DNA from: Anaeromyxobacteraceae bacterium
GTDB taxonomy: Bacteria > Myxococcota > Myxococcia > Myxococcales > Anaeromyxobacteraceae
Length of the DNA stretch: 64,000 nt
Direction: 5' to 3'
Assembly (NCBI GenBank): GCA_047602405.1
Contig: JASGHJ010000002.1
Location: 864,001 to 928,000 of the forward strand
Part shown: positions 1 to 64,000 of the stretch, piece after piece
Numbering within the stretch: the first letter of the stretch is position 1
How the letters are laid out: each line of letters starts with the position of its first letter
Program-made: the position numbers and the translations under genes
The notes under the pieces: generated by a model
Seen by the model: only the letters and a program-made list of their open reading frames with translations
Told to the model about the DNA's origin: nothing
The model's database searches: none

Positions 1-438
1 CTCGAGCTGGCGGCGGTCGAGGATGCGCAGGATGCCCTCGGTCACGGCGACGGCCGCGTGCTCGGGGTTCCGGCCGGTCGCGAAGGCGTTCGGGGTCGGC
101 GACGGGATGACGTACACGCGCGGCATCGGCATGCCGGCCTTGCGCGTGAGCTTCTCGACGCTCTCGAAGAGCTGCGGGGCCTCCTGGCGCGTCACCTCGC
201 GCGCCCGGTGCGCCATGAGCGCGATCCGGTCGGAGAACCAGTACGAGACGAAGTTGATGACGAGGCCGATGCCACCGAAGAGCAGCATCCCCCCGGTGCC
301 CCCGGCCATCTGCCCGCCGATGGCGAGCACGCCGATGAGGAGGCCCATGAGGGCGGCGGTCTTCAGGTAGTTCCGGCCGAAGCCGGGCTGGCTTCCCGAC
401 GGGATGCCGCGCACGGGGGTGGATTCGTTCCAGGCCAT
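1..438 (-). CDS. htpX: Zinc metalloprotease HtpX, N-terminal part (runs off window start)
   Basis: Own translation of minus strand from ATG at 438: NYLKTAALMGLL...NFVSYWFSDRIALM...MPMPRVYVIPSPTPNAFATGRNPEHAAVAVTEGILRIL, typical HtpX. Confidence 0.92.
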   Translation of the reverse strand, partial: MAWNESTPVRGIPSGSQPGFGRNYLKTAALMGLLIGVLAIGGQMAGGTGGMLLFGGIGLVINFVSYWFSDRIALMAHRAREVTRQEAPQLFESVEKLTRKAGMPMPRVYVIPSPTPNAFATGRNPEHAAVAVTEGILRILDRRQLE

Positions 439-577
439 GGCGTCCTTGTAACCACTGGCCGCCCAGCGTCAATCCGACCGGGGGTGCAAGGGCCTGGATC
501 CACGGTCGGTTTTTTCGCTCGAGGGGGATCCCCGTGATAAGGCTCGCGAAAGCGGGCGGTATCGCCCGGAGGTGGTG

Positions 578-2672
578 ATGGGGATGGCGGCCAAGAAAGT
601 GGCGGCGAAGGTGGCCCCGCCCTCGGCGAGCAAGAAGCCGGGGAAGGGGAAGGTGAAGGAGAAGGAGCAGCTCGAGCTCGTGAAGACGCCCCCGGCGAAG
701 AAGCCGGCCGCGGCGGCTCCCGCGCCCGCTCCGAAGGGGAAGGCCAAGGCGAAGGGGCCCGCGGCGCCGGAGCCCGAAGTCTCCGACGTCTCCGAGGTCG
801 GAGACGCGGCCTCCGAGCCCTCGGCCCGGACGCCGAAGCGCCGCGCCACCGCCGAGCAGATGGCGGCGAAGCAGCGCGAGATTCTCGATCTCCGAGTTCT
901 TCACGAAGAACCGCCACCTCCTCGGCTTCGACAACCCGTCGAAGGCGCTCCTCACGACCATCAAGGAGGCCGTCGACAACTCGCTCGACGCCTGCGAGGA
1001 GGCCGGCATCCTCCCCGAGCTCACCATCGAGGTGCGCGACCTCGCGCTCGACGCGAAGGGCGAGGGCGAGCTCACGAAGGGCGAGGGGCGCTTCGTGGTG
1101 GTCGTCGAGGACAACGGCCCGGGCATCGTGAAGGCCCAGGTGCCGAAGATCTTCGGCAAGCTCCTCTACGGCTCGAAGTTCCACCGCCTCAAGCAGTCCC
1201 GCGGCCAGCAGGGCATCGGCATCTCGGCGGCCGCGATGTACGGCCAGCTCACGACCGGCCAGCCCATCCGCGTGGTCTCCCGGACCGGCAAGGGCAAGCC
1301 GGCCCACTCGTTCGACATCCAGATCGACACCCGCAAGAACAACCCGGTCGTCACGCGCGACGAGGAGCTCGACGGCTGGCACCAGGAGCACGGCACCCGG
1401 GTCGAGCTCGAGATCGTCGCCAACTGGCAGCAGGGCCAGCGGTTCGTGAACCGCTACGTCGAGCACACCGCGCTCGCGAACCCGCACGCGACCGTGCACT
1501 ACGTCCGGCCGCGGCAGGAGAGGCTCAGCTTCCCGCGCGCCACCGAGGAGCTGCCCAAGGAGGCCGTCGAGATCAAGCCGCACCCGCACGGCGTCGAGCT
1601 CGGCGCGCTCATGCTGATGGCGGGCGACTCGAAGAGCCACGACGTGAAGGGGTTCCTGCAGACCGCCTTCAGCCGCGTCTCCGCCACCGTCGCGGACGAG
1701 ATCGTCCAGCGCGCGGGGATCAAGGGCAGGGTCCGCCCGCGCGACGTCGCGGAGGACCGCGACCTCGCGGCGCGCCTGCACAAGGCGCTCGGCGAGACGA
1801 AGATCATGAACCCGCCGACGAACTGCCTGTCGCCCATCGGCGACGAGCTCATGAAGCGGGGGCTCATCTCCTTCCTCAACGTCATCGAGACCGACGGCCC
1901 CGAGGAGGAGGAGCAGCTCGACCTCGACGGCGCCGCGAAGAAGAAGACGTCGAAGAAGGGGAAGGACGCGAAGGCCGCCGCGCCCGAGGTGCCCGACGCG
2001 CCGCCCGAGGAGGGCGTCGAGAAGATCAAGGGGCACAACTACTTCATCGCGACCGTCACCCGGCCGCCCAAGGTCTATCGCGGCAACCCGTTCCAGGTGG
2101 AGGTGGGCCTCGCGTACGGCGGCTCCTGGCCGGCCGACAAGCCCATCGAGCTCTTCCGCTTCGCGAACCGCGTGCCGCTGCTCTTCCAGAAGGGCGCCTG
2201 CGGCACCACCGATGCGATCGTGAAGACCGACTGGCGGAACTACCTCCTCTCGCAGCCGAAGGGCTCGCTGCCGGTCGGCCCGATGGCGCTCCTCGTCCAC
2301 ATCGCCTCGGTGTGGGTGCCGTTCACGAGCGAGGCGAAGGAGGCGCTCGCGCACTACCCGGAGATCATCCGGGAGATCCAGCTCGCGGCGCAGGAGTGCG
2401 GCCGCAAGCTCGCGACGCACATCCGCAAGAAGAAGCACATGGACTACCAGCTGCAGCGGCGCAGCATCTTCGAGCTCTACATCGAGGAGGTCGCGACCGC
2501 GATCGGCAAGATCACCGGCAAGGCGCGCGACGGCATCAAGCGCGACTTCATGCGGATCGCCGAGAAGGTCACCGAGGCCGAGCTCGAGCAGCAGGACGCC
2601 GAGCTCGAGAAGGCCGCCGAGAAGGTGTCGAAGTCGCCCCGCCGGGCCGCGAAGACTGACGAGGACGAATAG
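578..2672 (+). CDS. top6B: DNA topoisomerase VI subunit B (+1 frameshift at ~883, probably a sequencing error)
   Basis: Removing one base at 880-884 gives QREISISEFFTKNRHLLGFDN...KEAVDNSLDACEEAG; GHKL motifs EDNGPGI and SRGQQGIGIS; transducer motifs RFANRVPLL and VPFTSEAKE. Confidence 0.93.
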
Positions 2673-2675
2673 CCC

Positions 2676-3779
2676 ATGGCCCGCCTGAACGCCGTCGACA
2701 AGAAGACCATCGCGAAGATCGAGAAGCTCGCCGAGTCGGTGCTGAAGGCCACGAAGACCGGCAAGAACCCGTTCGTCGAGATCCCGATCCGGTCGCTCGC
2801 GAACGTCCGGTTCAACGAGAAGAAGCGGCTCATCGAGCTCGGCACCCAGCGCCAGAAGCGCTTCTTCTTCAACGTCTCGATGGCGAAGAAGTTCATGCAG
2901 ACCTTCCTCGTGTCGGAGGCCTGCCAGGAGCTCGTGGAGTCCGGCAAGACCACCAGCATCCGCGACCTGTACTACATGACGAAGCACACGGTCGGGGACA
3001 CGAAGCAGAACACCTTCGAGGAGCAGGACGAGTCCGACCCCATCATCGAGGACCTCGAGGTCTCGGTGGACGCGCTCCGCGAGGAGCTGCACCTCTTCGC
3101 CTCGCGCAAGGGCACGATGGTCGGCCCCATCACCATCCGGGACTCGGGCGACACCATCGACCTGCGCAGGATGGGCTCCGGCGGCTGGGGTGTCCCCTCG
3201 ATCGTCGAGGAGAACGTCATCGAGTTCGGCAAGCACGAGGCGAAGTACGTGCTGCTCGTCGAGAAGGACGCGGTCTGGAGCCGCTTCAACGAGGACAAGT
3301 TCTGGAAGCGCCAGAGCTGCATCATCGTCCACGGCGGAGGCCAGCCGCCCCGCGGCGTGCGCCGCCTCGTGCGCCGGCTCAACGCCGAGCTGAAGCTCCC
3401 GGTCTACGTGCTCGTCGACAACGATCCGTGGGGCTTCTACATCTACTCGGTCGTCAAGCAGGGCTCGATCAACCTCGCCTACGAGTCGATGCGCATGGCG
3501 GTGCCCGACGCGCGCTTCATCGGGCTCTCCTCCTTCGACAAGCTCACCTACAAGCTGCCGTCCAACGTCTCCATCAAGATGGACGACGGCGACGTCTCCC
3601 GCGCGAAGCAGATGCTCGCCTACCCCTGGTTCCAGGCGAAGCAGTGGCAGCAGGAGATCCAGGAGATGGTGAAGTCGGGCGTGAAGTACGAGCTCGAGGC
3701 GCTGTCGCGCCGCGGCATCAGCTTCATCACCGAGGAGTACCTGCCGAAGAAGCTTCGCGAGCGGGACTGGCTGGAGTAG
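2676..3779 (+). CDS. top6A: DNA topoisomerase VI subunit A (Spo11-like)
   Basis: SIRDLYY catalytic Tyr, QDESD, TOPRIM motifs VEKDA and DNDPWG, ELEAL; starts 3 bp after top6B. Confidence 0.95.
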   Translation: MARLNAVDKKTIAKIEKLAESVLKATKTGKNPFVEIPIRSLANVRFNEKKRLIELGTQRQKRFFFNVSMAKKFMQTFLVSEACQELVESGKTTSIRDLYYMTKHTVGDTKQNTFEEQDESDPIIEDLEVSVDALREELHLFASRKGTMVGPITIRDSGDTIDLRRMGSGGWGVPSIVEENVIEFGKHEAKYVLLVEKDAVWSRFNEDKFWKRQSCIIVHGGGQPPRGVRRLVRRLNAELKLPVYVLVDNDPWGFYIYSVVKQGSINLAYESMRMAVPDARFIGLSSFDKLTYKLPSNVSIKMDDGDVSRAKQMLAYPWFQAKQWQQEIQEMVKSGVKYELEALSRRGISFITEEYLPKKLRERDWLE

Positions 3780-3850
3780 AAAGCGCTGCCGGAATACTGG
3801 ACCGCGGCCGGAGCCGCGGTGAGACTCCGGGACGAAAAGGAGGCCGATCC

Positions 3851-3979
3851 ATGGCCAAGAAGGGCAACCGCTCCAAGAAGAAGGTGTCGAACCGCTCGAA
3901 GGTGAAGCGTATCCAGGCGAAGCGGAAGCGCGGGCTCTCCATCAAGCGCAAGCGCCGCGCGAAGCGCAGCAACCGGTAG
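3851..3979 (+). CDS. 42-aa extremely basic small protein
   Basis: RBS AAAAGGAGG upstream; MAKKGNRSKKKVSNRSKVKRIQAKRKRGLSIKRKRRAKRSNR; host-like codon usage; terminator follows. Confidence 0.75.
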   Translation: MAKKGNRSKKKVSNRSKVKRIQAKRKRGLSIKRKRRAKRSNR

Positions 3980-4008
3980 CGCACCGCGTCCCGCACGCCG
4001 GGATGGCA

Positions 4009-4048
4009 AAGCTCGCCAGGGCCCGCGGCCCGGCGAGCTTCGTCTTTT
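4009..4048 (+). terminator. Probable intrinsic terminator
   Basis: AAGCTCGCC...GGCGAGCTT stem followed by CGTCTTTT. Confidence 0.6.
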
Positions 4049-4115
4049 CGGGGGTCCCCCGTCTCCGCCGCCGCCTCGCGGTGGCCACGCCGGGATGAGC
4101 GGAAGGGCCGGGCGG

Positions 4116-4805
4116 TCAGACGTCGTGCAGCCCGCCGCGGCCGCGGATGCCGTCGGGGCCGTCGATGCCGGGGCCGGTCGGGCAGTGCAGCTCGAGGCAG
4201 AGCGGGCAGTACACGAACCGCGTGCTCCCCGGCGGGACGGCCGCGAGCGACACCACGTAGTCCCACTCGCCGCTGCCGTCGTGGCGGACGGTCCGGCGGC
4301 AGCAGGTGCACTGCTCGACGGCGCCGTCGGGGCGGCGGTGCGCGTCGCCTTCGACGTCGAGGGGCGGGTAGACCTCGCCGAGCGGCAGCTCGCGCACGGT
4401 GCGGTGCACGACCGCGACCGCGACGAGCGCGCCCGCGGGCGACAGGATCGCCTCGAGCCGGGTGGCCACGAGCCGGGCGGTGGTGGCGTCGTTGGCCTCG
4501 GAGGTGTGGATGACCGCGCCGCCGGGGCCGTTGCCCGCGCGGCGCATGGCGCGGTGGAGGAGCACGGCGTGCACGCGCCGCGGGTCCTCGCCCTGGATGC
4601 CGTCGAGCCAGCGGGTGCCGACCACGCCCGCCGAGCCGGCGCGGGTGCCGCCGCCGTTCACCGACGCGAACCGGTCCCACGCCTCGTTCACGAAGAGGAC
4701 GACGCCGTCCGCGTCGAGCAGGCAGGCGGGCTCGTGCAGGCTCGCGAGCTGGTGCATCGCGTGCGCGAAGGGCGAAGGGCGGGCTGTGGCGGCACGGGCG
4801 GCCAT
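4116..4805 (-). CDS. PAS-domain protein with C-terminal Cys cluster (CxCC...CxxC)
   Basis: ACLLDADGVVLFVNEAWDRFA PAS signature; QCTCCRR...W...YCPLC; GGAGG RBS before ATG 4805. Confidence 0.7.
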   Translation of the reverse strand: MAARAATARPSPFAHAMHQLASLHEPACLLDADGVVLFVNEAWDRFASVNGGGTRAGSAGVVGTRWLDGIQGEDPRRVHAVLLHRAMRRAGNGPGGAVIHTSEANDATTARLVATRLEAILSPAGALVAVAVVHRTVRELPLGEVYPPLDVEGDAHRRPDGAVEQCTCCRRTVRHDGSGEWDYVVSLAAVPPGSTRFVYCPLCLELHCPTGPGIDGPDGIRGRGGLHDV

Positions 4806-4980
4806 CCCTCCTGGGGATTGCAGCCGCGGTGCCACGTCCAAGTGCCCGTGATGAGGGGACGTTCCATTCGGTACGGCCGACCCCGGGTCCCCTCCACCAC
4901 GTCCCGGGCGCGGCGGGGCGCGTGTGAGGGCAGGTGAGCCGCGTTGCGGGCGGGCCCGTCCGCGGGCAGATTCGCCGCCG

Positions 4981-5515
4981 ATGCCGCCCGCCATCGGGGC
5001 CACCGCCCCCGCCGCCAGCGCCCTCGACGCCCTCGCGCCCGAATCCGTCCGCGCCCGGCGGCGCGCCCGCCGTGGAGCTCGCCGCCCTCGCCGCGGGGGG
5101 GCCTCTCGTGCTCGCCTTCACGAAGCGTGACTGCGGGGCCTGCGTGGCGCTCGCGCCGGCGCTGCCGCGCCTCGCGGCGATCCCCGGCCTCGCGGTGGCG
5201 GTCGTCTCCCAGGACCCGCGCCCCGACGCCGCCGCCTTCGCGGCAGCGCACGGCTGGGCCGCGCCGCTGCGCGTGCTCGTCGACCCCGAGCCCTGGCCGG
5301 CCTCGGACGCGTGGGCCACGCTCGCGACGCCGACGGTCGTGCTCGTGGAGCGCGGCGGCCGGGTGGCGGAGGTGCTCGAGGGCTGGAGCCGCCGGGACGT
5401 GAACGCGCTCGCCGCGCGCGCCGCGGCGCTCGCCGGCGCCGCGCCGGTCGTGGTCTCGCCGCCCGGCGAGGGCCCCGACTTCCGCCCCGGTTGAAGCGCC
5501 CTCAACGCGCCGTAG
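4981..5515 (+). CDS. Thioredoxin-fold (TlpA/peroxiredoxin-like) protein, probable selenoprotein; +1 frameshift at ~5043
   Basis: CGAC motif; PTVVLVERGGRV; C-terminus FRPG-TGA-SALNAP-TAG with a SECIS-like hairpin. Confidence 0.7.
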
Positions 5516-5525
5516 GTGACGGCGC
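5507..5525 (+). promoter_or_regulatory. Putative bacterial SECIS hairpin
   Basis: GCGCCGT-AGGTG-ACGGCGC; loop begins 19 nt after the in-frame TGA at 5492-5494. Confidence 0.55.
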
Positions 5526-5541
5526 TCCAGTCAGGAGGGAC

Positions 5542-6357
5542 CTACAGCGCCCTGCGCAGCGCCGCCTGCGGGCCGAAGAACGCCCCGCAGCGGTCGAGGA
5601 AGCCGTCGAGCGCGGCGCGCGGGCCCGGCGCGAGGCGGCGCGAGAAGAGCGAGGGCAGCACCTGCCGCGCCTGCTCGGCGCTCTCGGCGTAGCCGTCCGG
5701 CGTGAGCGACCCCTCGACGAGGCGCCAGCGCAGGAAGAGCAGGAAGGTCTGCACCACGTCGCTCATGCAGTACGCGACGATCCGGTCGAGGTCGCCCGAC
5801 GCGTGCAGCGCGAGCACGTCCTCGCCGGCGACGTCCTCCTTGCCGGGAAGCCCCACGAGCTTCGCGTAGAGGTCGAGCGGGGCGGCCGCCGCGCCCGAGG
5901 GGCCGGCGAGCAGCTCCTTGAGATCGAAGTGGCCCGGGCCGCTGCCGCGGCGCGCGGGCGAGACCCACGGCGGCGCGGGCACGCCGTGCTTCAGGGAGCG
6001 CAGCTCGAGCACCGGCAGGTCGAACCCCTTGCCGTGGAAGCTCACGAGCGAGGCGCCGTCGAGGCGGGACCAGAAGGCCTCGAGGAACTCCGGCTCCGCC
6101 TCGCGACGCTCGGACCAGTCGGCGACGTCGACCACCCGGATGAGCCCGCCGTCCTCGACCGCCTCGAGCACGCAGGCGGCGATCGGCCGGTGGTAGGGCA
6201 GGGGGAGGAAGTCGCTCCGGCCGCCGGTGCGGGCCCGCCGCTCGGCCAGCACGTTGCGGAGCTTCTCCGGGTAGGGAAGCGACGGGTTGCCGTCGACCGC
6301 CGAGACGAGCGCCTCGTCCGGCACGGTCTCGAGGTCCAGGGTCAGGAAGCGCCGCAC
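5542..6357 (-). CDS. DEDD 3'-5' exonuclease, PolB-exonuclease-related
   Basis: ExoI LTLDLETVPD, ExoII SFHGKGFDLPVL, ExoIII YCMSDV. Confidence 0.85.
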   Translation of the reverse strand: MRRFLTLDLETVPDEALVSAVDGNPSLPYPEKLRNVLAERRARTGGRSDFLPLPYHRPIAACVLEAVEDGGLIRVVDVADWSERREAEPEFLEAFWSRLDGASLVSFHGKGFDLPVLELRSLKHGVPAPPWVSPARRGSGPGHFDLKELLAGPSGAAAAPLDLYAKLVGLPGKEDVAGEDVLALHASGDLDRIVAYCMSDVVQTFLLFLRWRLVEGSLTPDGYAESAEQARQVLPSLFSRRLAPGPRAALDGFLDRCGAFFGPQAALRRAL

Positions 6358-6554
6358 GGAACGAAGGGTGCCAGGGGGGTCTGACAAGCCCAGACCTTCA
6401 GGCTTTTCCGATTGGACCCTTCGGGGTTTGACACGGAGCGGCAAAAATTCGAGTATCTTGACGCTATGCGGCAATGACGCACGGTCAGTATGCGCCGCGC
6501 ACGCTTCAACACGCCGGCACGCGCCGGCAGCCGAGCAAGAAAGGGAACGAGACC

Positions 6555-7037
6555 ATGGCCGTCACGATGAGCGAGCTTCCGAAGGGCAAGGAGCTGAACG
6601 CGATGCTGAAGAACCAGATCGCGAACCTGCAGCAGACCCTCTCCACGCTGGAGACCGAGGCCCGCGGCCGCCTCCGCGGCGTGCTCGAGAACGGCAACAC
6701 CCGCCTGCTCGAGCTCGACGGTGCGCTCGCCAAGGTCTCGAAGGACGACTTCACCGCCGCCGCGCTCAAGAAGCAGCTCGACGGGCTCCGTCACAAGGCC
6801 GAGGGGCTGCGCGACGACGCGATGAAGAAGGTCGAGGACGTCCCCGCCCAGGCGGTCGAGAAGCTCGTCACCTCCACCCGCGCGCCGATCCAGAACCTCG
6901 CGAAGAGCCTCGCCGACTTCGCGAAGAAGCTCGAGGCCGCGGCGCCCGTGAAGAACGGCACGAAGAAGGCCGTGAAGGCGGCGGCCGAGAAGGCCGAGAA
7001 GGTCGCCGAGAAGGTCGAGAAGTCCGTCACCGCGTGA
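6555..7037 (+). CDS. Helical/coiled-coil protein with Lys/Ala-rich tail (possibly phasin-like)
   Basis: Strong host codon bias; amphipathic helices; KKAVKAAAEKAEK tail. Confidence 0.55.
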   Translation: MAVTMSELPKGKELNAMLKNQIANLQQTLSTLETEARGRLRGVLENGNTRLLELDGALAKVSKDDFTAAALKKQLDGLRHKAEGLRDDAMKKVEDVPAQAVEKLVTSTRAPIQNLAKSLADFAKKLEAAAPVKNGTKKAVKAAAEKAEKVAEKVEKSVTA

Positions 7038-7134
7038 GCGGGGTGACTTCGGCCGGGACTCCCGCGAGCCCCGGCAGCCGCGAAGGGCCGGGAGATCTCC
7101 TCCCGGCCCTTCCTGTTCCGGGACGCGGGGCGCG

Positions 7135-7995
7135 CTACGGCTTCGTCACCCCGAGCTCGCTCGCCGCGCCGGCACCCTTCGCGGTGAGCAGCATCGTGTA
7201 GTGCGCCGGGTCGGCCTTGCCGTCGTCGTCCGGCTTCGCGCCCGTGTGGATCGTCTTCACGTTGCCGCCCGGGACCGTCTCGGCGAGGAACCACTCGACC
7301 GAGCCGCCCGCCGCGTCGCCGAAGACGACGTGGCGCGCCTTGTACGTGCCGGCCGGCACGGTGACGGTGACGACGCCCTTCGTCGCGCCCTTGATGCTCT
7401 CCGGGGTCAGGCGCTGCGGCGGGACGTAGTACGTCTGCTGCGTCACCGGCATCTCCTTGCCCTCCTTCTCGTTGGGCATCTTGGCGCGCATGCGACGGAG
7501 CGTGTAGTCCTTCTTGTCGAAGAGGGCCTCGAGGATCATCGTCGACTCCTCGGGCTTCTTGGGGTCGGCGACGTACTTCACCTTCCACCACGTCGCGCCG
7601 CCCTCGTCGAACAGGTAGGCGCGCTCGAGCGTCATCTCCTTCGCCTCGTCGCCCGAGGCCTTCTCGTTCGGGATCGACCAGCGGGTCCACTCGCCGGGCT
7701 TGTACGGCGTCTCCTCGAGCGAGTAGCCGCCCTGCGAGAACGCCATCGCGAAGATGAACTGCATGTAGAACTGCATCATGTACGGCGACATCGTCGCGCC
7801 GACCTTCGCGGCGGCGGCGTTGCCGACCTGGTTGCCGACCTGATCGCCGACGCGATCCGAGGCGGTGCCGACGGCGCGATCGGTGATGCGGCCGACGATG
7901 CCGCCTGCCGACGGGATGCCGAAGCAGGCGGTGAGGGAGAGGGCGGCCGCGAGGGCGGCGATGGTGAGCGTCGAGGACGGTGACGTGAGGCGCAT
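7135..7995 (-). CDS. Hypothetical lipoprotein
   Basis: Signal peptide with lipobox LTAC; VTVPAGTYKA motif. Confidence 0.7.
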   Translation of the reverse strand: MRLTSPSSTLTIAALAAALSLTACFGIPSAGGIVGRITDRAVGTASDRVGDQVGNQVGNAAAAKVGATMSPYMMQFYMQFIFAMAFSQGGYSLEETPYKPGEWTRWSIPNEKASGDEAKEMTLERAYLFDEGGATWWKVKYVADPKKPEESTMILEALFDKKDYTLRRMRAKMPNEKEGKEMPVTQQTYYVPPQRLTPESIKGATKGVVTVTVPAGTYKARHVVFGDAAGGSVEWFLAETVPGGNVKTIHTGAKPDDDGKADPAHYTMLLTAKGAGAASELGVTKP

Positions 7996-8068
7996 GGTGA
8001 CCCTTTCCAGGAGAGGAGACGAGCGGTCCCCCTGGTACTCCGGGCTGCCCGGTCGGGCAATCCCGTAG

Positions 8069-9241
8069 TTAGGGAGCGGGCGGCGATCCGTCCGGACGTG
8101 GGAGGCCCGGACGGGGCGCGGCCGGGCGTTCCTCGCCCGTCCATGCGCGTTCGAGCGCAGCCCGGAGCGCCCTGCGCGCGGGCCGCTCGAGGAGCCGGGT
8201 GGCGGCGACGGACGCGGCGCAGGCGCAGGCCGTGAAGACCGCCACGTACGGCGCGCCCGCGCGCTCGGTCGCCGGCGGCACGAGCGCGTGCGCGAGGCGC
8301 CAGAGGGGCTCCTGGAGCGCGTAGAGCGCGAAGCTCGCGTCCCCGAGGGCCACCGCGGGGCGGCTCGACAGGGTGCGGGCGAGCGCGCCCTCCTCTCGCA
8401 CGAGCGCGAGCACCACGACCGCGAAGAGCGGCGCGAGCGCGCCGTTGTGCAGGAGCACGTAGGGCACCCCGCCCCACGCGAGCAGGGCGAGCACCGCGAG
8501 GAGCGCCGGCGCGGCCGCCCCGGCGGGCGCGCGGATCGCGCCGCGCGCGTGCAGGAGCCCGAGCACCACGCCGGCGAGGAACTCGCCCGCGCGCGCCACG
8601 GGGTGGAACTTGAGCGCCTCGAGCCAGCGCGGCTCGCCCCAGCCGAAGTCGGTGACGGGGCCGTCGGGCTGGAGCGCGAGCCACGCGAGCGGGAAGGCGA
8701 GGCTCGCGGCCCACGCGAGCGCGAGCGCGACGCGCAGGCCCCGCGTGGAGAGGCGCGAGAGGCGCGCCGCCGCGAACGGGAACGCCGCGTAGAAGGAGGC
8801 CACGACCGACGTGGACCAGCCCGGCGGGTTCCACAGCCGCGCGATCGGCGGCGCCCACGCGTGCAGGAGCGCGAGCGACGCGGCCCCCACGAGCGCCGCC
8901 TTGCCGGCGCCGGCCGCGCCGCCGTCGGCCCAGCGCTCGAGCGCGAACGGCGCGGCGAGCGCGAAGGCGAGGAGGTACGCCGGGTAGAGCCGCGCGGCGC
9001 GCGCGATCCAGAAGGAGCGGCGCGCGGCGCCCTCGAGCGGCGCCGGGTGCGCCCGCGCGAGCACGAACCCGGAGAGCACGTAGAAGAGCCCGACCCAGAC
9101 GTGCCCGCCCGCGCGGACGCGCTCGGCCCACTCCGGGAGCGCGGCGAGCCCGCCGGCGTAGTGGAACGCCACGATCGCGAGCGCCGCGGCCGCGCGCAGC
9201 CCCGTCAGCGCCGACACCCCTCGCGGCCCCGTGCCCCCCAC
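8069..9241 (-). CDS. Acyltransferase family 3 (OafA-like) membrane protein
   Basis: LTGLRAAAALAIVAFH, GLFYVLSGFVL, RAARLYPAY, GDASFALY motifs; appears fused to the SDR in the ORF track only because of a frameshift. Confidence 0.85.
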   Translation of the reverse strand: MGGTGPRGVSALTGLRAAAALAIVAFHYAGGLAALPEWAERVRAGGHVWVGLFYVLSGFVLARAHPAPLEGAARRSFWIARAARLYPAYLLAFALAAPFALERWADGGAAGAGKAALVGAASLALLHAWAPPIARLWNPPGWSTSVVASFYAAFPFAAARLSRLSTRGLRVALALAWAASLAFPLAWLALQPDGPVTDFGWGEPRWLEALKFHPVARAGEFLAGVVLGLLHARGAIRAPAGAAAPALLAVLALLAWGGVPYVLLHNGALAPLFAVVVLALVREEGALARTLSSRPAVALGDASFALYALQEPLWRLAHALVPPATERAGAPYVAVFTACACAASVAATRLLERPARRALRAALERAWTGEERPAAPRPGLPRPDGSPPAP

Positions 9242-9294
9242 CTCCGGAAATCTGCGGCGAGGCCCGTCCGCCCGGCAGGGCCCGCCGCGGCCGG

Positions 9295-10180
9295 TCACGC
9301 GAGCGGGGACCCGCCGGTCACGCCCACGATCTCCCCGCTCACGTAGCGGGCCTCGTCCGAGGCGAGGAACACGAAGACGGGCGCCACCTCGGCCGGCTGC
9401 CCGGCGCGCTCGAGCGGCGCGCTCTCGCCGTGCTTCTCCACCTTCTCCTCCGGGAACGACTGCGGGATGAGGGGCGTCCAGAATCGGGCCGGGTGCGACC
9501 CCGTTCACGCGGACGCCCCGCTTCGTGAGCTCCTGCGCGAGCCCCTGCGTGAAGGTCCGGATCGCGCCCTTCGTGGCCGCGTAGTCGAGGATCTGCGGGT
9601 TCGGCCGGTAGGCCTGGATGGAGGTCGTGTTGATGATCGAGGCGCCGGGCGCGAGGTGGGGCAGGGCGTGCCGGACGAGCGCGAACATCGCGAGGATGTT
9701 CACCCGGAACGTGCGCTCGACCCGCGCGGCGTCGAGCGCCTCGGCGTGGTCCACCGCGCGCCCCTGGAAGGCGGCGTTGTTGACGAGCACGTCGAGCCGG
9801 CCGAAGCGCTCGACGGTCCGCGAGACGAGCCGGGCGCACACCTCGTCGAGGTCGGGGCCGCCGAGGTCGCCCGCGAGCGCGAGCGCGCCGCGCCCGGCCC
9901 CCTCCACGAGGCGCACCGTCTCCTCCGCGTCCTCGTGCTCGTCGAGGTAGGCGATCGCGACGTGCGCGCCCTCGCGGGCGTACGCGAGCGCCACCGCCCG
10001 GCCGATGCCGCTGTCGCCGCCGGTCACGAGCGCGACCTTGCCCTCCAGCCGGCCGTGGCCGCGGTAGCTCGCCTCGCCGAAGTCCGGCCGGGGCGACATC
10101 CTGGCCTCCGAGCCGGGGCTCGCCTGCTGCTGCCTCGGGAACGGCGGCTGCCGCTCGGCCTTCCTGGGATCCTTCGTCAT
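9295..10180 (-). CDS. SDR oxidoreductase (YghA/general-stress type); +1 frameshift at ~9482
   Basis: TGGDSGIG, NNAA, YAATK; corrected frame gives PGPIWTPLI...YVSGEIVGVTGG. Confidence 0.9.
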
Positions 10181-10265
10181 CCCCCACGATAGGGCGCCCG
10201 AAGCAGTGCGGCCCCGCGCGAGTCGCGCGGGGCCGCGGAGGCTGCCTCGTGGCCGGTCGGGCGGC

Positions 10266-11144
10266 CTACGGGTTCTTCGCGTGGCAGGCTTCGCAGTTCG
10301 ACGACGCGGCCGTGCCCTCGAACGAGGTGAAGATCGTCCCGTCCTTCGGGAGCACCGCCTCGCCCACGCCGTTCACGTGGTGCTCGAGGTCGATCATGCC
10401 GTAGCCCTGGTGGCAGCGCTGGCAGGCGACGGCGGGCGCGGGCGACGGGGAGGTGTGCCAGGCGTGGCCGCCGACGAGCTGGTCGCCGGCGACGGCGCCG
10501 CCGAGCTTCGGCGTGAGGTTGTGGCAGTCGCCGCACAGCATCGAGGCGCCGCCCCAGGTGACCTCCTTGCGCGCCGCGCCCTCGAGCGAGACGCCGTTGC
10601 CGTGGCAGTACACGCTCGAGCACGTCCCGCCCGCGTAGGTCGGCTTCTCGCCGTCGCGCAGGTCCGTGGCGGCGAGCGCGCCGAGCTGCACCTCGACCTT
10701 GCCGTCGATGTGCGCGAGGGAGGTGACCGCCGGGTGGCACTGCTCGCAGGAGAGCCCCTTCGCGAGGATGGTGCCGTTCACGTGGGCCGGGTGCGAACCC
10801 GTCGCAGGCGCGGCCTTCGCCAGGTCGGTCGCCGGGTCGAACGCGGCGACCTGCTCCGTGCCGTGACAGAAGGTGCAGTTCGACTGCCAGTTCGCGAAGC
10901 CCTGCTGCTGGTGGCAGGACGCGCAGCTCGGGCCGAGGCCGTCGATGCCGGTGAGCGCCTCGCCGTGGCACAGCCTGCAGCTCGTGAACTGCGCGGCGAT
11001 CGCCTGGACGCCGTGCTCGGTCTTGAGCGAGAAGTTCTTGGGGTGCGTCCGCTCGCCGCCCTCGACGACGTTGCGCGAGCTGCCGCAGGCGCCGAGGAGG
11101 AGCGCGACGGGGAGCGCCAGGTACTTCTTCGAGCTGATCGCCAT
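10266..11144 (-). CDS. Multiheme c-type cytochrome lipoprotein (CxxCH/CxxxxCH type)
   Basis: Lipobox LGAC; 7 CxxCH motifs plus one CxxxxCH (CSSVYCH). Confidence 0.88.
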   Translation of the reverse strand: MAISSKKYLALPVALLLGACGSSRNVVEGGERTHPKNFSLKTEHGVQAIAAQFTSCRLCHGEALTGIDGLGPSCASCHQQQGFANWQSNCTFCHGTEQVAAFDPATDLAKAAPATGSHPAHVNGTILAKGLSCEQCHPAVTSLAHIDGKVEVQLGALAATDLRDGEKPTYAGGTCSSVYCHGNGVSLEGAARKEVTWGGASMLCGDCHNLTPKLGGAVAGDQLVGGHAWHTSPSPAPAVACQRCHQGYGMIDLEHHVNGVGEAVLPKDGTIFTSFEGTAASSNCEACHAKNP

Positions 11145-11309
11145 GGATTCCCTCGGGAGGTCGGGCGCAGGACAGCACGGCCCGATAGGGTCGTGCGTAC
11201 CTTCGCGCGCTTTGTCGCGGAGCGCAAGGTCCTGGGGCCGCAAGCGTTCCGTTACTCCGTCTCAGCCTGTGCGACGCGCTGCGGCCTGAACCCTGGTAGG
11301 AAAGGTGCC

Positions 11310-12524
11310 ATGGCAACCCTGTACCCCTTCCGCGCGCTGAGGCCGCCGGCGCGCCTCGCCGGCGAGGTCGCCTCGCCCCCCTACGACGTCATCTCCACGG
11401 CCGAGGCCCGCACCCTGGCGCGCGGAAAGCCGGACAGCTTCCTGCGCGTGAGCCGGCCGGAGGTCGACCTGCCCGAGGGCACCGACGAGCACGCGGAGCC
11501 GGTGTACGCAAGGGGCGCAGAGAATCTCACCGAGCTCGTCCGCCGCGGCGTGCTCGTGCAGGACCCCGAGCCGCGCCTCCACGTCTACGCGCAGGTGATG
11601 GGCGGCCACCGCCAGGTGGGGCTCGTCGGCTGCGCCTCGGTCGCCGAGTACGACGCGGACGTGATCAGGAAGCACGAGAAGACGCGGGCCGACAAGGAGG
11701 ACGACCGCGTCCACCACGTCGACACGCTCGGCGCGCACGACGAGCCGGTGTTCCTCACCTACCGCGCCGACCGCGAGATCGACGCCGTCGTCGCCGCGGT
11801 CACGGCGGGCAAGCCCGAGGTCGACCTCACGACCGCGGACGGCGTGCGTCACACGACCTGGGTCGTCCCCGCCGACGCCGGCGCGCGCATCCAGGCGCGC
11901 ATGGCGGCCATCCCCACGCTCTACGTCGCCGACGGCCACCACCGCTCCGCCGCGGCCTCCCGCGTGCACGCGAGGCGCAGGGGCACCCCCGGCGAGCACG
12001 ACCGGTTCCTCGCGGTCGTGTTCCCGCACGACCAGATGCAGATCCTCGCGTACAACCGGCTGCTCCGCGATCCGAAGGGGCGGTCGCCGGAGGCGCTGCT
12101 CGAGGCGCTGCGCGCGCGCCTGGACGTCGTCCCCGCCACCGACCCGCGCCCCGAAGGTCCGCTCTCGTTCGGCGTCTACGCCGCCGGCCGCTGGTGGCGC
12201 GCGAAGGTCCGCCCCGGCACGTACGACGCGAAGGACCCGGTGGCCTCGCTCGACTGCGACCTCGCCCAGAACCAGATCCTCGCGCCCATCTTCGGCATCG
12301 ACGACCCGCGCCGCTCGAAGGACGTCGACTTCGTCGGCGGCATCCGCGGCGCCGCCGAGCTCGAGAAGCGCGTGAGGGAGGAGGGCTGGTCGATGGCGCT
12401 CCACCTGTTCCCGACGCGGGTCGAGCAGGTGATGGCCGTCTCCGACGCGGGCCTGATCATGCCGCCGAAGAGCACCTGGTTCGAGCCGAAGCTTCGCTCG
12501 GGCCTCTTCGTGCACGCGTTCTGA
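11310..12524 (+). CDS. DUF1015 family protein
   Basis: PFRALRP, SPPYDVIS, IRKHEKTR, YVADGHHRSAAA, MPPKSTWFEPKLRSGL. Confidence 0.9.
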   Translation: MATLYPFRALRPPARLAGEVASPPYDVISTAEARTLARGKPDSFLRVSRPEVDLPEGTDEHAEPVYARGAENLTELVRRGVLVQDPEPRLHVYAQVMGGHRQVGLVGCASVAEYDADVIRKHEKTRADKEDDRVHHVDTLGAHDEPVFLTYRADREIDAVVAAVTAGKPEVDLTTADGVRHTTWVVPADAGARIQARMAAIPTLYVADGHHRSAAASRVHARRRGTPGEHDRFLAVVFPHDQMQILAYNRLLRDPKGRSPEALLEALRARLDVVPATDPRPEGPLSFGVYAAGRWWRAKVRPGTYDAKDPVASLDCDLAQNQILAPIFGIDDPRRSKDVDFVGGIRGAAELEKRVREEGWSMALHLFPTRVEQVMAVSDAGLIMPPKSTWFEPKLRSGLFVHAF

Positions 12525-12535
12525 GGGAGAGGACC

Positions 12536-12772
12536 ATGACCGCGCTGCGCGTGGTGAAGCGGCTCGACGCCCGGCCACTGCGGGCCCAGGGCATCCACCC
12601 GGTGGACGAGGTGCTCCGCGATCTCGCCGGGCTCGCACCCGGCGAGGCCTACGAGCTCGTGACCCCGCACGTCCCGGGGCCGATCCTCGAGAAGGCCGCG
12701 GCGCTCGGCGTGCGCGGGACGAGCGTCGAGACCGCGCCCGGGGAGGTCGTGACGACGTTCACGCGCGGGTAG
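12536..12772 (+). CDS. Small DUF2249/TusA-like protein
   Basis: LDARPL...HPVDEVL...LAPGEAYELVTPHVP; GGAGAGG RBS. Confidence 0.65.
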   Translation: MTALRVVKRLDARPLRAQGIHPVDEVLRDLAGLAPGEAYELVTPHVPGPILEKAAALGVRGTSVETAPGEVVTTFTRG

Positions 12773-12840
12773 CGGGATCATGGATCGGGGTCGCGCCTCG
12801 CCGCGCGCCGCCCCGGGCCGGAGGTGAGGCGGCAGGCCCC

Positions 12841-14010
12841 TCACCCGACCACCCCCGCCGGCCGCCCCCGCGCGACCGCGAGCAGCGCCCCGCCCGCGCC
12901 GACCGCTCCGGCGGCGGCGAGCACCGCCGGCCTGGCATCGCCGAGCCGGTGCGAGAGCGCGCCCGCGAGCGCGGGCCCGAGCATCTGGCCCACGCCGTAG
13001 GCCGCGGTGAGCGTGCCGACCATCCGTCCCGGCGCCTCCGGCGCGAGGCGCCGCGCCGCGGACATGGCGAGCGTGACGATGCCGATGAAGGTGCTGCCGA
13101 AGAGCGCGGCGCCGACCGCCGCGGCGGCGCCGCTCGAGGAGACCGCCGGCAGGGCCATGCCCGCCGCCTGCACGCCGTGCGCGAGCGCCAGGGCGCGGCG
13201 CTCGCCGAGGCGGTCGCCGGCGCCGGACCAGAGGAGCGCCGAGGGCGCCGCGGCGAGGCCCGTGAGCACCCAGGTCCAGGGCGCGAGCGCCTCGAGCCCG
13301 GGCGTGCGGCGCACGGCGGCGACCGCGAAGGTGCCGCTGACGATGTAGCCGAGCCCCTCGAGGAAGTAGGCGGCCGCGAGGACGCGGAAGCCCATCCCGG
13401 CGGCCCTCGCGGGCGCGGCGCCGGCCGGCGCGGCGCGGACGTCCACGGCCGGAGGCCTCGTGCGCGCGAGCGAGAGGAGGCCGGGCACCGCGAGCGCGGC
13501 GGCCGCGCCGCCCAGCACGAGCCAGGGCGCGCCGTACCCGGCCCCGGCCGGCGCGAGCGCCGAGACGGTGCCCGAGAGCGCCATCCCGAGCCCCACGCCG
13601 GCGTACAGCAGGCCCGGCCGCGAGGTCTCCCCCTCGAGCGCCGCCGCGGAGGCGAGCACGAACACGAGGCCGCTCGCGAGCCCGGCGATCGCGCGCAGCG
13701 CGGCCCAGGCGTCCACGTCGGTCGTCGCCGCCGAGCCGAGCGTGGCGAGTGCGGTGAGGACGAGCCCGGCCGCGAGCGCGAGCCCCCGCCGCGGCGAGGC
13801 CGCGAGCCGCCGGCCCACGAGCACGCCGGCGAGGTACGCGACGAGGTTCGCCGACGCGAGCGCGCCCATGACGTCGTCGCCCACGCCGAGCGCGCGCTGC
13901 GTGCCGGGCAGGAGCGCCGTGTACGCGAAGCGGCCGATGCCCATGGCCGCGGCGAGCGCGGCGGCGCCGGCGAGGGCGCGGGCGAGGGGGGAGGAGGTCG
14001 CCCGGGTCAT
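12841..14010 (-). CDS. MFS transporter, YbfB/YjiJ family
   Basis: AMGIGRFAYTALLP, YFLEGLGYIV, TAAYGVGQMLGP. Confidence 0.88.
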   Translation of the reverse strand: MTRATSSPLARALAGAAALAAAMGIGRFAYTALLPGTQRALGVGDDVMGALASANLVAYLAGVLVGRRLAASPRRGLALAAGLVLTALATLGSAATTDVDAWAALRAIAGLASGLVFVLASAAALEGETSRPGLLYAGVGLGMALSGTVSALAPAGAGYGAPWLVLGGAAAALAVPGLLSLARTRPPAVDVRAAPAGAAPARAAGMGFRVLAAAYFLEGLGYIVSGTFAVAAVRRTPGLEALAPWTWVLTGLAAAPSALLWSGAGDRLGERRALALAHGVQAAGMALPAVSSSGAAAAVGAALFGSTFIGIVTLAMSAARRLAPEAPGRMVGTLTAAYGVGQMLGPALAGALSHRLGDARPAVLAAAGAVGAGGALLAVARGRPAGVVG

Positions 14011-14218
14011 CGCGGTCCACGCATACCACGGCGCCCGAGCCGCGCCGGACCTGGTTCACGCCCCGTGAGGGCCATCCCCGAGATGGCCCTCGTGGGTGTC
14101 GGGGCCACCCCGGGGCGCGCTCCTCCGCGCGCCGACATCACTCCTAGTGAAACATCCGCGCGCGCAGGTGCGCTTCTCCGTGACACCGCCGGCGGGGTTC
14201 GGCTAGCCTCGCCGCGCC

Positions 14219-15778
14219 TTGTCCGCGCTCGTGGTCAATCCGGCGGTCGCGACGGCCCTCGTCAGCGGGGCGGTGAGCGCGGCGACGTCGGCGGCGGCCT
14301 TCGCCATGGGCCACGCCGGGGGCTGGAAGGACTTCCGCCGCTTCGGGTGGGTGGCGCTCACGGCGGCCGGCGTGTCCTTCGCGAACGCGGGCAACACGCT
14401 CGAGGGGCTGTCCGCGGCGTGGATCGGGCGGGTCCAGTTCCTCCTGCTCGCGCTGCACGTCCTCGCCTGGCACGGCTACCTCGGGGCCTGGTCGGGCGTG
14501 GCGCTGGGCCGGCGAGCGGTGGCCGCGCTGCTCGCGCTCACGGCGTTGCCCGGCGCGCTCGGGCTCGTGCCCGGGGCGCTCGGGCTCGTGCCCGGGGCGC
14601 TGTACTCCGACGCGTTCGCGCTGCGGGTCGTGCCGTCGATCGGCGTCGCGTACCGCGACGCGCAGGTGACGTCGACCGGGGGCCTGCTCCTCGCGCTGCC
14701 GTGCGCCGCCGCGCTCTGGGCCTACGGTCGGATCGTGCGCCACGCGCGGCAGGGGGTGCTCGCGCCGCGGGCGCACCTCGCCGGCGGCGCCCTGATGGGC
14801 GCGGTGGCCGCGCACGACGCGATGCTGACCCTCGGGGTGGGGCTCCCGACGCCCTACCTCATCGACTTCGCGTCCTGGGTGCCGATCATCGGGATCGGGC
14901 TCGCCGCGCTGGACCGCGTCGGCCGGTCCTCCGCCGAGCTCGCCCAGCTCCGGGAGCGGCTCGAGGCCCGCGTCGTGGAGCGCACCGCCGAGCTCGCGCG
15001 GGCGAACGCCGCGCTCGGCCGCGCCGAGCGGCTCGCCGCGCTCGGGCAGCTCTCCGCCGGCGTCGCGCACGAGGTCAACAACCCGGCCGCGATCATCTCG
15101 TCGAGCCTCAACTTCGTCGCGCAGGAGCTCGGCCCGTCGACGCCGCCGGAGGTGCGAGGGGCCCTCGACGACGCGAGGAGCGCGGTCGGCCGCATCGCCG
15201 GGCTCACGAGGCAGCTCCTCGTGGCGGGCCGGGCCGCGGCGCAGCCGATGGCGCTCGTGCCGGTCGACGTCGCGGCGTGCGCCCAGGTCGCCGCGCAGGC
15301 GGCCCGCGCCCGCGGCGCCCCGGAGGTGGCGGTGACGCTCGACTTCCCGCCGGGGCTCACCGGGCTCGCGCAGGGCGGCGCGCTCGAGCAGGTCCTCTCG
15401 AACCTCGCGGTGAACGCGGTCCAGGCGATCCCGCGCGGGCGGGCGGGGAGGGTGGCCCTCCGCGGCGAGCAGGCGCGCGAGCACGTCGTCCTCACCGTGG
15501 AGGACGACGGCGAGGGCATGGGGCCCGAGGCGCTGCGCCACCTCGGCGAGCCGTTCTACTCCACGAAGCCGGTCGGCGTCGGCTCGGGGCTCGGGCTCGC
15601 GGTCGCCCGCGGGCTCACCTCGGCGATGTCGGGATCGATCGTCTTCGAGAGCGAGCCGGGCCGCGGGACGCGGGTGCGCATCACGCTCGTGCGGGCGGAC
15701 TCACTTCAGGAGCTTCACCGCGCGCAGGAGGCCGCCCCGGCGCCGGGGCCGGCGCCAGCGCGGGCGCCCCTCGAGTGA
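14219..15778 (+). CDS. Membrane sensor histidine kinase (start uncertain)
   Basis: Several TM segments; H-box AHEVNNP; N/G1/F/G2 boxes NLAVNA, DDGEG, PFYSTK, GSGLGL. Confidence 0.88.
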   Translation: MSALVVNPAVATALVSGAVSAATSAAAFAMGHAGGWKDFRRFGWVALTAAGVSFANAGNTLEGLSAAWIGRVQFLLLALHVLAWHGYLGAWSGVALGRRAVAALLALTALPGALGLVPGALGLVPGALYSDAFALRVVPSIGVAYRDAQVTSTGGLLLALPCAAALWAYGRIVRHARQGVLAPRAHLAGGALMGAVAAHDAMLTLGVGLPTPYLIDFASWVPIIGIGLAALDRVGRSSAELAQLRERLEARVVERTAELARANAALGRAERLAALGQLSAGVAHEVNNPAAIISSSLNFVAQELGPSTPPEVRGALDDARSAVGRIAGLTRQLLVAGRAAAQPMALVPVDVAACAQVAAQAARARGAPEVAVTLDFPPGLTGLAQGGALEQVLSNLAVNAVQAIPRGRAGRVALRGEQAREHVVLTVEDDGEGMGPEALRHLGEPFYSTKPVGVGSGLGLAVARGLTSAMSGSIVFESEPGRGTRVRITLVRADSLQELHRAQEAAPAPGPAPARAPLE

Positions 15779-16171
15779 GCGCTCGAGCGCCTCGTGCGCC
15801 GAGACGTGTCCCGGCCCCGCGACGAGCAGCCCGAGCGCGGCCGCCGCGATCAGGAGGTTGAACTCGTAGCCGCCCGCGGCGTTCTCGAAGCCCTTCTGGC
15901 CGTGCACCTTCGCGATCGCGACCGCCTGGGTCACGAGGATCGCGAGCGCCGCGAGGCGCGTCCCGAGCCCGAGCAGCGCGCCCGCCCCGGAGGCGAGCTC
16001 GGCGAGCCCGGTGGCGCGGACCCAGCGCGGCCCGGGCTTGAGGCCCAGCGACTCGAAGAACGGGCCCATCCCCGCGGCGCCGTCGGCGCGGAGCTTCTGG
16101 CTCCCGTGGTACAGCATCGTCGCGCCGAGCGCCCCGCGCACCGGCACCATGGCGAGCTCCTTCGTCAGCAT
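15701..16171 (-). CDS. DoxX family membrane protein
   Basis: HGSQKL, LGLGTRLAA, VH...GGYEFNL. Confidence 0.88.
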   Translation of the reverse strand: MLTKELAMVPVRGALGATMLYHGSQKLRADGAAGMGPFFESLGLKPGPRWVRATGLAELASGAGALLGLGTRLAALAILVTQAVAIAKVHGQKGFENAAGGYEFNLLIAAAALGLLVAGPGHVSAHEALERSLEGRPRWRRPRRRGGLLRAVKLLK

Positions 16172-16233
16172 GCGGTCCCCTCCGAGGCCTCCCAACCTGG
16201 CCACGCGCGGCGACCTGCGCTAGGAACGGCTCC

Positions 16234-16626
16234 ATGACCCCGAAGCAGCGCACCGCCCTCAGGGAGGCCCTCGAGCGCACGAAGGCCCAGGTCACCACCT
16301 CGGCGCCCGCCCGCATCGAGCCGAACCGGACCGACCCGGCCGCGGCGGGCGTCGCCGACGAGGACGCGCAGGCGCTCTCGGAGATGCTCCAGGTGCTCGC
16401 CTCCGAGCGGAACCGCGGCCAGGCGGCGCTCCTCTCGCGGATCGAGAAGGCGCTCCGGAAGCTCTCGGCCGCGCCCGAGGACTACGGCCTGTGCGAGGAC
16501 TGCGAGGAGGAGATCCCGCTCGCCCGCATGAAGGCGATGCCGTGGGCGACGCTCTGCGCCCCGTGCCAGGCGAGGGCCGAGCCCCGCCGCGGCGCGGGGC
16601 GGAAGAGCCTCACCGACTTCAAGTAG
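16234..16626 (+). CDS. TraR/DksA C4 zinc-finger protein
   Basis: YGLCEDCEEEIPLARMKAMPWATLCAPCQ. Confidence 0.88.
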   Translation: MTPKQRTALREALERTKAQVTTSAPARIEPNRTDPAAAGVADEDAQALSEMLQVLASERNRGQAALLSRIEKALRKLSAAPEDYGLCEDCEEEIPLARMKAMPWATLCAPCQARAEPRRGAGRKSLTDFK

Positions 16627-16628
16627 CG

Positions 16629-17876
16629 CTACGCCGCGTCGAGCGCGGCGCGGAGCTCCGCCAGCAGGTCCCGCCAGTCCTCGACGCCGACCGACACGCG
16701 CACGAGCGCGTCGGAGACGCCGTAGCGCCGCAGCTCGTCCGGGGAGAGCTCGGAGTGGGTGGTCGAGGCCGGGTGGCACGCGAGGCTCTCCACGCCGCCG
16801 AGCGACACCGCGTTCTTCATGATGTGCAGGTGGCGGAGCACGTCGAAGGCGGCCTTCTTGCCGCCGGCGAGCTCGAAGGCGAGCACGCCGCCGGGGAAGT
16901 CGCACTGCGCGTCGCGGATGCGCACCTGCTCGGGGTCGGTGAAGAGCGAGGGGTAGTGGAGCCGCTCGAGCTTGGGGTGGCCGGCGAGCGCCTCGGCGAT
17001 GTGCTGCGCGCTCTTCGACTGCCGGTTCATGCGGAGGTTCACCGTCGGCAGGCGGCCGTCGAGCATCCAGCACTCGTCGGGCTGGAGGATGTTGCCCAGG
17101 ATGGCGCGGGTGCCGCGCAGCCGGCTGATGAGCTCGGGGTCCTTCGCGAGCACGAGCCCGCCCAGCATGTCGGAGAAGCCGGAGAGGTACTTCGTCGCGG
17201 AGTAGACGGCGAGGTCGGCGCCGAGGGGCAGCGGGTGCTGGAACGCCGGGCCCATGAACGTGTTGTCGACGGCGACGATCGGGCGCTCGCGGTGGCGCGA
17301 GGCGGCCCGGACCGCGTCGGTGACGTCGGTCATGACGAGCGTCGGGTTGGCCGGCGTCTCGATGAGCACGAGGCGCAGGTTGGCCGCGCCCTCGATGGCC
17401 GCGCGGATGCCGGCGGTGTCGCCCGCCCGCACCGGGATGCCCTTCATGCCCCACGGCTCGAGGAGCTGGTGGATGAGGTGCTGGGTGCCGCCGTAGATCG
17501 GCGTCGTGTAGACGAAGCTCGCGCCCGGCGCGCAGAAGGTCGTGAACACCGTCGAGATGGCGGCCATGCCCGAGTTGAAGACCGCCGCCGCGGTGGCGCC
17601 CTTCTCGAGGGGCACCACCTGGTCCTCGAGGATCTCGGCGTTCGGGTGCGAGAGGCGCGAGTAGATGAGGTCGACGCTCTCGCCCGGGTTCGCCTGCTCC
17701 TTGCCGAGCGCGATGGAGAACGCGCGCTCCGCGTGCTCCGGGCTCTGGAACACGTAGGTGGACGAGCGGAAGACCGCCGGGCGGGCCGAGCCGACCGACA
17801 GGCGCGGATCGAAGCCGCGGGTCAGGACCGCGGTGTCGGGGCGGACGACGTAGGAGGGCTTCTTGGAGTCGGGCAC
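16629..17876 (-). CDS. Cys/Met metabolism PLP enzyme (methionine gamma-lyase / cystathionine gamma-synthase family)
   Basis: YSRLSHPN, SGMAAI, ETPANP, DNTF, YSATKYLSG (PLP Lys), AVSLGGVESL. Confidence 0.9.
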   Translation of the reverse strand: MPDSKKPSYVVRPDTAVLTRGFDPRLSVGSARPAVFRSSTYVFQSPEHAERAFSIALGKEQANPGESVDLIYSRLSHPNAEILEDQVVPLEKGATAAAVFNSGMAAISTVFTTFCAPGASFVYTTPIYGGTQHLIHQLLEPWGMKGIPVRAGDTAGIRAAIEGAANLRLVLIETPANPTLVMTDVTDAVRAASRHRERPIVAVDNTFMGPAFQHPLPLGADLAVYSATKYLSGFSDMLGGLVLAKDPELISRLRGTRAILGNILQPDECWMLDGRLPTVNLRMNRQSKSAQHIAEALAGHPKLERLHYPSLFTDPEQVRIRDAQCDFPGGVLAFELAGGKKAAFDVLRHLHIMKNAVSLGGVESLACHPASTTHSELSPDELRRYGVSDALVRVSVGVEDWRDLLAELRAALDAA

Positions 17877-17996
17877 GGTGGCGTCCTCCGGTTGGCCGGG
17901 GCGCAGCCTCCGCCCCAGCGTGGGGTGCGAACGGGCGCACCATACCCCGTCCCGTCCGGGATGAAACAACCCGGCCGGGCCTGCGTAAGTCAGGGC

Positions 17997-18203
17997 ATGG
18001 TCGGCTTCCTGCTGTGGCTGCTCCTCTTCATCGTCTGCTGGCCGCTCGCGCTCCTCGCGCTCGTGCTGTACCCGCTCGTCTGGCTCGTGCTCCTCCCGTT
18101 CCGCATCCTCGGGATCGCGGTCGACGGCGTGCTCGGGCTCCTGAAGGCGATCCTGTGGCTGCCGGCGCGCCTCCTCGGCGGGCCGAGGGCGGTGCGGGGC
18201 TGA
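17997..18203 (+). CDS. Small hydrophobic membrane protein
   Basis: MVGFLLWLLLFIVCWPLALLALVLYPLVWLVLLPFR. Confidence 0.7.
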   Translation: MVGFLLWLLLFIVCWPLALLALVLYPLVWLVLLPFRILGIAVDGVLGLLKAILWLPARLLGGPRAVRG

Positions 18204-18215
18204 CGGGCCGGGGGC

Positions 18216-18758
18216 TCAGCGCCGGGCGAGCGTGCGTGCGTTCGCCCGGACCACGCCCGCGCCGAGGTAGACCGCGAACGCGGACCACGCCAGGTACGGC
18301 ACGACGAGCGCCGCCGCGCCCCGGTCGACCCGGCGCGCGGCGAGCGCGTACGCGCCCACCGCCGGCACGAGCGCGCCCACCACCGCGAGCGCGGCGCGGG
18401 GCCGGCGCGCGCCGAAGAAGAGCGGCGACCACGAGGCGTTGAGCGCGAGCTGGGTCCCCCAGAGCGCCAGCGCGGCGCCGCGGCCCGGCCGCGTGCTCCT
18501 CCACACCCGGTAGGCGCTCCAGGCCATCGACGCGTAGAGCGCCGTCCAGACCGGGCCGAACGCGGCGCGCGGCGGCTGCGCCGCGGGCTTGCGGAGGAGC
18601 GCGTACCAGGGACGACGGGAGCCTGCGCGCGAGGCGGCGCCTCCGATCGCGGAGGCGCCGGTCACGAGGCCGGCGAAGGCGGCCGCGGCGGCGAGCCGGC
18701 GCGCCGTGCCGGGCCCGGGAGCCGGGCCGGGTGGCCACGTGGCGATGACGGGCTCCAT
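18216..18758 (-). CDS. tspO: TspO/MBR tryptophan-rich sensory protein
   Basis: WYALLRKP, FGPVWTALY, QLALNASWSPLFFG, PYLAW. Confidence 0.9.
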   Translation of the reverse strand: MEPVIATWPPGPAPGPGTARRLAAAAAFAGLVTGASAIGGAASRAGSRRPWYALLRKPAAQPPRAAFGPVWTALYASMAWSAYRVWRSTRPGRGAALALWGTQLALNASWSPLFFGARRPRAALAVVGALVPAVGAYALAARRVDRGAAALVVPYLAWSAFAVYLGAGVVRANARTLARR

Positions 18759-18907
18759 CCCCGGACGATGCGCACGTTCCGGGGAGGACGCCGCCGAGGG
18801 TCCGCTCACCCCGCCGGGTTCGCCGCGCCGCGTCGGGGTCCCGCGCGGCTGCACCCGGAGGGACGCTGTGAACCTGCGGTGCGGCCGGGTTAGGAAGTCG
18901 CCCACGC

Positions 18908-20494
18908 ATGAGCCCGACCGAGCGCGCGATCGAGAGCCTGCCCCCGCACCTGCGCCGCTTCGCGGTCGCCCAGGACTACGCCGCGTACACGGCCCGCGAC
19001 CACGCGGTCTGGCGGCACATCCTCCGCCGCCTCACCGCGCTCCTCGAGGGCAAGGCGCACCCGCGCTACCTGGCCGGCCTCGCGGCGACGGGCATCGAGG
19101 TCGAGCGGATCCCGAGCCTCGACGAGATGAACGAGCGGCTCGCGCGGGTGGGCTGGTCGGCGGTGTCGGTGCGCGGCTTCATCCCGCCGGCGGTGTTCAC
19201 CGAGCTCCAGTGCCGGCGCGTGCTCGCCATCGCGGCGGACATCCGCACGCACGAGCACATCGAGTACACGCCGGCGCCCGACATCGTGCACGAGAGCGCG
19301 GGCCACGCGCCCTTCATCGCCGATCCGACCTACGCCGAGTACCTGCAGCGCTGCGGGGAGGTCGGGTGGAAGGCCATCGCCTCCGCCGAGGACCAGGCGG
19401 TCTTCGAGGCGATCCGGAACCTGTCGGTCGTGAAGGAGGACCCGAGCGCGCCCGCCTCCGAGGTGAAGCTCGCGGAGGAGCGGCTGGCCGCGGCGTCGGC
19501 GAGCGTGCGCTACGCCTCCGAGTCCACCCGCGCGAGCCGGCTCTACTGGTGGACGGCCGAGTACGGGCTCGTGGGCGAGCTCTCCGCGCCGCGGATCTAC
19601 GGCGCGGGGCTCCTCTCCTCCATCGGCGAGGCGCGGCACTGCCTCTCCTCCGAGGTCGCGAAGCTGCCGCTCACCGCCGCGTGCGCGGACCAGGTCTACG
19701 ACATCACGCGCATGCAGCCGCAGCTCTTCGTGGCGCGCGACTTCGATCAGCTCTTCGAGGTGCTCGAGGCCTTCGCGGCCACGCTCTCCTGGCGCAGGGG
19801 AGGCGACCACGGGCTCGAGACGGCGCTGCGCGCCTGCACGGTGAACCACCTCGTGCTCTCCGGCGGGCGCGAGCTCACCGGGCGGGTGGTGGAGCGGCTC
19901 ACCGGCCCGCGCGACCTCGCGCCGGGGCTCTCCACGATGCTCGCCCGCCTCGAGGGGCCGGTGCTCGTCTCGAGGGGCGGCGTGGCGCAGGGGAAGCCCT
20001 GGCCCGGCGAGGTGGTGGTGGCCTTCGGCGACGCCCGCCTCCCCGACCGCGGTGCGTTCGAGGTGCGCCTCGCGGGCGGGCTCGTGCTGCGCGGCTTCGC
20101 GGTGGGCGGCGGCGAGGTGGTGCACCTCACGGGCACGCGCGAGGGCCGGGCGGTCGCGCTGCCGTCCTGGGCGCTCCTCTTCGTCTCCGACGGGCTGCCC
20201 TCGGTGGCGGGCGGACCGGCGGATCCCGCGGCGTGGGATCGCTGGTTCGGCGAGCTCGGCAGCTTCACCGAGGGCGAGGGCGAGGCGCGGGCCCGGGCGG
20301 CGAAGGCCGCGGCGCTGCCCGCGGCGCTCGGCGCGCTCTACGCCGAGGTGCGCAGGCTGCGGGAGACCGGCGGGGCCACGCGCGAGCGGCTCCTCGCGAT
20401 CCGCGACGCCGCGCGGCCGTACGGCGAGGACTGGCTGCTGCAGGCGGAGGTGGAGGAGCTGTTGCCCCCGGCCCAGGCCGCGGAGGCCCGCTAG
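18908..20494 (+). CDS. phhA: Aromatic amino acid (phenylalanine-4-) hydroxylase, long form
   Basis: YTPAPDIVHESAGHAP (Fe-binding His pair), LYWWTAEYGL (Glu), YGAGLLSSIGE, YDITRMQPQLFV. Confidence 0.88.
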   Translation: MSPTERAIESLPPHLRRFAVAQDYAAYTARDHAVWRHILRRLTALLEGKAHPRYLAGLAATGIEVERIPSLDEMNERLARVGWSAVSVRGFIPPAVFTELQCRRVLAIAADIRTHEHIEYTPAPDIVHESAGHAPFIADPTYAEYLQRCGEVGWKAIASAEDQAVFEAIRNLSVVKEDPSAPASEVKLAEERLAAASASVRYASESTRASRLYWWTAEYGLVGELSAPRIYGAGLLSSIGEARHCLSSEVAKLPLTAACADQVYDITRMQPQLFVARDFDQLFEVLEAFAATLSWRRGGDHGLETALRACTVNHLVLSGGRELTGRVVERLTGPRDLAPGLSTMLARLEGPVLVSRGGVAQGKPWPGEVVVAFGDARLPDRGAFEVRLAGGLVLRGFAVGGGEVVHLTGTREGRAVALPSWALLFVSDGLPSVAGGPADPAAWDRWFGELGSFTEGEGEARARAAKAAALPAALGALYAEVRRLRETGGATRERLLAIRDAARPYGEDWLLQAEVEELLPPAQAAEAR

Positions 20495-20943
20495 TTCGGC
20501 TTCGCCGCCGGCCCGTGGCGGACGGCGTCCGGGTCGCGGCGCGCGGGGTTGCTCCGCGCGAGGAACTCGCCCAGCGGCACGTCGTTCATCCGGGTGTGGT
20601 AACGCAGCCACTCCGGCATGCGCGTGCGGACGATCTCGACGAGGCTCGGGGTGGGGCCGGCGCGCGTGATCTCCTGCTGCACGCCGAGCACGTCGGAGAC
20701 GAGCATGTCGTGCGAGGTCTTGTGGCGGAGCCGCTCCGGGTAGAGCGTCTCGACCATGATCCGCTCCTCCGCGGCGAGGTGGGCCACGAGGGCCTCCCCG
20801 AACCGGTTGAGCGCGACGAGGAGCGCGTCGCCGGGCAGCTCGACCGCGTCCGCGGCCACCTGGAGGAGGCGGAAAAGCCCGCGGTGCTGCGGATCGATCA
20901 GGTCGTGGTTCAGCGTCAGGTCCGGCGTCCACTCCGTCGACAT
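20491..20943 (-). CDS. Bacteriohemerythrin
   Basis: W...IDPQH, HLAAEE, HKTSH, WLRYHTRMND ligand pattern. Confidence 0.88.
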   Translation of the reverse strand: MSTEWTPDLTLNHDLIDPQHRGLFRLLQVAADAVELPGDALLVALNRFGEALVAHLAAEERIMVETLYPERLRHKTSHDMLVSDVLGVQQEITRAGPTPSLVEIVRTRMPEWLRYHTRMNDVPLGEFLARSNPARRDPDAVRHGPAAKPN

Positions 20944-21111
20944 GTCCGGCTGCCCCCCTGCGATCAACAAACCCGAGTCCGTGTGGAGCGGCAAGTGCTC
21001 CGATCGCCGGACACTCCGCGCCGCGACACGGTCGCGGTGTACCGGTGCGTACGGGCACCGCGGGTGCGGCGGTAGGATGGAGGTCTCGTCGAACGGCAGG
21101 GGGCGTGCGGG

Positions 21112-22675
21112 ATGGAGACGCGGCGCAGCGCAGGGTTCGCCGGGCGAGGCTGGGTCGCGGGGACCGCGGCCTGGCTCGCCGCCGCGGGCGCGCTCGCGTG
21201 GTCGCGCGAGCTCTGGCTCGACGAGGTGACCCAGCTCGCCGGGCTCCGCCTGCCGCCGGGCGCGCTCGTCGCCTGGCTGGCGGGGGCCGGGCTGGACGCC
21301 GGCGCGCCGCCGGATCGCGCCCCGCCGCTGTCCTACCTCGTCGGCCAGGTGTGGGCGCTCGCCTTCGGCGACGGGGTCCACGGGCTGCGGCTCCTCGGCG
21401 TGCTCGCGGTGGCGGCCGGGATCGCCGTCCTCGCCCGCGCCGCGGCCGAGGTGGGCGGGCCTGCGGCGGTGTGGGTGTGCGGCCTCGGGCTCGCGCTGTC
21501 GCCGGGCGCGCTCGTGGCCGGGGTGGAGCTGCGGTCCTATCCGCTCCTCCTCGCGCTCTCGTGCGTGCTCTTCGCGGAGGTGACCCGCGCGCTCGCGCGG
21601 CCGCCCGGCGCGCCGCGGGGCCCGGCGCTCGAGCTCGCGGCCGTCGCGGCGGGCTGGACCCACTTCTTCGGGCTCGTGGCGGCCCTCGCCGCGTTCGTCG
21701 CGCTCCTGCCCGCGGCGTGGTCCGACCGCGCCGCGCGCCGCCGCCTCGCGCTCGGCGCCGCCGCGGTGGCCGCGGCGTGCCTGCCCATCGCGCCGTTCGC
21801 GCTCGCGGCGTTCCGGCTCGGCGCGAACGCGGGGGCGCCGGGGCGCGAGGCGTCGGCGGGCGCGGGCGAGGTCGCCGCGGGGGCCGCGCGGCTCGGCTGG
21901 CGGCTCCTCGGCGGGCACGCCGCCGGCGCGGCGCTCGTCCTGCCCGCCGCGCTCGCCGTCGGCGCGTCGGCCGCGCTCGTGGCGCTCGCGCTCGCCGGCG
22001 CGCGGGGAGAGGCGCGCCGGGCGGCGCGCGGCCTCGCGCTGGGCCTCGGCGCGGGGCTCACCGCCACGCTCGCCGTGCGCCTCGCCGCCCGGTCGTTCGA
22101 CGCGCTCGTCCCCTCCTACGCGGTCTGGGCGCTGCCCCCGGTGGCGCTCCTGACCGGCCTCGCCGCGGCGTCCGCGGGGCGCGCCCGTACCGTGGCGCTC
22201 GCGCTCGGCGCGGCGCTCGTGGCGGGGCAGGGGGCGGCCGCGGCGACGCTGCTCGGCTGGCACGAGGTCTTCGCGTGGGCGCCGTCCGCGCGCCTCGCCG
22301 CGGAGGTCGCCGCGGCGGGTGGGCCGGAGGGCCTCGTCGTCCTGCACGACGGGGACGTCCGGCACGCCGCCTGGCCGCTGCGGGTGCTCGTGCCGCCGGC
22401 GCTCCGGCAGGAGGCCGTCGACGAGAATCCGCGCCCACCCCGAGCGGCTCGCCGGCGCCCCCCGCGTGCTGCTCGTCTCGACCCGCGCGCTCGACGCGGC
22501 CGCGCTCGGCGCCCTCGTCCGCGGCGCGCCGCCGCCGGCGCTCGCGGCCCCAGCGACGCGGGCGTGGCTCGAGGCCCAGGGGTTCCGGGGAGGCGGGGGG
22601 CGCACGCTCCCGGGCTTCCGCGCGTGCGAGGTGGAGCGCTTCGAGCGGGATCCCGCCCTCAGCGCACCACGCTGA
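21112..22675 (+). CDS. Polytopic membrane glycosyltransferase (GT-C/ArnT-PMT-like); +1 frameshift at ~22427
   Basis: LWLDE loop, PPLSY, ELRSY motifs, many TM helices; C-terminus lies in frame 22319-22675. Confidence 0.7.
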
Positions 22676-24122
22676 ACCGCCCGTCGTCGAGCCGCGCGAG
22701 GTGGTCGAGGTCGGGCGGGAGCTCGTCGCCGTGGTGCGAGACGACCACGAGCGTCGTCCCGCGGGCGGCCTCCTCGGCGAAGATCGCGAGCGCGGCCGCG
22801 CGGGTGGCGGCGTCGAGCCCGGCGAGGGGTTCGTCGAGGAGGAGCACCTCCGGCCCGGGCGCGAGCGCGCGCGCGAGGAGCAGCCGCCGCACCTCGCCGT
22901 ACGAGAGCCGCGCGGCGTCGCGGCCCTCGAGCGCGGAGACCCCGAGCCGGGCCATGGCCGCGCGCGCCGCGGCGAGGCGGTCCGGCGGCGGGTCCTCCCC
23001 GAGCCCGATGGCGCCCTCGAAGCCCGACGCCGCGATGCGCTCGGCGAGCCCGCCGTTCCGGTGCCGGGCCTGGAGCTCCGGCGACACGAGGCCCACGCGC
23101 CCGGCGAGCGCGAACCGGTCCGCGTCTGCCCCGAGGTCGAGCCGGAGCGCGGTGCCGGTCGCGGGCTGCTCCTCGCCCGCGAGGAGCCGGAGCAGCGTCG
23201 ACTTCCCCGCGCCGTTGCCGCCCACGACGCCCCAGCGCTCGCCGCGCCGCAGCGTCCAGTCGACGTCGCACAGCACCGGGCGACCCTCGACGAGCACCGT
23301 GACCCGGTCGAGGCGGAAGGCGACGGGCGCCGCGGCCGGGCGCCCCGCTCGCGCCGAGCGTGGGCCGTCCGGTCGTCCCGCGGGTGGCCGGCCGGAGTCG
23401 AAGGACGGGACCGCGATCGGCCGCTCCCTCTTCACCACCCGCCCGCCCTCGAGCCGGATCCGCTCGTGGAATCCGGCGCCAATCTCCTCCTCGCGGTGCG
23501 TCGCCATCGCGACCGCGGTGCCCCCGGCGAGGATGGCGCCCACCGCCTCGAGGAAGGCGCCCCGGGCCGCGGCGTCGAGCCCGTCGGCGGCCTCGTCGAG
23601 GAGGAGCGCCAGCGGGCGCGGCGCGAGCGCGCGCGCGAGGAGCACCCGCCGGCCCTCGCCGCGCGAGAGCTCGAGCACCGACCGGCCGAGGAGGTGCGCC
23701 ACGCCGAGCGCGTCGGCGACCTCGCGCACGCGGGCCGCCTGCGCGGGCGTGGCCGGCGCCTCCGGGTAGATCGCGCCGTCGAACCCCGAGCGGATGACGG
23801 TCTCGACGCCGAGCTCGAGGTCGCGCCGGACGTAGAGGTCCTGCGCCTCCGGCGACACGAGCGCGATCCGCTCGCGTGCGCCGATGGGGCTCCCGGAGGC
23901 CTCGCCGTCGACGTGGAACGTCCGCCCGCCCCGGCTCGCCGGGTGGGGCCACGCGTCGCCGCGCAGCAGGCGGAGCACGGTCGACTTCCCCGAGCCGTTC
24001 GGGCCGGTGAGCGCGAGCCCCTCGCCCCGCCGGAGCGTGAGCGAGACGTCCTCGACGAGCGTGCGGCCGGCGAGCCGGACGTCCACGCGGTCGAGCATGA
24101 CGAGCGGCGGCGCGGGCGTCAC
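22659..24122 (-). CDS. Double-domain ABC ATPase (ModF-like)
   Basis: Two Walker A (GPNGSGKST, GGNGAGKST), LSRGE/LSYGE signatures, two LLLDE. Confidence 0.85.
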   Translation of the reverse strand: MTPAPPLVMLDRVDVRLAGRTLVEDVSLTLRRGEGLALTGPNGSGKSTVLRLLRGDAWPHPASRGGRTFHVDGEASGSPIGARERIALVSPEAQDLYVRRDLELGVETVIRSGFDGAIYPEAPATPAQAARVREVADALGVAHLLGRSVLELSRGEGRRVLLARALAPRPLALLLDEAADGLDAAARGAFLEAVGAILAGGTAVAMATHREEEIGAGFHERIRLEGGRVVKRERPIAVPSFDSGRPPAGRPDGPRSARAGRPAAAPVAFRLDRVTVLVEGRPVLCDVDWTLRRGERWGVVGGNGAGKSTLLRLLAGEEQPATGTALRLDLGADADRFALAGRVGLVSPELQARHRNGGLAERIAASGFEGAIGLGEDPPPDRLAAARAAMARLGVSALEGRDAARLSYGEVRRLLLARALAPGPEVLLLDEPLAGLDAATRAAALAIFAEEAARGTTLVVVSHHGDELPPDLDHLARLDDGRFSVVR

Positions 24123-25231
24123 GGCGCGGCCCCCGGGCCACCCCGGATGCGCGCCGCGAGGGTGCACGCCTCCCGGTCGCCCGCCGCGCACGCCTCCTCG
24201 AAGCGCAGGAGGCCCTCGAACGGATCCTTCGGGCGGCCGTCGCCCGTGTAGAGCCGGTACCCGAGCATGTGCGCGATCGAGGCCACGTGGCGGCGGACGT
24301 CGGCGCGGAACTCCTCGTCCACGCCCGGCCGCGCGGGCCGGTCGAGCGGCCGGAGCAGCACGAGCGCCTCCTCGAGGCGGCCCTCCTGGGCGCGCGCGAG
24401 CGCCCGGTAGAAGCCGAAGGACTCGCCCTTCATGCCCTGCTGGTCCGCGTCGTCGAGGAGCCGGTTCGCCTCCATGAAGTCGCGGCCCCGGAGCGCCTGG
24501 TAAATCCGGTCTCCGAGCACGAGGGTGTCGTAGCGGGTCGGGCCGGGGCGCGGGCGGAGCGCGAGCGCGAGCGCCACGGCGAGGAGCGCGGCGCCGGGCA
24601 GGGCGGCCCGCCAGCGCGGGGCGGGCGCGAGCCGGACGAGCGCCACCGCGGCGCCCGCCGCGAAGCCGCCGGCGAGCGCGAGCCGGTCGGGTCCGAGCAG
24701 GTCGTTCCAGGCCGCGCCGGCAGGCAGCGCAGCCGGCGCGAGCGCGTCGGCGAGGAGCGCCGCCGCGGCCCAGGCGAGCCGGGGCCGCAGCGTGCGGGCG
24801 AGGGGCCCGGCGCCCGCGGCGTGCAGGACGAGCAGCGCGGCGGCGAGCCCGAGCACGACGCCCCCCGAGCCGGTGGAGACGGCGTCCGCGCCGAGGAGGG
24901 TGGCCGCGCCCGCACCGACGGCGGAGGCCGCCCAGGCGACGGCGAGCCAGGTGGTGCCGAGCGTCGCCTCGAGCAGGCTGCCCACGAGGAGCACGCCGAC
25001 GGCGTCCCCGAGCATGCGGCCCCCGGACGCGTGCAGGAACGGCGCGGTGAGGAGTCGCCAGGCCTGCCCGTCCCAGACGCGCCCGCGCTCGAGGGCCCCC
25101 CACGAGACGAGGGACAGCTCGTCCCCGGCGCCACGGGTCGCCGTCCACCCGTAGGCGGCGGCCATGGCGACCGAGAGCACCAGCGCACCCGTACCGATGG
25201 TGATCCGTGTCGCTGGGACGGGGGGCGGCAT
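24119..25231 (-). CDS. Rhomboid-family membrane protein with C-terminal TPR/SEL1-like region
   Basis: GQAWRLLTAPFLH; C-terminal GYRLYTGDGRPKD...ACAAGDREAC. Confidence 0.75.
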   Translation of the reverse strand: MPPPVPATRITIGTGALVLSVAMAAAYGWTATRGAGDELSLVSWGALERGRVWDGQAWRLLTAPFLHASGGRMLGDAVGVLLVGSLLEATLGTTWLAVAWAASAVGAGAATLLGADAVSTGSGGVVLGLAAALLVLHAAGAGPLARTLRPRLAWAAAALLADALAPAALPAGAAWNDLLGPDRLALAGGFAAGAAVALVRLAPAPRWRAALPGAALLAVALALALRPRPGPTRYDTLVLGDRIYQALRGRDFMEANRLLDDADQQGMKGESFGFYRALARAQEGRLEEALVLLRPLDRPARPGVDEEFRADVRRHVASIAHMLGYRLYTGDGRPKDPFEGLLRFEEACAAGDREACTLAARIRGGPGAAP

Positions 25232-25295
25232 CCGGGGGGAGTGTACCGGGGCCGTGGGCGGGTGTAACCCGCCGTTTCCGGCTAGGATCCCTGCG

Positions 25296-26219
25296 ATGCC
25301 GGAATTCGTGTTCAACCCCCGCCGCTCGCCCCGCGCGCCAATCCGCTGCGCCACGCAGGTCATCACCGCCCGCGGCACCGTGGACGCGACGACCGAGGAC
25401 GTGGGCATGCGCGGCGTGCAGGTCGTGTCGCCGAGGCAGCTGCACAAGGGCGAGCCGATCCGGCTGATCCTCGAGCACCCCACCGTGAAGCGCGCGCTCG
25501 AGCTCGCGGGCCACGTGAGCTGGGCGACCCCGCACGCGCCCTGGCGCGCCGGCGTCGCGTTCGACGAGCAGGGCCTCGGGGCGGCCCGCCGCTGGTACGA
25601 GCAGCTCGTCGAGGCGAACCCGGGCCTGCCGACGCTCGACCGCGTGCCGGACCGCATCGCGCTCGACGCCTCGGTGTTCCTCGGGGCGCCGCCGCGCTGG
25701 GTCGTCGACTTCACGGTGGACGAGGCGCTCGTGCTCCGCGCGATCGGCAGCGGCGCGACGCTCGAGGACCTGAAGGTGAAGCTGCGCGACCGCTGGGGTG
25801 CCTGCCAGCGCGCGGTGTTCTCGCTGCTCGCGCGCCACCACGTGACGCTGCAGCGCGGGCAGGGCGTGCACCCCGACGCCTGGAAGCGGATCCTCGCCGA
25901 CCTCGAGGCCGAGGCGGCCCTCGGCGAGATCGCGCCGCCCACGCCCACGCCCGCTCCCGTGGCCATCCGCCCCGCGCCCCCGGTCGCGGCCCCGGTCGCG
26001 GCCCCGGCGCCCGTCCCGGCCCCGGCGCCCGCCGCGAAGGGGCGCTCGCCGGACGCCGAGGAGTGCCTGCAGCGCGGCCTCGCCGAGCTCGGCAAGGGCA
26101 ACATCGCGAGCGGCGTCGCCCTGCTCCGGCGCGCCGCGCAGCTGTCGCCCGGCGACGAGGAGATCCTGACGACGCTCTGGAAGGCCTCCTCGACGGCGGC
26201 CTCCTCGCGGCGGGCGTAG
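25296..26219 (+). CDS. PilZ-domain protein
   Basis: RRSPR and DVGMRG motifs; Pro/Ala linker; TPR-like end. Confidence 0.8.
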   Translation: MPEFVFNPRRSPRAPIRCATQVITARGTVDATTEDVGMRGVQVVSPRQLHKGEPIRLILEHPTVKRALELAGHVSWATPHAPWRAGVAFDEQGLGAARRWYEQLVEANPGLPTLDRVPDRIALDASVFLGAPPRWVVDFTVDEALVLRAIGSGATLEDLKVKLRDRWGACQRAVFSLLARHHVTLQRGQGVHPDAWKRILADLEAEAALGEIAPPTPTPAPVAIRPAPPVAAPVAAPAPVPAPAPAAKGRSPDAEECLQRGLAELGKGNIASGVALLRRAAQLSPGDEEILTTLWKASSTAASSRRA

Positions 26220-26301
26220 TCCCAGGAACTTCCGGCGGTTCTTGAACTCGCCTCGCGGCGCTGGTACCACGTCGGGACACCCCGACCGAGGGCCCCCCAC
26301 G

Positions 26302-29300
26302 ATGTTCAGAATCGTCCGCCGCGAGGCGTTCTCCGACACGACCTTCCTGTGGGAGGTGGAGGCGCCCGACGTGGCCGCCTCCGCCGAGCCCGGCCACTTC
26401 GTGATGGTCCGCCTGCACGAGGGCTCGGAGCGCATCCCGCTCACCGTCGCCGACTTCGATCGCGAGCGGGGCACGATCACGATGGTGATCCAGGCCCTCG
26501 GCAAGACGACGAAGGAGATGATGGCCCGCTACGCGGAGGGCGACGCCTTCGACGACTTCGTCGGCCCGCTCGGCCTCCCGCAGCACGTCGGCAAGGTCGG
26601 CCACGTGGTGCTGGTCGGCGGCGGCCTCGGCGTCGCGCCGGTCTACCCCCAGCTGCGCGCGTTCAAGGCGGCCGGCAACCGGACCACCGGCGTCATCGGC
26701 TTCCGCTCGAAGGGGCTCGTCTTCTGGGAGGACCGCTTCCGCGACCACTGCGACGACCTCGTCGTCTGCACCGACGACGGCTCGTACGGCAAGCCCGGCT
26801 TCGTCACGCAGGCGCTGAAGGAGCTCTGCGAGAAGGACCGGCCGGACCTCGTCGTCGCGATCGGTCCCTTGCCGATGATGAACGCCTGCGTCGAGACCAC
26901 CCGCCCGTTCGGCGTGAAGACCATGGTCTCCCTGAACGCGATCATGGTCGACGGCACCGGCATGTGCGGCTCCTGCCGGGTGACGGTGGACGGCAAGGTG
27001 AAGTTCGCCTGCGTCGACGGCCCGGACTTCGACGGCCACCAGGTCGACTTCAAGGAGCTCACCGCCCGCCAGCGCCGGTTCAAGGCCCAGGAGGCCGCGG
27101 CGGGCGAGGACTACGCGCACGTCTGCAACCTCGAGAAGCAGCTCTTCGAGGAGCAGAAGCGCAACTACAAGAAGCTGAAGGAGCTCCAGCCCACCCAGAC
27201 GCACATGCCCGAGCGCGACGCGCTCGAGCGCGCCCGGAACTTCAAGGAGGTCAACCTCGGCTACCGCCTCGAGGAGGCGCTCGTCGAGGCCGAGCGCTGC
27301 ATCCAGTGCGCGAAGCCGACGTGCATCGCGGGCTGCCCGGTCGGCATCGACATCCCGAAGTTCATCCGCCACCTCCTCGTCCGCGACCTCGACGGCGCGC
27401 TCCAGGCCATCCACGGCTCGAACCTGTTCCCGTCCATCTGCGGGCGGGTCTGTCCGCAGGAGAGCCAGTGCGAGGCGCAGTGCATCATCGCGAAGAAGAT
27501 GGAGCCCGTCGCCATCGGCCGCCTCGAGCGGTTCGTGGGCGACCACGCCATCCCGGAGGCGCCCGCCGGGCGCCGGGTGGCCGGCCTCGGCAAGGTCGCG
27601 GTCTGCGGCTCCGGCCCCGCCGGCCTCGCCTGCGCCGCCGACCTCGTTCGGATGGGCGCCGACGTGACCGTGTACGAGGCGCTGCACGTCGTCGGCGGCG
27701 TGCTCCGCTACGGCATCCCCGCCTTCCGCCTCCCGCGCGAGATCATCGACCGCGAGGTCCGCTACCTCGAGTCCCTCGGCGTGAGGTTCGTGACGAACCG
27801 GGTCATCGGGAAGACCTTCACCGTCCCGCAGCTCATGAAGGATCGCGGCTACGACGCCGTGTTCCTCGGCGTGGGCGCGGGCGCGCCGGCCTTCCTCGGC
27901 ATCCCGGGCGAGTTCGCCGGGCAGGTCTACTCGGCGAACGAGTTCCTCACCCGCGTGAACCTGATGGGCGGCGACCGGTTCCCGTACCTCGACACGCCCA
28001 TCGCGCTCGGGAAGAGCGTCGTGGTCGTGGGCGCGGGCAACACCGCCATGGACTGCCTGCGGGTCGCGAAGCGGCTCGGGGTGCCCACCGTGCGGTGCGT
28101 GTACCGCCGCAGCGAGGCCGAGGCGCCCGCGCGCATCGAGGAGCTCCGCCACGCGAAGGAGGAGGGGATCGAGTTCCACTTCCTCCACTCGCCCACCGAG
28201 ATCATCACCGACGAGGGCGGCAACGTGAAGGGCATGAAGGTCGAGCGCATGGTGCTCGGCGAGCCCGACGCGAAGGGGCGCCGCAAGCCCATCGGCACCG
28301 GCGAGCTCGTCGAGCTCGCGTGCGACACGGTCATCGCGGCCCTCGGCACGAAGGCGAACCCGATCGTCGCGGGCTCCACGCCCGGCCTCCAGACCGACCC
28401 CCGCGGCAACATCGCCGCCGACGACGGCGGGCCGGGCGCCACCCAGGCCACGAGCCTCCCCGGCGTCTTCGCGGGCGGCGACATCGTGACCGGCGGCGCG
28501 ACCGTGATCCTCGCCATGGGCGCCGGCCGGAGGGCCGCCCGCGCAATCGGCGCGTATCTGTCTCTGGGCAAGAAGTGGCCGCTCGCCCGCGAGGACGTCG
28601 ACGCGTTCGAGCCGCCCACGCCCGCGCTCGAGCCCGCCGAGGCGCCGGCGCGCTTCGCCGGGGCCACCGCGCAGGCGGGCGCGCTCCAGGCGGCCGTGGG
28701 CGCCTGCCCGCGCTGCCACCAGCCGATCGAGGGCGACGAGTCCTACGTCTGCTGCGCGGGCGCGTCGCTCTCCTGGCGGTGCACCGCCTGCGGGAAGGTC
28801 GACGAGGGCTTCGCGTTCCCGTACGGCCAGTGCCGCGCCTGCGGCGGCAGGCTCGAGACGGTCACCCCGCGGGAGGTCGCCGGGGCCGCGCCGCTCGAGG
28901 CGGTCCGCACCGCGTTCGAGATCGAGCTCGGCGGCATGGCGTTCTACGGGCGCGCCGCCGAGGAGGCGAAGGATCCCGAGCTGAAGGAGCTCTTCGGCCG
29001 GTTCGCCGGCATGGAGCGCGAGCACATGGCGACGCTCTCGCGCCGCTACCACGTGCGCCCGCCGGACCCGTCCGAGGGCTTCCACACCGATCGCGCCGCG
29101 GTCTACGCCGGCATCCCGAGCCACCCCGGGGACCCCGCCAACCTGTTCCGGATCGCGATCGCGTTCGAGCAGCGGGCCGTGGAGTTCTTCGAGGGGAGGG
29201 TGGGGCAGACCGCGGCCGGGTCGCCCGAGCGGCAGCTCTACCTGGAGCTCGCCGCGGAGGAGCGCGAGCACGTCGACCGGCTCGTCACCGAGCTCGAGCG

Positions 29301-29331
29301 GTGGAAGCGGGGCCAGCGCGGCCTCCTCTGA
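26302..29331 (+). CDS. nfnAB: Fused NfnA-NfnB (SudB/SudA, GltD-like) flavoprotein with C-terminal Cys cluster and ferritin/rubrerythrin-like domain
   Basis: ERIPLT, GGGLGVAP, DGTGMCGSCRV...CVDGPDF; CIQC/CPV/CGRVCPQESQCE; GSGPAG, GAGNTAMDC, FAGGD; two EREH motifs. Confidence 0.88.
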   Translation: MFRIVRREAFSDTTFLWEVEAPDVAASAEPGHFVMVRLHEGSERIPLTVADFDRERGTITMVIQALGKTTKEMMARYAEGDAFDDFVGPLGLPQHVGKVGHVVLVGGGLGVAPVYPQLRAFKAAGNRTTGVIGFRSKGLVFWEDRFRDHCDDLVVCTDDGSYGKPGFVTQALKELCEKDRPDLVVAIGPLPMMNACVETTRPFGVKTMVSLNAIMVDGTGMCGSCRVTVDGKVKFACVDGPDFDGHQVDFKELTARQRRFKAQEAAAGEDYAHVCNLEKQLFEEQKRNYKKLKELQPTQTHMPERDALERARNFKEVNLGYRLEEALVEAERCIQCAKPTCIAGCPVGIDIPKFIRHLLVRDLDGALQAIHGSNLFPSICGRVCPQESQCEAQCIIAKKMEPVAIGRLERFVGDHAIPEAPAGRRVAGLGKVAVCGSGPAGLACAADLVRMGADVTVYEALHVVGGVLRYGIPAFRLPREIIDREVRYLESLGVRFVTNRVIGKTFTVPQLMKDRGYDAVFLGVGAGAPAFLGIPGEFAGQVYSANEFLTRVNLMGGDRFPYLDTPIALGKSVVVVGAGNTAMDCLRVAKRLGVPTVRCVYRRSEAEAPARIEELRHAKEEGIEFHFLHSPTEIITDEGGNVKGMKVERMVLGEPDAKGRRKPIGTGELVELACDTVIAALGTKANPIVAGSTPGLQTDPRGNIAADDGGPGATQATSLPGVFAGGDIVTGGATVILAMGAGRRAARAIGAYLSLGKKWPLAREDVDAFEPPTPALEPAEAPARFAGATAQAGALQAAVGACPRCHQPIEGDESYVCCAGASLSWRCTACGKVDEGFAFPYGQCRACGGRLETVTPREVAGAAPLEAVRTAFEIELGGMAFYGRAAEEAKDPELKELFGRFAGMEREHMATLSRRYHVRPPDPSEGFHTDRAAVYAGIPSHPGDPANLFRIAIAFEQRAVEFFEGRVGQTAAGSPERQLYLELAAEEREHVDRLVTELERWKRGQRGLL

Positions 29332-29443
29332 GCGGGGGCGAAGCCCCGGGAGCACGGGCGCACCCCGGCGAGGGCCCGCCATTTCCCGGTTGGCCCTCGC
29401 GTCGACTTCGGGTTAAGGCCTCCTTCTCCCCGGAGGGTGGACC

Positions 29444-30271
29444 ATGCGGCTCGACGACGACGGCGATCGCTCGAACGTGGAGGACCGGCGCGGCCTCGGC
29501 GGCGCGGGCGTGAAGCTCGGGCTCGGCGGCACGCTCGTGCTGATCGTGCTCTCGCTCGTCTTCAAGCAGGACATGTTCGCCCTCCTCGGCACCTCGCCGG
29601 GCGGCAGCGGCGGCGGCGCGGTCTCGCAGGAGGAGGCGCAGCAGCGCACGGCCGCCGAGCAGGCGCTCGAGAAGACCGCCGTGGCGACCTTCAACGACGC
29701 CCAGCGGCGCTTCGCCTCGATGGTGCGCGGCTACCGCCCGGCGAAGCTCGTGCTGTTCTGGGACCGGGTCGACTCGGGCTGCGGCGCCGCCGAGGCGGCG
29801 ATGGGGCCGTTCTACTGCCCGGCCGACGAGAAGGTGTACATCGACCTCGGCTTCTACCGGGAGCTCGCCTCGCGCTTCGGCGCGCCGGGCCAGTTCGCGC
29901 AGGCGTACGTCATCGCCCACGAGGTCGGCCACCACGTCCAGAACGTGCTCGGCACCTCCGAGAAGGTGCACGACGCGCAGGCGCGCGACCCCGGCCAGCG
30001 GAACCCGCTCTCGGTGCGGCTCGAGCTGCAGGCCGACTGCTACGCGGGCGCGTGGGGCCAGACGGCGCAGCAGCGCGACCTGCTCGATCCGGGCGAGGTC
30101 GAGCAGGGGCTGCGCGCCGCGGCGGCCGTCGGCGACGACCGGATCCAGAAGGCCGCGACCGGCCGCGTGAACCCCGAGGCGTTCACGCACGGCTCCGCCG
30201 AGCAGCGGATGCGCTGGTTCAAGACCGGCATGGACGCGGGCGACCTCGCGGCGTGCGACACGTTCCGGTAG
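29444..30271 (+). CDS. Neutral zinc metallopeptidase (YpfJ family)
   Basis: SNVEDRR, GPFYCPAD, AHEVGHHVQ, ELQADC, FTHGS. Confidence 0.92.
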   Translation: MRLDDDGDRSNVEDRRGLGGAGVKLGLGGTLVLIVLSLVFKQDMFALLGTSPGGSGGGAVSQEEAQQRTAAEQALEKTAVATFNDAQRRFASMVRGYRPAKLVLFWDRVDSGCGAAEAAMGPFYCPADEKVYIDLGFYRELASRFGAPGQFAQAYVIAHEVGHHVQNVLGTSEKVHDAQARDPGQRNPLSVRLELQADCYAGAWGQTAQQRDLLDPGEVEQGLRAAAAVGDDRIQKAATGRVNPEAFTHGSAEQRMRWFKTGMDAGDLAACDTFR

Positions 30272-30272
30272 T

Positions 30273-30484
30273 CCGTACGTCCCGAGCCGCTGCCCGTACG
30301 TCCCGAGCCCTGCCCGTACCGAGCCGCTACCCGCACGTCCCGAGCCGCTGCCCGTCCCGAGCCGCTACCCGTACGTCCCGAGCCGCTACCCGCAGGTCCC
30401 GAGTTGCTACCCGCAGGTCCCGAGCCCTGCCCGTACGTCCCGAGCCCTGCCCGTACGTCCCGAGCCCTGCCCGTACGTCCCGAG
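30273..30484. repeat. Degenerate tandem array, about 11 units of 17-21 bp
   Basis: Unit CCGTACGTCCCGAGCC(G)CT(G/A)C repeated without unique spacers. Confidence 0.9.
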
Positions 30485-30522
30485 CGTAGCCGCCGCGCAG
30501 CGGCGGCGGAGACGAGGGACGG
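30471..30522 (+). repeat. 52-bp REP-like palindromic element, copy 1
   Basis: Near-identical to 41874-41925 and to the reverse complement of 62944-62995. Confidence 0.85.
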
Positions 30523-30537
30523 AGACGAGGGAGCGAC

Positions 30538-30723
30538 CTACCGTCCCCGCTGGCTCGCCCGCCGGGTCTGGTGGGCGACGAACGGGTTCGACGGCTTCGC
30601 GGCCTGGCGGACCAGCCCCTCGGGCTTCGCGTCCGGGCCGTGCGCGTGCTCCTCGCCCGCGGCGACCGGGGTGGCCCGGTGGACCGGCTTCCCGTCCTTC
30701 TTCCGCTTCTTCGAGACCGGCAT
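30538..30723 (-). CDS. Small basic hypothetical protein (61 aa)
   Basis: MPVSKKRKKDGK...; GGAG RBS; host-like codons. Confidence 0.6.
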   Translation of the reverse strand: MPVSKKRKKDGKPVHRATPVAAGEEHAHGPDAKPEGLVRQAAKPSNPFVAHQTRRASQRGR

Positions 30724-30987
30724 TCGCGTGTTCCTCCGCGCAAAGGCTAGCACGCGTCCGGCGGGCAGGCCCGGCCTCCGGCGCCGGAAATCCGGGCGCC
30801 CCGCATCCCTTGCGCGCCGGCAAGCGGTCCGCGCGAGCTTGGCGGGACGCCGGGTCGGGGATCCCCCGCAATGGCGAGGGGATCCGCGGTAGATGGAGGT
30901 CCACCCGCGACACCCGGTCGCGGCCGGCCGCGGCACGCGGCTTGCCTGTGCGGGCGGTGCCGAACCCCGAGAATTCCGGAGGAATCG

Positions 30988-33256
30988 ATGAAGAAGGTGC
31001 TCGAGGCGCTCGCCTCCCTCAAGGTCGTCGTGCTGCTGCTCGTCCTGCTCCTGGTCGGGCTGGCGGCCGGCACCATCACGGAGTCGAAGATGGGCACCGA
31101 GGTCGCCCAGCGCGCCGTGTACTACGCTTGGTGGTTCCTGCTCCTCCAGGGCGTGTTCGCGACGAGCGTCATCGCCTCGCTCATCCAGCACTTCCCGTGG
31201 GGGAAGGAGCGGCTCGGGTTCCTGACCCTGCACGCCTCGCTCGTCATCATCTTCCTCGGGTCGGCGGTCACCTACTTCTGGAAGACCGAGGGCCAGCTCG
31301 GGCTGTGGGAGGGCGAGACCGGGAGCCGAATCCACGACCCGGCCTCGGGCGTCGCGACCCCGCACGCGCTGCCCTTCCAGGTGAGGCTCATCGACTTCAA
31401 GCTCGACCGCTACCCGGGCACGATGCGGCCGGCGATGTTCTCGTCGATCGTCGAGATCATCGACGAGACCGGCACGCGCCAGGAGCGGATCTGGATGAAC
31501 CACCCGCTCCACTACAAGGGCTACAGCCTCTTCCAGTCGAGCTACCAGCAGCAGGGCGACCGCGAGGCCTCGGTGTTCTCGGTCTCGAAGGACCCCGGCC
31601 AGAACATCGTGTTCCTGGGCTACGCGCTCCTCGTGGGCGGCATGTGCCTCGTGCTCTTCACCCGCGCCGCGCAGGTGAAGAAGAAGGCCGCGATGGAGGC
31701 CGCGCTCGGCCTCGGCGAGAAGGCGGCGATGATCCTCGTGCTCGGCGCGCTCGCGCTGCCCGCCCAGGCGCTCGACCCGGCCCAGCTCGAGGCGATCCGC
31801 CGGCTGCCGGTGCAGCACGACGGCCGCAGCATGCCGCTCGACACGCAGGCGCGCGAGGCGGTCTGGAAGGTGACGGGCTCCTACCGGTTCGAGGGCGAGG
31901 ACCCGGTCGCGACCGTGATGCGCTGGACCTTCGATCCCCAGGCGGCCACCCAGCAGAAGCTCGTCAAGCTCGGCAGCTCGGATCTCGCCCTCGCCGCCGG
32001 CATGCCCGGCCAGACGCACGGCTCGTTCGCCGAGATCGTGCAGAACCGCCAGGTGCTCCAGCTCATGCAGCAGGCCCGGCAGCTCGGGATGCAGGACAAG
32101 CCGCGCACCGGCGTCGTCGGCGAGGCCGAGAAGCTCGAGGAGCGGCTCGTCGCGATGCAGGACTTCCTCAACCGGGAGGCGATCCGCTCCATCCCGGTGG
32201 CGAACGACCCCGTCGAGAAGTGGGGCGTCGCGACGGTGGGCGCGCCCGCCGAGCTCGCCGAGCTCGCGGCCGGCCCGCGCCTCCCCGGCTGGCCCACGGC
32301 CCAGGACGTCGAGACCGAGCTCACCTACATGAAGGTGCGCCCGTCGCAGGTCGCGTGGATCGTGCTGCTCGCGTCGCTCGTGATCTCGATCCTCGCCTGG
32401 AACGGCAAGTCGAAGCTCCTCGACGGCCTCGCGCTCGCGGGCCTCGTGCTCGGCTTCGGCGTGATGGCGTGGGGCATCGGCATGCGCTGGCAGGTGGCCG
32501 GCCGCATCCCCGCGTCCAACATGTACGAGTCGCTGCTGTGGCTCGCCGCCGGCGTGGGGGCCTTCGCCATCCTGGCGTTCGCGATCCTGCGCAACCGGCT
32601 CGTCGTGCTGAACGCGAACGCGATGGCCGCGATCGTGATGGCGCTGACGGACCTGTTGCCCATCGATCGCTTCATCCACCCGATGCCGCCCGTGCTCTCC
32701 GGCACGCCGTGGCTCGCCATCCACGTGCCGATCATCATGATCGGCTACTCGGTGCTCGCGCTCGGCATGCTCATCGCGCACATCCAGGTCGGCTTCACGA
32801 TCTTCGCCCCGCGGCGGACCGACCTCGTGGGGCGCATGGCGGACCTCAACTACTGGTACATGATGGTGGGGAACATCTTCCTCGCCGCCGGCATCCTCAC
32901 CGGCTCGGTCTGGGCCGCCTCCTCGTGGGGCCGGTACTGGGGCTGGGATCCCAAGGAGGTCTGGTCGCTCGTCGCGCTCCTCGCGTACATGGCGATCCTC
33001 CACGGCCGGTTCGACAAGTTCATCGGCCAGTTCGGCGTGGCGGCGATCTCGCATCCTCGCCTTCCAGACCATCCTCATGACCTACCTCGGCGTGAACTTC
33101 GTGCTCACGACCGGCATGCACTCGTACGGCATGGGCGACTCGCCGGTCGTGATGTGGATGGTCATCGTGGCGCTCGCCGAGCTCTTCTACGTCGGCGCGG
33201 GCTGGCTCGCGCACCGCCGGAACGGCGGCGTCGACGCGCCCGCCGCGACGGCCTAG
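30988..33256 (+). CDS. ccsA: Fused cytochrome c synthase CcsBA (system II); +1 frameshift at ~33052
   Basis: ResB-like MNHPLHYKGYSLFQSSY...KDPG; WWD motif WGRYWGWDPKEVW; corrected end GVNFVLTTGMHSYG. Confidence 0.9.
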
Positions 33257-33307
33257 CCGCGGCGATCGAAGTCTCTCCCCGCCTCCGCAGGGCAGGGGAG
33301 TCCAGGG

Positions 33308-33343
33308 GAAAGGGGCCCGCGCTCCAATCGCGGGCCCCTTTCG
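33308..33343. terminator. Hairpin terminator after ccsBA
   Basis: GAAAGGGGCCCGCG...CGCGGGCCCCTTTC inverted repeat. Confidence 0.7.
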
Positions 33344-33435
33344 TGTCCTGCCGGCGCCTCGGCCTTGGCGTTGCGGAACTTGAATCCGGCAGATGTTGGT
33401 CGAGCAGGGCCCTCCACGCGCTGTATCCTCCGCGC

Positions 33436-34464
33436 GTGGATGACCTCGACGCTCGGCCAGAGGCGCGCCTGTTGCGGCAACTGGCGGTCCGGCGCCGTGC
33501 GAGCCCCGGGGAATCGTGGCTCGACGCGCTGATCGGAGCCTGGGTCGCCATGGGCCGACCTGGCGGCTTCACCCACGGCAACGCCGACTGGCACGATCTG
33601 ATCGAGAAGGCCCACGCAATGGGGGGCCCGGAAGCAGCCTTGCGGTTCCTTCTCGAGGAAGTCTCGCCGTTGCAGGCTCGGCTTGCGCGAGGTTGGCTTG
33701 GCGAGAATGTCGCCGATCGCGACGCCCTCGCGGCGCTCCGCGAGGCGGGGGAGACCCGCACGCTGGAGCGGCGCCTGTGGATCCTGGCGCTGCTGTCCAC
33801 CAGGCACCCGAGCGGCCCGGTGGGTGCGGAGACGGGCCGGGCGCGCGCTGGCCTGCTGAGGGAGCTCGCGGATTCTCGCCCTGACGACCTGAGGTTCTCC
33901 GCGGCTGCGATCCTCGATGGGGCTGCCGATGGGGCCGCACTCTCCGAGGCCCAGGTGAACGCGCTCCGCGAGGCGCTCGCGCGCCATCGGTCGATCTACG
34001 GCCTGGGAACGCTCTACGACGCCCTCGTCCGCGAACGTGCACCTCGGAGCGCCGCAGAGGCGCGGGGCTGCTTTGGCGACGCGGTCACGATGCTCCCGGA
34101 TGTGGTCCTGCCGCTCCTCATGCGGCTCGAGGCCACGCACGCGTCGCTCGGGGCGGCCCGAGGCGGCGCATTCCTTGAGGTCGCGGCAGGCGTCGCCGAG
34201 GCATTCCGGACCGCACCCATGATGTCGGAGCGGCTGATGGCCGTCGCCCTCGGCGAGAAGGTGGCGATGCTCCAGGGGGACGCGGCACGCCGACAGACGC
34301 TTGCTGCCGAGCTCGAGTGGCTCCGCTGGCTGTCGCGGCCCGCGAACCGTCTTCCCCTGGAATGGCCCCTCGAACCGCTCCAGCGGGACGTCGTCGACGC
34401 CGTGGCGCACGACGAGTGCGGCCTCTTCGAGCGGACGGCGCTCCCGCCGGGCGCCCGCCACTGA
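33436..34464 (+). CDS. Hypothetical protein with atypical codon usage
   Basis: Open frame to TGA 34464; visibly more A/T-ending codons than flanking genes. Confidence 0.6.
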   Translation: MDDLDARPEARLLRQLAVRRRASPGESWLDALIGAWVAMGRPGGFTHGNADWHDLIEKAHAMGGPEAALRFLLEEVSPLQARLARGWLGENVADRDALAALREAGETRTLERRLWILALLSTRHPSGPVGAETGRARAGLLRELADSRPDDLRFSAAAILDGAADGAALSEAQVNALREALARHRSIYGLGTLYDALVRERAPRSAAEARGCFGDAVTMLPDVVLPLLMRLEATHASLGAARGGAFLEVAAGVAEAFRTAPMMSERLMAVALGEKVAMLQGDAARRQTLAAELEWLRWLSRPANRLPLEWPLEPLQRDVVDAVAHDECGLFERTALPPGARH

Positions 34465-34576
34465 CCGGCCCCCACCTGTCCGGGCCGCGCCCCGCGAGGA
34501 CGCGGCGCCCCGCGCCGGGGCGTCCCTCGACGAAGCGGTTGCCACGGGGCCCCCATCGGCCCCAACCTCTCGCGCC

Positions 34577-36025
34577 ATGGACCTCGAGATCCGGAGCCTG
34601 GCCGCCCGCGGGGTGGGGTTCGGCACGAGCGGCGTGCGCGCCACCGTCGACGCCCTCACCGACGACGTCTGCTACGCCTACGCCGCCGCCTTCCTGCAGG
34701 TGCTCGCGCGGAGAGGGCCCGTGCACCGGGTGGCGATCGGCCACGACCTGCGCCCCTCGAGCCCGCGCATCACCGCCGCCTGCGCCGCCGCCTGCCGCGA
34801 CGCGGGCGCCGAGGTGGTCCACTGCGGCGCGCTCCCGACGCCCGCGCTCGCCCACCACGCGATGGGGCTCGGCCTCCCGGCCATCGTGGTGACCGGCAGC
34901 CACATCCCCTTCGACCGGAACGGCATCAAGTTCTACGTGCCGGAGGGCGAGATCCTGAAGGACGACGAGGCGGCCATCACCGCCGCGAAGGTCCACCTCG
35001 ACGATCGCGCCTTCGACGGCAGCCGTCTGCGCTCGCCGCCGCCGCTCCCGCCGGTCGACCGGAGCGCGCTCGCGAGCTTCGTGAAGCGCTACGTCGGGTT
35101 CGTGCCCGCGGGCGTGCTCGCCGGGCGCCGGGTGGGCGTCTACGAGCACTCGAGCGTCGCGCGCGACGTCCTGAAGGAGCTCCTCGCCGCGCTCGGCGCC
35201 GAGGTGGTCTCGCTCGGCCGCACCGACACCTTCGTGCCGGTCGACACCGAGGCCGTCGGCGAGGCCGACGAGCAGAGGGCCCGCGCCTGGGTGGCGGAGC
35301 ACCGCCTCGACGCGCTCGTCTCGACCGACGGCGACGCCGACCGCCCGCTCGTGGCGGACGAGCAGGGCGAGTTCTTCCGCGGCGACCTCGTGGGCCTCCT
35401 CACGGCCCGCTTCCTCGGGGTCCGCACGGTCGTGACGCCGGTCTCCTCCAACACCGCCGTCGAGCGCTGCGGCGCGTTCGCGAAGGTCGTCCGCACCCGC
35501 ATCGGCTCGCCCTACGTCATCGCCGCGATGGGGGCCCCCGGCGCCGAGGCGCCGGTCGCCGGCTACGAGGCGAACGGCGGGTTCCTGCTCGCGAGCGAGA
35601 TCGTGCGCGGCGCGGCCCGCCTGGCGCCGCTCCCCACCCGCGACGCCGCGCTGCCGATCGTCGCGCTGCTCGTCGCGGCCGCGGAGCGGAAGGTCCCGCT
35701 CTCCGGGCTGCGCGCCGGCCTCCCGCCGCGGTTCACGGCGAGCGACCGCATCCAGAGCTTCGAGACCGCGCGGAGCCAGCGACTCGTCGCCGGGCTCCTG
35801 GGCGACCCGGCCGCGCTCGCCGCGTTCTTCCGGCCGCTCGGCGCGCCCGCCGGCGTCGACCGGACCGACGGCGTGCGCGTGACGCTCGCGAACGGCGAGA
35901 TCGTGCACCTGCGCCCGTCGGGCAACGCGCCGGAGCTGCGCTGCTACGCCGAGGCCGACTCGCCGGCGCGCGCGCGGGAGCTGTCGGCGTGGGGCCTCGC
36001 GGCGGCCAGGGCGGCCGCCGCGTAG
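34577..36025 (+). CDS. Phosphomannomutase/phosphoglucomutase
   Basis: FGTSGVR, TGSHIP (catalytic Ser), DGDADR, GYEANGG, RPSGNAPELRCY. Confidence 0.92.
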   Translation: MDLEIRSLAARGVGFGTSGVRATVDALTDDVCYAYAAAFLQVLARRGPVHRVAIGHDLRPSSPRITAACAAACRDAGAEVVHCGALPTPALAHHAMGLGLPAIVVTGSHIPFDRNGIKFYVPEGEILKDDEAAITAAKVHLDDRAFDGSRLRSPPPLPPVDRSALASFVKRYVGFVPAGVLAGRRVGVYEHSSVARDVLKELLAALGAEVVSLGRTDTFVPVDTEAVGEADEQRARAWVAEHRLDALVSTDGDADRPLVADEQGEFFRGDLVGLLTARFLGVRTVVTPVSSNTAVERCGAFAKVVRTRIGSPYVIAAMGAPGAEAPVAGYEANGGFLLASEIVRGAARLAPLPTRDAALPIVALLVAAAERKVPLSGLRAGLPPRFTASDRIQSFETARSQRLVAGLLGDPAALAAFFRPLGAPAGVDRTDGVRVTLANGEIVHLRPSGNAPELRCYAEADSPARARELSAWGLAAARAAAA

Positions 36026-36039
36026 GCCCGGGCCCGGCG

Positions 36040-37368
36040 CTACGTCCCCGCGACCATCACGTTCTCGAACACCAGCGTCGGGATGCGGACGCTCGAGTAG
36101 GGGAACGGGTCGTCGCCGAGCGCCACGAGCCGCTTCCAGAGCTCGAGGTGGTTGCCGGAGACGTTCATCTCGCCGAACGGCGCGCCGACCTTGCCGCCCG
36201 CGATCTCGAAGCCCTGCACCCCGAACGAGAAGTCGCCGGTGGTGGCGTTCGAGTTGCCGCCCAGGAACGCGGTGACGAGGAGCCCGTCCTTCACGTCGGC
36301 GAGGAGCGCGTCGACCGGCCTGCCCTGGCCCGCGAACACGAGGTTCGAGGCGGAGCGGGTGGTGGGGTCCATCCCGAGCTTCCGGCCGTAGTAGTTGTCG
36401 ACGTAGTAGCTCTTCAGGACGCCCGCCTCGACCACCGGGAACCGCCGGGCCGCGAAGCCCTCGCCGTCGAAGAGGCGCGAGCCGAGCCCGCGCTTCAGGA
36501 ACGGATCGTCGGTGATGGTGAGCTTCTCGCTCGCGATCGCCTGCCCGAGCTTGCCGTCGAGGAAGCTGCGCTTCTGCTGCAGGGAGGCCGCGGTGAGCGA
36601 CTGGGTGAGCGAGCCCACGAGGCGCCCCGCCGCGCGCCGGTCGATGACGACGGTGCGCGCGCCCGTGGCCGCCTTCTTCGCGCCGATCCGCGCGACCGTG
36701 CGCTCCACCGCGCGCTTCCCGACCACGGCGGGGTCGCCGAGGTCGGCGAGGTGCCGGCCGAACGCGTAGTCGGAGTCCTCCGGGCGGCGGCCGTCCGGGT
36801 CCTGCACCGAGGCGGAGGCACTGAAGCTGTGGGCGGTGACGCGGCGGGTCCCCTCGAAGCCGTTCGAGTGGACGCGCGCCGTCTCGGCGAGCGCGTCGCC
36901 GTAGTCGGTGGAGACCGAGATGAGCGCCTTCGCGCCGGGGGCGGCGCGGGCGGCGGCCTCGAGCGCCTCGACGATGGCGCGCCGGCGCGAGGCGTCGATG
37001 CGGGCGTACGCCGCGTCCTCGAGCTCGAGGTCGAGCTTCTCCTGCCCGGCGTACCAGCGCGGGTCGGGCAGGGCGCGCGCGGCGTCCTTCGCGAGCACGC
37101 GGGCGAGCGCGACCGAGTCGTCCACGAAGCGCTCGAGCGCCTCGGGGCGCAGGTCGCTCGTCGAGACCGCCGAGTAGCGGCCCTCGACGTACAGCTCGAG
37201 CGAGAGGGCGCGGGTGGTGGCGTCGGAGAGCTTCTCGAGCTTCCCGTCGCGCCAGGTGAGGTCCACGTTGCGCTCGCGGGTCACCGAGGCGGCGGCCTCG
37301 GCGGCGCCGTGCTTCTTCGCGAGCGAGACCGCGGAGCGGGCCACGTCGATCAGGGCTGGGGTCTTCAC
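36040..37368 (-). CDS. pmbA: TldE/PmbA family protein
   Basis: LTITDDP, FDGEG, NATTGDFS, VSGN. Confidence 0.88.
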   Translation of the reverse strand: MKTPALIDVARSAVSLAKKHGAAEAAASVTRERNVDLTWRDGKLEKLSDATTRALSLELYVEGRYSAVSTSDLRPEALERFVDDSVALARVLAKDAARALPDPRWYAGQEKLDLELEDAAYARIDASRRRAIVEALEAAARAAPGAKALISVSTDYGDALAETARVHSNGFEGTRRVTAHSFSASASVQDPDGRRPEDSDYAFGRHLADLGDPAVVGKRAVERTVARIGAKKAATGARTVVIDRRAAGRLVGSLTQSLTAASLQQKRSFLDGKLGQAIASEKLTITDDPFLKRGLGSRLFDGEGFAARRFPVVEAGVLKSYYVDNYYGRKLGMDPTTRSASNLVFAGQGRPVDALLADVKDGLLVTAFLGGNSNATTGDFSFGVQGFEIAGGKVGAPFGEMNVSGNHLELWKRLVALGDDPFPYSSVRIPTLVFENVMVAGT

Positions 37369-37388
37369 GGGTGTCTCCTCGGGTCGAG

Positions 37389-38958
37389 CTAGGCCTTGCC
37401 GGCGGCCGGCTTCTTCGCCTGGCCGCCGACGGTGATGGACGAGACGCGCACGGTGGGGATGCCCTGCGAGACCGGCACGCTCTGCCCGTCCTTGCCGCAG
37501 GTCCAGCCGCCCTCGTCGATGACGAGGTCGTTCGACACCATGTCGACCTTCTCGAGCACCTTGGGCCCGTTGCCGATGACGTTGATGTCCTTCACCGGGC
37601 GGGTGAGCTTGCCGTCCTCGATGAGCCAGCCGTTCTTGACGTAGAAGGTGAAGTCGCCCGAGCCGATCCGGACCTGGCCGTTCGTGAAGTTGTCGCAGTA
37701 GAGGCCGCTTCTTCACCGACTGGATGATCTCCTCCTTCGCGTGCGGGCCGGGGAGCATGTAGGTCGCGCGCATGCGCGGCATGGGCGCGAACTTGTAGCT
37801 CTCGCGGCGGCCGTTGCCGGTGGGGGCGACGCCGTAGTGCCGCGCGCTGATCGCGTCGTGCAGGTAGGTGGTGAGGACGCCGTTCTGGACGAGGTGGGTC
37901 GTGCCGGCGGCGTTGCCCTCGTCGTCCACGTTGATGGCGCCCCGGGCGCCCTCGATGGTCGCGTCGTCCACGATGTTCACGAACGGCGCCGCGATGGGCT
38001 TGTTGATCTTGTCCGAGTAGATCGACGTGCCCTTGCGGTTGAAGTCCGCCTCCATGCCGTGGCCGATGGCCTCGTGGAGGAGGATGCCGGACGACCCCGC
38101 CGCGAGCACCACCGGCATCTCGCCGGCGGGCGCGGGCACGGCCTCGAAGAGGATCGTCGTGCGGCGCACCGCCTCGGTGACGAGCCGGTCGAGCCGCTCC
38201 TTCGTGTAGAACTCCGGGCCGGAGCGCGCCGCGACGTTGTAGTAGCCCTGCTCGCGCTTCCCGTCCTGCTCGGCGATGCAGCTCACCACCGTGCGGGTCA
38301 TCGGCTGCACGTCCTCGGCGAGGCGGCCCGCGGAGTCGGCGATGAGCACCGCCCCGGCCTCGTCGCCGAAGGAGACGGTCACCTTCTTCACCCGGGCGTC
38401 GGCCGCGAAGGCCCGCTTCTCGAGGTCCTCGAGCATGGGGAGCTTGCGGGCGGGGCGCACCGCGTCCCAGGCGGTCCGCACCGGGTAGCGGTTCGGCAGC
38501 CTCGCGTCGACGTGGAAGCGCGCGGGGGCCTTGCGCGCCGGGCCGTCGGCGATGGCGGCGGCGGTGCGGGCGCACTCCTTGAGGGCGGCGGGCGAGAGGT
38601 CCTCGGTGAAGCCGTAGCCGGTCTGGTCGCCCTTCACGACCCGCACGCCGACGCCGAGCTCGACCTGGGTGAAGGCGCGGTTCACGGCGCCGTCCTCGAG
38701 CACGAGGTTGTTCGAGATGCGGTGCTGGAAGAACACGTCGGCCGTGTCGCCGCCGTGCGCGAGCGCCACGGCGAGCGTGTCGGCGATGAGCTTCTCCGTC
38801 ACGCCGAAGCGGGCGAAGTAGCCGATCCCGCCGGTGCGGGCCTCGGCCCGCGCCACGAGGAGGAGCTCGCTCGCGGAGAGCGCCGCGAGGCCGCCTCCGG
38901 TGAGCTCGAGGAACCGCCGGCGGCCGAAGCCGCCCCGACCGGACACGCGCTGCGCCAT
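37389..38958 (-). CDS. tldD: TldD metalloprotease with Tat signal; +1 frameshift at ~37707
   Basis: HEAIGHGMEADFNRK, GNGRRES, PRM, CGKDGQSVPV; N-terminal GRRRFL. Confidence 0.9.
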
Positions 38959-39069
38959 GGATGCTCCTTCGAAGGAGGTGAGGCCTCCCGGAAAGGAGAC
39001 ACCATGGCCGAGCGCGTGACCGGGCGTCCCCCGCCCGGGCGGGGCGCCCCGGGGCGGGGTGCTCCGGAC

Positions 39070-39507
39070 TCAGGGATACGGGTTGTAGCCACCGCCACCG
39101 CCGGTGCCGCCGCTCGAGGCGCACGCGGTCGTGACGGTGTGGTCGTGCGCGGCGACGCCGATGCCGCCCATGGCGCAGGCCAGCGCGACCTGGGTGCCCG
39201 CCTTGATGCTCGCGAGCTGGGCGGAGGTCAGCGCGAGGGTGTGGTCGTGATCCGCCGTGCCCATGATCGAGTAGGCGTGGTCGAGCCCGTCGGCGAAGTC
39301 CGCCGCGGGGATCGCGAGCACGTGGCCGTGGTTGGCCGAGATCGACGCCGCCGTGCCGCCGTGGGTCGAGCAGTTCGGCTGGGCCTGCTGGCCGCCGCCG
39401 TCGTTGCCGCCGGTCGGGTCCGGCTCCGCGCCGCCGCCGCAGCCCGCGGCAAGTCCGGCCGAGCCGAGGATGATCACCTGGATGAACGCTCTGCGGCCTT
39501 CACGCAT
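39070..39507 (-). CDS. Tat-type lipoprotein with three HxH motifs
   Basis: RRAFI...LAAGC; NHGH, DHDH, AHDH. Confidence 0.75.
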   Translation of the reverse strand: MREGRRAFIQVIILGSAGLAAGCGGGAEPDPTGGNDGGGQQAQPNCSTHGGTAASISANHGHVLAIPAADFADGLDHAYSIMGTADHDHTLALTSAQLASIKAGTQVALACAMGGIGVAAHDHTVTTACASSGGTGGGGGYNPYP

Positions 39508-39638
39508 GGTCCTGCTCCTCCCGTGGGATGTGCTGCGCCTCGAGCGACCTCCACCCCCGGCGGGCGGTCCGCAGGACGATCCCGCTCGGGGCGCTCCCGG
39601 ATGGACGACGGCCCCCCGCCCGTGGTGTCCTCGGGGCC

Positions 39639-40127
39639 ATGCGGCTCCTCGGCGTCCTCCTGGCGCTCGCCGCCGCGGCCCTCGGTGGGTGCGCGGGCCT
39701 CCGGGCCGGCCGCGGCCCGACGCTCCTCGGCTCCGCGCCGGAGCTCGAGGCGGCCCTCGGCGAGGGCCACGCGGTGCGGGTCGTCATCCGCTACGCCCGC
39801 TGCACCCTCCGCGGCGCCGAGGGCGAGCGCCCCGGGCCCGACGTCACGGGCGGCATGACCGTGACCGCCTTCGAACGCTTCGCGGCGGGCACGGTGGGGA
39901 ACGCCGCCCCCTACCTCGCCACCTCCGCGAGCCAGCTCATCGCCCACCCGCGCCACGGCGCGGTCGTGAACTACGTGCGCCTCAGGGTCGAGGCGTCGGG
40001 CAAGGTCGAGGTGACCGCCCGGTACCTCCGCCCGCCCGCGCTGGAGGTCGTGATGGACGAGACCTTCACCTGCGCGCTCGACGCCGGCGCGGGCACCGGA
40101 GGGGTCGCGTTCTTCGCCGCGCGGTGA
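39639..40127 (+). CDS. Lipoprotein, VirK-like
   Basis: Lipobox LGGC; ALGEGHAVRVVIRYARC...ETFTC pattern resembles the VirK family (recognised from memory). Confidence 0.55.
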   Translation: MRLLGVLLALAAAALGGCAGLRAGRGPTLLGSAPELEAALGEGHAVRVVIRYARCTLRGAEGERPGPDVTGGMTVTAFERFAAGTVGNAAPYLATSASQLIAHPRHGAVVNYVRLRVEASGKVEVTARYLRPPALEVVMDETFTCALDAGAGTGGVAFFAAR

Positions 40128-40142
40128 GGTATCGTCCGGCGC

Positions 40143-41793
40143 ATGCACCTCGCGCTCCGGATGGTCCTCGGCCTCGCCGTTGCGCTCGTCCTGCCGCGGG
40201 TGCGGCCGGTGCTGCTCCTCGGCTTCTCGCTCCTCCTCGCCGCGACCGGGTTCGGGCTCCTCGTCCTGCGTGCGCCGCTCTCCATCGCGGCCGCGGCGGT
40301 GGTGGCCGGCGTGGCGATCGCCGGCGCGATCCTGCTCCCCCGGCTCCTGCCGCGGGCCCTCCTCTACCTCCTGCTCCTCGCGGGCTTCCTCCTGCCCGTC
40401 GTCCGCCTGCGCCCCGAGGGCACCGCCGCGCGGGTCCTCCTCTGGGCGGGCGTCGCCGCGGGCGCGTTCGTGCTCGTCCCCCTCGTGCGGCGCCACCCGC
40501 GCGGCCTGCTGCGGATCGGCGCGGCCATGCAGGGGGCGGCGATCGCGGTCTCCGGCACGGGGCACCCCGTCCTCTACGGCGCGGCCCTCGCCCTCGCCGT
40601 GCTCGTCGCCGACGCCATCCTCCGCCTGGGGGACGATCCCGAGCCCGCGCCGGAGCACGGGCCTCATCGGCTGGCGACCGCCTTCGCGCTCGGCCTCGGC
40701 GCCGCCGCCGCCGGGCTCGTCCTCGCGCTGCCGCGCCTCGCGGGCGAGCTCCCGGCGCCGCCGGCCCCGTCCGCGCAGGCCGCGGGCCTGCCTCCGCTGC
40801 CCTTCGACGCGCGCCGCGAGGCCGTGCGGGCCGCCGCGCCGGCGGGCGGGCTCGTCTGGCCGATCCTCTCCGAGACCGTGGCCTGGGACGAGCCCGGGCT
40901 CGATTCGACGCCTGTTCCCCATCTTCGACAACCTGGACGCCGTCTTCCTGGGCGGGAGTCGCGAGGGGCTCCAGAAGCTGCCGGGCACCGGGCCCTCGGG
41001 TCGGTTCAGCCTGCGCCCGGAGCTCGCCCGCGCCCGGCGGACCGCCGACCCCGCGGCGCTCGCGCGGCTGCGCGCCGCCGCGACCGCGACGGTCGGCGCG
41101 CTCGGCGACGTCCTCCCGCTGGTGCGCGCGGGGGCGAGGCAGGCGGAGGTCGGCGACGCGCTCCGGCGGGCGATGACCGCGCGCGGCTGCGGGCCGGAGT
41201 CGTTCCCGCCCATCGCGTCGTCGGGCAAGGCCGCCGCCGCGCCGCACGGCGACGGCAACCAGGGCGTGCTCGGCGCGGGCGAGGTCGTCGTCATGGACTT
41301 CGGCTGCTCGGTGGACCAGTACGCGAGCGACTTCACGCGCACGCTGCCGGTCGACGGCCGCTTCACGCCGCGGCAGCGCGTGCTCTACGACGCGGTCTTC
41401 GCCGCGCAGGCCGCGGCGCTCGCCGCGTGCAGGCCCGGGGTGCGCCTCGGCGGGAGGGGGAAGGGCGAGGGCGGCGAGAGCCTCGACGCGATCGCCCGCA
41501 AGGTCCTGCGCGAGCGCACGCCGGACCACGAGGAGCACATGCCCCACGGCCTCGGCCACACCGTCGGCCTCTTCGTGCACGACGTGATGCTCGAGGGCGC
41601 GCTGAAGGAGGGCGACGTCGTGACCATCGAGCCCGGGACGTACCTCGAGGGCGAGCTCGGCATCCGCATCGAGGACACCGTGCTCGTGACCGCGACCGGC
41701 TGCGAGCCGATCACCACGGGCTTCCCGGCAGACGCCGACGCCGTGGAGGCCGCGATGGCGAAGGTGGCGGCGGCGGGGAAGGGGAGGCCGTAG
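40143..41793 (+). CDS. Multi-TM domain fused to M24 Xaa-Pro peptidase; +1 frameshift at ~40904
   Basis: MDFG...SDFTRT, HGLGHTVG..VHD, TIEPG, RIEDT; N-terminal ~200 aa hydrophobic. Confidence 0.8.
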
Positions 41794-41873
41794 GGGCCGG
41801 CGGCCCGTTACACTCAGTATCGTCCGCCGCCGCGCCCGTCCGGCGGTCCGTGGACTCGATCCCGTTCACCCCC

Positions 41874-41925
41874 CCGTTCGTCCCGAGCGTAGCCACCGCG
41901 CAGCGGTGGCGGAGACGAGGGACGG
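41874..41925 (+). repeat. 52-bp REP-like element, copy 2
   Basis: CCGTTCGTCCCGAGCGTAGCCACCGCGCAGCGGTGGCGGAGACGAGGGACGG. Confidence 0.85.
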
Positions 41926-41976
41926 CCCTGGCACCTGCAGCCAGGCAACTTGAATTCGGCAGATTCTGAGGCGGCC

Positions 41977-42268
41977 GTGCACGAGCTCAAGTTCGACAGG
42001 TGGACCCTGCACGTCGACCCGGTCGCGACCGCGCTCGCCTACGAGAGCATCTCCCCCGGCCCGGAGGACTGCGGCTGCGACGAGTGCCGGAACTTCGCCG
42101 CGCAACGTGAGCGCATCTACCCACGCGAGTTCCTGGAGCTGTGCGCGCGACTCGGCATCCCGCCGGGCAAGGAGGGCGAGGTCTACGGGTGCGGGGGCGG
42201 GCAGGACGGGAGGCACTTCTACGGGGGCTGGTTTCACTTCGTGGGCAGCGTGGAGAACAGGGCTGAAC
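41977..42268 (+). pseudogene. Hypothetical gene (CGCxxC motif), apparently truncated at an 18-bp motif
   Basis: Protein-like up to YGGWFHFVGSVE; frame stays open to 42471 but looks non-coding after the motif at 42266. Confidence 0.5.
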
Positions 42269-42467
42269 TTGATTTCGGCAGGTCTCGGGGGAACGGGTCG
42301 CGTCACGTTCTTGCGATGGGACCTGCGCGCCTCCCGCGCCCCGCTCCGGAAGCCGAGGGTGACGATGGCGGCGCCGCCACTCAGCATCGGCGAGGCGTTG
42401 GGCGCGCGTGCGATGGACGTGTACTCGGGGTTCGTCTAGTCTGTAGCCCCCTGGACCGGGAGGCCGC

Positions 42468-43109
42468 GTGACCTCGCCATCGAAGGCACTTCTCATCGCG
42501 TTCACCCTCGCCATCCCTCTCTCCGCGAGGCCGCTCTGGTACGCGCAGGGCGGGCCGGATGGACGGGTTCGGGCCTGTGCCCAGGCCGAGGACCGCATCG
42601 ACGAGGTGCTCGCGCACGCCAACCAGGGCTGGTCGAAGGCGAGCGGCGGGAAGGGCTCCGCGTGCGCCTACAGGGCCCAGGGCGGCGAGGCCCTCATCGG
42701 TTACATGATCGACTGCCGCGAAGGCGGCGAGCACATGTTCTTCCGCACCCGCGACGACTGCGAGCGGTTCAGGACGACGGTGAACTCCGGGGCCGCGATC
42801 GAGCCCGAGCAGTACGTGCCGAAGGGCACGAAGAACCGAGCGGGGTGGATGAGCGCGCTCACCGCCTGCGTTCACACGATGGCGAAGCCGGCCACCCTCG
42901 AGAAGGCCGGTCTCGGGAATGTGGTCGCGCTGTGCGAGTGCCAGGCGAAGAAGTGCGGCATGGAGGCCGAGGTCACCCCGGAGGTCGCGAGCGAGGCGTT
43001 CATGGCGTGCCTTCGCGAGGCACCGCCCACCGTCCGCGCGAACCTGATCCTGGGGTACCAGGGCGCGAAGGGCGACCCGCCGCCGGCGTCCTCGAAACCT
43101 TCCAGGTAG
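42468..43109 (+). CDS. Secreted Cys-rich hypothetical protein
   Basis: Signal-peptide-like N-terminus; GGAGG RBS; several Cys. Confidence 0.65.
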   Translation: MTSPSKALLIAFTLAIPLSARPLWYAQGGPDGRVRACAQAEDRIDEVLAHANQGWSKASGGKGSACAYRAQGGEALIGYMIDCREGGEHMFFRTRDDCERFRTTVNSGAAIEPEQYVPKGTKNRAGWMSALTACVHTMAKPATLEKAGLGNVVALCECQAKKCGMEAEVTPEVASEAFMACLREAPPTVRANLILGYQGAKGDPPPASSKPSR

Positions 43110-43181
43110 TGCCCTCAACCGCGCGCTCGACCGTGAAGGCCGCGACGATCCGGCTGCCGCCCGCGAGGTCGCGGCCGCCGA

Positions 43182-44798
43182 TCAGTTCCCCCAGCGCGCG
43201 TGGACCTGGGGACCGGAGACGCCTTCCTCGATCCACGCGACGACGGGCCGCCCGTCGGTGTCGAGCGCGAAGGCCGCCGGCCGGCCGGGGTCGGTCGTCG
43301 CGAACGAGATGGGGGCCATCTCCTGGACCCACGCGCTCCCGTCGAACGGGAGGCTCGCCGCCTGGAGGCGGTGGCCGGAGCCCGCGCCCGGCTCCTGCCA
43401 GAGGAGGTGGAGCACGCCCTTCGACGCGATCAGCCCCTTCGCGATCGCCCCCGGGGACGCGACGCCTGGCAGGGCCGTCCAGGTCTGGCCGGAGACGTTG
43501 GCGACCTCCACGACGAGCCCGGCCCCGGGGACGCCGCGGGCGCGGAACAGCCTCCAGTAGTCGCTGTCGGACGTGGCGAGCACGGCGCGGTCGCCGTCGG
43601 GCACCGGCACGGGCGAGCCGATCGGACGCCAGGACGCGCCGTTCCACGCGAGGGTGCGCACGGCCGACCCTCCGCCGGCGCCCGGCTCCACCCACGACAG
43701 CACGGGCACGCCGCCCAGCAGCTCGAAGGCGGGCCGCCCGATGGACGACGACGCGCACGCCAGCTCGGGAGTCTCCTGCCAGGTCGGCGTGGGGCTGTAC
43801 CCGATCGGCTTCCGCACGCCGACGTGGGTGCAGCGGGCAGCCCCGGAGTCCCTCCAGGCCAGGCCCGCGCCGTGGGCGTTCATCTCGAAGGAGACCTCGG
43901 CCACGCCCTCCGTCGCGACCTCCCACGAGCGCACGAAGGAGGGCACGGTTCCCTCCATCCGGAAGACGTGGATGGACTTGCCCTGCACCAGGGCGGCCCA
44001 GTCGTACGGGTCCAGCCGCGCGAAGGCGACCGCCGACTCCGGCCGGAGCGCGCTGGTCGAGGTGCAGGCGTCGTGGATCCGGATGCCTCCGCCGACCTCG
44101 TCGTCGCCGACGTGCCAGCGGCGGCCCGCCCGCTCCAGCGACAGCGTCCGGCCCGTCGGCGTGCCCGCCACCACCTGATCGATCGTCGAGGGGACGGCGA
44201 AGGTCCACTCCGCGCTCGTCGGGTTCCCGGCGAGGTCCTGGACCGTCAACCGGATCGACCCGGCCATCGGGATCGAGGGCGGGTCCAGCGCCACGAGCAA
44301 CCTCTGGTAGTCGGCGCTCGCGATCCGCAGGCCGTCGCCCTGGATCGAGATCGACTCGCGGTCGATGACCTCGTCGAAGTCCACCTCGATCGGACAACCC
44401 TGGAGGTGGTCCGCGCCCGGCAAGGGAGCGCGGCCCACGATCTTCGGCGGGGTCCGATCGACCGTGAAGGTCTCCTTCGCGAACCTCGTGCCCTCGCTGG
44501 TGGTCGCGCGGGCCTGCACCTCGTGGGCGCCCTCCGGGAACGCGGCCACGTCGAACCTGCAGACGCCGGAGCGGGGGGCCATGCAGGAGGGCAGCCCGTC
44601 GACGGTGAAGGTGACGTGGGTCACCTCGGGCGAGGCGTAGACCCCGACCTGCAGGGCATCCCGCACGTGGTCGTAGGGCTCGAACCTGATGGTGAACTCC
44701 TGCACCTGTCGTGGCCCGCCGCCGCCATCGTTCCGGCCGCAGCCCAGCACGAGAGCGAGTGCCCCGGCGACGATGATCGGCTTCGCGTGGCGGTTCAT
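43182..44798 (-). CDS. Lipoprotein with Ig-like domains and a beta-rich C-terminus
   Basis: Lipobox VLGC; FTVDRTPP, VQDLAGN Ig-type motifs. Confidence 0.7.
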   Translation of the reverse strand: MNRHAKPIIVAGALALVLGCGRNDGGGGPRQVQEFTIRFEPYDHVRDALQVGVYASPEVTHVTFTVDGLPSCMAPRSGVCRFDVAAFPEGAHEVQARATTSEGTRFAKETFTVDRTPPKIVGRAPLPGADHLQGCPIEVDFDEVIDRESISIQGDGLRIASADYQRLLVALDPPSIPMAGSIRLTVQDLAGNPTSAEWTFAVPSTIDQVVAGTPTGRTLSLERAGRRWHVGDDEVGGGIRIHDACTSTSALRPESAVAFARLDPYDWAALVQGKSIHVFRMEGTVPSFVRSWEVATEGVAEVSFEMNAHGAGLAWRDSGAARCTHVGVRKPIGYSPTPTWQETPELACASSSIGRPAFELLGGVPVLSWVEPGAGGGSAVRTLAWNGASWRPIGSPVPVPDGDRAVLATSDSDYWRLFRARGVPGAGLVVEVANVSGQTWTALPGVASPGAIAKGLIASKGVLHLLWQEPGAGSGHRLQAASLPFDGSAWVQEMAPISFATTDPGRPAAFALDTDGRPVVAWIEEGVSGPQVHARWGN

Positions 44799-44904
44799 GG
44801 CGGCCCCCCTGGCAACACCAGCAAGGCCCGCACTCGGAGTCAAGGAACATCGCCTGTGCCCGGTTGCCGCAGGTCCGGTCCGGTGGCTCGACCGGACCGA
44901 CGCA

Positions 44905-45009
44905 GAAAAGAGGAAGGCCGGGAGCCCACCCGCTCGTCGCGAGGGAACTCCCGGCCTTCCGGTTGCGCGCGGTAAGGGATTCGAACCCCTGGCCTTCGGC
45001 TCCGGAGGC
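44905..45009. repeat. Left att direct repeat (tRNA-Arg 3' portion plus downstream hairpin)
   Basis: 105-bp match to 56883-56987 with a few mismatches in the hairpin loop. Confidence 0.95.
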
Positions 45010-45363
45010 GGCCCTCGCATCGATGCAACCGTCCCAGCCGGTCGCAACCGTGCGGAACCTCTCGACCGTGGACGTGTGGTCGCCGTCCAAGGATCGCAAC
45101 CCAACCCAGGCACCGTGATCGGCTCTGCTGGACTCTCTGCTGGACCGAAACCGGGCCGAGGGCAGCTCGCGCTGGTGCCGGGGACCGTGGAGGGCCTGCT
45201 CACGGTCCGCGACGTGGCCGAGAGGTTGGCGGTCTCGACGGCGACGGTCTACGGGCTGGTCCGGCGGGGGCTCATCGCGAGCGTCCGGGTCTCGAACGCG
45301 ATCCGATTCGCGAGGAGCGATCTGGAGGAGATGATCGCGCGCGCGGGCTGGAGGCCCGACTGA
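45010..45363 (+). CDS. Displaced integrase C-terminal segment containing an excisionase-like HTH
   Basis: Same frame as the att peptide ARGKGFEPLAFGSG; LLTVRDVAERLAVSTATVYGLV...VRVSNAIRF. Confidence 0.8.
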   Translation, partial: GPRIDATVPAGRNRAEPLDRGRVVAVQGSQPNPGTVIGSAGLSAGPKPGRGQLALVPGTVEGLLTVRDVAERLAVSTATVYGLVRRGLIASVRVSNAIRFARSDLEEMIARAGWRPD

Positions 45364-45424
45364 GCCGGGTTCAGATTGTCCGTCGTCAACTGAGCGTCCT
45401 GGCTCGGGGAGTACCGTATCCGCC

Positions 45425-46078
45425 ATGGGAAAGAAGAGGCGGCGGGAAGAGCCCTGGTACCGGAACAGTTGGCGGGTCGCGCTGCTGTCGTTGGCGGTTG
45501 CCGTCTTGGCATTGGCGGCCAGCATCGTGATCTACGTCCTCCAGTCCCGCGACACCGCGCACGTCGAGTTCGTCCCGGCCCGGACGCGGATCGTGCTGCA
45601 CGAGGGCGACGGTCAGCCGCACGTCGCGATCCTCTCGCTCTTGAGCAAGGGGAATCGAGGAACGGTCGTGCGCGAAATCCGACTGGTAGATTCCGGTGGC
45701 CAGACGATTCGGGGCTACCGCAGCGCTCCTGTTGGCGAGTGCGATCCGCTGCTGCCTATCACCCTGGGTGCTCCGGATGAGCGCGCGGTGACTCTCCGGA
45801 TCTCGCCGGCGGAGGAGGCGCGTCTGAACCGGATCGAGGTGGATGCCATCGAGGGCGCGAAGCCCATCGTGTGGCCCTACGTGCGGATCTCCGGCTTGGC
45901 GGAAGGGCACGGCGGGGCTTTCGGCACCCTCACGATCACGCCCGCCCCCGCCGCGACGGCTCCAGGCGAAACCGCCAAGGCCTCGGACGGTGTCGTGGAC
46001 GAACTGATCCCGGCGAAGAACAACGCCGCCAGGCCTGCCGTTCCTACCTCCGCGCCCCCCAGCAAGACGCCTCCGTGA
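45425..46078 (+). CDS. Membrane-anchored hypothetical protein
   Basis: Basic N-terminus followed by one TM helix. Confidence 0.65.
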   Translation: MGKKRRREEPWYRNSWRVALLSLAVAVLALAASIVIYVLQSRDTAHVEFVPARTRIVLHEGDGQPHVAILSLLSKGNRGTVVREIRLVDSGGQTIRGYRSAPVGECDPLLPITLGAPDERAVTLRISPAEEARLNRIEVDAIEGAKPIVWPYVRISGLAEGHGGAFGTLTITPAPAATAPGETAKASDGVVDELIPAKNNAARPAVPTSAPPSKTPP

Positions 46079-46290
46079 GCCGCTGGAACCACGCGATCTG
46101 CTGGGACTGCTGGGAGCCGGTGATGAGCGCCGCCGGCTACCCGAACCGCGACCCGGTCCGGGTCATCGACTCCGAGCCGGTGCCCTGCTGCTGGTGCGGC
46201 ACCGAGACGGACGCGGGGATCTTCCTGCGGAAGACCCCCGAGGACCCGGGGCTCGCCTGTGCGTTTTCGACGTTCCACGAGGACGAGTAG
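46075..46290 (+). CDS. Small Cys-rich (CxxC...CCxC) hypothetical protein
   Basis: GTGA overlap with upstream stop; HAICWDCW...PCCWCG. Confidence 0.55.
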   Translation: MSRWNHAICWDCWEPVMSAAGYPNRDPVRVIDSEPVPCCWCGTETDAGIFLRKTPEDPGLACAFSTFHEDE

Positions 46291-46452
46291 ACGGTTTCTC
46301 TCTCGGTCGAAACTCACCGCTTTTCGGGGGCTTCGTTCCTGACGGCGTCCCCCGGCGAGGTCCGTGAAGTAGCGGGCTGCCTGGGACATGTCAGCCAGAC
46401 CCTTACTCTCCGTTTTGCGATGTCGGCGAGGCGCGCCCATAATGCCCTGGTC

Positions 46453-47190
46453 ATGCAGGGCGAGATCCTCATCGAGGTCGCCGGGCCAGGCGTACGACCG
46501 CGCACGGTGGCAGCGCGCGAGTTGCTCGCGCTGGCGTCGGCCTACCTCGACGCCATCGCCGGGCTCGTCAGGGACGAGCGGGATCACGAGCTGACCATCC
46601 AGGGAATCCGGATCGTCGCGAAGTGCGCCGCCGTCATGGTGCACGCCGACCGGGGCGATCTTGCTGCGGAAGCCGGCGCGCAGGCCACACGGTATCTCAC
46701 CAACCTGGACGACGCGCCTCACGGCGTCCGCAAGCACCTCGGGCGGCTCGCAGCCGCCATCGGGGAGCTGCCGCCCCAGTACACGCCCTCGGCGCGCTTC
46801 CGCACCTCGAAGGGCGAGCAGGTCTTCAAGCTGGAGGTGGTCAGGCCGGAGGTGACGCTCCCGGCGTTCGAGGTCGTCGTGCTCCGGGCCGAGCCGATCA
46901 AGGCCGGCGGGAACGAGCCCGAGGCTCGGTTTGAAGCGCGCGGGGAGGGGCGGTTCACGCTCAAGGCCCCAGGGGATTGGGACACCATCAGGAAGGTGGG
47001 AGCCTCCCTTCACAAGCCGTGTGACATCGTGGCGAAGGTTCGCCGCAACGCGGAGGGCGTCATCGAGGGCGGCGAGATCCTGGCCGTCGAGATCCCCGAC
47101 GCGGACTCGCGCGGCGCGTGGGAGAAGTGGTACGCGGCGAACGCCAGGAACGTGTCGTTCGAGTCCGAGCAGGAGGGCTCTGACGAGTGA
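46453..47190 (+). CDS. Hypothetical protein, partner of the PIN gene
   Basis: GTGA overlap with the downstream PIN ORF. Confidence 0.7.
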   Translation: MQGEILIEVAGPGVRPRTVAARELLALASAYLDAIAGLVRDERDHELTIQGIRIVAKCAAVMVHADRGDLAAEAGAQATRYLTNLDDAPHGVRKHLGRLAAAIGELPPQYTPSARFRTSKGEQVFKLEVVRPEVTLPAFEVVVLRAEPIKAGGNEPEARFEARGEGRFTLKAPGDWDTIRKVGASLHKPCDIVAKVRRNAEGVIEGGEILAVEIPDADSRGAWEKWYAANARNVSFESEQEGSDE

Positions 47191-47768
47191 GCGGCCCCGT
47201 CCAGACCCCCACGTTCGTCATGGAAGACGCCAAGCTTCCCCGCATGGCCGCCGTCGATGCCGGGGTCCTGTTCAGGGCGCTGGAGAAGAAGAAGAAAGAC
47301 CGCTTCGCCCAGGCGTGCAGGGACTTCTGGGTCGCGATGCTGAAGGACCCGAACCGGCGGATCATCATCCCCGCGCCGGCGTTCGCGGAGTACCTGCGCG
47401 GCGGCGCGTCCGCGCTGCCGAGCACGGCGCAGGTGTACGTGGTGCCGTTCGACGCGAGGTGCGCCGAGATCATGGCGGAGTCGCTGCCGCAGCACATCCT
47501 CTCGGTCCAGATCGCCGCGTTCAAGGCGCAGTACGGGAAGGACCGCGAGGGGAATGAGGCGCCCGGCTCGTTCATCAAGTACGACGCCATGATCGCCGTC
47601 TGCGCGAAGAGGTGGGGCGCCGACCGACTCGTGTCCATCGATACCGACCTGAAGAAGCTCGCCGCGAAGCTGCCGCTGGACTGCCAGACCCCCGACTACT
47701 TCTACGGCGACCAGGTGCACATCGACGTGGCGAAGCTCCGCGCGGTCGGGTCGTCCGAAGAGAAGTAG
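47187..47768 (+). CDS. PIN-domain (VapC-like) nuclease
   Basis: VDAGVL, PAPAFAEY, VVPFD, YDAMIAVCA, SIDTDL acidic tetrad pattern. Confidence 0.78.
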   Translation: MSGPVQTPTFVMEDAKLPRMAAVDAGVLFRALEKKKKDRFAQACRDFWVAMLKDPNRRIIIPAPAFAEYLRGGASALPSTAQVYVVPFDARCAEIMAESLPQHILSVQIAAFKAQYGKDREGNEAPGSFIKYDAMIAVCAKRWGADRLVSIDTDLKKLAAKLPLDCQTPDYFYGDQVHIDVAKLRAVGSSEEK

Positions 47769-47860
47769 CTCGCCAGTAAAGGCGACGCGCCCCCCCGGCA
47801 GGCCCTCGGACTCCGGGAGGAAGTCGGAGCCGGCACCCGATGCGCGGACGAGTACCTTGT

Positions 47861-48274
47861 TCACCGAGTGGTGCGGGCCGCCTCTTCAAGCTGATCGCGG
47901 CTGACGAAGGGCCAGACCCCATGGTCGCCCATCTCGAACCGAGGGGAAAGGCAGCATATGACTCTCCCCACGAACGGAACAGACGCGAGCGGAGGCCACC
48001 GATACGACAGATCGGACCTCAAGAACGTGATGCAGCGGCGGAATCCGTCCGACGCCTCAACTGACAGCGCGAAGCGCCCTTCGAGGCGATGCTCGTGCAG
48101 GTCGTCGTAGTAGTGCCAGACCCAGGCGTACACGGCGTTCACCGCCCGATCCTTGGACCTTGGGTAAGCCTTCTCGAACTCGTCGTTCGTGATCCCGCAC
48201 GCCGCGAGCTTTCCGATGAGTTCAGCTGCCCTGTCCCGCGCCGATTCGTCTCGAACGTCCACGACCGGGACCAT
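47861..48274 (-). CDS. Hypothetical protein
   Basis: ITNDEFE...WHYYDDLHEHRL...RCITFLRSDLSYRWP...WPF; protein-like composition. Confidence 0.65.
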   Translation of the reverse strand: MVPVVDVRDESARDRAAELIGKLAACGITNDEFEKAYPRSKDRAVNAVYAWVWHYYDDLHEHRLEGRFALSVEASDGFRRCITFLRSDLSYRWPPLASVPFVGRVICCLSPRFEMGDHGVWPFVSRDQLEEAARTTR

Positions 48275-48333
48275 ACCGCGCGCACGCTCCGCTCGCGACG
48301 TTGGCAGGACGGGATGCCGAACGCCATGCCGGC

Positions 48334-48555
48334 CTACTCCCCGGGCCAGCGCGCCGCAGTCGAGCTGCACTCCGAGAAGATCACCCGCACGGCAACGCTG
48401 GGCAGGCCCGCCGCTTTCGCATCGGCCAGGAGCTGCTCGCCCTTCGCGATCTCGTCGGCGGGCGTCGTCGGGAGCTGCACCACGACGAGGCACCCCTGGG
48501 GGCTCAACGCGAACTCCAGCGCCTTGATCCGGCTCCCGTGGGACTGGAAGGCCAT
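48334..48555 (-). CDS. Hypothetical protein
   Basis: Tightly packed in the minus-strand operon. Confidence 0.5.
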   Translation of the reverse strand: MAFQSHGSRIKALEFALSPQGCLVVVQLPTTPADEIAKGEQLLADAKAAGLPSVAVRVIFSECSSTAARWPGE

Positions 48556-48558
48556 GGG

Positions 48559-48882
48559 CTAGTGCGAGGCCGTGCGGTTGCGGGCCATGGCCTCTTCGAG
48601 CTTTACGATCCGGCCCTCGTGGTCTGCGTCGCGCAGCACCACGGCGAGCTTCGCGAGGAGGTCGCCCTTCGCGCGCGCGAGCGCGATCCGGAGCGTGGGC
48701 GACAGCTCGGCCGCCGGGATCTCGCACAGCTCGCGGTAGGCCGCCCCGAACGCGCGCCGGATGCCGGCCGGCGAGGAGGTGCGCGGGCCGCGCGGCTTCG
48801 CTCTCCAGTCGTCGCCCTCGGTCGTCGCCGGCGTCGTCTCGGCGGTGCTCTCGCTCTCGTTGTCCATCTCGTCTCCGTTCAT
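48559..48882 (-). CDS. Hypothetical protein
   Basis: Helical C-terminus DHEGRIVKLEEAM; operonic. Confidence 0.6.
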   Translation of the reverse strand: MNGDEMDNESESTAETTPATTEGDDWRAKPRGPRTSSPAGIRRAFGAAYRELCEIPAAELSPTLRIALARAKGDLLAKLAVVLRDADHEGRIVKLEEAMARNRTASH

Positions 48883-49169
48883 CTACGCCCCCGGTGCGCG
48901 CGCTCCCACGCCACGACTGCCCTCCGCTCGTCCTCGGCCCATCGCATCTCTTCCTCGTCCAGCAGCTCCGCGATCAGCTCCTCGCGGATCCCGTCGCGGC
49001 GTGCCTGGCGCTCGCGGCGCACCCGGTCCTGCGCCCGCCACATGGCGCGTACCAGGGGATCACGCAGCAGGCCGTCCCCCTCGGCGTCGTACCCCGGGGG
49101 CGCCGGGGCAATGATGCTGTGGTCGGCGCGCCGGATGAACGCGATCCGGCGGCGCGGCGGCCAGGGCAT
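48879..49169 (-). CDS. Hypothetical protein
   Basis: Abuts neighbouring ORFs. Confidence 0.5.
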   Translation of the reverse strand: MPWPPRRRIAFIRRADHSIIAPAPPGYDAEGDGLLRDPLVRAMWRAQDRVRRERQARRDGIREELIAELLDEEEMRWAEDERRAVVAWERAHRGRR

Positions 49170-49499
49170 CTAGTCCTCCTCGGCCTCGGGCTCGGGGTCG
49201 AAGCCGCGCCCCACGGACACAACCTCGTGCAGGTTCCGGCGCACGTAGTCGTCGCGCGCGGCGTCATCGGCCAGGCTCGATAGGAACCGATCCTCCTTGA
49301 TCGCCAGGGCGACGAGGATTGCGGCCCCGCCGAGCGAGCGGTCCACCGAGGCGTCCGCGAAGCGATGGGCGAGGGCCCGCGCCTCGTCATCGGGAAGCTT
49401 CTCGACGCGCTCCGCGAACTGATCGAGTTCATGGGCGGCACGGTCGGAAAGATTCAGGTCCCTGGCCGCCTCCCTCGCGATCTTGGTGGCGTAGCTCAT
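49170..49499 (-). CDS. Hypothetical protein
   Basis: GGAGG RBS; ATGA overlap with upstream ORF. Confidence 0.65.
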   Translation of the reverse strand: MSYATKIAREAARDLNLSDRAAHELDQFAERVEKLPDDEARALAHRFADASVDRSLGGAAILVALAIKEDRFLSSLADDAARDDYVRRNLHEVVSVGRGFDPEPEAEED

Positions 49500-50362
49500 C
49501 CCTGCACCTCCTTCGTGGTCGTCGTGAACTTCGACTCGGCCAAGACCGCGGCGAAGAGCAGCTCGCTGCGCTTGAAGACCGACGCGCCGTCCAGGAGGAG
49601 GCCTAGGGCCTGCGCCACCAGGGCGGAACTGTTCGCGCCGATGCCGCCGCCGTTCATCCTGTCCCGGAGGTATAGGTGATCGAGCGCGCTCAAGAGCGCG
49701 GCCTTGCTCTTCGCGAGCCGCGCGGGGTCGTTCACCGCCGCGCGCACCCGGGCGGCGTCGCGGGAGTCGGCCTCGCGGGTAGCCTGTTCGAGTTCAGCGC
49801 GAACCCGCTCAAGCGCGACTTCCAGCGCGTCAGCCTCGGCCAGCGCGGTCGCCTCGATCTCGCTCGCCCGCGCCAGGAGGTCCCGCCGCTCGACGAAGAG
49901 CCGATCCGCGTCCGGCCCGGGGTCGAGGGCGCGGCCGATCTGCGCCTCGCGGTGGTGGTCCCGCGCGCTCGACGCGGCGGCGGCCAGCTCCGGGAGCCGA
50001 GCCCGCGCCGCCTCCAGCTCCCCGAAGATCCGGACGTGCTTCGCGCGGAGGTTCACGATCCGCAGGTCGTCCTCGTGGCGGCGGAGAGGACTCGCGGACC
50101 AGTCGCTTCCGTTCGGGCTGGCCCCCGTGGGCGTGCCGGCCGGCCTCGGTTCGCCCCCCTGGGTGGGCCCTGCCGGCGGGGGGTCCGACGCGGCGGCCGG
50201 CGCCGTGCCCGCCGCTGCCCCTCCGCCCGGCGCGGCGGGCTCGGTCGCCTGGCCGGCCTGCTCCAGCTCGGCGGCGCGGTCGGGCAGCGAGCCTGCCGCC
50301 TCGGTCGGCGGGATGCCGCCTCGACGGAAGGGAAACGCCAGGGCCTTGCGCGTGGTCGCCAT
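49496..50362 (-). CDS. Hypothetical protein, disordered N-terminus plus coiled coil
   Basis: Pro/Ala/Gly-rich start followed by heptad-like helices. Confidence 0.65.
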   Translation of the reverse strand: MATTRKALAFPFRRGGIPPTEAAGSLPDRAAELEQAGQATEPAAPGGGAAAGTAPAAASDPPPAGPTQGGEPRPAGTPTGASPNGSDWSASPLRRHEDDLRIVNLRAKHVRIFGELEAARARLPELAAAASSARDHHREAQIGRALDPGPDADRLFVERRDLLARASEIEATALAEADALEVALERVRAELEQATREADSRDAARVRAAVNDPARLAKSKAALLSALDHLYLRDRMNGGGIGANSSALVAQALGLLLDGASVFKRSELLFAAVLAESKFTTTTKEVQG

Positions 50363-50539
50363 CTACGGGCCCGCCCGGCGCTTGGCCCGGGGCGACGGCG
50401 CGCATGCGTCGGGCCGCTGCGCCTGGTCGGCGGTGAGCGTCCGGATCTCGATGCCGGCCGACCCGTAGGTGATCGGGGGTCGAGGCGCCGCGCCGGTGCC
50501 GGCGTCGCGCAACGGGTTCTTCTTCGTGCTTTTCGCCAT
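50363..50539 (-). CDS. Small hypothetical protein (58 aa)
   Basis: AGGAGGAG RBS; MAKSTKKNPLRD...; stop abuts next start. Confidence 0.55.
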   Translation of the reverse strand: MAKSTKKNPLRDAGTGAAPRPPITYGSAGIEIRTLTADQAQRPDACAPSPRAKRRAGP

Positions 50540-50624
50540 CGTCGGCTCCTCCTGGTGGCCGGCGACGGCCGGCCGATGCTCCCAGAAGGTGCCCGGCGGA
50601 CACTCGCAACGTGCAGAGAAGATG

Positions 50625-50978
50625 CTAGGCGGAGCCGGGCCGGCTCCGGTCGCGCCAGCGCCGCACCGTCTGCGGGTGGACGTTGAACCGGCGCCCCGCG
50701 ATGCCCAACGCGCGCTCGACGCCCACGCCCTCGGCCAGCTTCTGCTCCACGAGCCGCACGGCCTCGACCTCGCGGATCTCGTTGTCGGGGCCGGCGTGCG
50801 CGCGAACGTAGCGCAACAGGACGCCCTCGGGACTGTCGGGGTGCGGGTTCTTCGAGGCGAGCACCGCCAAGGCGGCGACGGCGACCGTTCGAGGAGGAGG
50901 CGGATCGGGGCGGCGCGCGCGCGGGGGCCGCGCCCTGATCACGCCCATCGCCCCCCTCGCCGCCGCCGTCGAGCCCAC
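50625..50978 (-). CDS. Hypothetical protein with C-terminal HTH-like segment
   Basis: IAGRRFNVHPQTVRRW. Confidence 0.5.
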   Translation of the reverse strand: MGSTAAARGAMGVIRARPPRARRPDPPPPRTVAVAALAVLASKNPHPDSPEGVLLRYVRAHAGPDNEIREVEAVRLVEQKLAEGVGVERALGIAGRRFNVHPQTVRRWRDRSRPGSA

Positions 50979-51084
50979 GCGCGCGCCCCGCCCCCCTCAC
51001 ACCCTACCCGTCGTCCACGACGTGTCGGCGCCCCGTGGTGTCCCGGAAGCGCGCTTCCCGGCCGCCCCTGGCTGACCCCCGCCG

Positions 51085-51738
51085 CTACGGCGTTTCGGCC
51101 CGTATCTCGGGATCAACTTTTCGGGACGGGTCGAGCGGGAGCACGGGCGCGCCCACCAGGACCCGGGCCACCGTCGAGCGCGGCACCTTCAGGGCCACCG
51201 CGATCTTCCGGATGCTCTCCCCGGCGTCGCGGCGCGCGACCACCTCGGACCGCTGCATAAAGGAGAGGCGCGGCGGCCGACCCCATCGCTGACCCTCACC
51301 CTCCATCCGCTCGCGGGCGGCGGCGATGTTGTCGTTGATGGCCTGACGCTGCACGCGCGCGCCCAGCGCGAGGCCGAAGATGATGCACTCCGAGGCGAGG
51401 TCGTCGGTGCCCACCGGCTTGATCACCAGGTTGTCGCCCGGGATGTGCAGCTCGCAGCCCGCCTGCCGGATCTCGTCTACGATCTTGTACGTGTCCGCGA
51501 CGCCGCTCCTCGTGAGCCGGTCGATCTTGAAGACGTAGAGCTTGCGGATCTCCCCGACCCGGATCGCGGCGCGGACCCGGTCCAGCTCGGGCCTGGCGAG
51601 CTTCTTCCCGGACCGCTTCTCGCAGTACCAGGTGACGACCGTGTCGCCCCTGGCGGTGGCCGCGCGCTGGATGGCGTCGCGCTGGGTGGCCAAGTCCTGC
51701 GACTTCGAGCTGACGCGGGTGTAGGCGGCGACGTTCAC
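51085..51738 (-). CDS. Small serine recombinase (resolvase/invertase) with C-terminal HTH
   Basis: YTRVSS (catalytic Ser), RPEL, KIDRLTRS, GRPP, SIRKIAVALKVPRSTV. Confidence 0.92.
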   Translation of the reverse strand: MNVAAYTRVSSKSQDLATQRDAIQRAATARGDTVVTWYCEKRSGKKLARPELDRVRAAIRVGEIRKLYVFKIDRLTRSGVADTYKIVDEIRQAGCELHIPGDNLVIKPVGTDDLASECIIFGLALGARVQRQAINDNIAAARERMEGEGQRWGRPPRLSFMQRSEVVARRDAGESIRKIAVALKVPRSTVARVLVGAPVLPLDPSRKVDPEIRAETP

Positions 51739-51989
51739 GGCTTCCTCCTGGTCTTGGCCCAGCGGTCGAGCGTGGCGCGGGCGCCATCGGGATCGCGACG
51801 GGCGGCCTCGCGGACGGCCACCGGCACGCGGACGGTCAACATCACCATGGCCGCGCCCGGCGACCCTCGCAGGGCCGTCAGAGGCCCGCCCCGGGCCCGC
51901 TGGCGGTAGTGCGCCACGCACAGCCCGAGCGCCCGCGCCGGCCTGGTACAGCCGGGGCCGGTGCAGCGTCGTGAGGTCGAGCGGGGCAT
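51735..51989 (-). CDS. Small C-C-C-H zinc-finger protein with ribbon-helix-like tail
   Basis: CTGPGC...GLCVAHY; LTVRVP; overlaps resolvase start. Confidence 0.55.
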   Translation of the reverse strand: MPRSTSRRCTGPGCTRPARALGLCVAHYRQRARGGPLTALRGSPGAAMVMLTVRVPVAVREAARRDPDGARATLDRWAKTRRKP

Positions 51990-52555
51990 CGACGGGGATC
52001 TGTGAACGGATCGCTAGCGTATGTCAACAGCGTGATCGACGCGGTCGAGGTCCCTGCCCCCGGGCGGTGACCGTCACCAATGCCGCACGAGACGCGTCAC
52101 CGGTCTCCAGCGACCAGCGTGGCGAGCACGACGTGGAGGGCCTCCGACACCTGGGCTGCCCGTGATCTCGCCCGGTTGCCGGCGACGTTGACGCCCGCCG
52201 CGACGTAGACGGAGCGCCGCGAGACCGTGCGTAGACGGCCGCGACGCGCTCGACCGCGGCTCTGGCGGCGCCGCCGGCTCGTTCCGAGGGCCTCGGCGGC
52301 GTTCGCGGTTCGCGTGACCCGAGTGACGGATCCGGCGCGTTCCGGCAACTCTGCCTGAAAGCTTCTCCAGGAGGAGAATGTCGAGGGTGACGGGATCTGT
52401 CACGTCAGTCACCCTTCCGCCGGGGCTCCGACGACAGGGCAGCGGGGTAGGTTCGGAATCGGCCGGGGCTAGGGTTCGCGGCCCAAACGCGCGCCCCCAG
52501 CGCGCCCGCCCCGTGCCTGTCCACCCTGGGGAAACGTCAGCGCCTGGGGGGCGCC

Positions 52556-53218
52556 GTGCCCAAGCCGCCGGTCGTGTACCGACTCGACATGGTCGAGCGG
52601 GGCTTCCCAACCGCGGACGAGGGCCTCGCAAGGCTCCTGCCGCGGACCTACTTCCCCGAGGCCGCGAAGCTCGCGGGCCTGTTCGGGTTCGACCCGGGGT
52701 TTCCGATCCGTGAACGGCTCGATGAGGCCGCGGGGCTGTACCTCTCGACCCACGCCGCGCGAAGCCCATCCCCCAACGAGCAGCGGAGGCGGCTCGACCT
52801 CGTGGATCGTGCGGCGCGCGCCGTGGCCCGTGGCCACGCCGCTCGTGGAGAGGCGCTCGCCCGCCTACTGGAGGCGGGCGGGATGGCAGGCCTGCCGTTT
52901 CTGGCTCCCGAGATCGAGCTGCGCCGCGCCTCCGGGCTGCCCTTCGCGTTCGGGCGGGCGGAGGCCGAGGCCGTCGTGGCGCAGGTCCGGGCGGCGCGTC
53001 GATGGCTGCCGACTCGGCGCCCGCCCGTCTCGGGCGACAGCGACCTCCGCATCTTCGTGGTGAACATCGCGAAGATCTACCAGGAGGGAACCGGGAAGAA
53101 GCCGGGCCGCGGACGGGAAGGGCCCTTCCCGCGATTCCTCTCGCTCGTCTGCGCGGAGATCGGCATCAAGATCAGCCAGGAAGCCCTCGTGAAGCTGCAC
53201 CGACGCTGGGGAAAATAG
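52556..53218 (+). CDS. Hypothetical protein
   Basis: Long ORF; IYQEGTGKKPG...GPFPRFL. Confidence 0.6.
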   Translation: MPKPPVVYRLDMVERGFPTADEGLARLLPRTYFPEAAKLAGLFGFDPGFPIRERLDEAAGLYLSTHAARSPSPNEQRRRLDLVDRAARAVARGHAARGEALARLLEAGGMAGLPFLAPEIELRRASGLPFAFGRAEAEAVVAQVRAARRWLPTRRPPVSGDSDLRIFVVNIAKIYQEGTGKKPGRGREGPFPRFLSLVCAEIGIKISQEALVKLHRRWGK

Positions 53219-53270
53219 ACCCGAGGGTTGGTCCCAGACCGGCAGTGTTGCGTGCGCTACCAGGTAGCGC

Positions 53271-53468
53271 ATGAACCGTCTGACACGTCGTAGCAAGCTT
53301 CGCGATGCACGGCTGGCTCAAGGCCTGAGCCTGGAACGTGCCGCGGTGGCCGCCGGGATTTCCGTGTGCTGGTTGCGGCAGTTGGAGCGCGACCCCTCCC
53401 TCCTGAGCGTGCGGGTGGCGTCGCGGCTGTTGCCGGTGCTCGGCATCGCCCCCGAGGTGACGCCGTGA
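53271..53468 (+). CDS. XRE/Cro-like HTH regulator
   Basis: LRDARLAQGLSLERAAVAAGISVCWLRQLE. Confidence 0.85.
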   Translation: MNRLTRRSKLRDARLAQGLSLERAAVAAGISVCWLRQLERDPSLLSVRVASRLLPVLGIAPEVTP

Positions 53469-53629
53469 CCGAGAACCCGACCGCCCAGGACGAGGGCGAG
53501 GCGCTGCGGCGGCTCCGCGAGGTGATCGAGCGGGTCCGTCGAGGACCTGCTGCGCCGATGCCGGTTCCCGGTCCGAGCGCCGAGCCCCCACGCCGCCACT
53601 GGACCGATCGCGACGAGGTCGAACCGTGA
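53465..53629 (+). CDS. Small hypothetical protein
   Basis: GTGA overlaps at both ends. Confidence 0.45.
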   Translation: MTENPTAQDEGEALRRLREVIERVRRGPAAPMPVPGPSAEPPRRHWTDRDEVEP

Positions 53630-55087
53630 CCCACGATCAAAGCCCTGGGCCCGGGTTTCGGGCCGAGAGCGAGAGCCCGGAGTTCGAGGCCGAGGCAGCG
53701 GTCGAATACCGAGTCGCGGGTACCGACGAGATCGACAGGCCCCGTTCCGACGCTGGCAACGCAGAGCGTCTGGTCCGGTTGCACGGGCACGAGATCCGGT
53801 ACGTCCACAGGTGGAATCGCTGGCTGCTGTGGGACGGGGCCCGTTGGGCCCTAGACGAGCGCGGAGACGTGGTGCGGCTCGCGATGAGCAGCGCGCGCGA
53901 CCTCATGCTCATCGCGGGGACGATGCGTCCCGGGGCGGACAAGAACGCACTTGTGGCGCACGCGCTGCGAGCCGAGTCACGCTCGGGAATCGACAACGCG
54001 CTCGCCATCGCGCGCAACCTCTCCCAGGTGGCGCTCACCCCCAGTGACCTCGACCGGAACCCGGATCTCCTCAACGTGGCGAACGGGACCCTGGATCTGC
54101 GCAGCGGGAAGCTCAGGCCCCACGACCGCGGAGATAACCTGACCAAGGTCTGCGCAGCGCCCTACGTCCCCGGGGCGTCGTGCCCGACCTGGGACGCCTT
54201 CCTGGCCCGCGTACTGCCCGACACCGAGGTGCGGGCATACCTCAAGCGCGCGGTGGGCTACAGCCTGACGGGCCGCGTGGAGGAGCACGTCCTCCACTTT
54301 CTTCACGGTCGCGGTGCGAACGGAAAGACGACCTTCCTTGAGATCATCAGGTTCCTGTTGGGCGAGGGGGAGTACGCGAAGACGGCGGGCCCCAGCCTGC
54401 TCCTCGCAGCGAGACAAGAGCGGCATGCCGTCGAGATCGCGGACCTCCAGGGTGCCCGCGTCGTGACGACCGTCGAGATGGGCGAGGGGCAGCACTGGGA
54501 CGAGCCGAAGGTGAAGTGGCTAACGGGCGGCGACACCCTCAAGGCGCGGTTCATGCACGAGAACCCGTTCGCCTTCGTGCCCACCCACAAGATTCTGGAT
54601 CGCCGGGAACCACAAGCCGAGGGTGAGCGGCACCGACAACGGCTTCTGGCGGCGGGTCCACATGATCCTGTTCCCGGTAGAGATCCCGGAGGCCGAGAGG
54701 GATCACGAGCTGTTGGCGAAGCTCCGGAACGAGATGACGGGAATCCTGCGATGGGCCGTCGAGGGCTGCCAAGAGTGGCGGCAGATCGGCCTCGCCCCGC
54801 CCCCCGCCGTGCTCGCCGCGGTGAAGGAGTACAGGAGCGACGAGGACGTGGTCGGCGCCTTCCTGGACGAGTGCTGCACCCTCGCACCCGGCGGGCGAGT
54901 CGATTCGAAGGGCCTTAGCGATGAGTTCCGGAGGTGGGCCGATGCGAACGGAGAGAGGCGGCTTTCCACGAAGGCCCTCGGTGGGAACCTGGAAGACCGG
55001 GGCTACCAGAGGAAGGCGTCGGGAGGCCGCCGCTGGATCCTCGGGCTGGAACTGCGCCAGGTGCAGGACGGAGAGGAGGCGGGGTGA
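53626..55087 (+). CDS. P4-family/D5-like SF3 helicase (phage/plasmid primase C-terminal type); +1 frameshift at ~54593
   Basis: DAGNAERL, LLNVANGTLDL, GRGANGKTT, KWLTGGD; corrected HKIWIAGNHKP...FWRR. Confidence 0.9.
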
Positions 55088-55296
55088 CGAATGAACCGAT
55101 GTGGACCGCGGCGGACGTGGCGTCCTTCCTGCGGGTCTCCCGGAGCTGGGTGTACCTGCACGCCGAGGCCGGCGACCTGCCGTCCGTGAAGATCGGCGGC
55201 CTCCGGCGATTCTTGCCCGATCAGATCCGGGCGTACGCAGGCGGCGAGGCCGCGCCCAGGACGACGATCGTGGCGATCTCACCCCGGGGCCGTTGA
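55084..55296 (+). CDS. Excisionase-like HTH protein
   Basis: WTAADVASFLRVSRSWVY...LPSVKIGGLRRF. Confidence 0.85.
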   Translation: MTNEPMWTAADVASFLRVSRSWVYLHAEAGDLPSVKIGGLRRFLPDQIRAYAGGEAAPRTTIVAISPRGR

Positions 55297-55319
55297 TCCC
55301 CTTCGCATATGGGCGGACA

Positions 55320-55514
55320 ATGGCAGACATGAGCAAAGATGCCCGGCTTACCTTTCGGATGTCCCAGCAGGTGCGCGACGCGCTGGAGCGCGCCGCCCAG
55401 GCGGAGCGCCGCAAGACCTCCGACCTCGCGACGATGATCCTGGAGGACTGGTTGGAGTCAAAGGGGCACCTCTCGAAGCTCGGCGCGCCCGCGAAGAAGA
55501 AGGGCAGGGGATAG
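55320..55514 (+). CDS. Ribbon-helix-helix DNA-binding protein
   Basis: RLTFRMSQQVRDALERAAQAERRKTSDL. Confidence 0.7.
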   Translation: MADMSKDARLTFRMSQQVRDALERAAQAERRKTSDLATMILEDWLESKGHLSKLGAPAKKKGRG

Positions 55515-55517
55515 GCC

Positions 55518-57011
55518 ATGGCGAGCGTATTCCGTCGCGTGCGGTGGGTCGCCCTGGGCGGCGAGCGGGTATCGGAGCAGCGGGCCGTGCAGCTCCAGGC
55601 CGAAGGCGTCGCGGTCGAGCGGCGGGAGGGGAAGGTCTGGTACCTCCGATACCGGGCCGAGGGCGGCCGGATGGTCGATCAGCCGTCGCGGGCGAGGACC
55701 AAGCGCGAGGCGGAGAAGCTCGCAGTGGACCTGGAGCGCCGAGCCGAGCGTGTCCGGCTCGGGCTGGAGGTCGGGCTGCCCGAGGACGGCGGCGGCCCGC
55801 TGGCTGAGCTGCTCACCTGGTGGCTCAAGACGCACTCGGCCAGGTCGCCGTCGCACGCCAGGAACGAGAGCGCGATCCGCGCACACCTCCTGAGCAGCGG
55901 CCTCGCCGCCCTGCCGCTCTCGGCGGTGACCTCCGACCGGATCGAGCTGTTCCTCCAGGCGAAGGACGCCGAGCTGGGGCCGCAGAGCGTGAACCACCTG
56001 CGGGGCTACCTCTCGCGCGCGTTCAACGCCGCGAGGAAGGTCAAGCGGTGGGCGGGAAGCAACCCGGTCGTCGCCGTGGAGAAGCGGAAGGTCCCGAAGC
56101 GCATCCCAGACTACCTCCGGGCCAGCGAGGTGCCCGCCGTCATGGCCGCGCTCGCGCCGAAGTTCCGGCCGTTGTTCGCCGCCGCGCTCTACACCGGGAT
56201 GAGGAAGGGCGAGCTGCTGGGGCTGCGGAAGGCGTCCGTGGACTTCGAGGCCGGGGTGATCACGGTGGAGAGGTCCTACGACCGGGACACCACGAAGGGC
56301 GGTCACGCCGACGCCATCCCCATCGCGGCCGAGCTGGAGCCCTTCCTGCGGGCGGCGGTGGAGGCGTCGGGCTCGGGCCTCGTCTTCCCGGGCAGGGGCG
56401 GGGAGATGCTCCCGGAGGCGACGAAGCTGGAGGGCGTCCTGCGGCGCGCGCTCGGCCGCGCCGACATCGTGGAGGGCTACCGCCACGTCTGCCGCGCCCG
56501 GGTGGACGGTCGCGGGAAGCGGGCAAGGTCCGCCCCCCGCTGCGAGCACGTCGAGGTCGCGACGGACCGCGCGCTCCGGCGCTGCCCTCTCCACGGCGAC
56601 GCGCTGTGGCCGGTCGCCCAGGTGCGCAAGCTCCGCTTCCACGATCTGCGGCACACGACGGCGACGCTGCTCCTCAAGGCCGGCGTCCCGCTGGCGACGG
56701 TGCAGAAGATCCTGCGCCACACGGACCCGAAGATCACCGCGAAGGTCTACGGGCACCTCGACCAGGACGACATGCGGGCCGGGCTCGACAAGCTCGCCTT
56801 TGACCTTCCGACCGTCGCGCCGCCCGAGGCCGTCGCGGCCGGCGCGGTCGTGCTGGACTCCGTGCTGGACCGGGCAGGATCGGAAAAGAGGAAGGCCGGG
56901 AGCCCGCCCGCACATCGCGAGGGAACTCCCGGCCTTCCGGTTGCGCGCGGTAAGGGATTCGAACCCCTGGCCTTCGGCTCCGGAGGCCGACGCTCTATCC
57001 AGCTGAGCTAA
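55518..57011 (+). CDS. int: Tyrosine integrase (integrated, short-tail form)
   Basis: TGMRKGEL, FHDLRHT, ILRH...VYGH; reads through att and antisense into the tRNA. Confidence 0.95.
   Translation: MASVFRRVRWVALGGERVSEQRAVQLQAEGVAVERREGKVWYLRYRAEGGRMVDQPSRARTKREAEKLAVDLERRAERVRLGLEVGLPEDGGGPLAELLTWWLKTHSARSPSHARNESAIRAHLLSSGLAALPLSAVTSDRIELFLQAKDAELGPQSVNHLRGYLSRAFNAARKVKRWAGSNPVVAVEKRKVPKRIPDYLRASEVPAVMAALAPKFRPLFAAALYTGMRKGELLGLRKASVDFEAGVITVERSYDRDTTKGGHADAIPIAAELEPFLRAAVEASGSGLVFPGRGGEMLPEATKLEGVLRRALGRADIVEGYRHVCRARVDGRGKRARSAPRCEHVEVATDRALRRCPLHGDALWPVAQVRKLRFHDLRHTTATLLLKAGVPLATVQKILRHTDPKITAKVYGHLDQDDMRAGLDKLAFDLPTVAPPEAVAAGAVVLDSVLDRAGSEKRKAGSPPAHREGTPGLPVARGKGFEPLAFGSGGRRSIQLS
56883..56987. 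repeat. Right att direct repeat
   Basis: Matches 44905-45009. Confidence 0.95.
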
Positions 57012-57017
57012 CCGCGC
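56944..57017 (-). tRNA. tRNA-Arg(CCG); CCA end not encoded
   Basis: GCGCGGTTAGCTCAGCTGGATAGAGCGTCGGCCTCCGGAGCCGAAGGCCAGGGGTTCGAATCCCTTACCGCGCG folds as a cloverleaf. Confidence 0.96.
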
Positions 57018-57234
57018 AACAGGTCGCCGTATCTAGTGCACACCCTCCCAGAAGGCAAGGATCGTCGGCGCGCGTCGTGGGGCGCGGCGCCCCGTGCGCG
57101 GGACGCCTCCCGCGCGTCCGGGGGAGTCCCTTTCCCGGGGGACGCGTAACCTTGACCCCCGGGGTATCTCGCTGATACTCCTGAGGTCCCTGCGGAAACC
57201 CGGCCGAGTGTGGGACCGGAGGACACTGCTGCCC

Positions 57235-57882
57235 ATGGCCATTCGAGCGATCGCGGTCGAGGACGACGAGGCGGTGGCGAAGCTCATCGCCCAGGTCCTC
57301 ACCACCCACGGCTTCGAGGTGTGCGGTACGGCCGGCACGGGAGAGGACGGCGTGGCGCTCGCCCGGCGCGAGAAGCCCGACGTCGCGCTCATCGACCTCG
57401 GCCTGCCGAAGATGAGCGGCGAGGACGTCATCGCCGCCATCCGGGCGGAGCTGCCCAAGACGGCGTGCATCGCCCTCACCGCGGTGGACATCCCCGCGCG
57501 CGTGCTCGGCGCCATGCGGGCGGGCGCGTCCGGCTACATCCTGAAGCCCTTCCACGCGAGCGAGCTCGCGCGGGCCGTCGAGGACGTCCTCTCGGGCGAG
57601 GCCGCGCCGATCAGCCCGCGGGCGGCGAAGGTGCTGCTCTCCGAGCTCCGGGGCGACCCCCCGGAGCAGCGCGCCAAGGACGGCCCGGCGCTCTCGAAGC
57701 GCGAGCTCGAGGTGCTCCAGCTCCTCGTGCACGGCCACACGTACGCGGACGTCGCCCAGGCGCTCGGGATCGCCGAGGGTACGGTCCAGACCTACGTGAA
57801 GCGCATCTACGAGAAGATGGACGTCTCCACGAAGGCGGAGGCGGCTCTCCTCGCGGTGGCGCGCGGCCTGGTCAGGCCCTAG
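57235..57882 (+). CDS. NarL/LuxR-family response regulator
   Basis: VEDD, IDLGLP, GYILK, LSKRELEVL HTH. Confidence 0.92.
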   Translation: MAIRAIAVEDDEAVAKLIAQVLTTHGFEVCGTAGTGEDGVALARREKPDVALIDLGLPKMSGEDVIAAIRAELPKTACIALTAVDIPARVLGAMRAGASGYILKPFHASELARAVEDVLSGEAAPISPRAAKVLLSELRGDPPEQRAKDGPALSKRELEVLQLLVHGHTYADVAQALGIAEGTVQTYVKRIYEKMDVSTKAEAALLAVARGLVRP

Positions 57883-57939
57883 GGAAGACCCTGAGTCAGG
57901 CCCCGTCCGGGATGCGGCCCGGGCGTGGCGGGGCGCGCC

Positions 57940-57968
57940 TTGACGGATCGGCGTGCTCCCCCTATATT
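57940..57968 (+). promoter_or_regulatory. Sigma70-type promoter for yceD-rpmF-plsX-fab
   Basis: TTGACG-17 bp-TATATT. Confidence 0.65.
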
Positions 57969-58001
57969 GGCCCCCTTTCGGGTTCGGGAAATCGTATCTA
58001 A

Positions 58002-58565
58002 ATGCGCGTCAACATTGACGAAATCAAGGACGCCGGGCTCAAGAAGAGCTGGGACGTTCCCCGGGAGGCGGTCGACGAGATCGTCCAGGGCGATCGTGCG
58101 GGCTACCGCGCGAGCGCCCCGGTCCACGTCGACGCGACGCTCGAGAAGGTCGAGCGCCGGGTCCGCCTCGACGCGCACGCCGACGTCTCGGTCGAGGTCC
58201 CCTGCGGCCGCTGCCTCAACCCGGTGAGCGTCCGGCTCCCGGTCGACATCGCGCTCACGCTCGTCCCGACGGACGAGTACGCCGACGACGACGAGGACGG
58301 CCGCCGCAGCGACGAGAAGGCGCCCGTCGCCGGCTCCTTCGATCCGACCGCCGCCGACGAGGAGACGTACGAGGGCAAGGTCATCGACCTCGACCCGATC
58401 CTGCGCGAGGAGATCCTGCTCGCGCTGCCGAGCTATCCGGTGTGCCGCGAGGGCTGCAAGGGCCTCTGCAGCGTCTGCGGCCAGAACCTCAACGAGAAGG
58501 ACTGCGGCTGCGACCGGCACGTCCCTGACCCGCGATGGGCGGGCCTCAAGGGCAAGCTGCAGTAG
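58002..58565 (+). CDS. yceD: YceD/DUF177 protein
   Basis: CGRCL, CREGCKGLCSVCGQNLN, DPRW; directly upstream of rpmF. Confidence 0.92.
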   Translation: MRVNIDEIKDAGLKKSWDVPREAVDEIVQGDRAGYRASAPVHVDATLEKVERRVRLDAHADVSVEVPCGRCLNPVSVRLPVDIALTLVPTDEYADDDEDGRRSDEKAPVAGSFDPTAADEETYEGKVIDLDPILREEILLALPSYPVCREGCKGLCSVCGQNLNEKDCGCDRHVPDPRWAGLKGKLQ

Positions 58566-58617
58566 TCGCCGCCCGCTTCAGTCACTGCAACACAGTTAGC
58601 GAGAGAAGGAGCACGCG

Positions 58618-58797
58618 ATGGGTGTCCCGAAGAAGCGTACGAGCAGCATGCGCCGCGACCGCCGCCGGGCCGCGAACTTCAAGCTGAAGCCGCTGAACGT
58701 CACGAAGTGCCCGAAGTGCAAGGAGCCGGTGATGTCGCACCGGGCCTGCCCGACCTGCGGAACGTACAAGGGCGAGCAGATCACCGAGGCAACCTAG
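58618..58797 (+). CDS. rpmF: 50S ribosomal protein L32
   Basis: Own translation MGVPKKRTSSMRRDRRRA...CPKC...HRACPTCGTYKG. Confidence 0.96.
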   Translation: MGVPKKRTSSMRRDRRRAANFKLKPLNVTKCPKCKEPVMSHRACPTCGTYKGEQITEAT

Positions 58798-58800
58798 TTC

Positions 58801-59858
58801 GTGCAGACGATCGCGCCTGTCGCCGTCGACGCGATGGGGGAGACAACGCCCCCGGCGCCATCGTCCACGGAGCGGTTAACGCAGCGCGCAAGGGGCTGGC
58901 CGTCATCCTGGTCGGCCCCGAGGCACGGGTGCGCGCGGAGCTCGAGCGGCTCCGCGCCCCGAAGAGCCTGCCGATCTCGGTCGTGAACGCGACCGAGGTG
59001 ATCGACATGCACGATCACCCCGGCCAGGCGATGCGGCGGAAGAAGCACAACTCCATCCGCGTCTGCTTCGAGCTCGTGAAGTCGGGCGATGCGGCCGCGA
59101 TGGTGTCGGCGGGCAACTCCGGCGCCGTCATGGCGGGGGCGATCTTCGTCCTCGGCCGCCCCGACGGCGTGGAGCGCCCCGCGATCCTCACCGCGGTCCC
59201 GGCGCTGCGCGGCCACCCCATCGTGCTCGACGTGGGCGCGGTGGTGGACTGCCGCGCCATCCACCTCGTGCAGTTCGCGCTGATGGGCGAGGTCTACTCG
59301 CGCCGGGTCATGGGCATCGCCCGGCCGAGGGTCGCGATCCTCGCGAACGGCGAGGAGCCGTCGAAGGGCACCGACCTCACCCGCGCCGCCGCCGCCGCGC
59401 TGCGGGGGTCCTCGATCGACTTCGTCGGCTACTGCGAGGGGCGCGATCTCCTCACCGGCGAGTTCGACGTCATCGCGACCGACGGGTTCACCGGCAACGT
59501 GGCCCTGAAGACGATGGAGGGGACCGCCAAGGCCGTCGGCGAGTACCTGAAGCGGGCCTTCAAGAGCACCCCGGCCGCCATGGCGGGCGGGCTGCTCTCC
59601 AAGGCCGCCCTCGGCGAGATGAAGCGCCGGATGGACTGGCGCGAGCACGGCGCCGCCCCGCTCGTCGGCGTGAACGGGGTCGCGCTCATCACCCACGGAA
59701 GCTCCGACGCGCTCGCCATCGAGAACGCGGTCAGGAAGGCGCTCGAGGTCGCGCGCTCGCACTTCCCCGACGATCTCGCCGAGGCGGTCGCCCCGTCCGA
59801 GGCCCTGCTCGAGGCGGCCGCCGAGCCGTCCCGCCCCGCCGGCACGCCGGCGCCTTAA
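58801..59858 (+). CDS. plsX: Phosphate acyltransferase PlsX (-1 frameshift in G run 58836-58840)
   Basis: Adding one G gives VAVDAMGGDNAP; SAGNSGA, GEEPSKG, DGFTGNV. Confidence 0.93.
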
Positions 59859-59879
59859 CGCCTGAGGAGAAAAGGAACC

Positions 59880-60860
59880 ATGCGCTCCCTCATCACCGGC
59901 ACCGGCTCGTACGTCCCCGAGAAGATCCTCACGAACGCCGACCTCGAGAGGATGGTCGAGACGAACGATCAGTGGATCGTCGAGCGGACCGGCATCAAGG
60001 AGCGCCACATCGCGGCGCCCGAGCAGGCGTCCTCCGACCTCGCGGTCGAGGCCTCGAAGCGGGCGCTCGAGATGGCGGGCATGAAGGCCGAGGATCTCGA
60101 CCTCATCGTGGTCGGCACCATCAGCCCCGACTTCCAGTTCCCGTCCTGCGCCGCGGTCGTGCAGGGCAAGCTCGGCAACAAGAAGGCGTTCGTGTTCGAC
60201 GTCTCGGCTGCCTGCGCGGGCTCGCTCTACGCCCTCAGCGTGGCCGACCGGTTCGTGGTGTCGGGCGCGGTGAAGAACGCCCTCGTCATCGGCGTCGAGA
60301 CGCTCTCCCGCATCACCGACTGGACCGACCGCAACACCTGCGTGCTCTTCGGCGACGGCGCCGGCGCGATGGTGCTGCAGCCGGGGTCGGACGACCGCCG
60401 CGGCCTCGCGAGCGTCAAGCTCCACACCGACGGCTCGCTCGTGCCGATCCTCTACATGCCGGGCGGCGGCTCGAAGGAGCCGATCTCGCAGAAGATCATC
60501 GACGAGAAGAGCCACTTCGTGAAGATGAACGGCCGCGAGGTGTTCAAGGTGGCCGTCCGCGCGCTCGACGAGAGCTGCCGCGAGGCGCTCGCCGCCGAGA
60601 AGCTCTCGCCCTCCGACGTCACCTGGGTCTGCGCGCACCAGGCGAACAAGCGGATCATCGACGCGACGCTCGAGCGGCTCGGCATCCCGCCGGAGAAGTG
60701 CTGGATGAACGTGCACAAGTACGGCAACACCTCCTCGGCCAGCGTCCCGATGACGCTCGACGAGGCGAACCGCGCCGGGTGGCTGAAGCCCGGCGACGTC
60801 GTCCTCATGACCGCGATCGGCGCCGGCATGGCCTGGGGCGCGGGCGTCATCCGCTGGTAG
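59880..60860 (+). CDS. fabH: 3-oxoacyl-ACP synthase III
   Basis: AACAG, HQAN, GNTSSAS. Confidence 0.96.
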   Translation: MRSLITGTGSYVPEKILTNADLERMVETNDQWIVERTGIKERHIAAPEQASSDLAVEASKRALEMAGMKAEDLDLIVVGTISPDFQFPSCAAVVQGKLGNKKAFVFDVSAACAGSLYALSVADRFVVSGAVKNALVIGVETLSRITDWTDRNTCVLFGDGAGAMVLQPGSDDRRGLASVKLHTDGSLVPILYMPGGGSKEPISQKIIDEKSHFVKMNGREVFKVAVRALDESCREALAAEKLSPSDVTWVCAHQANKRIIDATLERLGIPPEKCWMNVHKYGNTSSASVPMTLDEANRAGWLKPGDVVLMTAIGAGMAWGAGVIRW

Positions 60861-60871
60861 GAGCGATCACG

Positions 60872-61822
60872 ATGGGCAAGCTCGCATTCGTCTTCCCCGG
60901 CCAGGGCTCGCAGGCCGTCGGCATGGGCAAGGACCTCGTGGAGGCCTTCCCGGAGGCCCGCGCGGTGTTCGACGCGGTCGACGCCGCGCTCGGCGAGAAG
61001 CTCTCGGCCCTCTGCTTCGAGGGGCCCGAGGACGCGCTCAAGCTCACCGCCAACACCCAGCCCTGCATCCTCACCGTGTCGGCCGCGGCCGCCGCGGTGC
61101 TCGCGGCGCGCGGGGTGAAGCCGGACCTCGTGGCCGGCCACTCGCTCGGCGAGTACTCGGCGCTCGTCGCCGCCGGCGCCTGCACCGCCGCGGAGGCCGC
61201 GAAGGCCGTCCGCGCCCGCGGGACGTTCATGCAGGAGGCCGTGCCGGCCGGGCAGGGCGCCATGAGCGCCGTGCTCGGGCTCGCGCCCGCGAAGGTCGCC
61301 GAGCTGTGCCAGGCGGTGGCCGCCGAGACCGGCGAGGTGGTCTCGCCCGCGAACTTCAACGAGCCCGCCCAGACCGTCATCGCCGGCGCCGCCGGCGCGG
61401 TCGAGAAGGCCGGCCTGCGCATCAAGGAGGCCGGCGCGAAGCGGGTGGTGCCGCTCCCCGTGTCCGCCCCCTTCCACTCGGCGCTGATGCAGCCGGTGAA
61501 GGCCCGGCTCGAGCCGGTGCTGCGCGCCATCGCCTGGAAGGCCCCGGCCGTGCCGGTCGTCACGAACGTCGAGGCGAGGCCCAACGGTGACGCGGCGCGC
61601 ATCGTGCCGCTGCTCGTCGAGCAGGTGACCGCGCCCGTGCGCTGGATCGAGTGCGTCGAGGAGCTCGCGCGGCAGGGGGTGACCCGGGTGGTGGAGGTCG
61701 GCCCCGGCAAGGTGCTGTCCGGCCTGGTCCGGCGGATTCAGAAGGACATCGAGGTGCTGAACGTGGAAGATCGCGCCTCGCTCGAGAAGACCCTCGCGGC
61801 GCTGACGGCCGCGGGGACCTGA
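60872..61822 (+). CDS. fabD: Malonyl-CoA:ACP transacylase
   Basis: FPGQGSQ, GHSLGEY, SAPFHS. Confidence 0.96.
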   Translation: MGKLAFVFPGQGSQAVGMGKDLVEAFPEARAVFDAVDAALGEKLSALCFEGPEDALKLTANTQPCILTVSAAAAAVLAARGVKPDLVAGHSLGEYSALVAAGACTAAEAAKAVRARGTFMQEAVPAGQGAMSAVLGLAPAKVAELCQAVAAETGEVVSPANFNEPAQTVIAGAAGAVEKAGLRIKEAGAKRVVPLPVSAPFHSALMQPVKARLEPVLRAIAWKAPAVPVVTNVEARPNGDAARIVPLLVEQVTAPVRWIECVEELARQGVTRVVEVGPGKVLSGLVRRIQKDIEVLNVEDRASLEKTLAALTAAGT

Positions 61823-61831
61823 GGAGAGCCA

Positions 61832-62596
61832 ATGGCGGACTTCAAGGGCCAGAGCTTCAGCGGCAAGGTCGCGCTCGTCACCGGCGCGTCGCGCGGGATC
61901 GGGCGCGCCATCGCGCTCCGGCTCGCGAGGGGCGGCGCCACGGTCGCGATCAACTACGCCGGGAACGAGGCCGCCGCGAAGGAGGCCCACGACCTCGTGC
62001 TCGCCGCGGGCGCGCCGAAGGTGAAGCTCATGAAGTTCGACGTGGGCGATCCGGCCGCCTGCGCGAAGGCGATCGACGAGGTGGTGACCGAGCTCGGCGG
62101 GCTGCACGTGCTCGTCAACAACGCCGGCATCTCCATCGACGGCCTGCTGATGCGGCTCAAGGACGACGACTGGAACCGCCAGCTCCAGGTGAACCTCACC
62201 GGCGCGTTCAACCTGATGCGCGCGGCCTCCCGCCCGATGATGAAGGCGCGCGGCGGCGCGATCGTGAACGTCTCCTCGGTCGTCGGCGAGATGGGCAACG
62301 CGGGCCAGGCCGCCTACGCGGCCACGAAGGCGGGCCTCCTCGGCCTCACGAAGTCGGTCGCGCGGGAGCTCGCCTCCCGGAACATCCGCGTGAACGCGGT
62401 GACGCCCGGCTACATCGACACGGACATGACCGCGGCGCTCCCGGAGGCCGCGAAGAACAAGATGAAGGAGCTCATCCCGCTCGAGCGGCTCGGCACCGGC
62501 GACGACGTCGCCAGCGCCGTGGCCTTCCTCGCGAGCGACGATGCGGCCTACGTGACCGGAGAGGTCCTGAAGGTCAACGGCGGGATGTACATGTAG
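61832..62596 (+). CDS. fabG: 3-oxoacyl-ACP reductase
   Basis: TGASRGIG, NNAG, YAATK, VNGGMYM. Confidence 0.96.
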   Translation: MADFKGQSFSGKVALVTGASRGIGRAIALRLARGGATVAINYAGNEAAAKEAHDLVLAAGAPKVKLMKFDVGDPAACAKAIDEVVTELGGLHVLVNNAGISIDGLLMRLKDDDWNRQLQVNLTGAFNLMRAASRPMMKARGGAIVNVSSVVGEMGNAGQAAYAATKAGLLGLTKSVARELASRNIRVNAVTPGYIDTDMTAALPEAAKNKMKELIPLERLGTGDDVASAVAFLASDDAAYVTGEVLKVNGGMYM

Positions 62597-62680
62597 CCTC
62601 GGCCACCGCGCCGCGGCGAGAGCAGGCACACCAGGGTTTCAACACCACAGGGTTCACACCCACAACCGGAGGCGAAGACC

Positions 62681-62923
62681 ATGACGACGGCGAACATCGA
62701 GCAGAAGGTGAAGAACATCATCGCGGACCAGCTGGGCGTCGGCGAGGACGAGATCAAGCCCACCTCGAGCTTCATCGAGGACCTCGGCGCCGACTCGCTC
62801 GACATCGTCGAGCTCGTCATGGCGATGGAGGAGGAGTTCGAGGTCGAGATCCCGGACGAGGAGGCGGAGAACATCAAGACCGTCCAGGACGCGATCAACT
62901 ACGTCACGACGCACAAGAAGTAG
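62681..62923 (+). CDS. acpP: Acyl carrier protein
   Basis: [14 protein letters not shown]. Confidence 0.97.
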
Positions 62924-62943
62924 TCCCTCGTCCTTCGACTTCG

Positions 62944-62995
62944 CCATCCCTCGTCTCCGCCACCGCTTCGCGGTGGCTACGCTCGGGACGTACGG
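62944..62995 (-). repeat. 52-bp REP-like element, copy 3 (partial copy follows to ~63024)
   Basis: Reverse complement matches copies 1 and 2. Confidence 0.85.
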
Positions 62996-63083
62996 TGTCG
63001 CGGTGGCTACGCTCAGGATGACGGCGTGCGGGGCTGCCGCGGTGGCGCGGCGGTCCGCAATTTTCACTTGAGGTGAATCAGGT

Positions 63084-64000
63084 ATGACCAGGCGTCGCGT
63101 GGTGGTGACCGGGATCGGCATCGTGTCCCCGGTGGGGATCGGCACCGAGGAGACGTGGGCTGCGCTCGTCGCGGGCAAGAGCGGCGTGGGCCCCATCACG
63201 CAGTTCGACGCCTCCTCCTACCCGACCCGCATCGCGGCGGAGGTCAAGGACTTCGACCCGACGAAGTTCATGGAGAAGAAGGAGGCCCGCCGCAACGACC
63301 GCTTCATCCACTTCGCGATGGCCGCCGGCCAGATGGCGATGACCGACTCGGGCATCGACATGGCGAAGGAGGACCCGGAGCGGTTCGGCGCCATCATCGG
63401 CGCGGGCCTCGGCGGCCTGCGCACGATCGAGGACGAGCACTCCGTCATCACCGAGAAGGGCGTGAAGCGGGTCGGCCCGTTCTTCATCCCGAGCCTCATC
63501 GTGAACCTCGCCGCCGGGCAGCTCAGCCTGAGGTACGGCCTCAAGGGCCCGAACTTCGCGCCGGTCTCCGCCTGCGCGACGGGCAACCACTCGATCGGCG
63601 ACGCGATGATGTACATCGAGCGCGGCATGGCCGACGTCATGCTGACCGGCGGGTGCGAGGCCACCATCACCCCGCTCGGCATCGGCGGCTTCTGCGCGGC
63701 GCGCGCGCTCTCCGAGCGCAACGACGACCCGACGAAGGCGAGCCGGCCGTTCGACAAGGGGCGCGACGGCTTCGTCGCGGGCGAGGGCGCGGGCCTCCTC
63801 GTGGTCGAGGAGTACGAGCACGCGAAGAAGCGCGGCGCGCGCATCTACGCCGAGCTGTGCGGCTACGGCGCCTCGGCCGACGCGTACCACATCACCTCGC
63901 CGGCGCCGGAGGGCGAAGGCGGGCAGCGCGCGATGCGGATGGCGCTGAAGGACGCGGGGCTGTCGCCGGAGCAGGTCGGGTACGTCAACACCCACGGCAC
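63084..64000 (+). CDS. fabF: 3-oxoacyl-ACP synthase II (runs off window end)
   Basis: Own translation MTRRRVVVTGIG...SACATG...SRPFDKGRDGFV...YVNTHG. Confidence 0.96.
   Translation, partial: MTRRRVVVTGIGIVSPVGIGTEETWAALVAGKSGVGPITQFDASSYPTRIAAEVKDFDPTKFMEKKEARRNDRFIHFAMAAGQMAMTDSGIDMAKEDPERFGAIIGAGLGGLRTIEDEHSVITEKGVKRVGPFFIPSLIVNLAAGQLSLRYGLKGPNFAPVSACATGNHSIGDAMMYIERGMADVMLTGGCEATITPLGIGGFCAARALSERNDDPTKASRPFDKGRDGFVAGEGAGLLVVEEYEHAKKRGARIYAELCGYGASADAYHITSPAPEGEGGQRAMRMALKDAGLSPEQVGYVNTHG

Follow-up and report, generated by a model that had tools for sequence, protein, structure and literature searches.

In the Myxococcus phage Mx8, attP lies inside the integrase gene (IntP/IntX (IntR)), and on integration its 112-residue C-terminus is reported to give way to just 13 residues, leaving a less active enzyme (PMC4701971; PMC6070905). 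The swapped Mx8 tail contains no recognisable domain, which makes the effect of the swap on the enzyme hard to test. The Int of free Myxococcus phage Mx9 (548 aa; AY247757) has a tRNA-derived core within its gene (codons ~465-479), followed by an HTH_17 domain at 489-537. Archaeal SSV-type split integrases also carry att inside the int gene, and their integration is described as breaking the gene into two pieces (PMC7253208). The directionality factors Pukovnik Xis, RdfS and Apl are free proteins; RdfS is reported to bind repeats one helical turn apart, as is Apl of phage 186, which serves here as an analogy only.

In the window (the whole 64-kb stretch of DNA analysed), the docking site (att) of a 12-kb mobile island falls within the island's own integrase gene. 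Repeat comparison identified a 124-nt direct repeat (44886-45009 and 56864-56987; 92% identity) with a perfect 73-bp block (44937-45009 = 56915-56987). The right copy lies within int (55518-57011, plus strand), whose integrated short form is translated as a 497-aa tyrosine integrase (Pfam Phage_integrase, E 2.3e-21; phrog_1, E 3.5e-64), with 490 codons up to 56987 followed by RRSIQLS and a stop read antisense within the tRNA. This integration target is a tRNA-Arg(CCG) (57017-56943, minus strand; ARAGORN), unoccupied in the relative G034, and the perfect block of the right copy contains its 3' 45 nt, from the anticodon arm onward. A hairpin inside int (56890-56938), with a T-run on the minus strand only, is likely the tRNA terminator. 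The left copy (44886-45009), consisting of the displaced tRNA 3' half and 79 nt of arm-like sequence, encodes the same peptide, ARGKGFEPLAFGSG, as the right copy, in a frame that stays open for 117 further codons (45010-45360). The first-pass annotation had proposed that att splits int and leaves this continuation at the left end, and the repeat and its translation bear this out. Its further claim, that circularisation yields a longer Int-HTH protein, agrees with the in silico join, which computes to an ORF of 607 aa without an internal stop. The att core thus falls within the int reading frame, and the computed ORF has a longer open C-terminus in the excised form, both as in Mx8 and Mx9. In the integrated state the DNA-binding tail sits 12 kb from its enzyme, and looping out would rejoin the two in frame. 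Openness over 117 codons was rejected as evidence by itself, because the island is GC-rich and 30% of its plus-strand reading starts chosen at random are open for that length; the excess over chance lies in the in-frame HTH that recurs in relatives.

The short form retains its catalytic domain, since the Phage_integrase match ends at residue 416 and the crossover falls near residue 490. The structure model of a natural long form predicted a lambda-type enzyme, in which a three-stranded N-terminal domain accompanies the core-binding and catalytic domains, with lambda Int as the best fold match; the ~250 bp between arm repeats in the island attP are likewise lambda-like. Unlike the SSV-type genes, the island short form keeps all modelled catalytic parts and loses only an accessory domain on integration.

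The detached tail (45010-45363, plus strand), in frame with int across att, comprises a linker of ~62 codons and a winged HTH (45196-45342). The predicted winged HTH at its end was confirmed by a match of residues 63-111 to HTH_17 (PF12728; E 1.2e-12), and the tail also scored above the cut-off for TIGR01764. The description of this domain as excisionase-like held for the HTH_17/TIGR01764 family but not in the sense of a second copy of the island's Xis: the tail is not a free small protein of that lineage, tails and upstream Xis genes share a mean identity of 29%, and in a tree built on 68 columns, whose bootstrap had not settled, the tails formed one clade separate from Xis (100/96). The tails conserve a recognition helix and a wing of their own (TATVY, RVSNAIR). 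The separate free Xis-like gene that had also been annotated was recovered at 55084-55296 (plus strand) by its HTH_17 match (E 3.7e-10) and its placement in the Xis clade. These matches bear on the possibility that the tail is an attached excisionase, keeping the circle excised or blocking re-integration during replication and transfer, as its family and a match of the long-form profile to Pukovnik Xis 4J2N across the tail (E 3.8e-4) would allow. However, an incoming circle, or phage Mx9, makes the long form only and has no other enzyme with which to integrate. A separate Xis of another lineage is moreover retained in 24 of 29 elements, and we regard this role as decidedly unlikely.

The linker and the HTH differed in their codon usage and substitution patterns. 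GC3 was 0.61 in the linker and 0.97 in the HTH, and across 8 pairs the linker substitutions were spread evenly by codon position (74/90/93), whereas those of the HTH favoured position 3 (68/49/106), indicating that the linker is without protein-level selection. In a structure model of a natural long form, pLDDT was below 50 for residues 401-500 and 78-94 for the HTH, which predicts an HTH carried on a disordered linker of ~100 residues. An ESM Atlas search with a natural linker-plus-tail returned no usable match. A linker of this kind would also suit an HTH that is an independent small gene beside att, with the in-frame read-through being incidental. GTG codons stand 7 and 3 codons before the HTH in the island's own tail, start codons are present in 20 of 30 tails, and two database matches are such tails called as stand-alone proteins. 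On the other side, 10 of the 30 tails have no ATG, GTG or TTG within the 15 codons preceding the HTH, and natural fused proteins exist, Mx9 Int included. (The 30-tail set includes L165, a weak 31-nt match at a contig end, which was left out of the 29-element sets.)

To these points the related elements add a test of the frame. Among 62 elements examined, 40 had both att ends and an HTH, and the tail was in frame and open in 33 of these 40, compared with ~5.7 expected, the elements being kin and not independent. The fusion was kept across 8 tRNA targets. Nine tRNA-by-frame classes were distinguished (n=29), and all three antisense frames were in use (13/7/4, with 5 unassigned); each retargeting therefore kept the fusion. 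These results indicate that the fusion is under selection. With three different frames in use and the fusion intact in 33 of 40 cases, an independent gene is highly improbable.

The layout was widespread. In 64 of 79 GTDB loci int runs antisense into a tRNA, and of the 270 genomes of the class 115 contain the family. The arrangement is not peculiar to this small island, as elements of 20-46 kb and phage Mx9 have it too. The recommended search for full-length Int+HTH homologues was successful: natural long forms numbered 8 among the best 120 homologues listed, with 6 more and the phage Mx9 Int in addition. Two GTDB loci carry long forms, and the one whole contig checked had no terminal repeat. 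A plasmid search at E 1e-20 gave no match, and an IMG/VR scan yielded distant integrases only (78 loci, best E 2e-19), which were kept out of the counts. A search for sequencing runs over 52500-57100 listed none.

Mx9 Int shares the architecture of the island, with an HTH_17 at the C-terminus, in frame behind the att core. The two integrases are 35% identical over residues 146-428 and 50% identical in the HTH, and the Mx9 HTH scored 64.6 bits on the tail profile versus 39.0 on the Xis profile. The systems differ in that the Mx9 core matches the 5' half of a tRNA-Gly whereas the island core is the 3' half of tRNA-Arg; that the Mx9 core lies ~10 codons before the HTH whereas the island has a 62-codon linker with an arm site and 10-bp repeats; and that Mx9 is a 53-kb tailed phage whereas in the 12-kb island no virion genes were found. 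Mx8, which had been cited as the precedent, stands as one for the principle of a C-terminal swap with att inside int, and like the island it has a separate HTH_17 excisionase upstream (Uoi). It was rejected as a structural precedent for the HTH, because its tail, unlike that of the island, contains no HTH by Pfam or the tail profile; the profile did not match the 112-residue Mx8 C-terminus, giving no indication of homology, and Mx8 Int was absent among the listed phage matches of both island Int and Mx9 Int. With the principle already known from Mx8, the island is a variant of a published mechanism, for which Mx9 is the closer precedent. The literature search found no paper on the HTH tail or this integrase family, while the primary Mx8/Mx9 papers may mention the tail.

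The DNA around att contains further repeats. A TGCTGGAC pair, 12 bp apart, lies on the int side (56851-56870, plus strand) and a second on the tail side (45126-45145, plus strand); both are likely Int arm-binding sites and would stand 253 bp apart in attP. A matching repeat was present on both sides of att in 19 of 27 elements, a set that leaves out L136 and L168. The tail linker also holds CA(A/G)CC repeats (45026-45106, plus strand) starting at 45026, 45035, 45045, 45097 and 45102, likely a binding array for a winged-helix protein. A 10-bp periodicity was confined to the tail linker (lag-10 value over 27 linkers: 0.026, versus 0.005 when shuffled and 0.006 on the int side), and the repeat motif pair was ~10 times denser there than elsewhere in the elements. 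Alternatively, the HTH of the long Int might bind element promoters in the circular state only, and HTH_17 directionality factors such as RdfS are reported to regulate promoters as well. Promoter binding of this kind is very improbable, as upstream of xis/int the motif showed no enrichment (0.64 per kb, versus 4.77 in the linker and 0.46 elsewhere) and no second copy of the island's array beyond chance was found in the 64-kb window.

The split, the frame, the domain and their conservation across a large myxobacterial family are established at the level of sequence, and from them we infer that the tail probably promotes integration, biasing the free circle towards inserting. The integrated copy encodes a 497-aa enzyme, and the excised circle would encode one of 607 aa that ends in the winged-helix domain; this domain likely binds attP and tips the reaction towards integration. 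The domain swap may in this way control the direction of recombination, as the first-pass annotation had proposed. The linker codons would double as attP DNA, supplying arm sites, core and 10-bp repeats. As long as the element is circular, the tethered domain would sit on the repeats between core and arm site and either bend the DNA or out-compete free Xis, whose gene likely shares a transcript with int. Integration would leave the tail with no integrase to join, and short Int with free Xis would mainly excise. In contrast to Pukovnik Xis, RdfS and Apl, the island would thus have a second, distinct winged helix, covalently attached only when excised. The lower activity reported for the Mx8 short form (PMC4701971) is consistent with a role in integration. 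Against it, known HTH_17 directionality factors are reported to act in favour of excision rather than integration (PMC11963761), the 10-bp repeats could just as naturally be bound by free Xis, the two GTG codons allow an internal start here, and the fusion is broken in 7 of the 40 elements.

These breaks comprised 4 tails out of frame, 2 int genes with a stop before att and 1 stop in the linker. A further 4 of 44 elements were scored as having no HTH; one of them (L124) is a mis-picked repeat whose 94% copy is in frame, and the tally was left uncorrected. In a sub-lineage of 4 loci the arm is 1 nt shorter and a stop precedes att. Two elements of this sub-lineage (10.5 and 51 kb) are nevertheless integrated, so that they may do without the tail or reach it by frameshifting. 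Integration without an in-frame tail, as this sub-lineage appears to show, would also fit a tail that simply boosts Int activity, stability or DNA affinity in the circle, its loss damping recombination; for Mx8, too, the integrated form is reported to have altered efficiency on several att pairs. The tail's own conserved recognition helix and wing and the adjoining periodic repeats suggest site-specific binding instead, and we consider a general boost unlikely. A stronger version of the integration-promoting reading is possible, though doubtful: the tail would be an anti-excisionase, a Xis paralogue joined to Int in the circle only, which takes the Xis array, forces integration and is severed thereby, with the sub-lineage adding a programmed -1 ribosomal frameshift gate, for which its G5A5-plus-hairpin segment (L126, L153) is the candidate site.

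In the island the exchanged segment is a recognisable DNA-binding domain and has a candidate binding array alongside, which makes the mechanism directly testable and offers a rationale for how Mx9 Int is laid out. These integrases appear in genome annotations in truncated form, and their use as cloned genetic tools for myxobacteria would probably depend on the circle form; at least 8 tRNA target sites are available within the family.

None of the 19 ORFs scanned against PHROGs encodes a virion structural protein, so that the island does not qualify as a prophage; it may be a phage satellite. Between xis and int lies a 63-aa ORF (55322-55514, plus strand), ribbon-helix-helix-like by eye, with no family match and no homologue in 61 related stretches. 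A serine resolvase/invertase is encoded at 51085-51921 (minus strand; ORF limits, domain from residue 64). The cargo at 46420-47768 (plus strand) pairs a 256-aa ORF that matched no family with a protein whose PIN domain scored above the cut-off (E 1.8e-5); the two are possibly a toxin-antitoxin pair. Between host core and the left att lies a further, probably older insert (~41795-44885), missing at the same site in the close relative G034; the alternative, that the 124-bp repeat was captured from the host, was set aside in view of this older insert. The D5-type primase/helicase gene (53626-55087, plus strand) is frameshifted near 54,590-54,620, and the island may therefore be decaying.

The element, an island of 11,978 bp with its attachment (att) site inside its own integrase gene (int), adjoins the single tRNA gene in the window, tRNA-Arg(CCG) (57017-56943, minus strand). 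A 124-nt direct repeat occupies 44886-45009 and 56864-56987, and a perfect 73-bp block within it ends at 45009 on the left and 56987 on the right. Repeat identity stops at tRNA position 31, which places the crossover most probably in the anticodon arm; crossover anywhere in the perfect block would give the identical circle. As the first-pass annotation had described, int (55518-57011) reads through the right att, with 490 codons to 56987 followed by RRSIQLS and a stop, and from the left att copy the same frame stays open for 117 further codons (45010-45360), ending in a winged helix-turn-helix (HTH). Residues 63-111 of this tail matched HTH_17, and the tail matched TIGR01764 above the cut-off. 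Joining the two ends in silico yielded a stop-free frame of 607 aa, in agreement with the longer Int-HTH protein proposed for the circle. By itself, the openness of the tail is unremarkable, because 30% of random starts stay open equally long.

The Int clade was present in 115 of the 270 genomes of the class. For the frame test, we selected 60 matches from the 150 listed, giving preference to long contigs, and added the two elements of the source genome (62 in total). A second att lay within 20 kb in 39 elements, 30 of them in frame and open to the HTH, 3 out of frame, 4 without an HTH, 1 with int stopping first and 1 interrupted by a stop codon in the linker. Extending the sequence at 11 loci revealed five new second atts at 20-51 kb (three in frame, one out of frame, one with int stopping first), which left 18 of the 62 lacking a second att. 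Overall, the fusion was in frame and open in 33 of the 40 elements with an HTH, against about 5.7 expected by chance from non-tail frames open in 25 of 58 cases, with related elements not being independent. The in-frame set spanned 8 tRNA targets, all three antisense frames and 9 target-by-frame classes. The split integrase is a real, family-wide feature. No start codon occurred in the 15 codons upstream of the HTH in 10 of 30 tails, and two GTG codons lie in that interval in this element; that the HTH is an independent gene is the least probable reading we considered.

Two tandem arrays (L113/L112 and L123-L125), the only independent cases, contained adjacent elements that share a tRNA-Gly core and read it in different frames, each fitting its own tail; the inner integrase thereby avoids the outer element's tail. 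At locus L136, a tRNA-like core was read in the sense direction with the HTH tail still in frame. An integrase subgroup (L129, L130, L131, L155 and L170) ended 6-11 residues past the core with no adjoining tRNA, and in L131 an arm repeat and a tRNA half lay about 450 bp downstream, beyond inserted DNA.

The fusion was broken in 7 of the 40 elements, which weighs against the tail being strictly required. In a sub-lineage of four loci, L314-L317 (G161:C3, G114:C59, G081:C2 and G086:C23), with the int 3' end at tRNA-Pro(CGG), the arm was 1 nt shorter than in six relatives with the same arm repeat. In these loci, a G5A5 run immediately precedes a hairpin, and int stops shortly before the tRNA end, ahead of the att; their -1 frame was open and is the frame of the intact tail in two both-ended elements (L126 and L153). 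The 1-nt change is either an inherited lesion or a candidate programmed -1 frameshift.

An Xis-like gene lay near int in 24 of 29 elements. Tails and these upstream Xis proteins split cleanly in a tree (support 100/96; 68 columns, bootstrap unsettled), and mean identity was 50% within the tails and 45% within the Xis set, as against 29% across the two; we regard a role of the tail as a tethered excisionase as quite improbable. The AlphaFold model of one natural long-form homologue (P0044) comprised an N-terminal three-stranded domain and an integrase core, followed by a low-confidence stretch of about 100 residues that leads to a folded winged helix; its best fold match was lambda Int. The tail is thus predicted to be a tethered folded domain. 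Across 8 related-element pairs, substitutions were even over all codon positions in the linker and mostly at third positions in the HTH, indicating that the linker is kept open and its amino acids matter little.

Repeats of at least 16 nt flanked the core on both sides in 19 of 27 elements, 237-275 bp apart and with a shared frame in 17; they probably serve as arm sites for Int. Here the pairs are separated by 253 bp and hence differ in frame; as the HTH nonetheless stays in frame, a compensating change is implied. A 10-bp periodicity was confined to the tail linker, where a motif pair was about 10 times denser than elsewhere, though the pattern used picked it up in only 12 of 29 elements. The directionality factors Apl and RdfS bind repeats one turn apart (RdfS: PMC11963761). 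We moderately favour a model in which the tail, in the circle, would bind the 10-bp array and favour the integrative complex, possibly acting against free Xis, and short Int with Xis would excise after insertion. Regulation of a promoter by the tail appears very unlikely.

The first-pass annotation's Mx8 precedent stood in part. According to published accounts, attP of this Myxococcus phage lies within int and the C-terminus changes, Mx9 being said to be similar (PMC6070905), and the swap replaces 112 residues with 13 and lowers activity (PMC4701971); that the tail is a general activity dial is an unlikely alternative to the favoured integration model, if the foremost one. Unlike the tail of this element, however, that of Mx8 has no HTH. 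Mx9 Int resembles the circle form, with HTH_17 (489-537) directly after a 42-bp stretch matching the tRNA-Gly 5' half; its C-terminus was the only phage match of the tail (50% identity, 2 records), and its HTH scored as tail rather than Xis type. A deposited phage sequence already contains the HTH-tailed layout, and the feature amounts to a known switch in variant form, with a defined, testable domain. The main text of the Mx9 genome announcement does not mention an HTH domain, nor do the available parts of PMC4383910, PMC11610982, PMC8138268, PMC5861418 or a 2026 preprint describe the tail; the literature searched, outside the primary Mx8/Mx9 papers, held no description of it.

Fused homologues, whose existence the annotation had left to be searched for, were found: HTH_17 occurred in 8 of the best 120 Int homologues listed (1180 found), and one natural tail as query retrieved 6 further long forms. 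By eye, the 8 showed a tRNA-antisense peptide, then a linker, then the HTH, and short forms mostly ended in tRNA-antisense peptides. Among 79 GTDB loci, labelled nearly all as myxobacteria, delta-proteobacteria or unclassified proteobacteria, int ran antisense into a tRNA in 64; the others comprised 2 long forms, 5 stopping before the tRNA, 4 with neither tRNA nor HTH, 3 ending with the contig and 1 with the HTH beyond a stop. The one whole long-form contig checked had neither a tRNA nor a terminal repeat. Tandem arrays could be an alternative source of long forms.

At the right end of the element, a 63-aa ORF lies between xis and int. A D5-type primase/helicase (53626-55087) is frameshifted near 54,590-54,620, through decay or assembly error; a resolvase is also encoded, and an overlapping gene pair (46420-47768), the last gene with a PIN domain, is possibly a toxin-antitoxin module. 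No virion gene was detected among 19 element ORFs scanned against PHROGs, in keeping with the proposed non-phage nature. In the close relative G034, the tRNA site is unoccupied and abuts DNA that matches the window as far as 41794; 41795-44885 is therefore a further insert (3.1 kb, two ORFs without a Pfam family), which probably explains the 79-nt extension of the repeat past the tRNA end. This insert has a 53-nt inverted-repeat partner at 62943-62995. A family-wide conserved cysteine cluster (C325, C342 and C356), possibly a zinc site, is inserted in the catalytic domain at int residues ~325-357 (56480-56620).

The source genome holds a second family element with the same in-frame split (G000:C2 366,900-382,800; 15.8 kb) at tRNA-Pro(CGG). 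An island at tRNA-Gly(CCC) (G000:C1 514,865-531,110) has an integrase from a different clade that stops about 740 bp before the tRNA, and its far end keeps an intact att-to-HTH stretch, an orphan tail. At G000:C1 66,396-67,953, an integrase adjoining tRNA-Arg(ACG) has a separate HTH ORF immediately after it, the conventional unfused layout.
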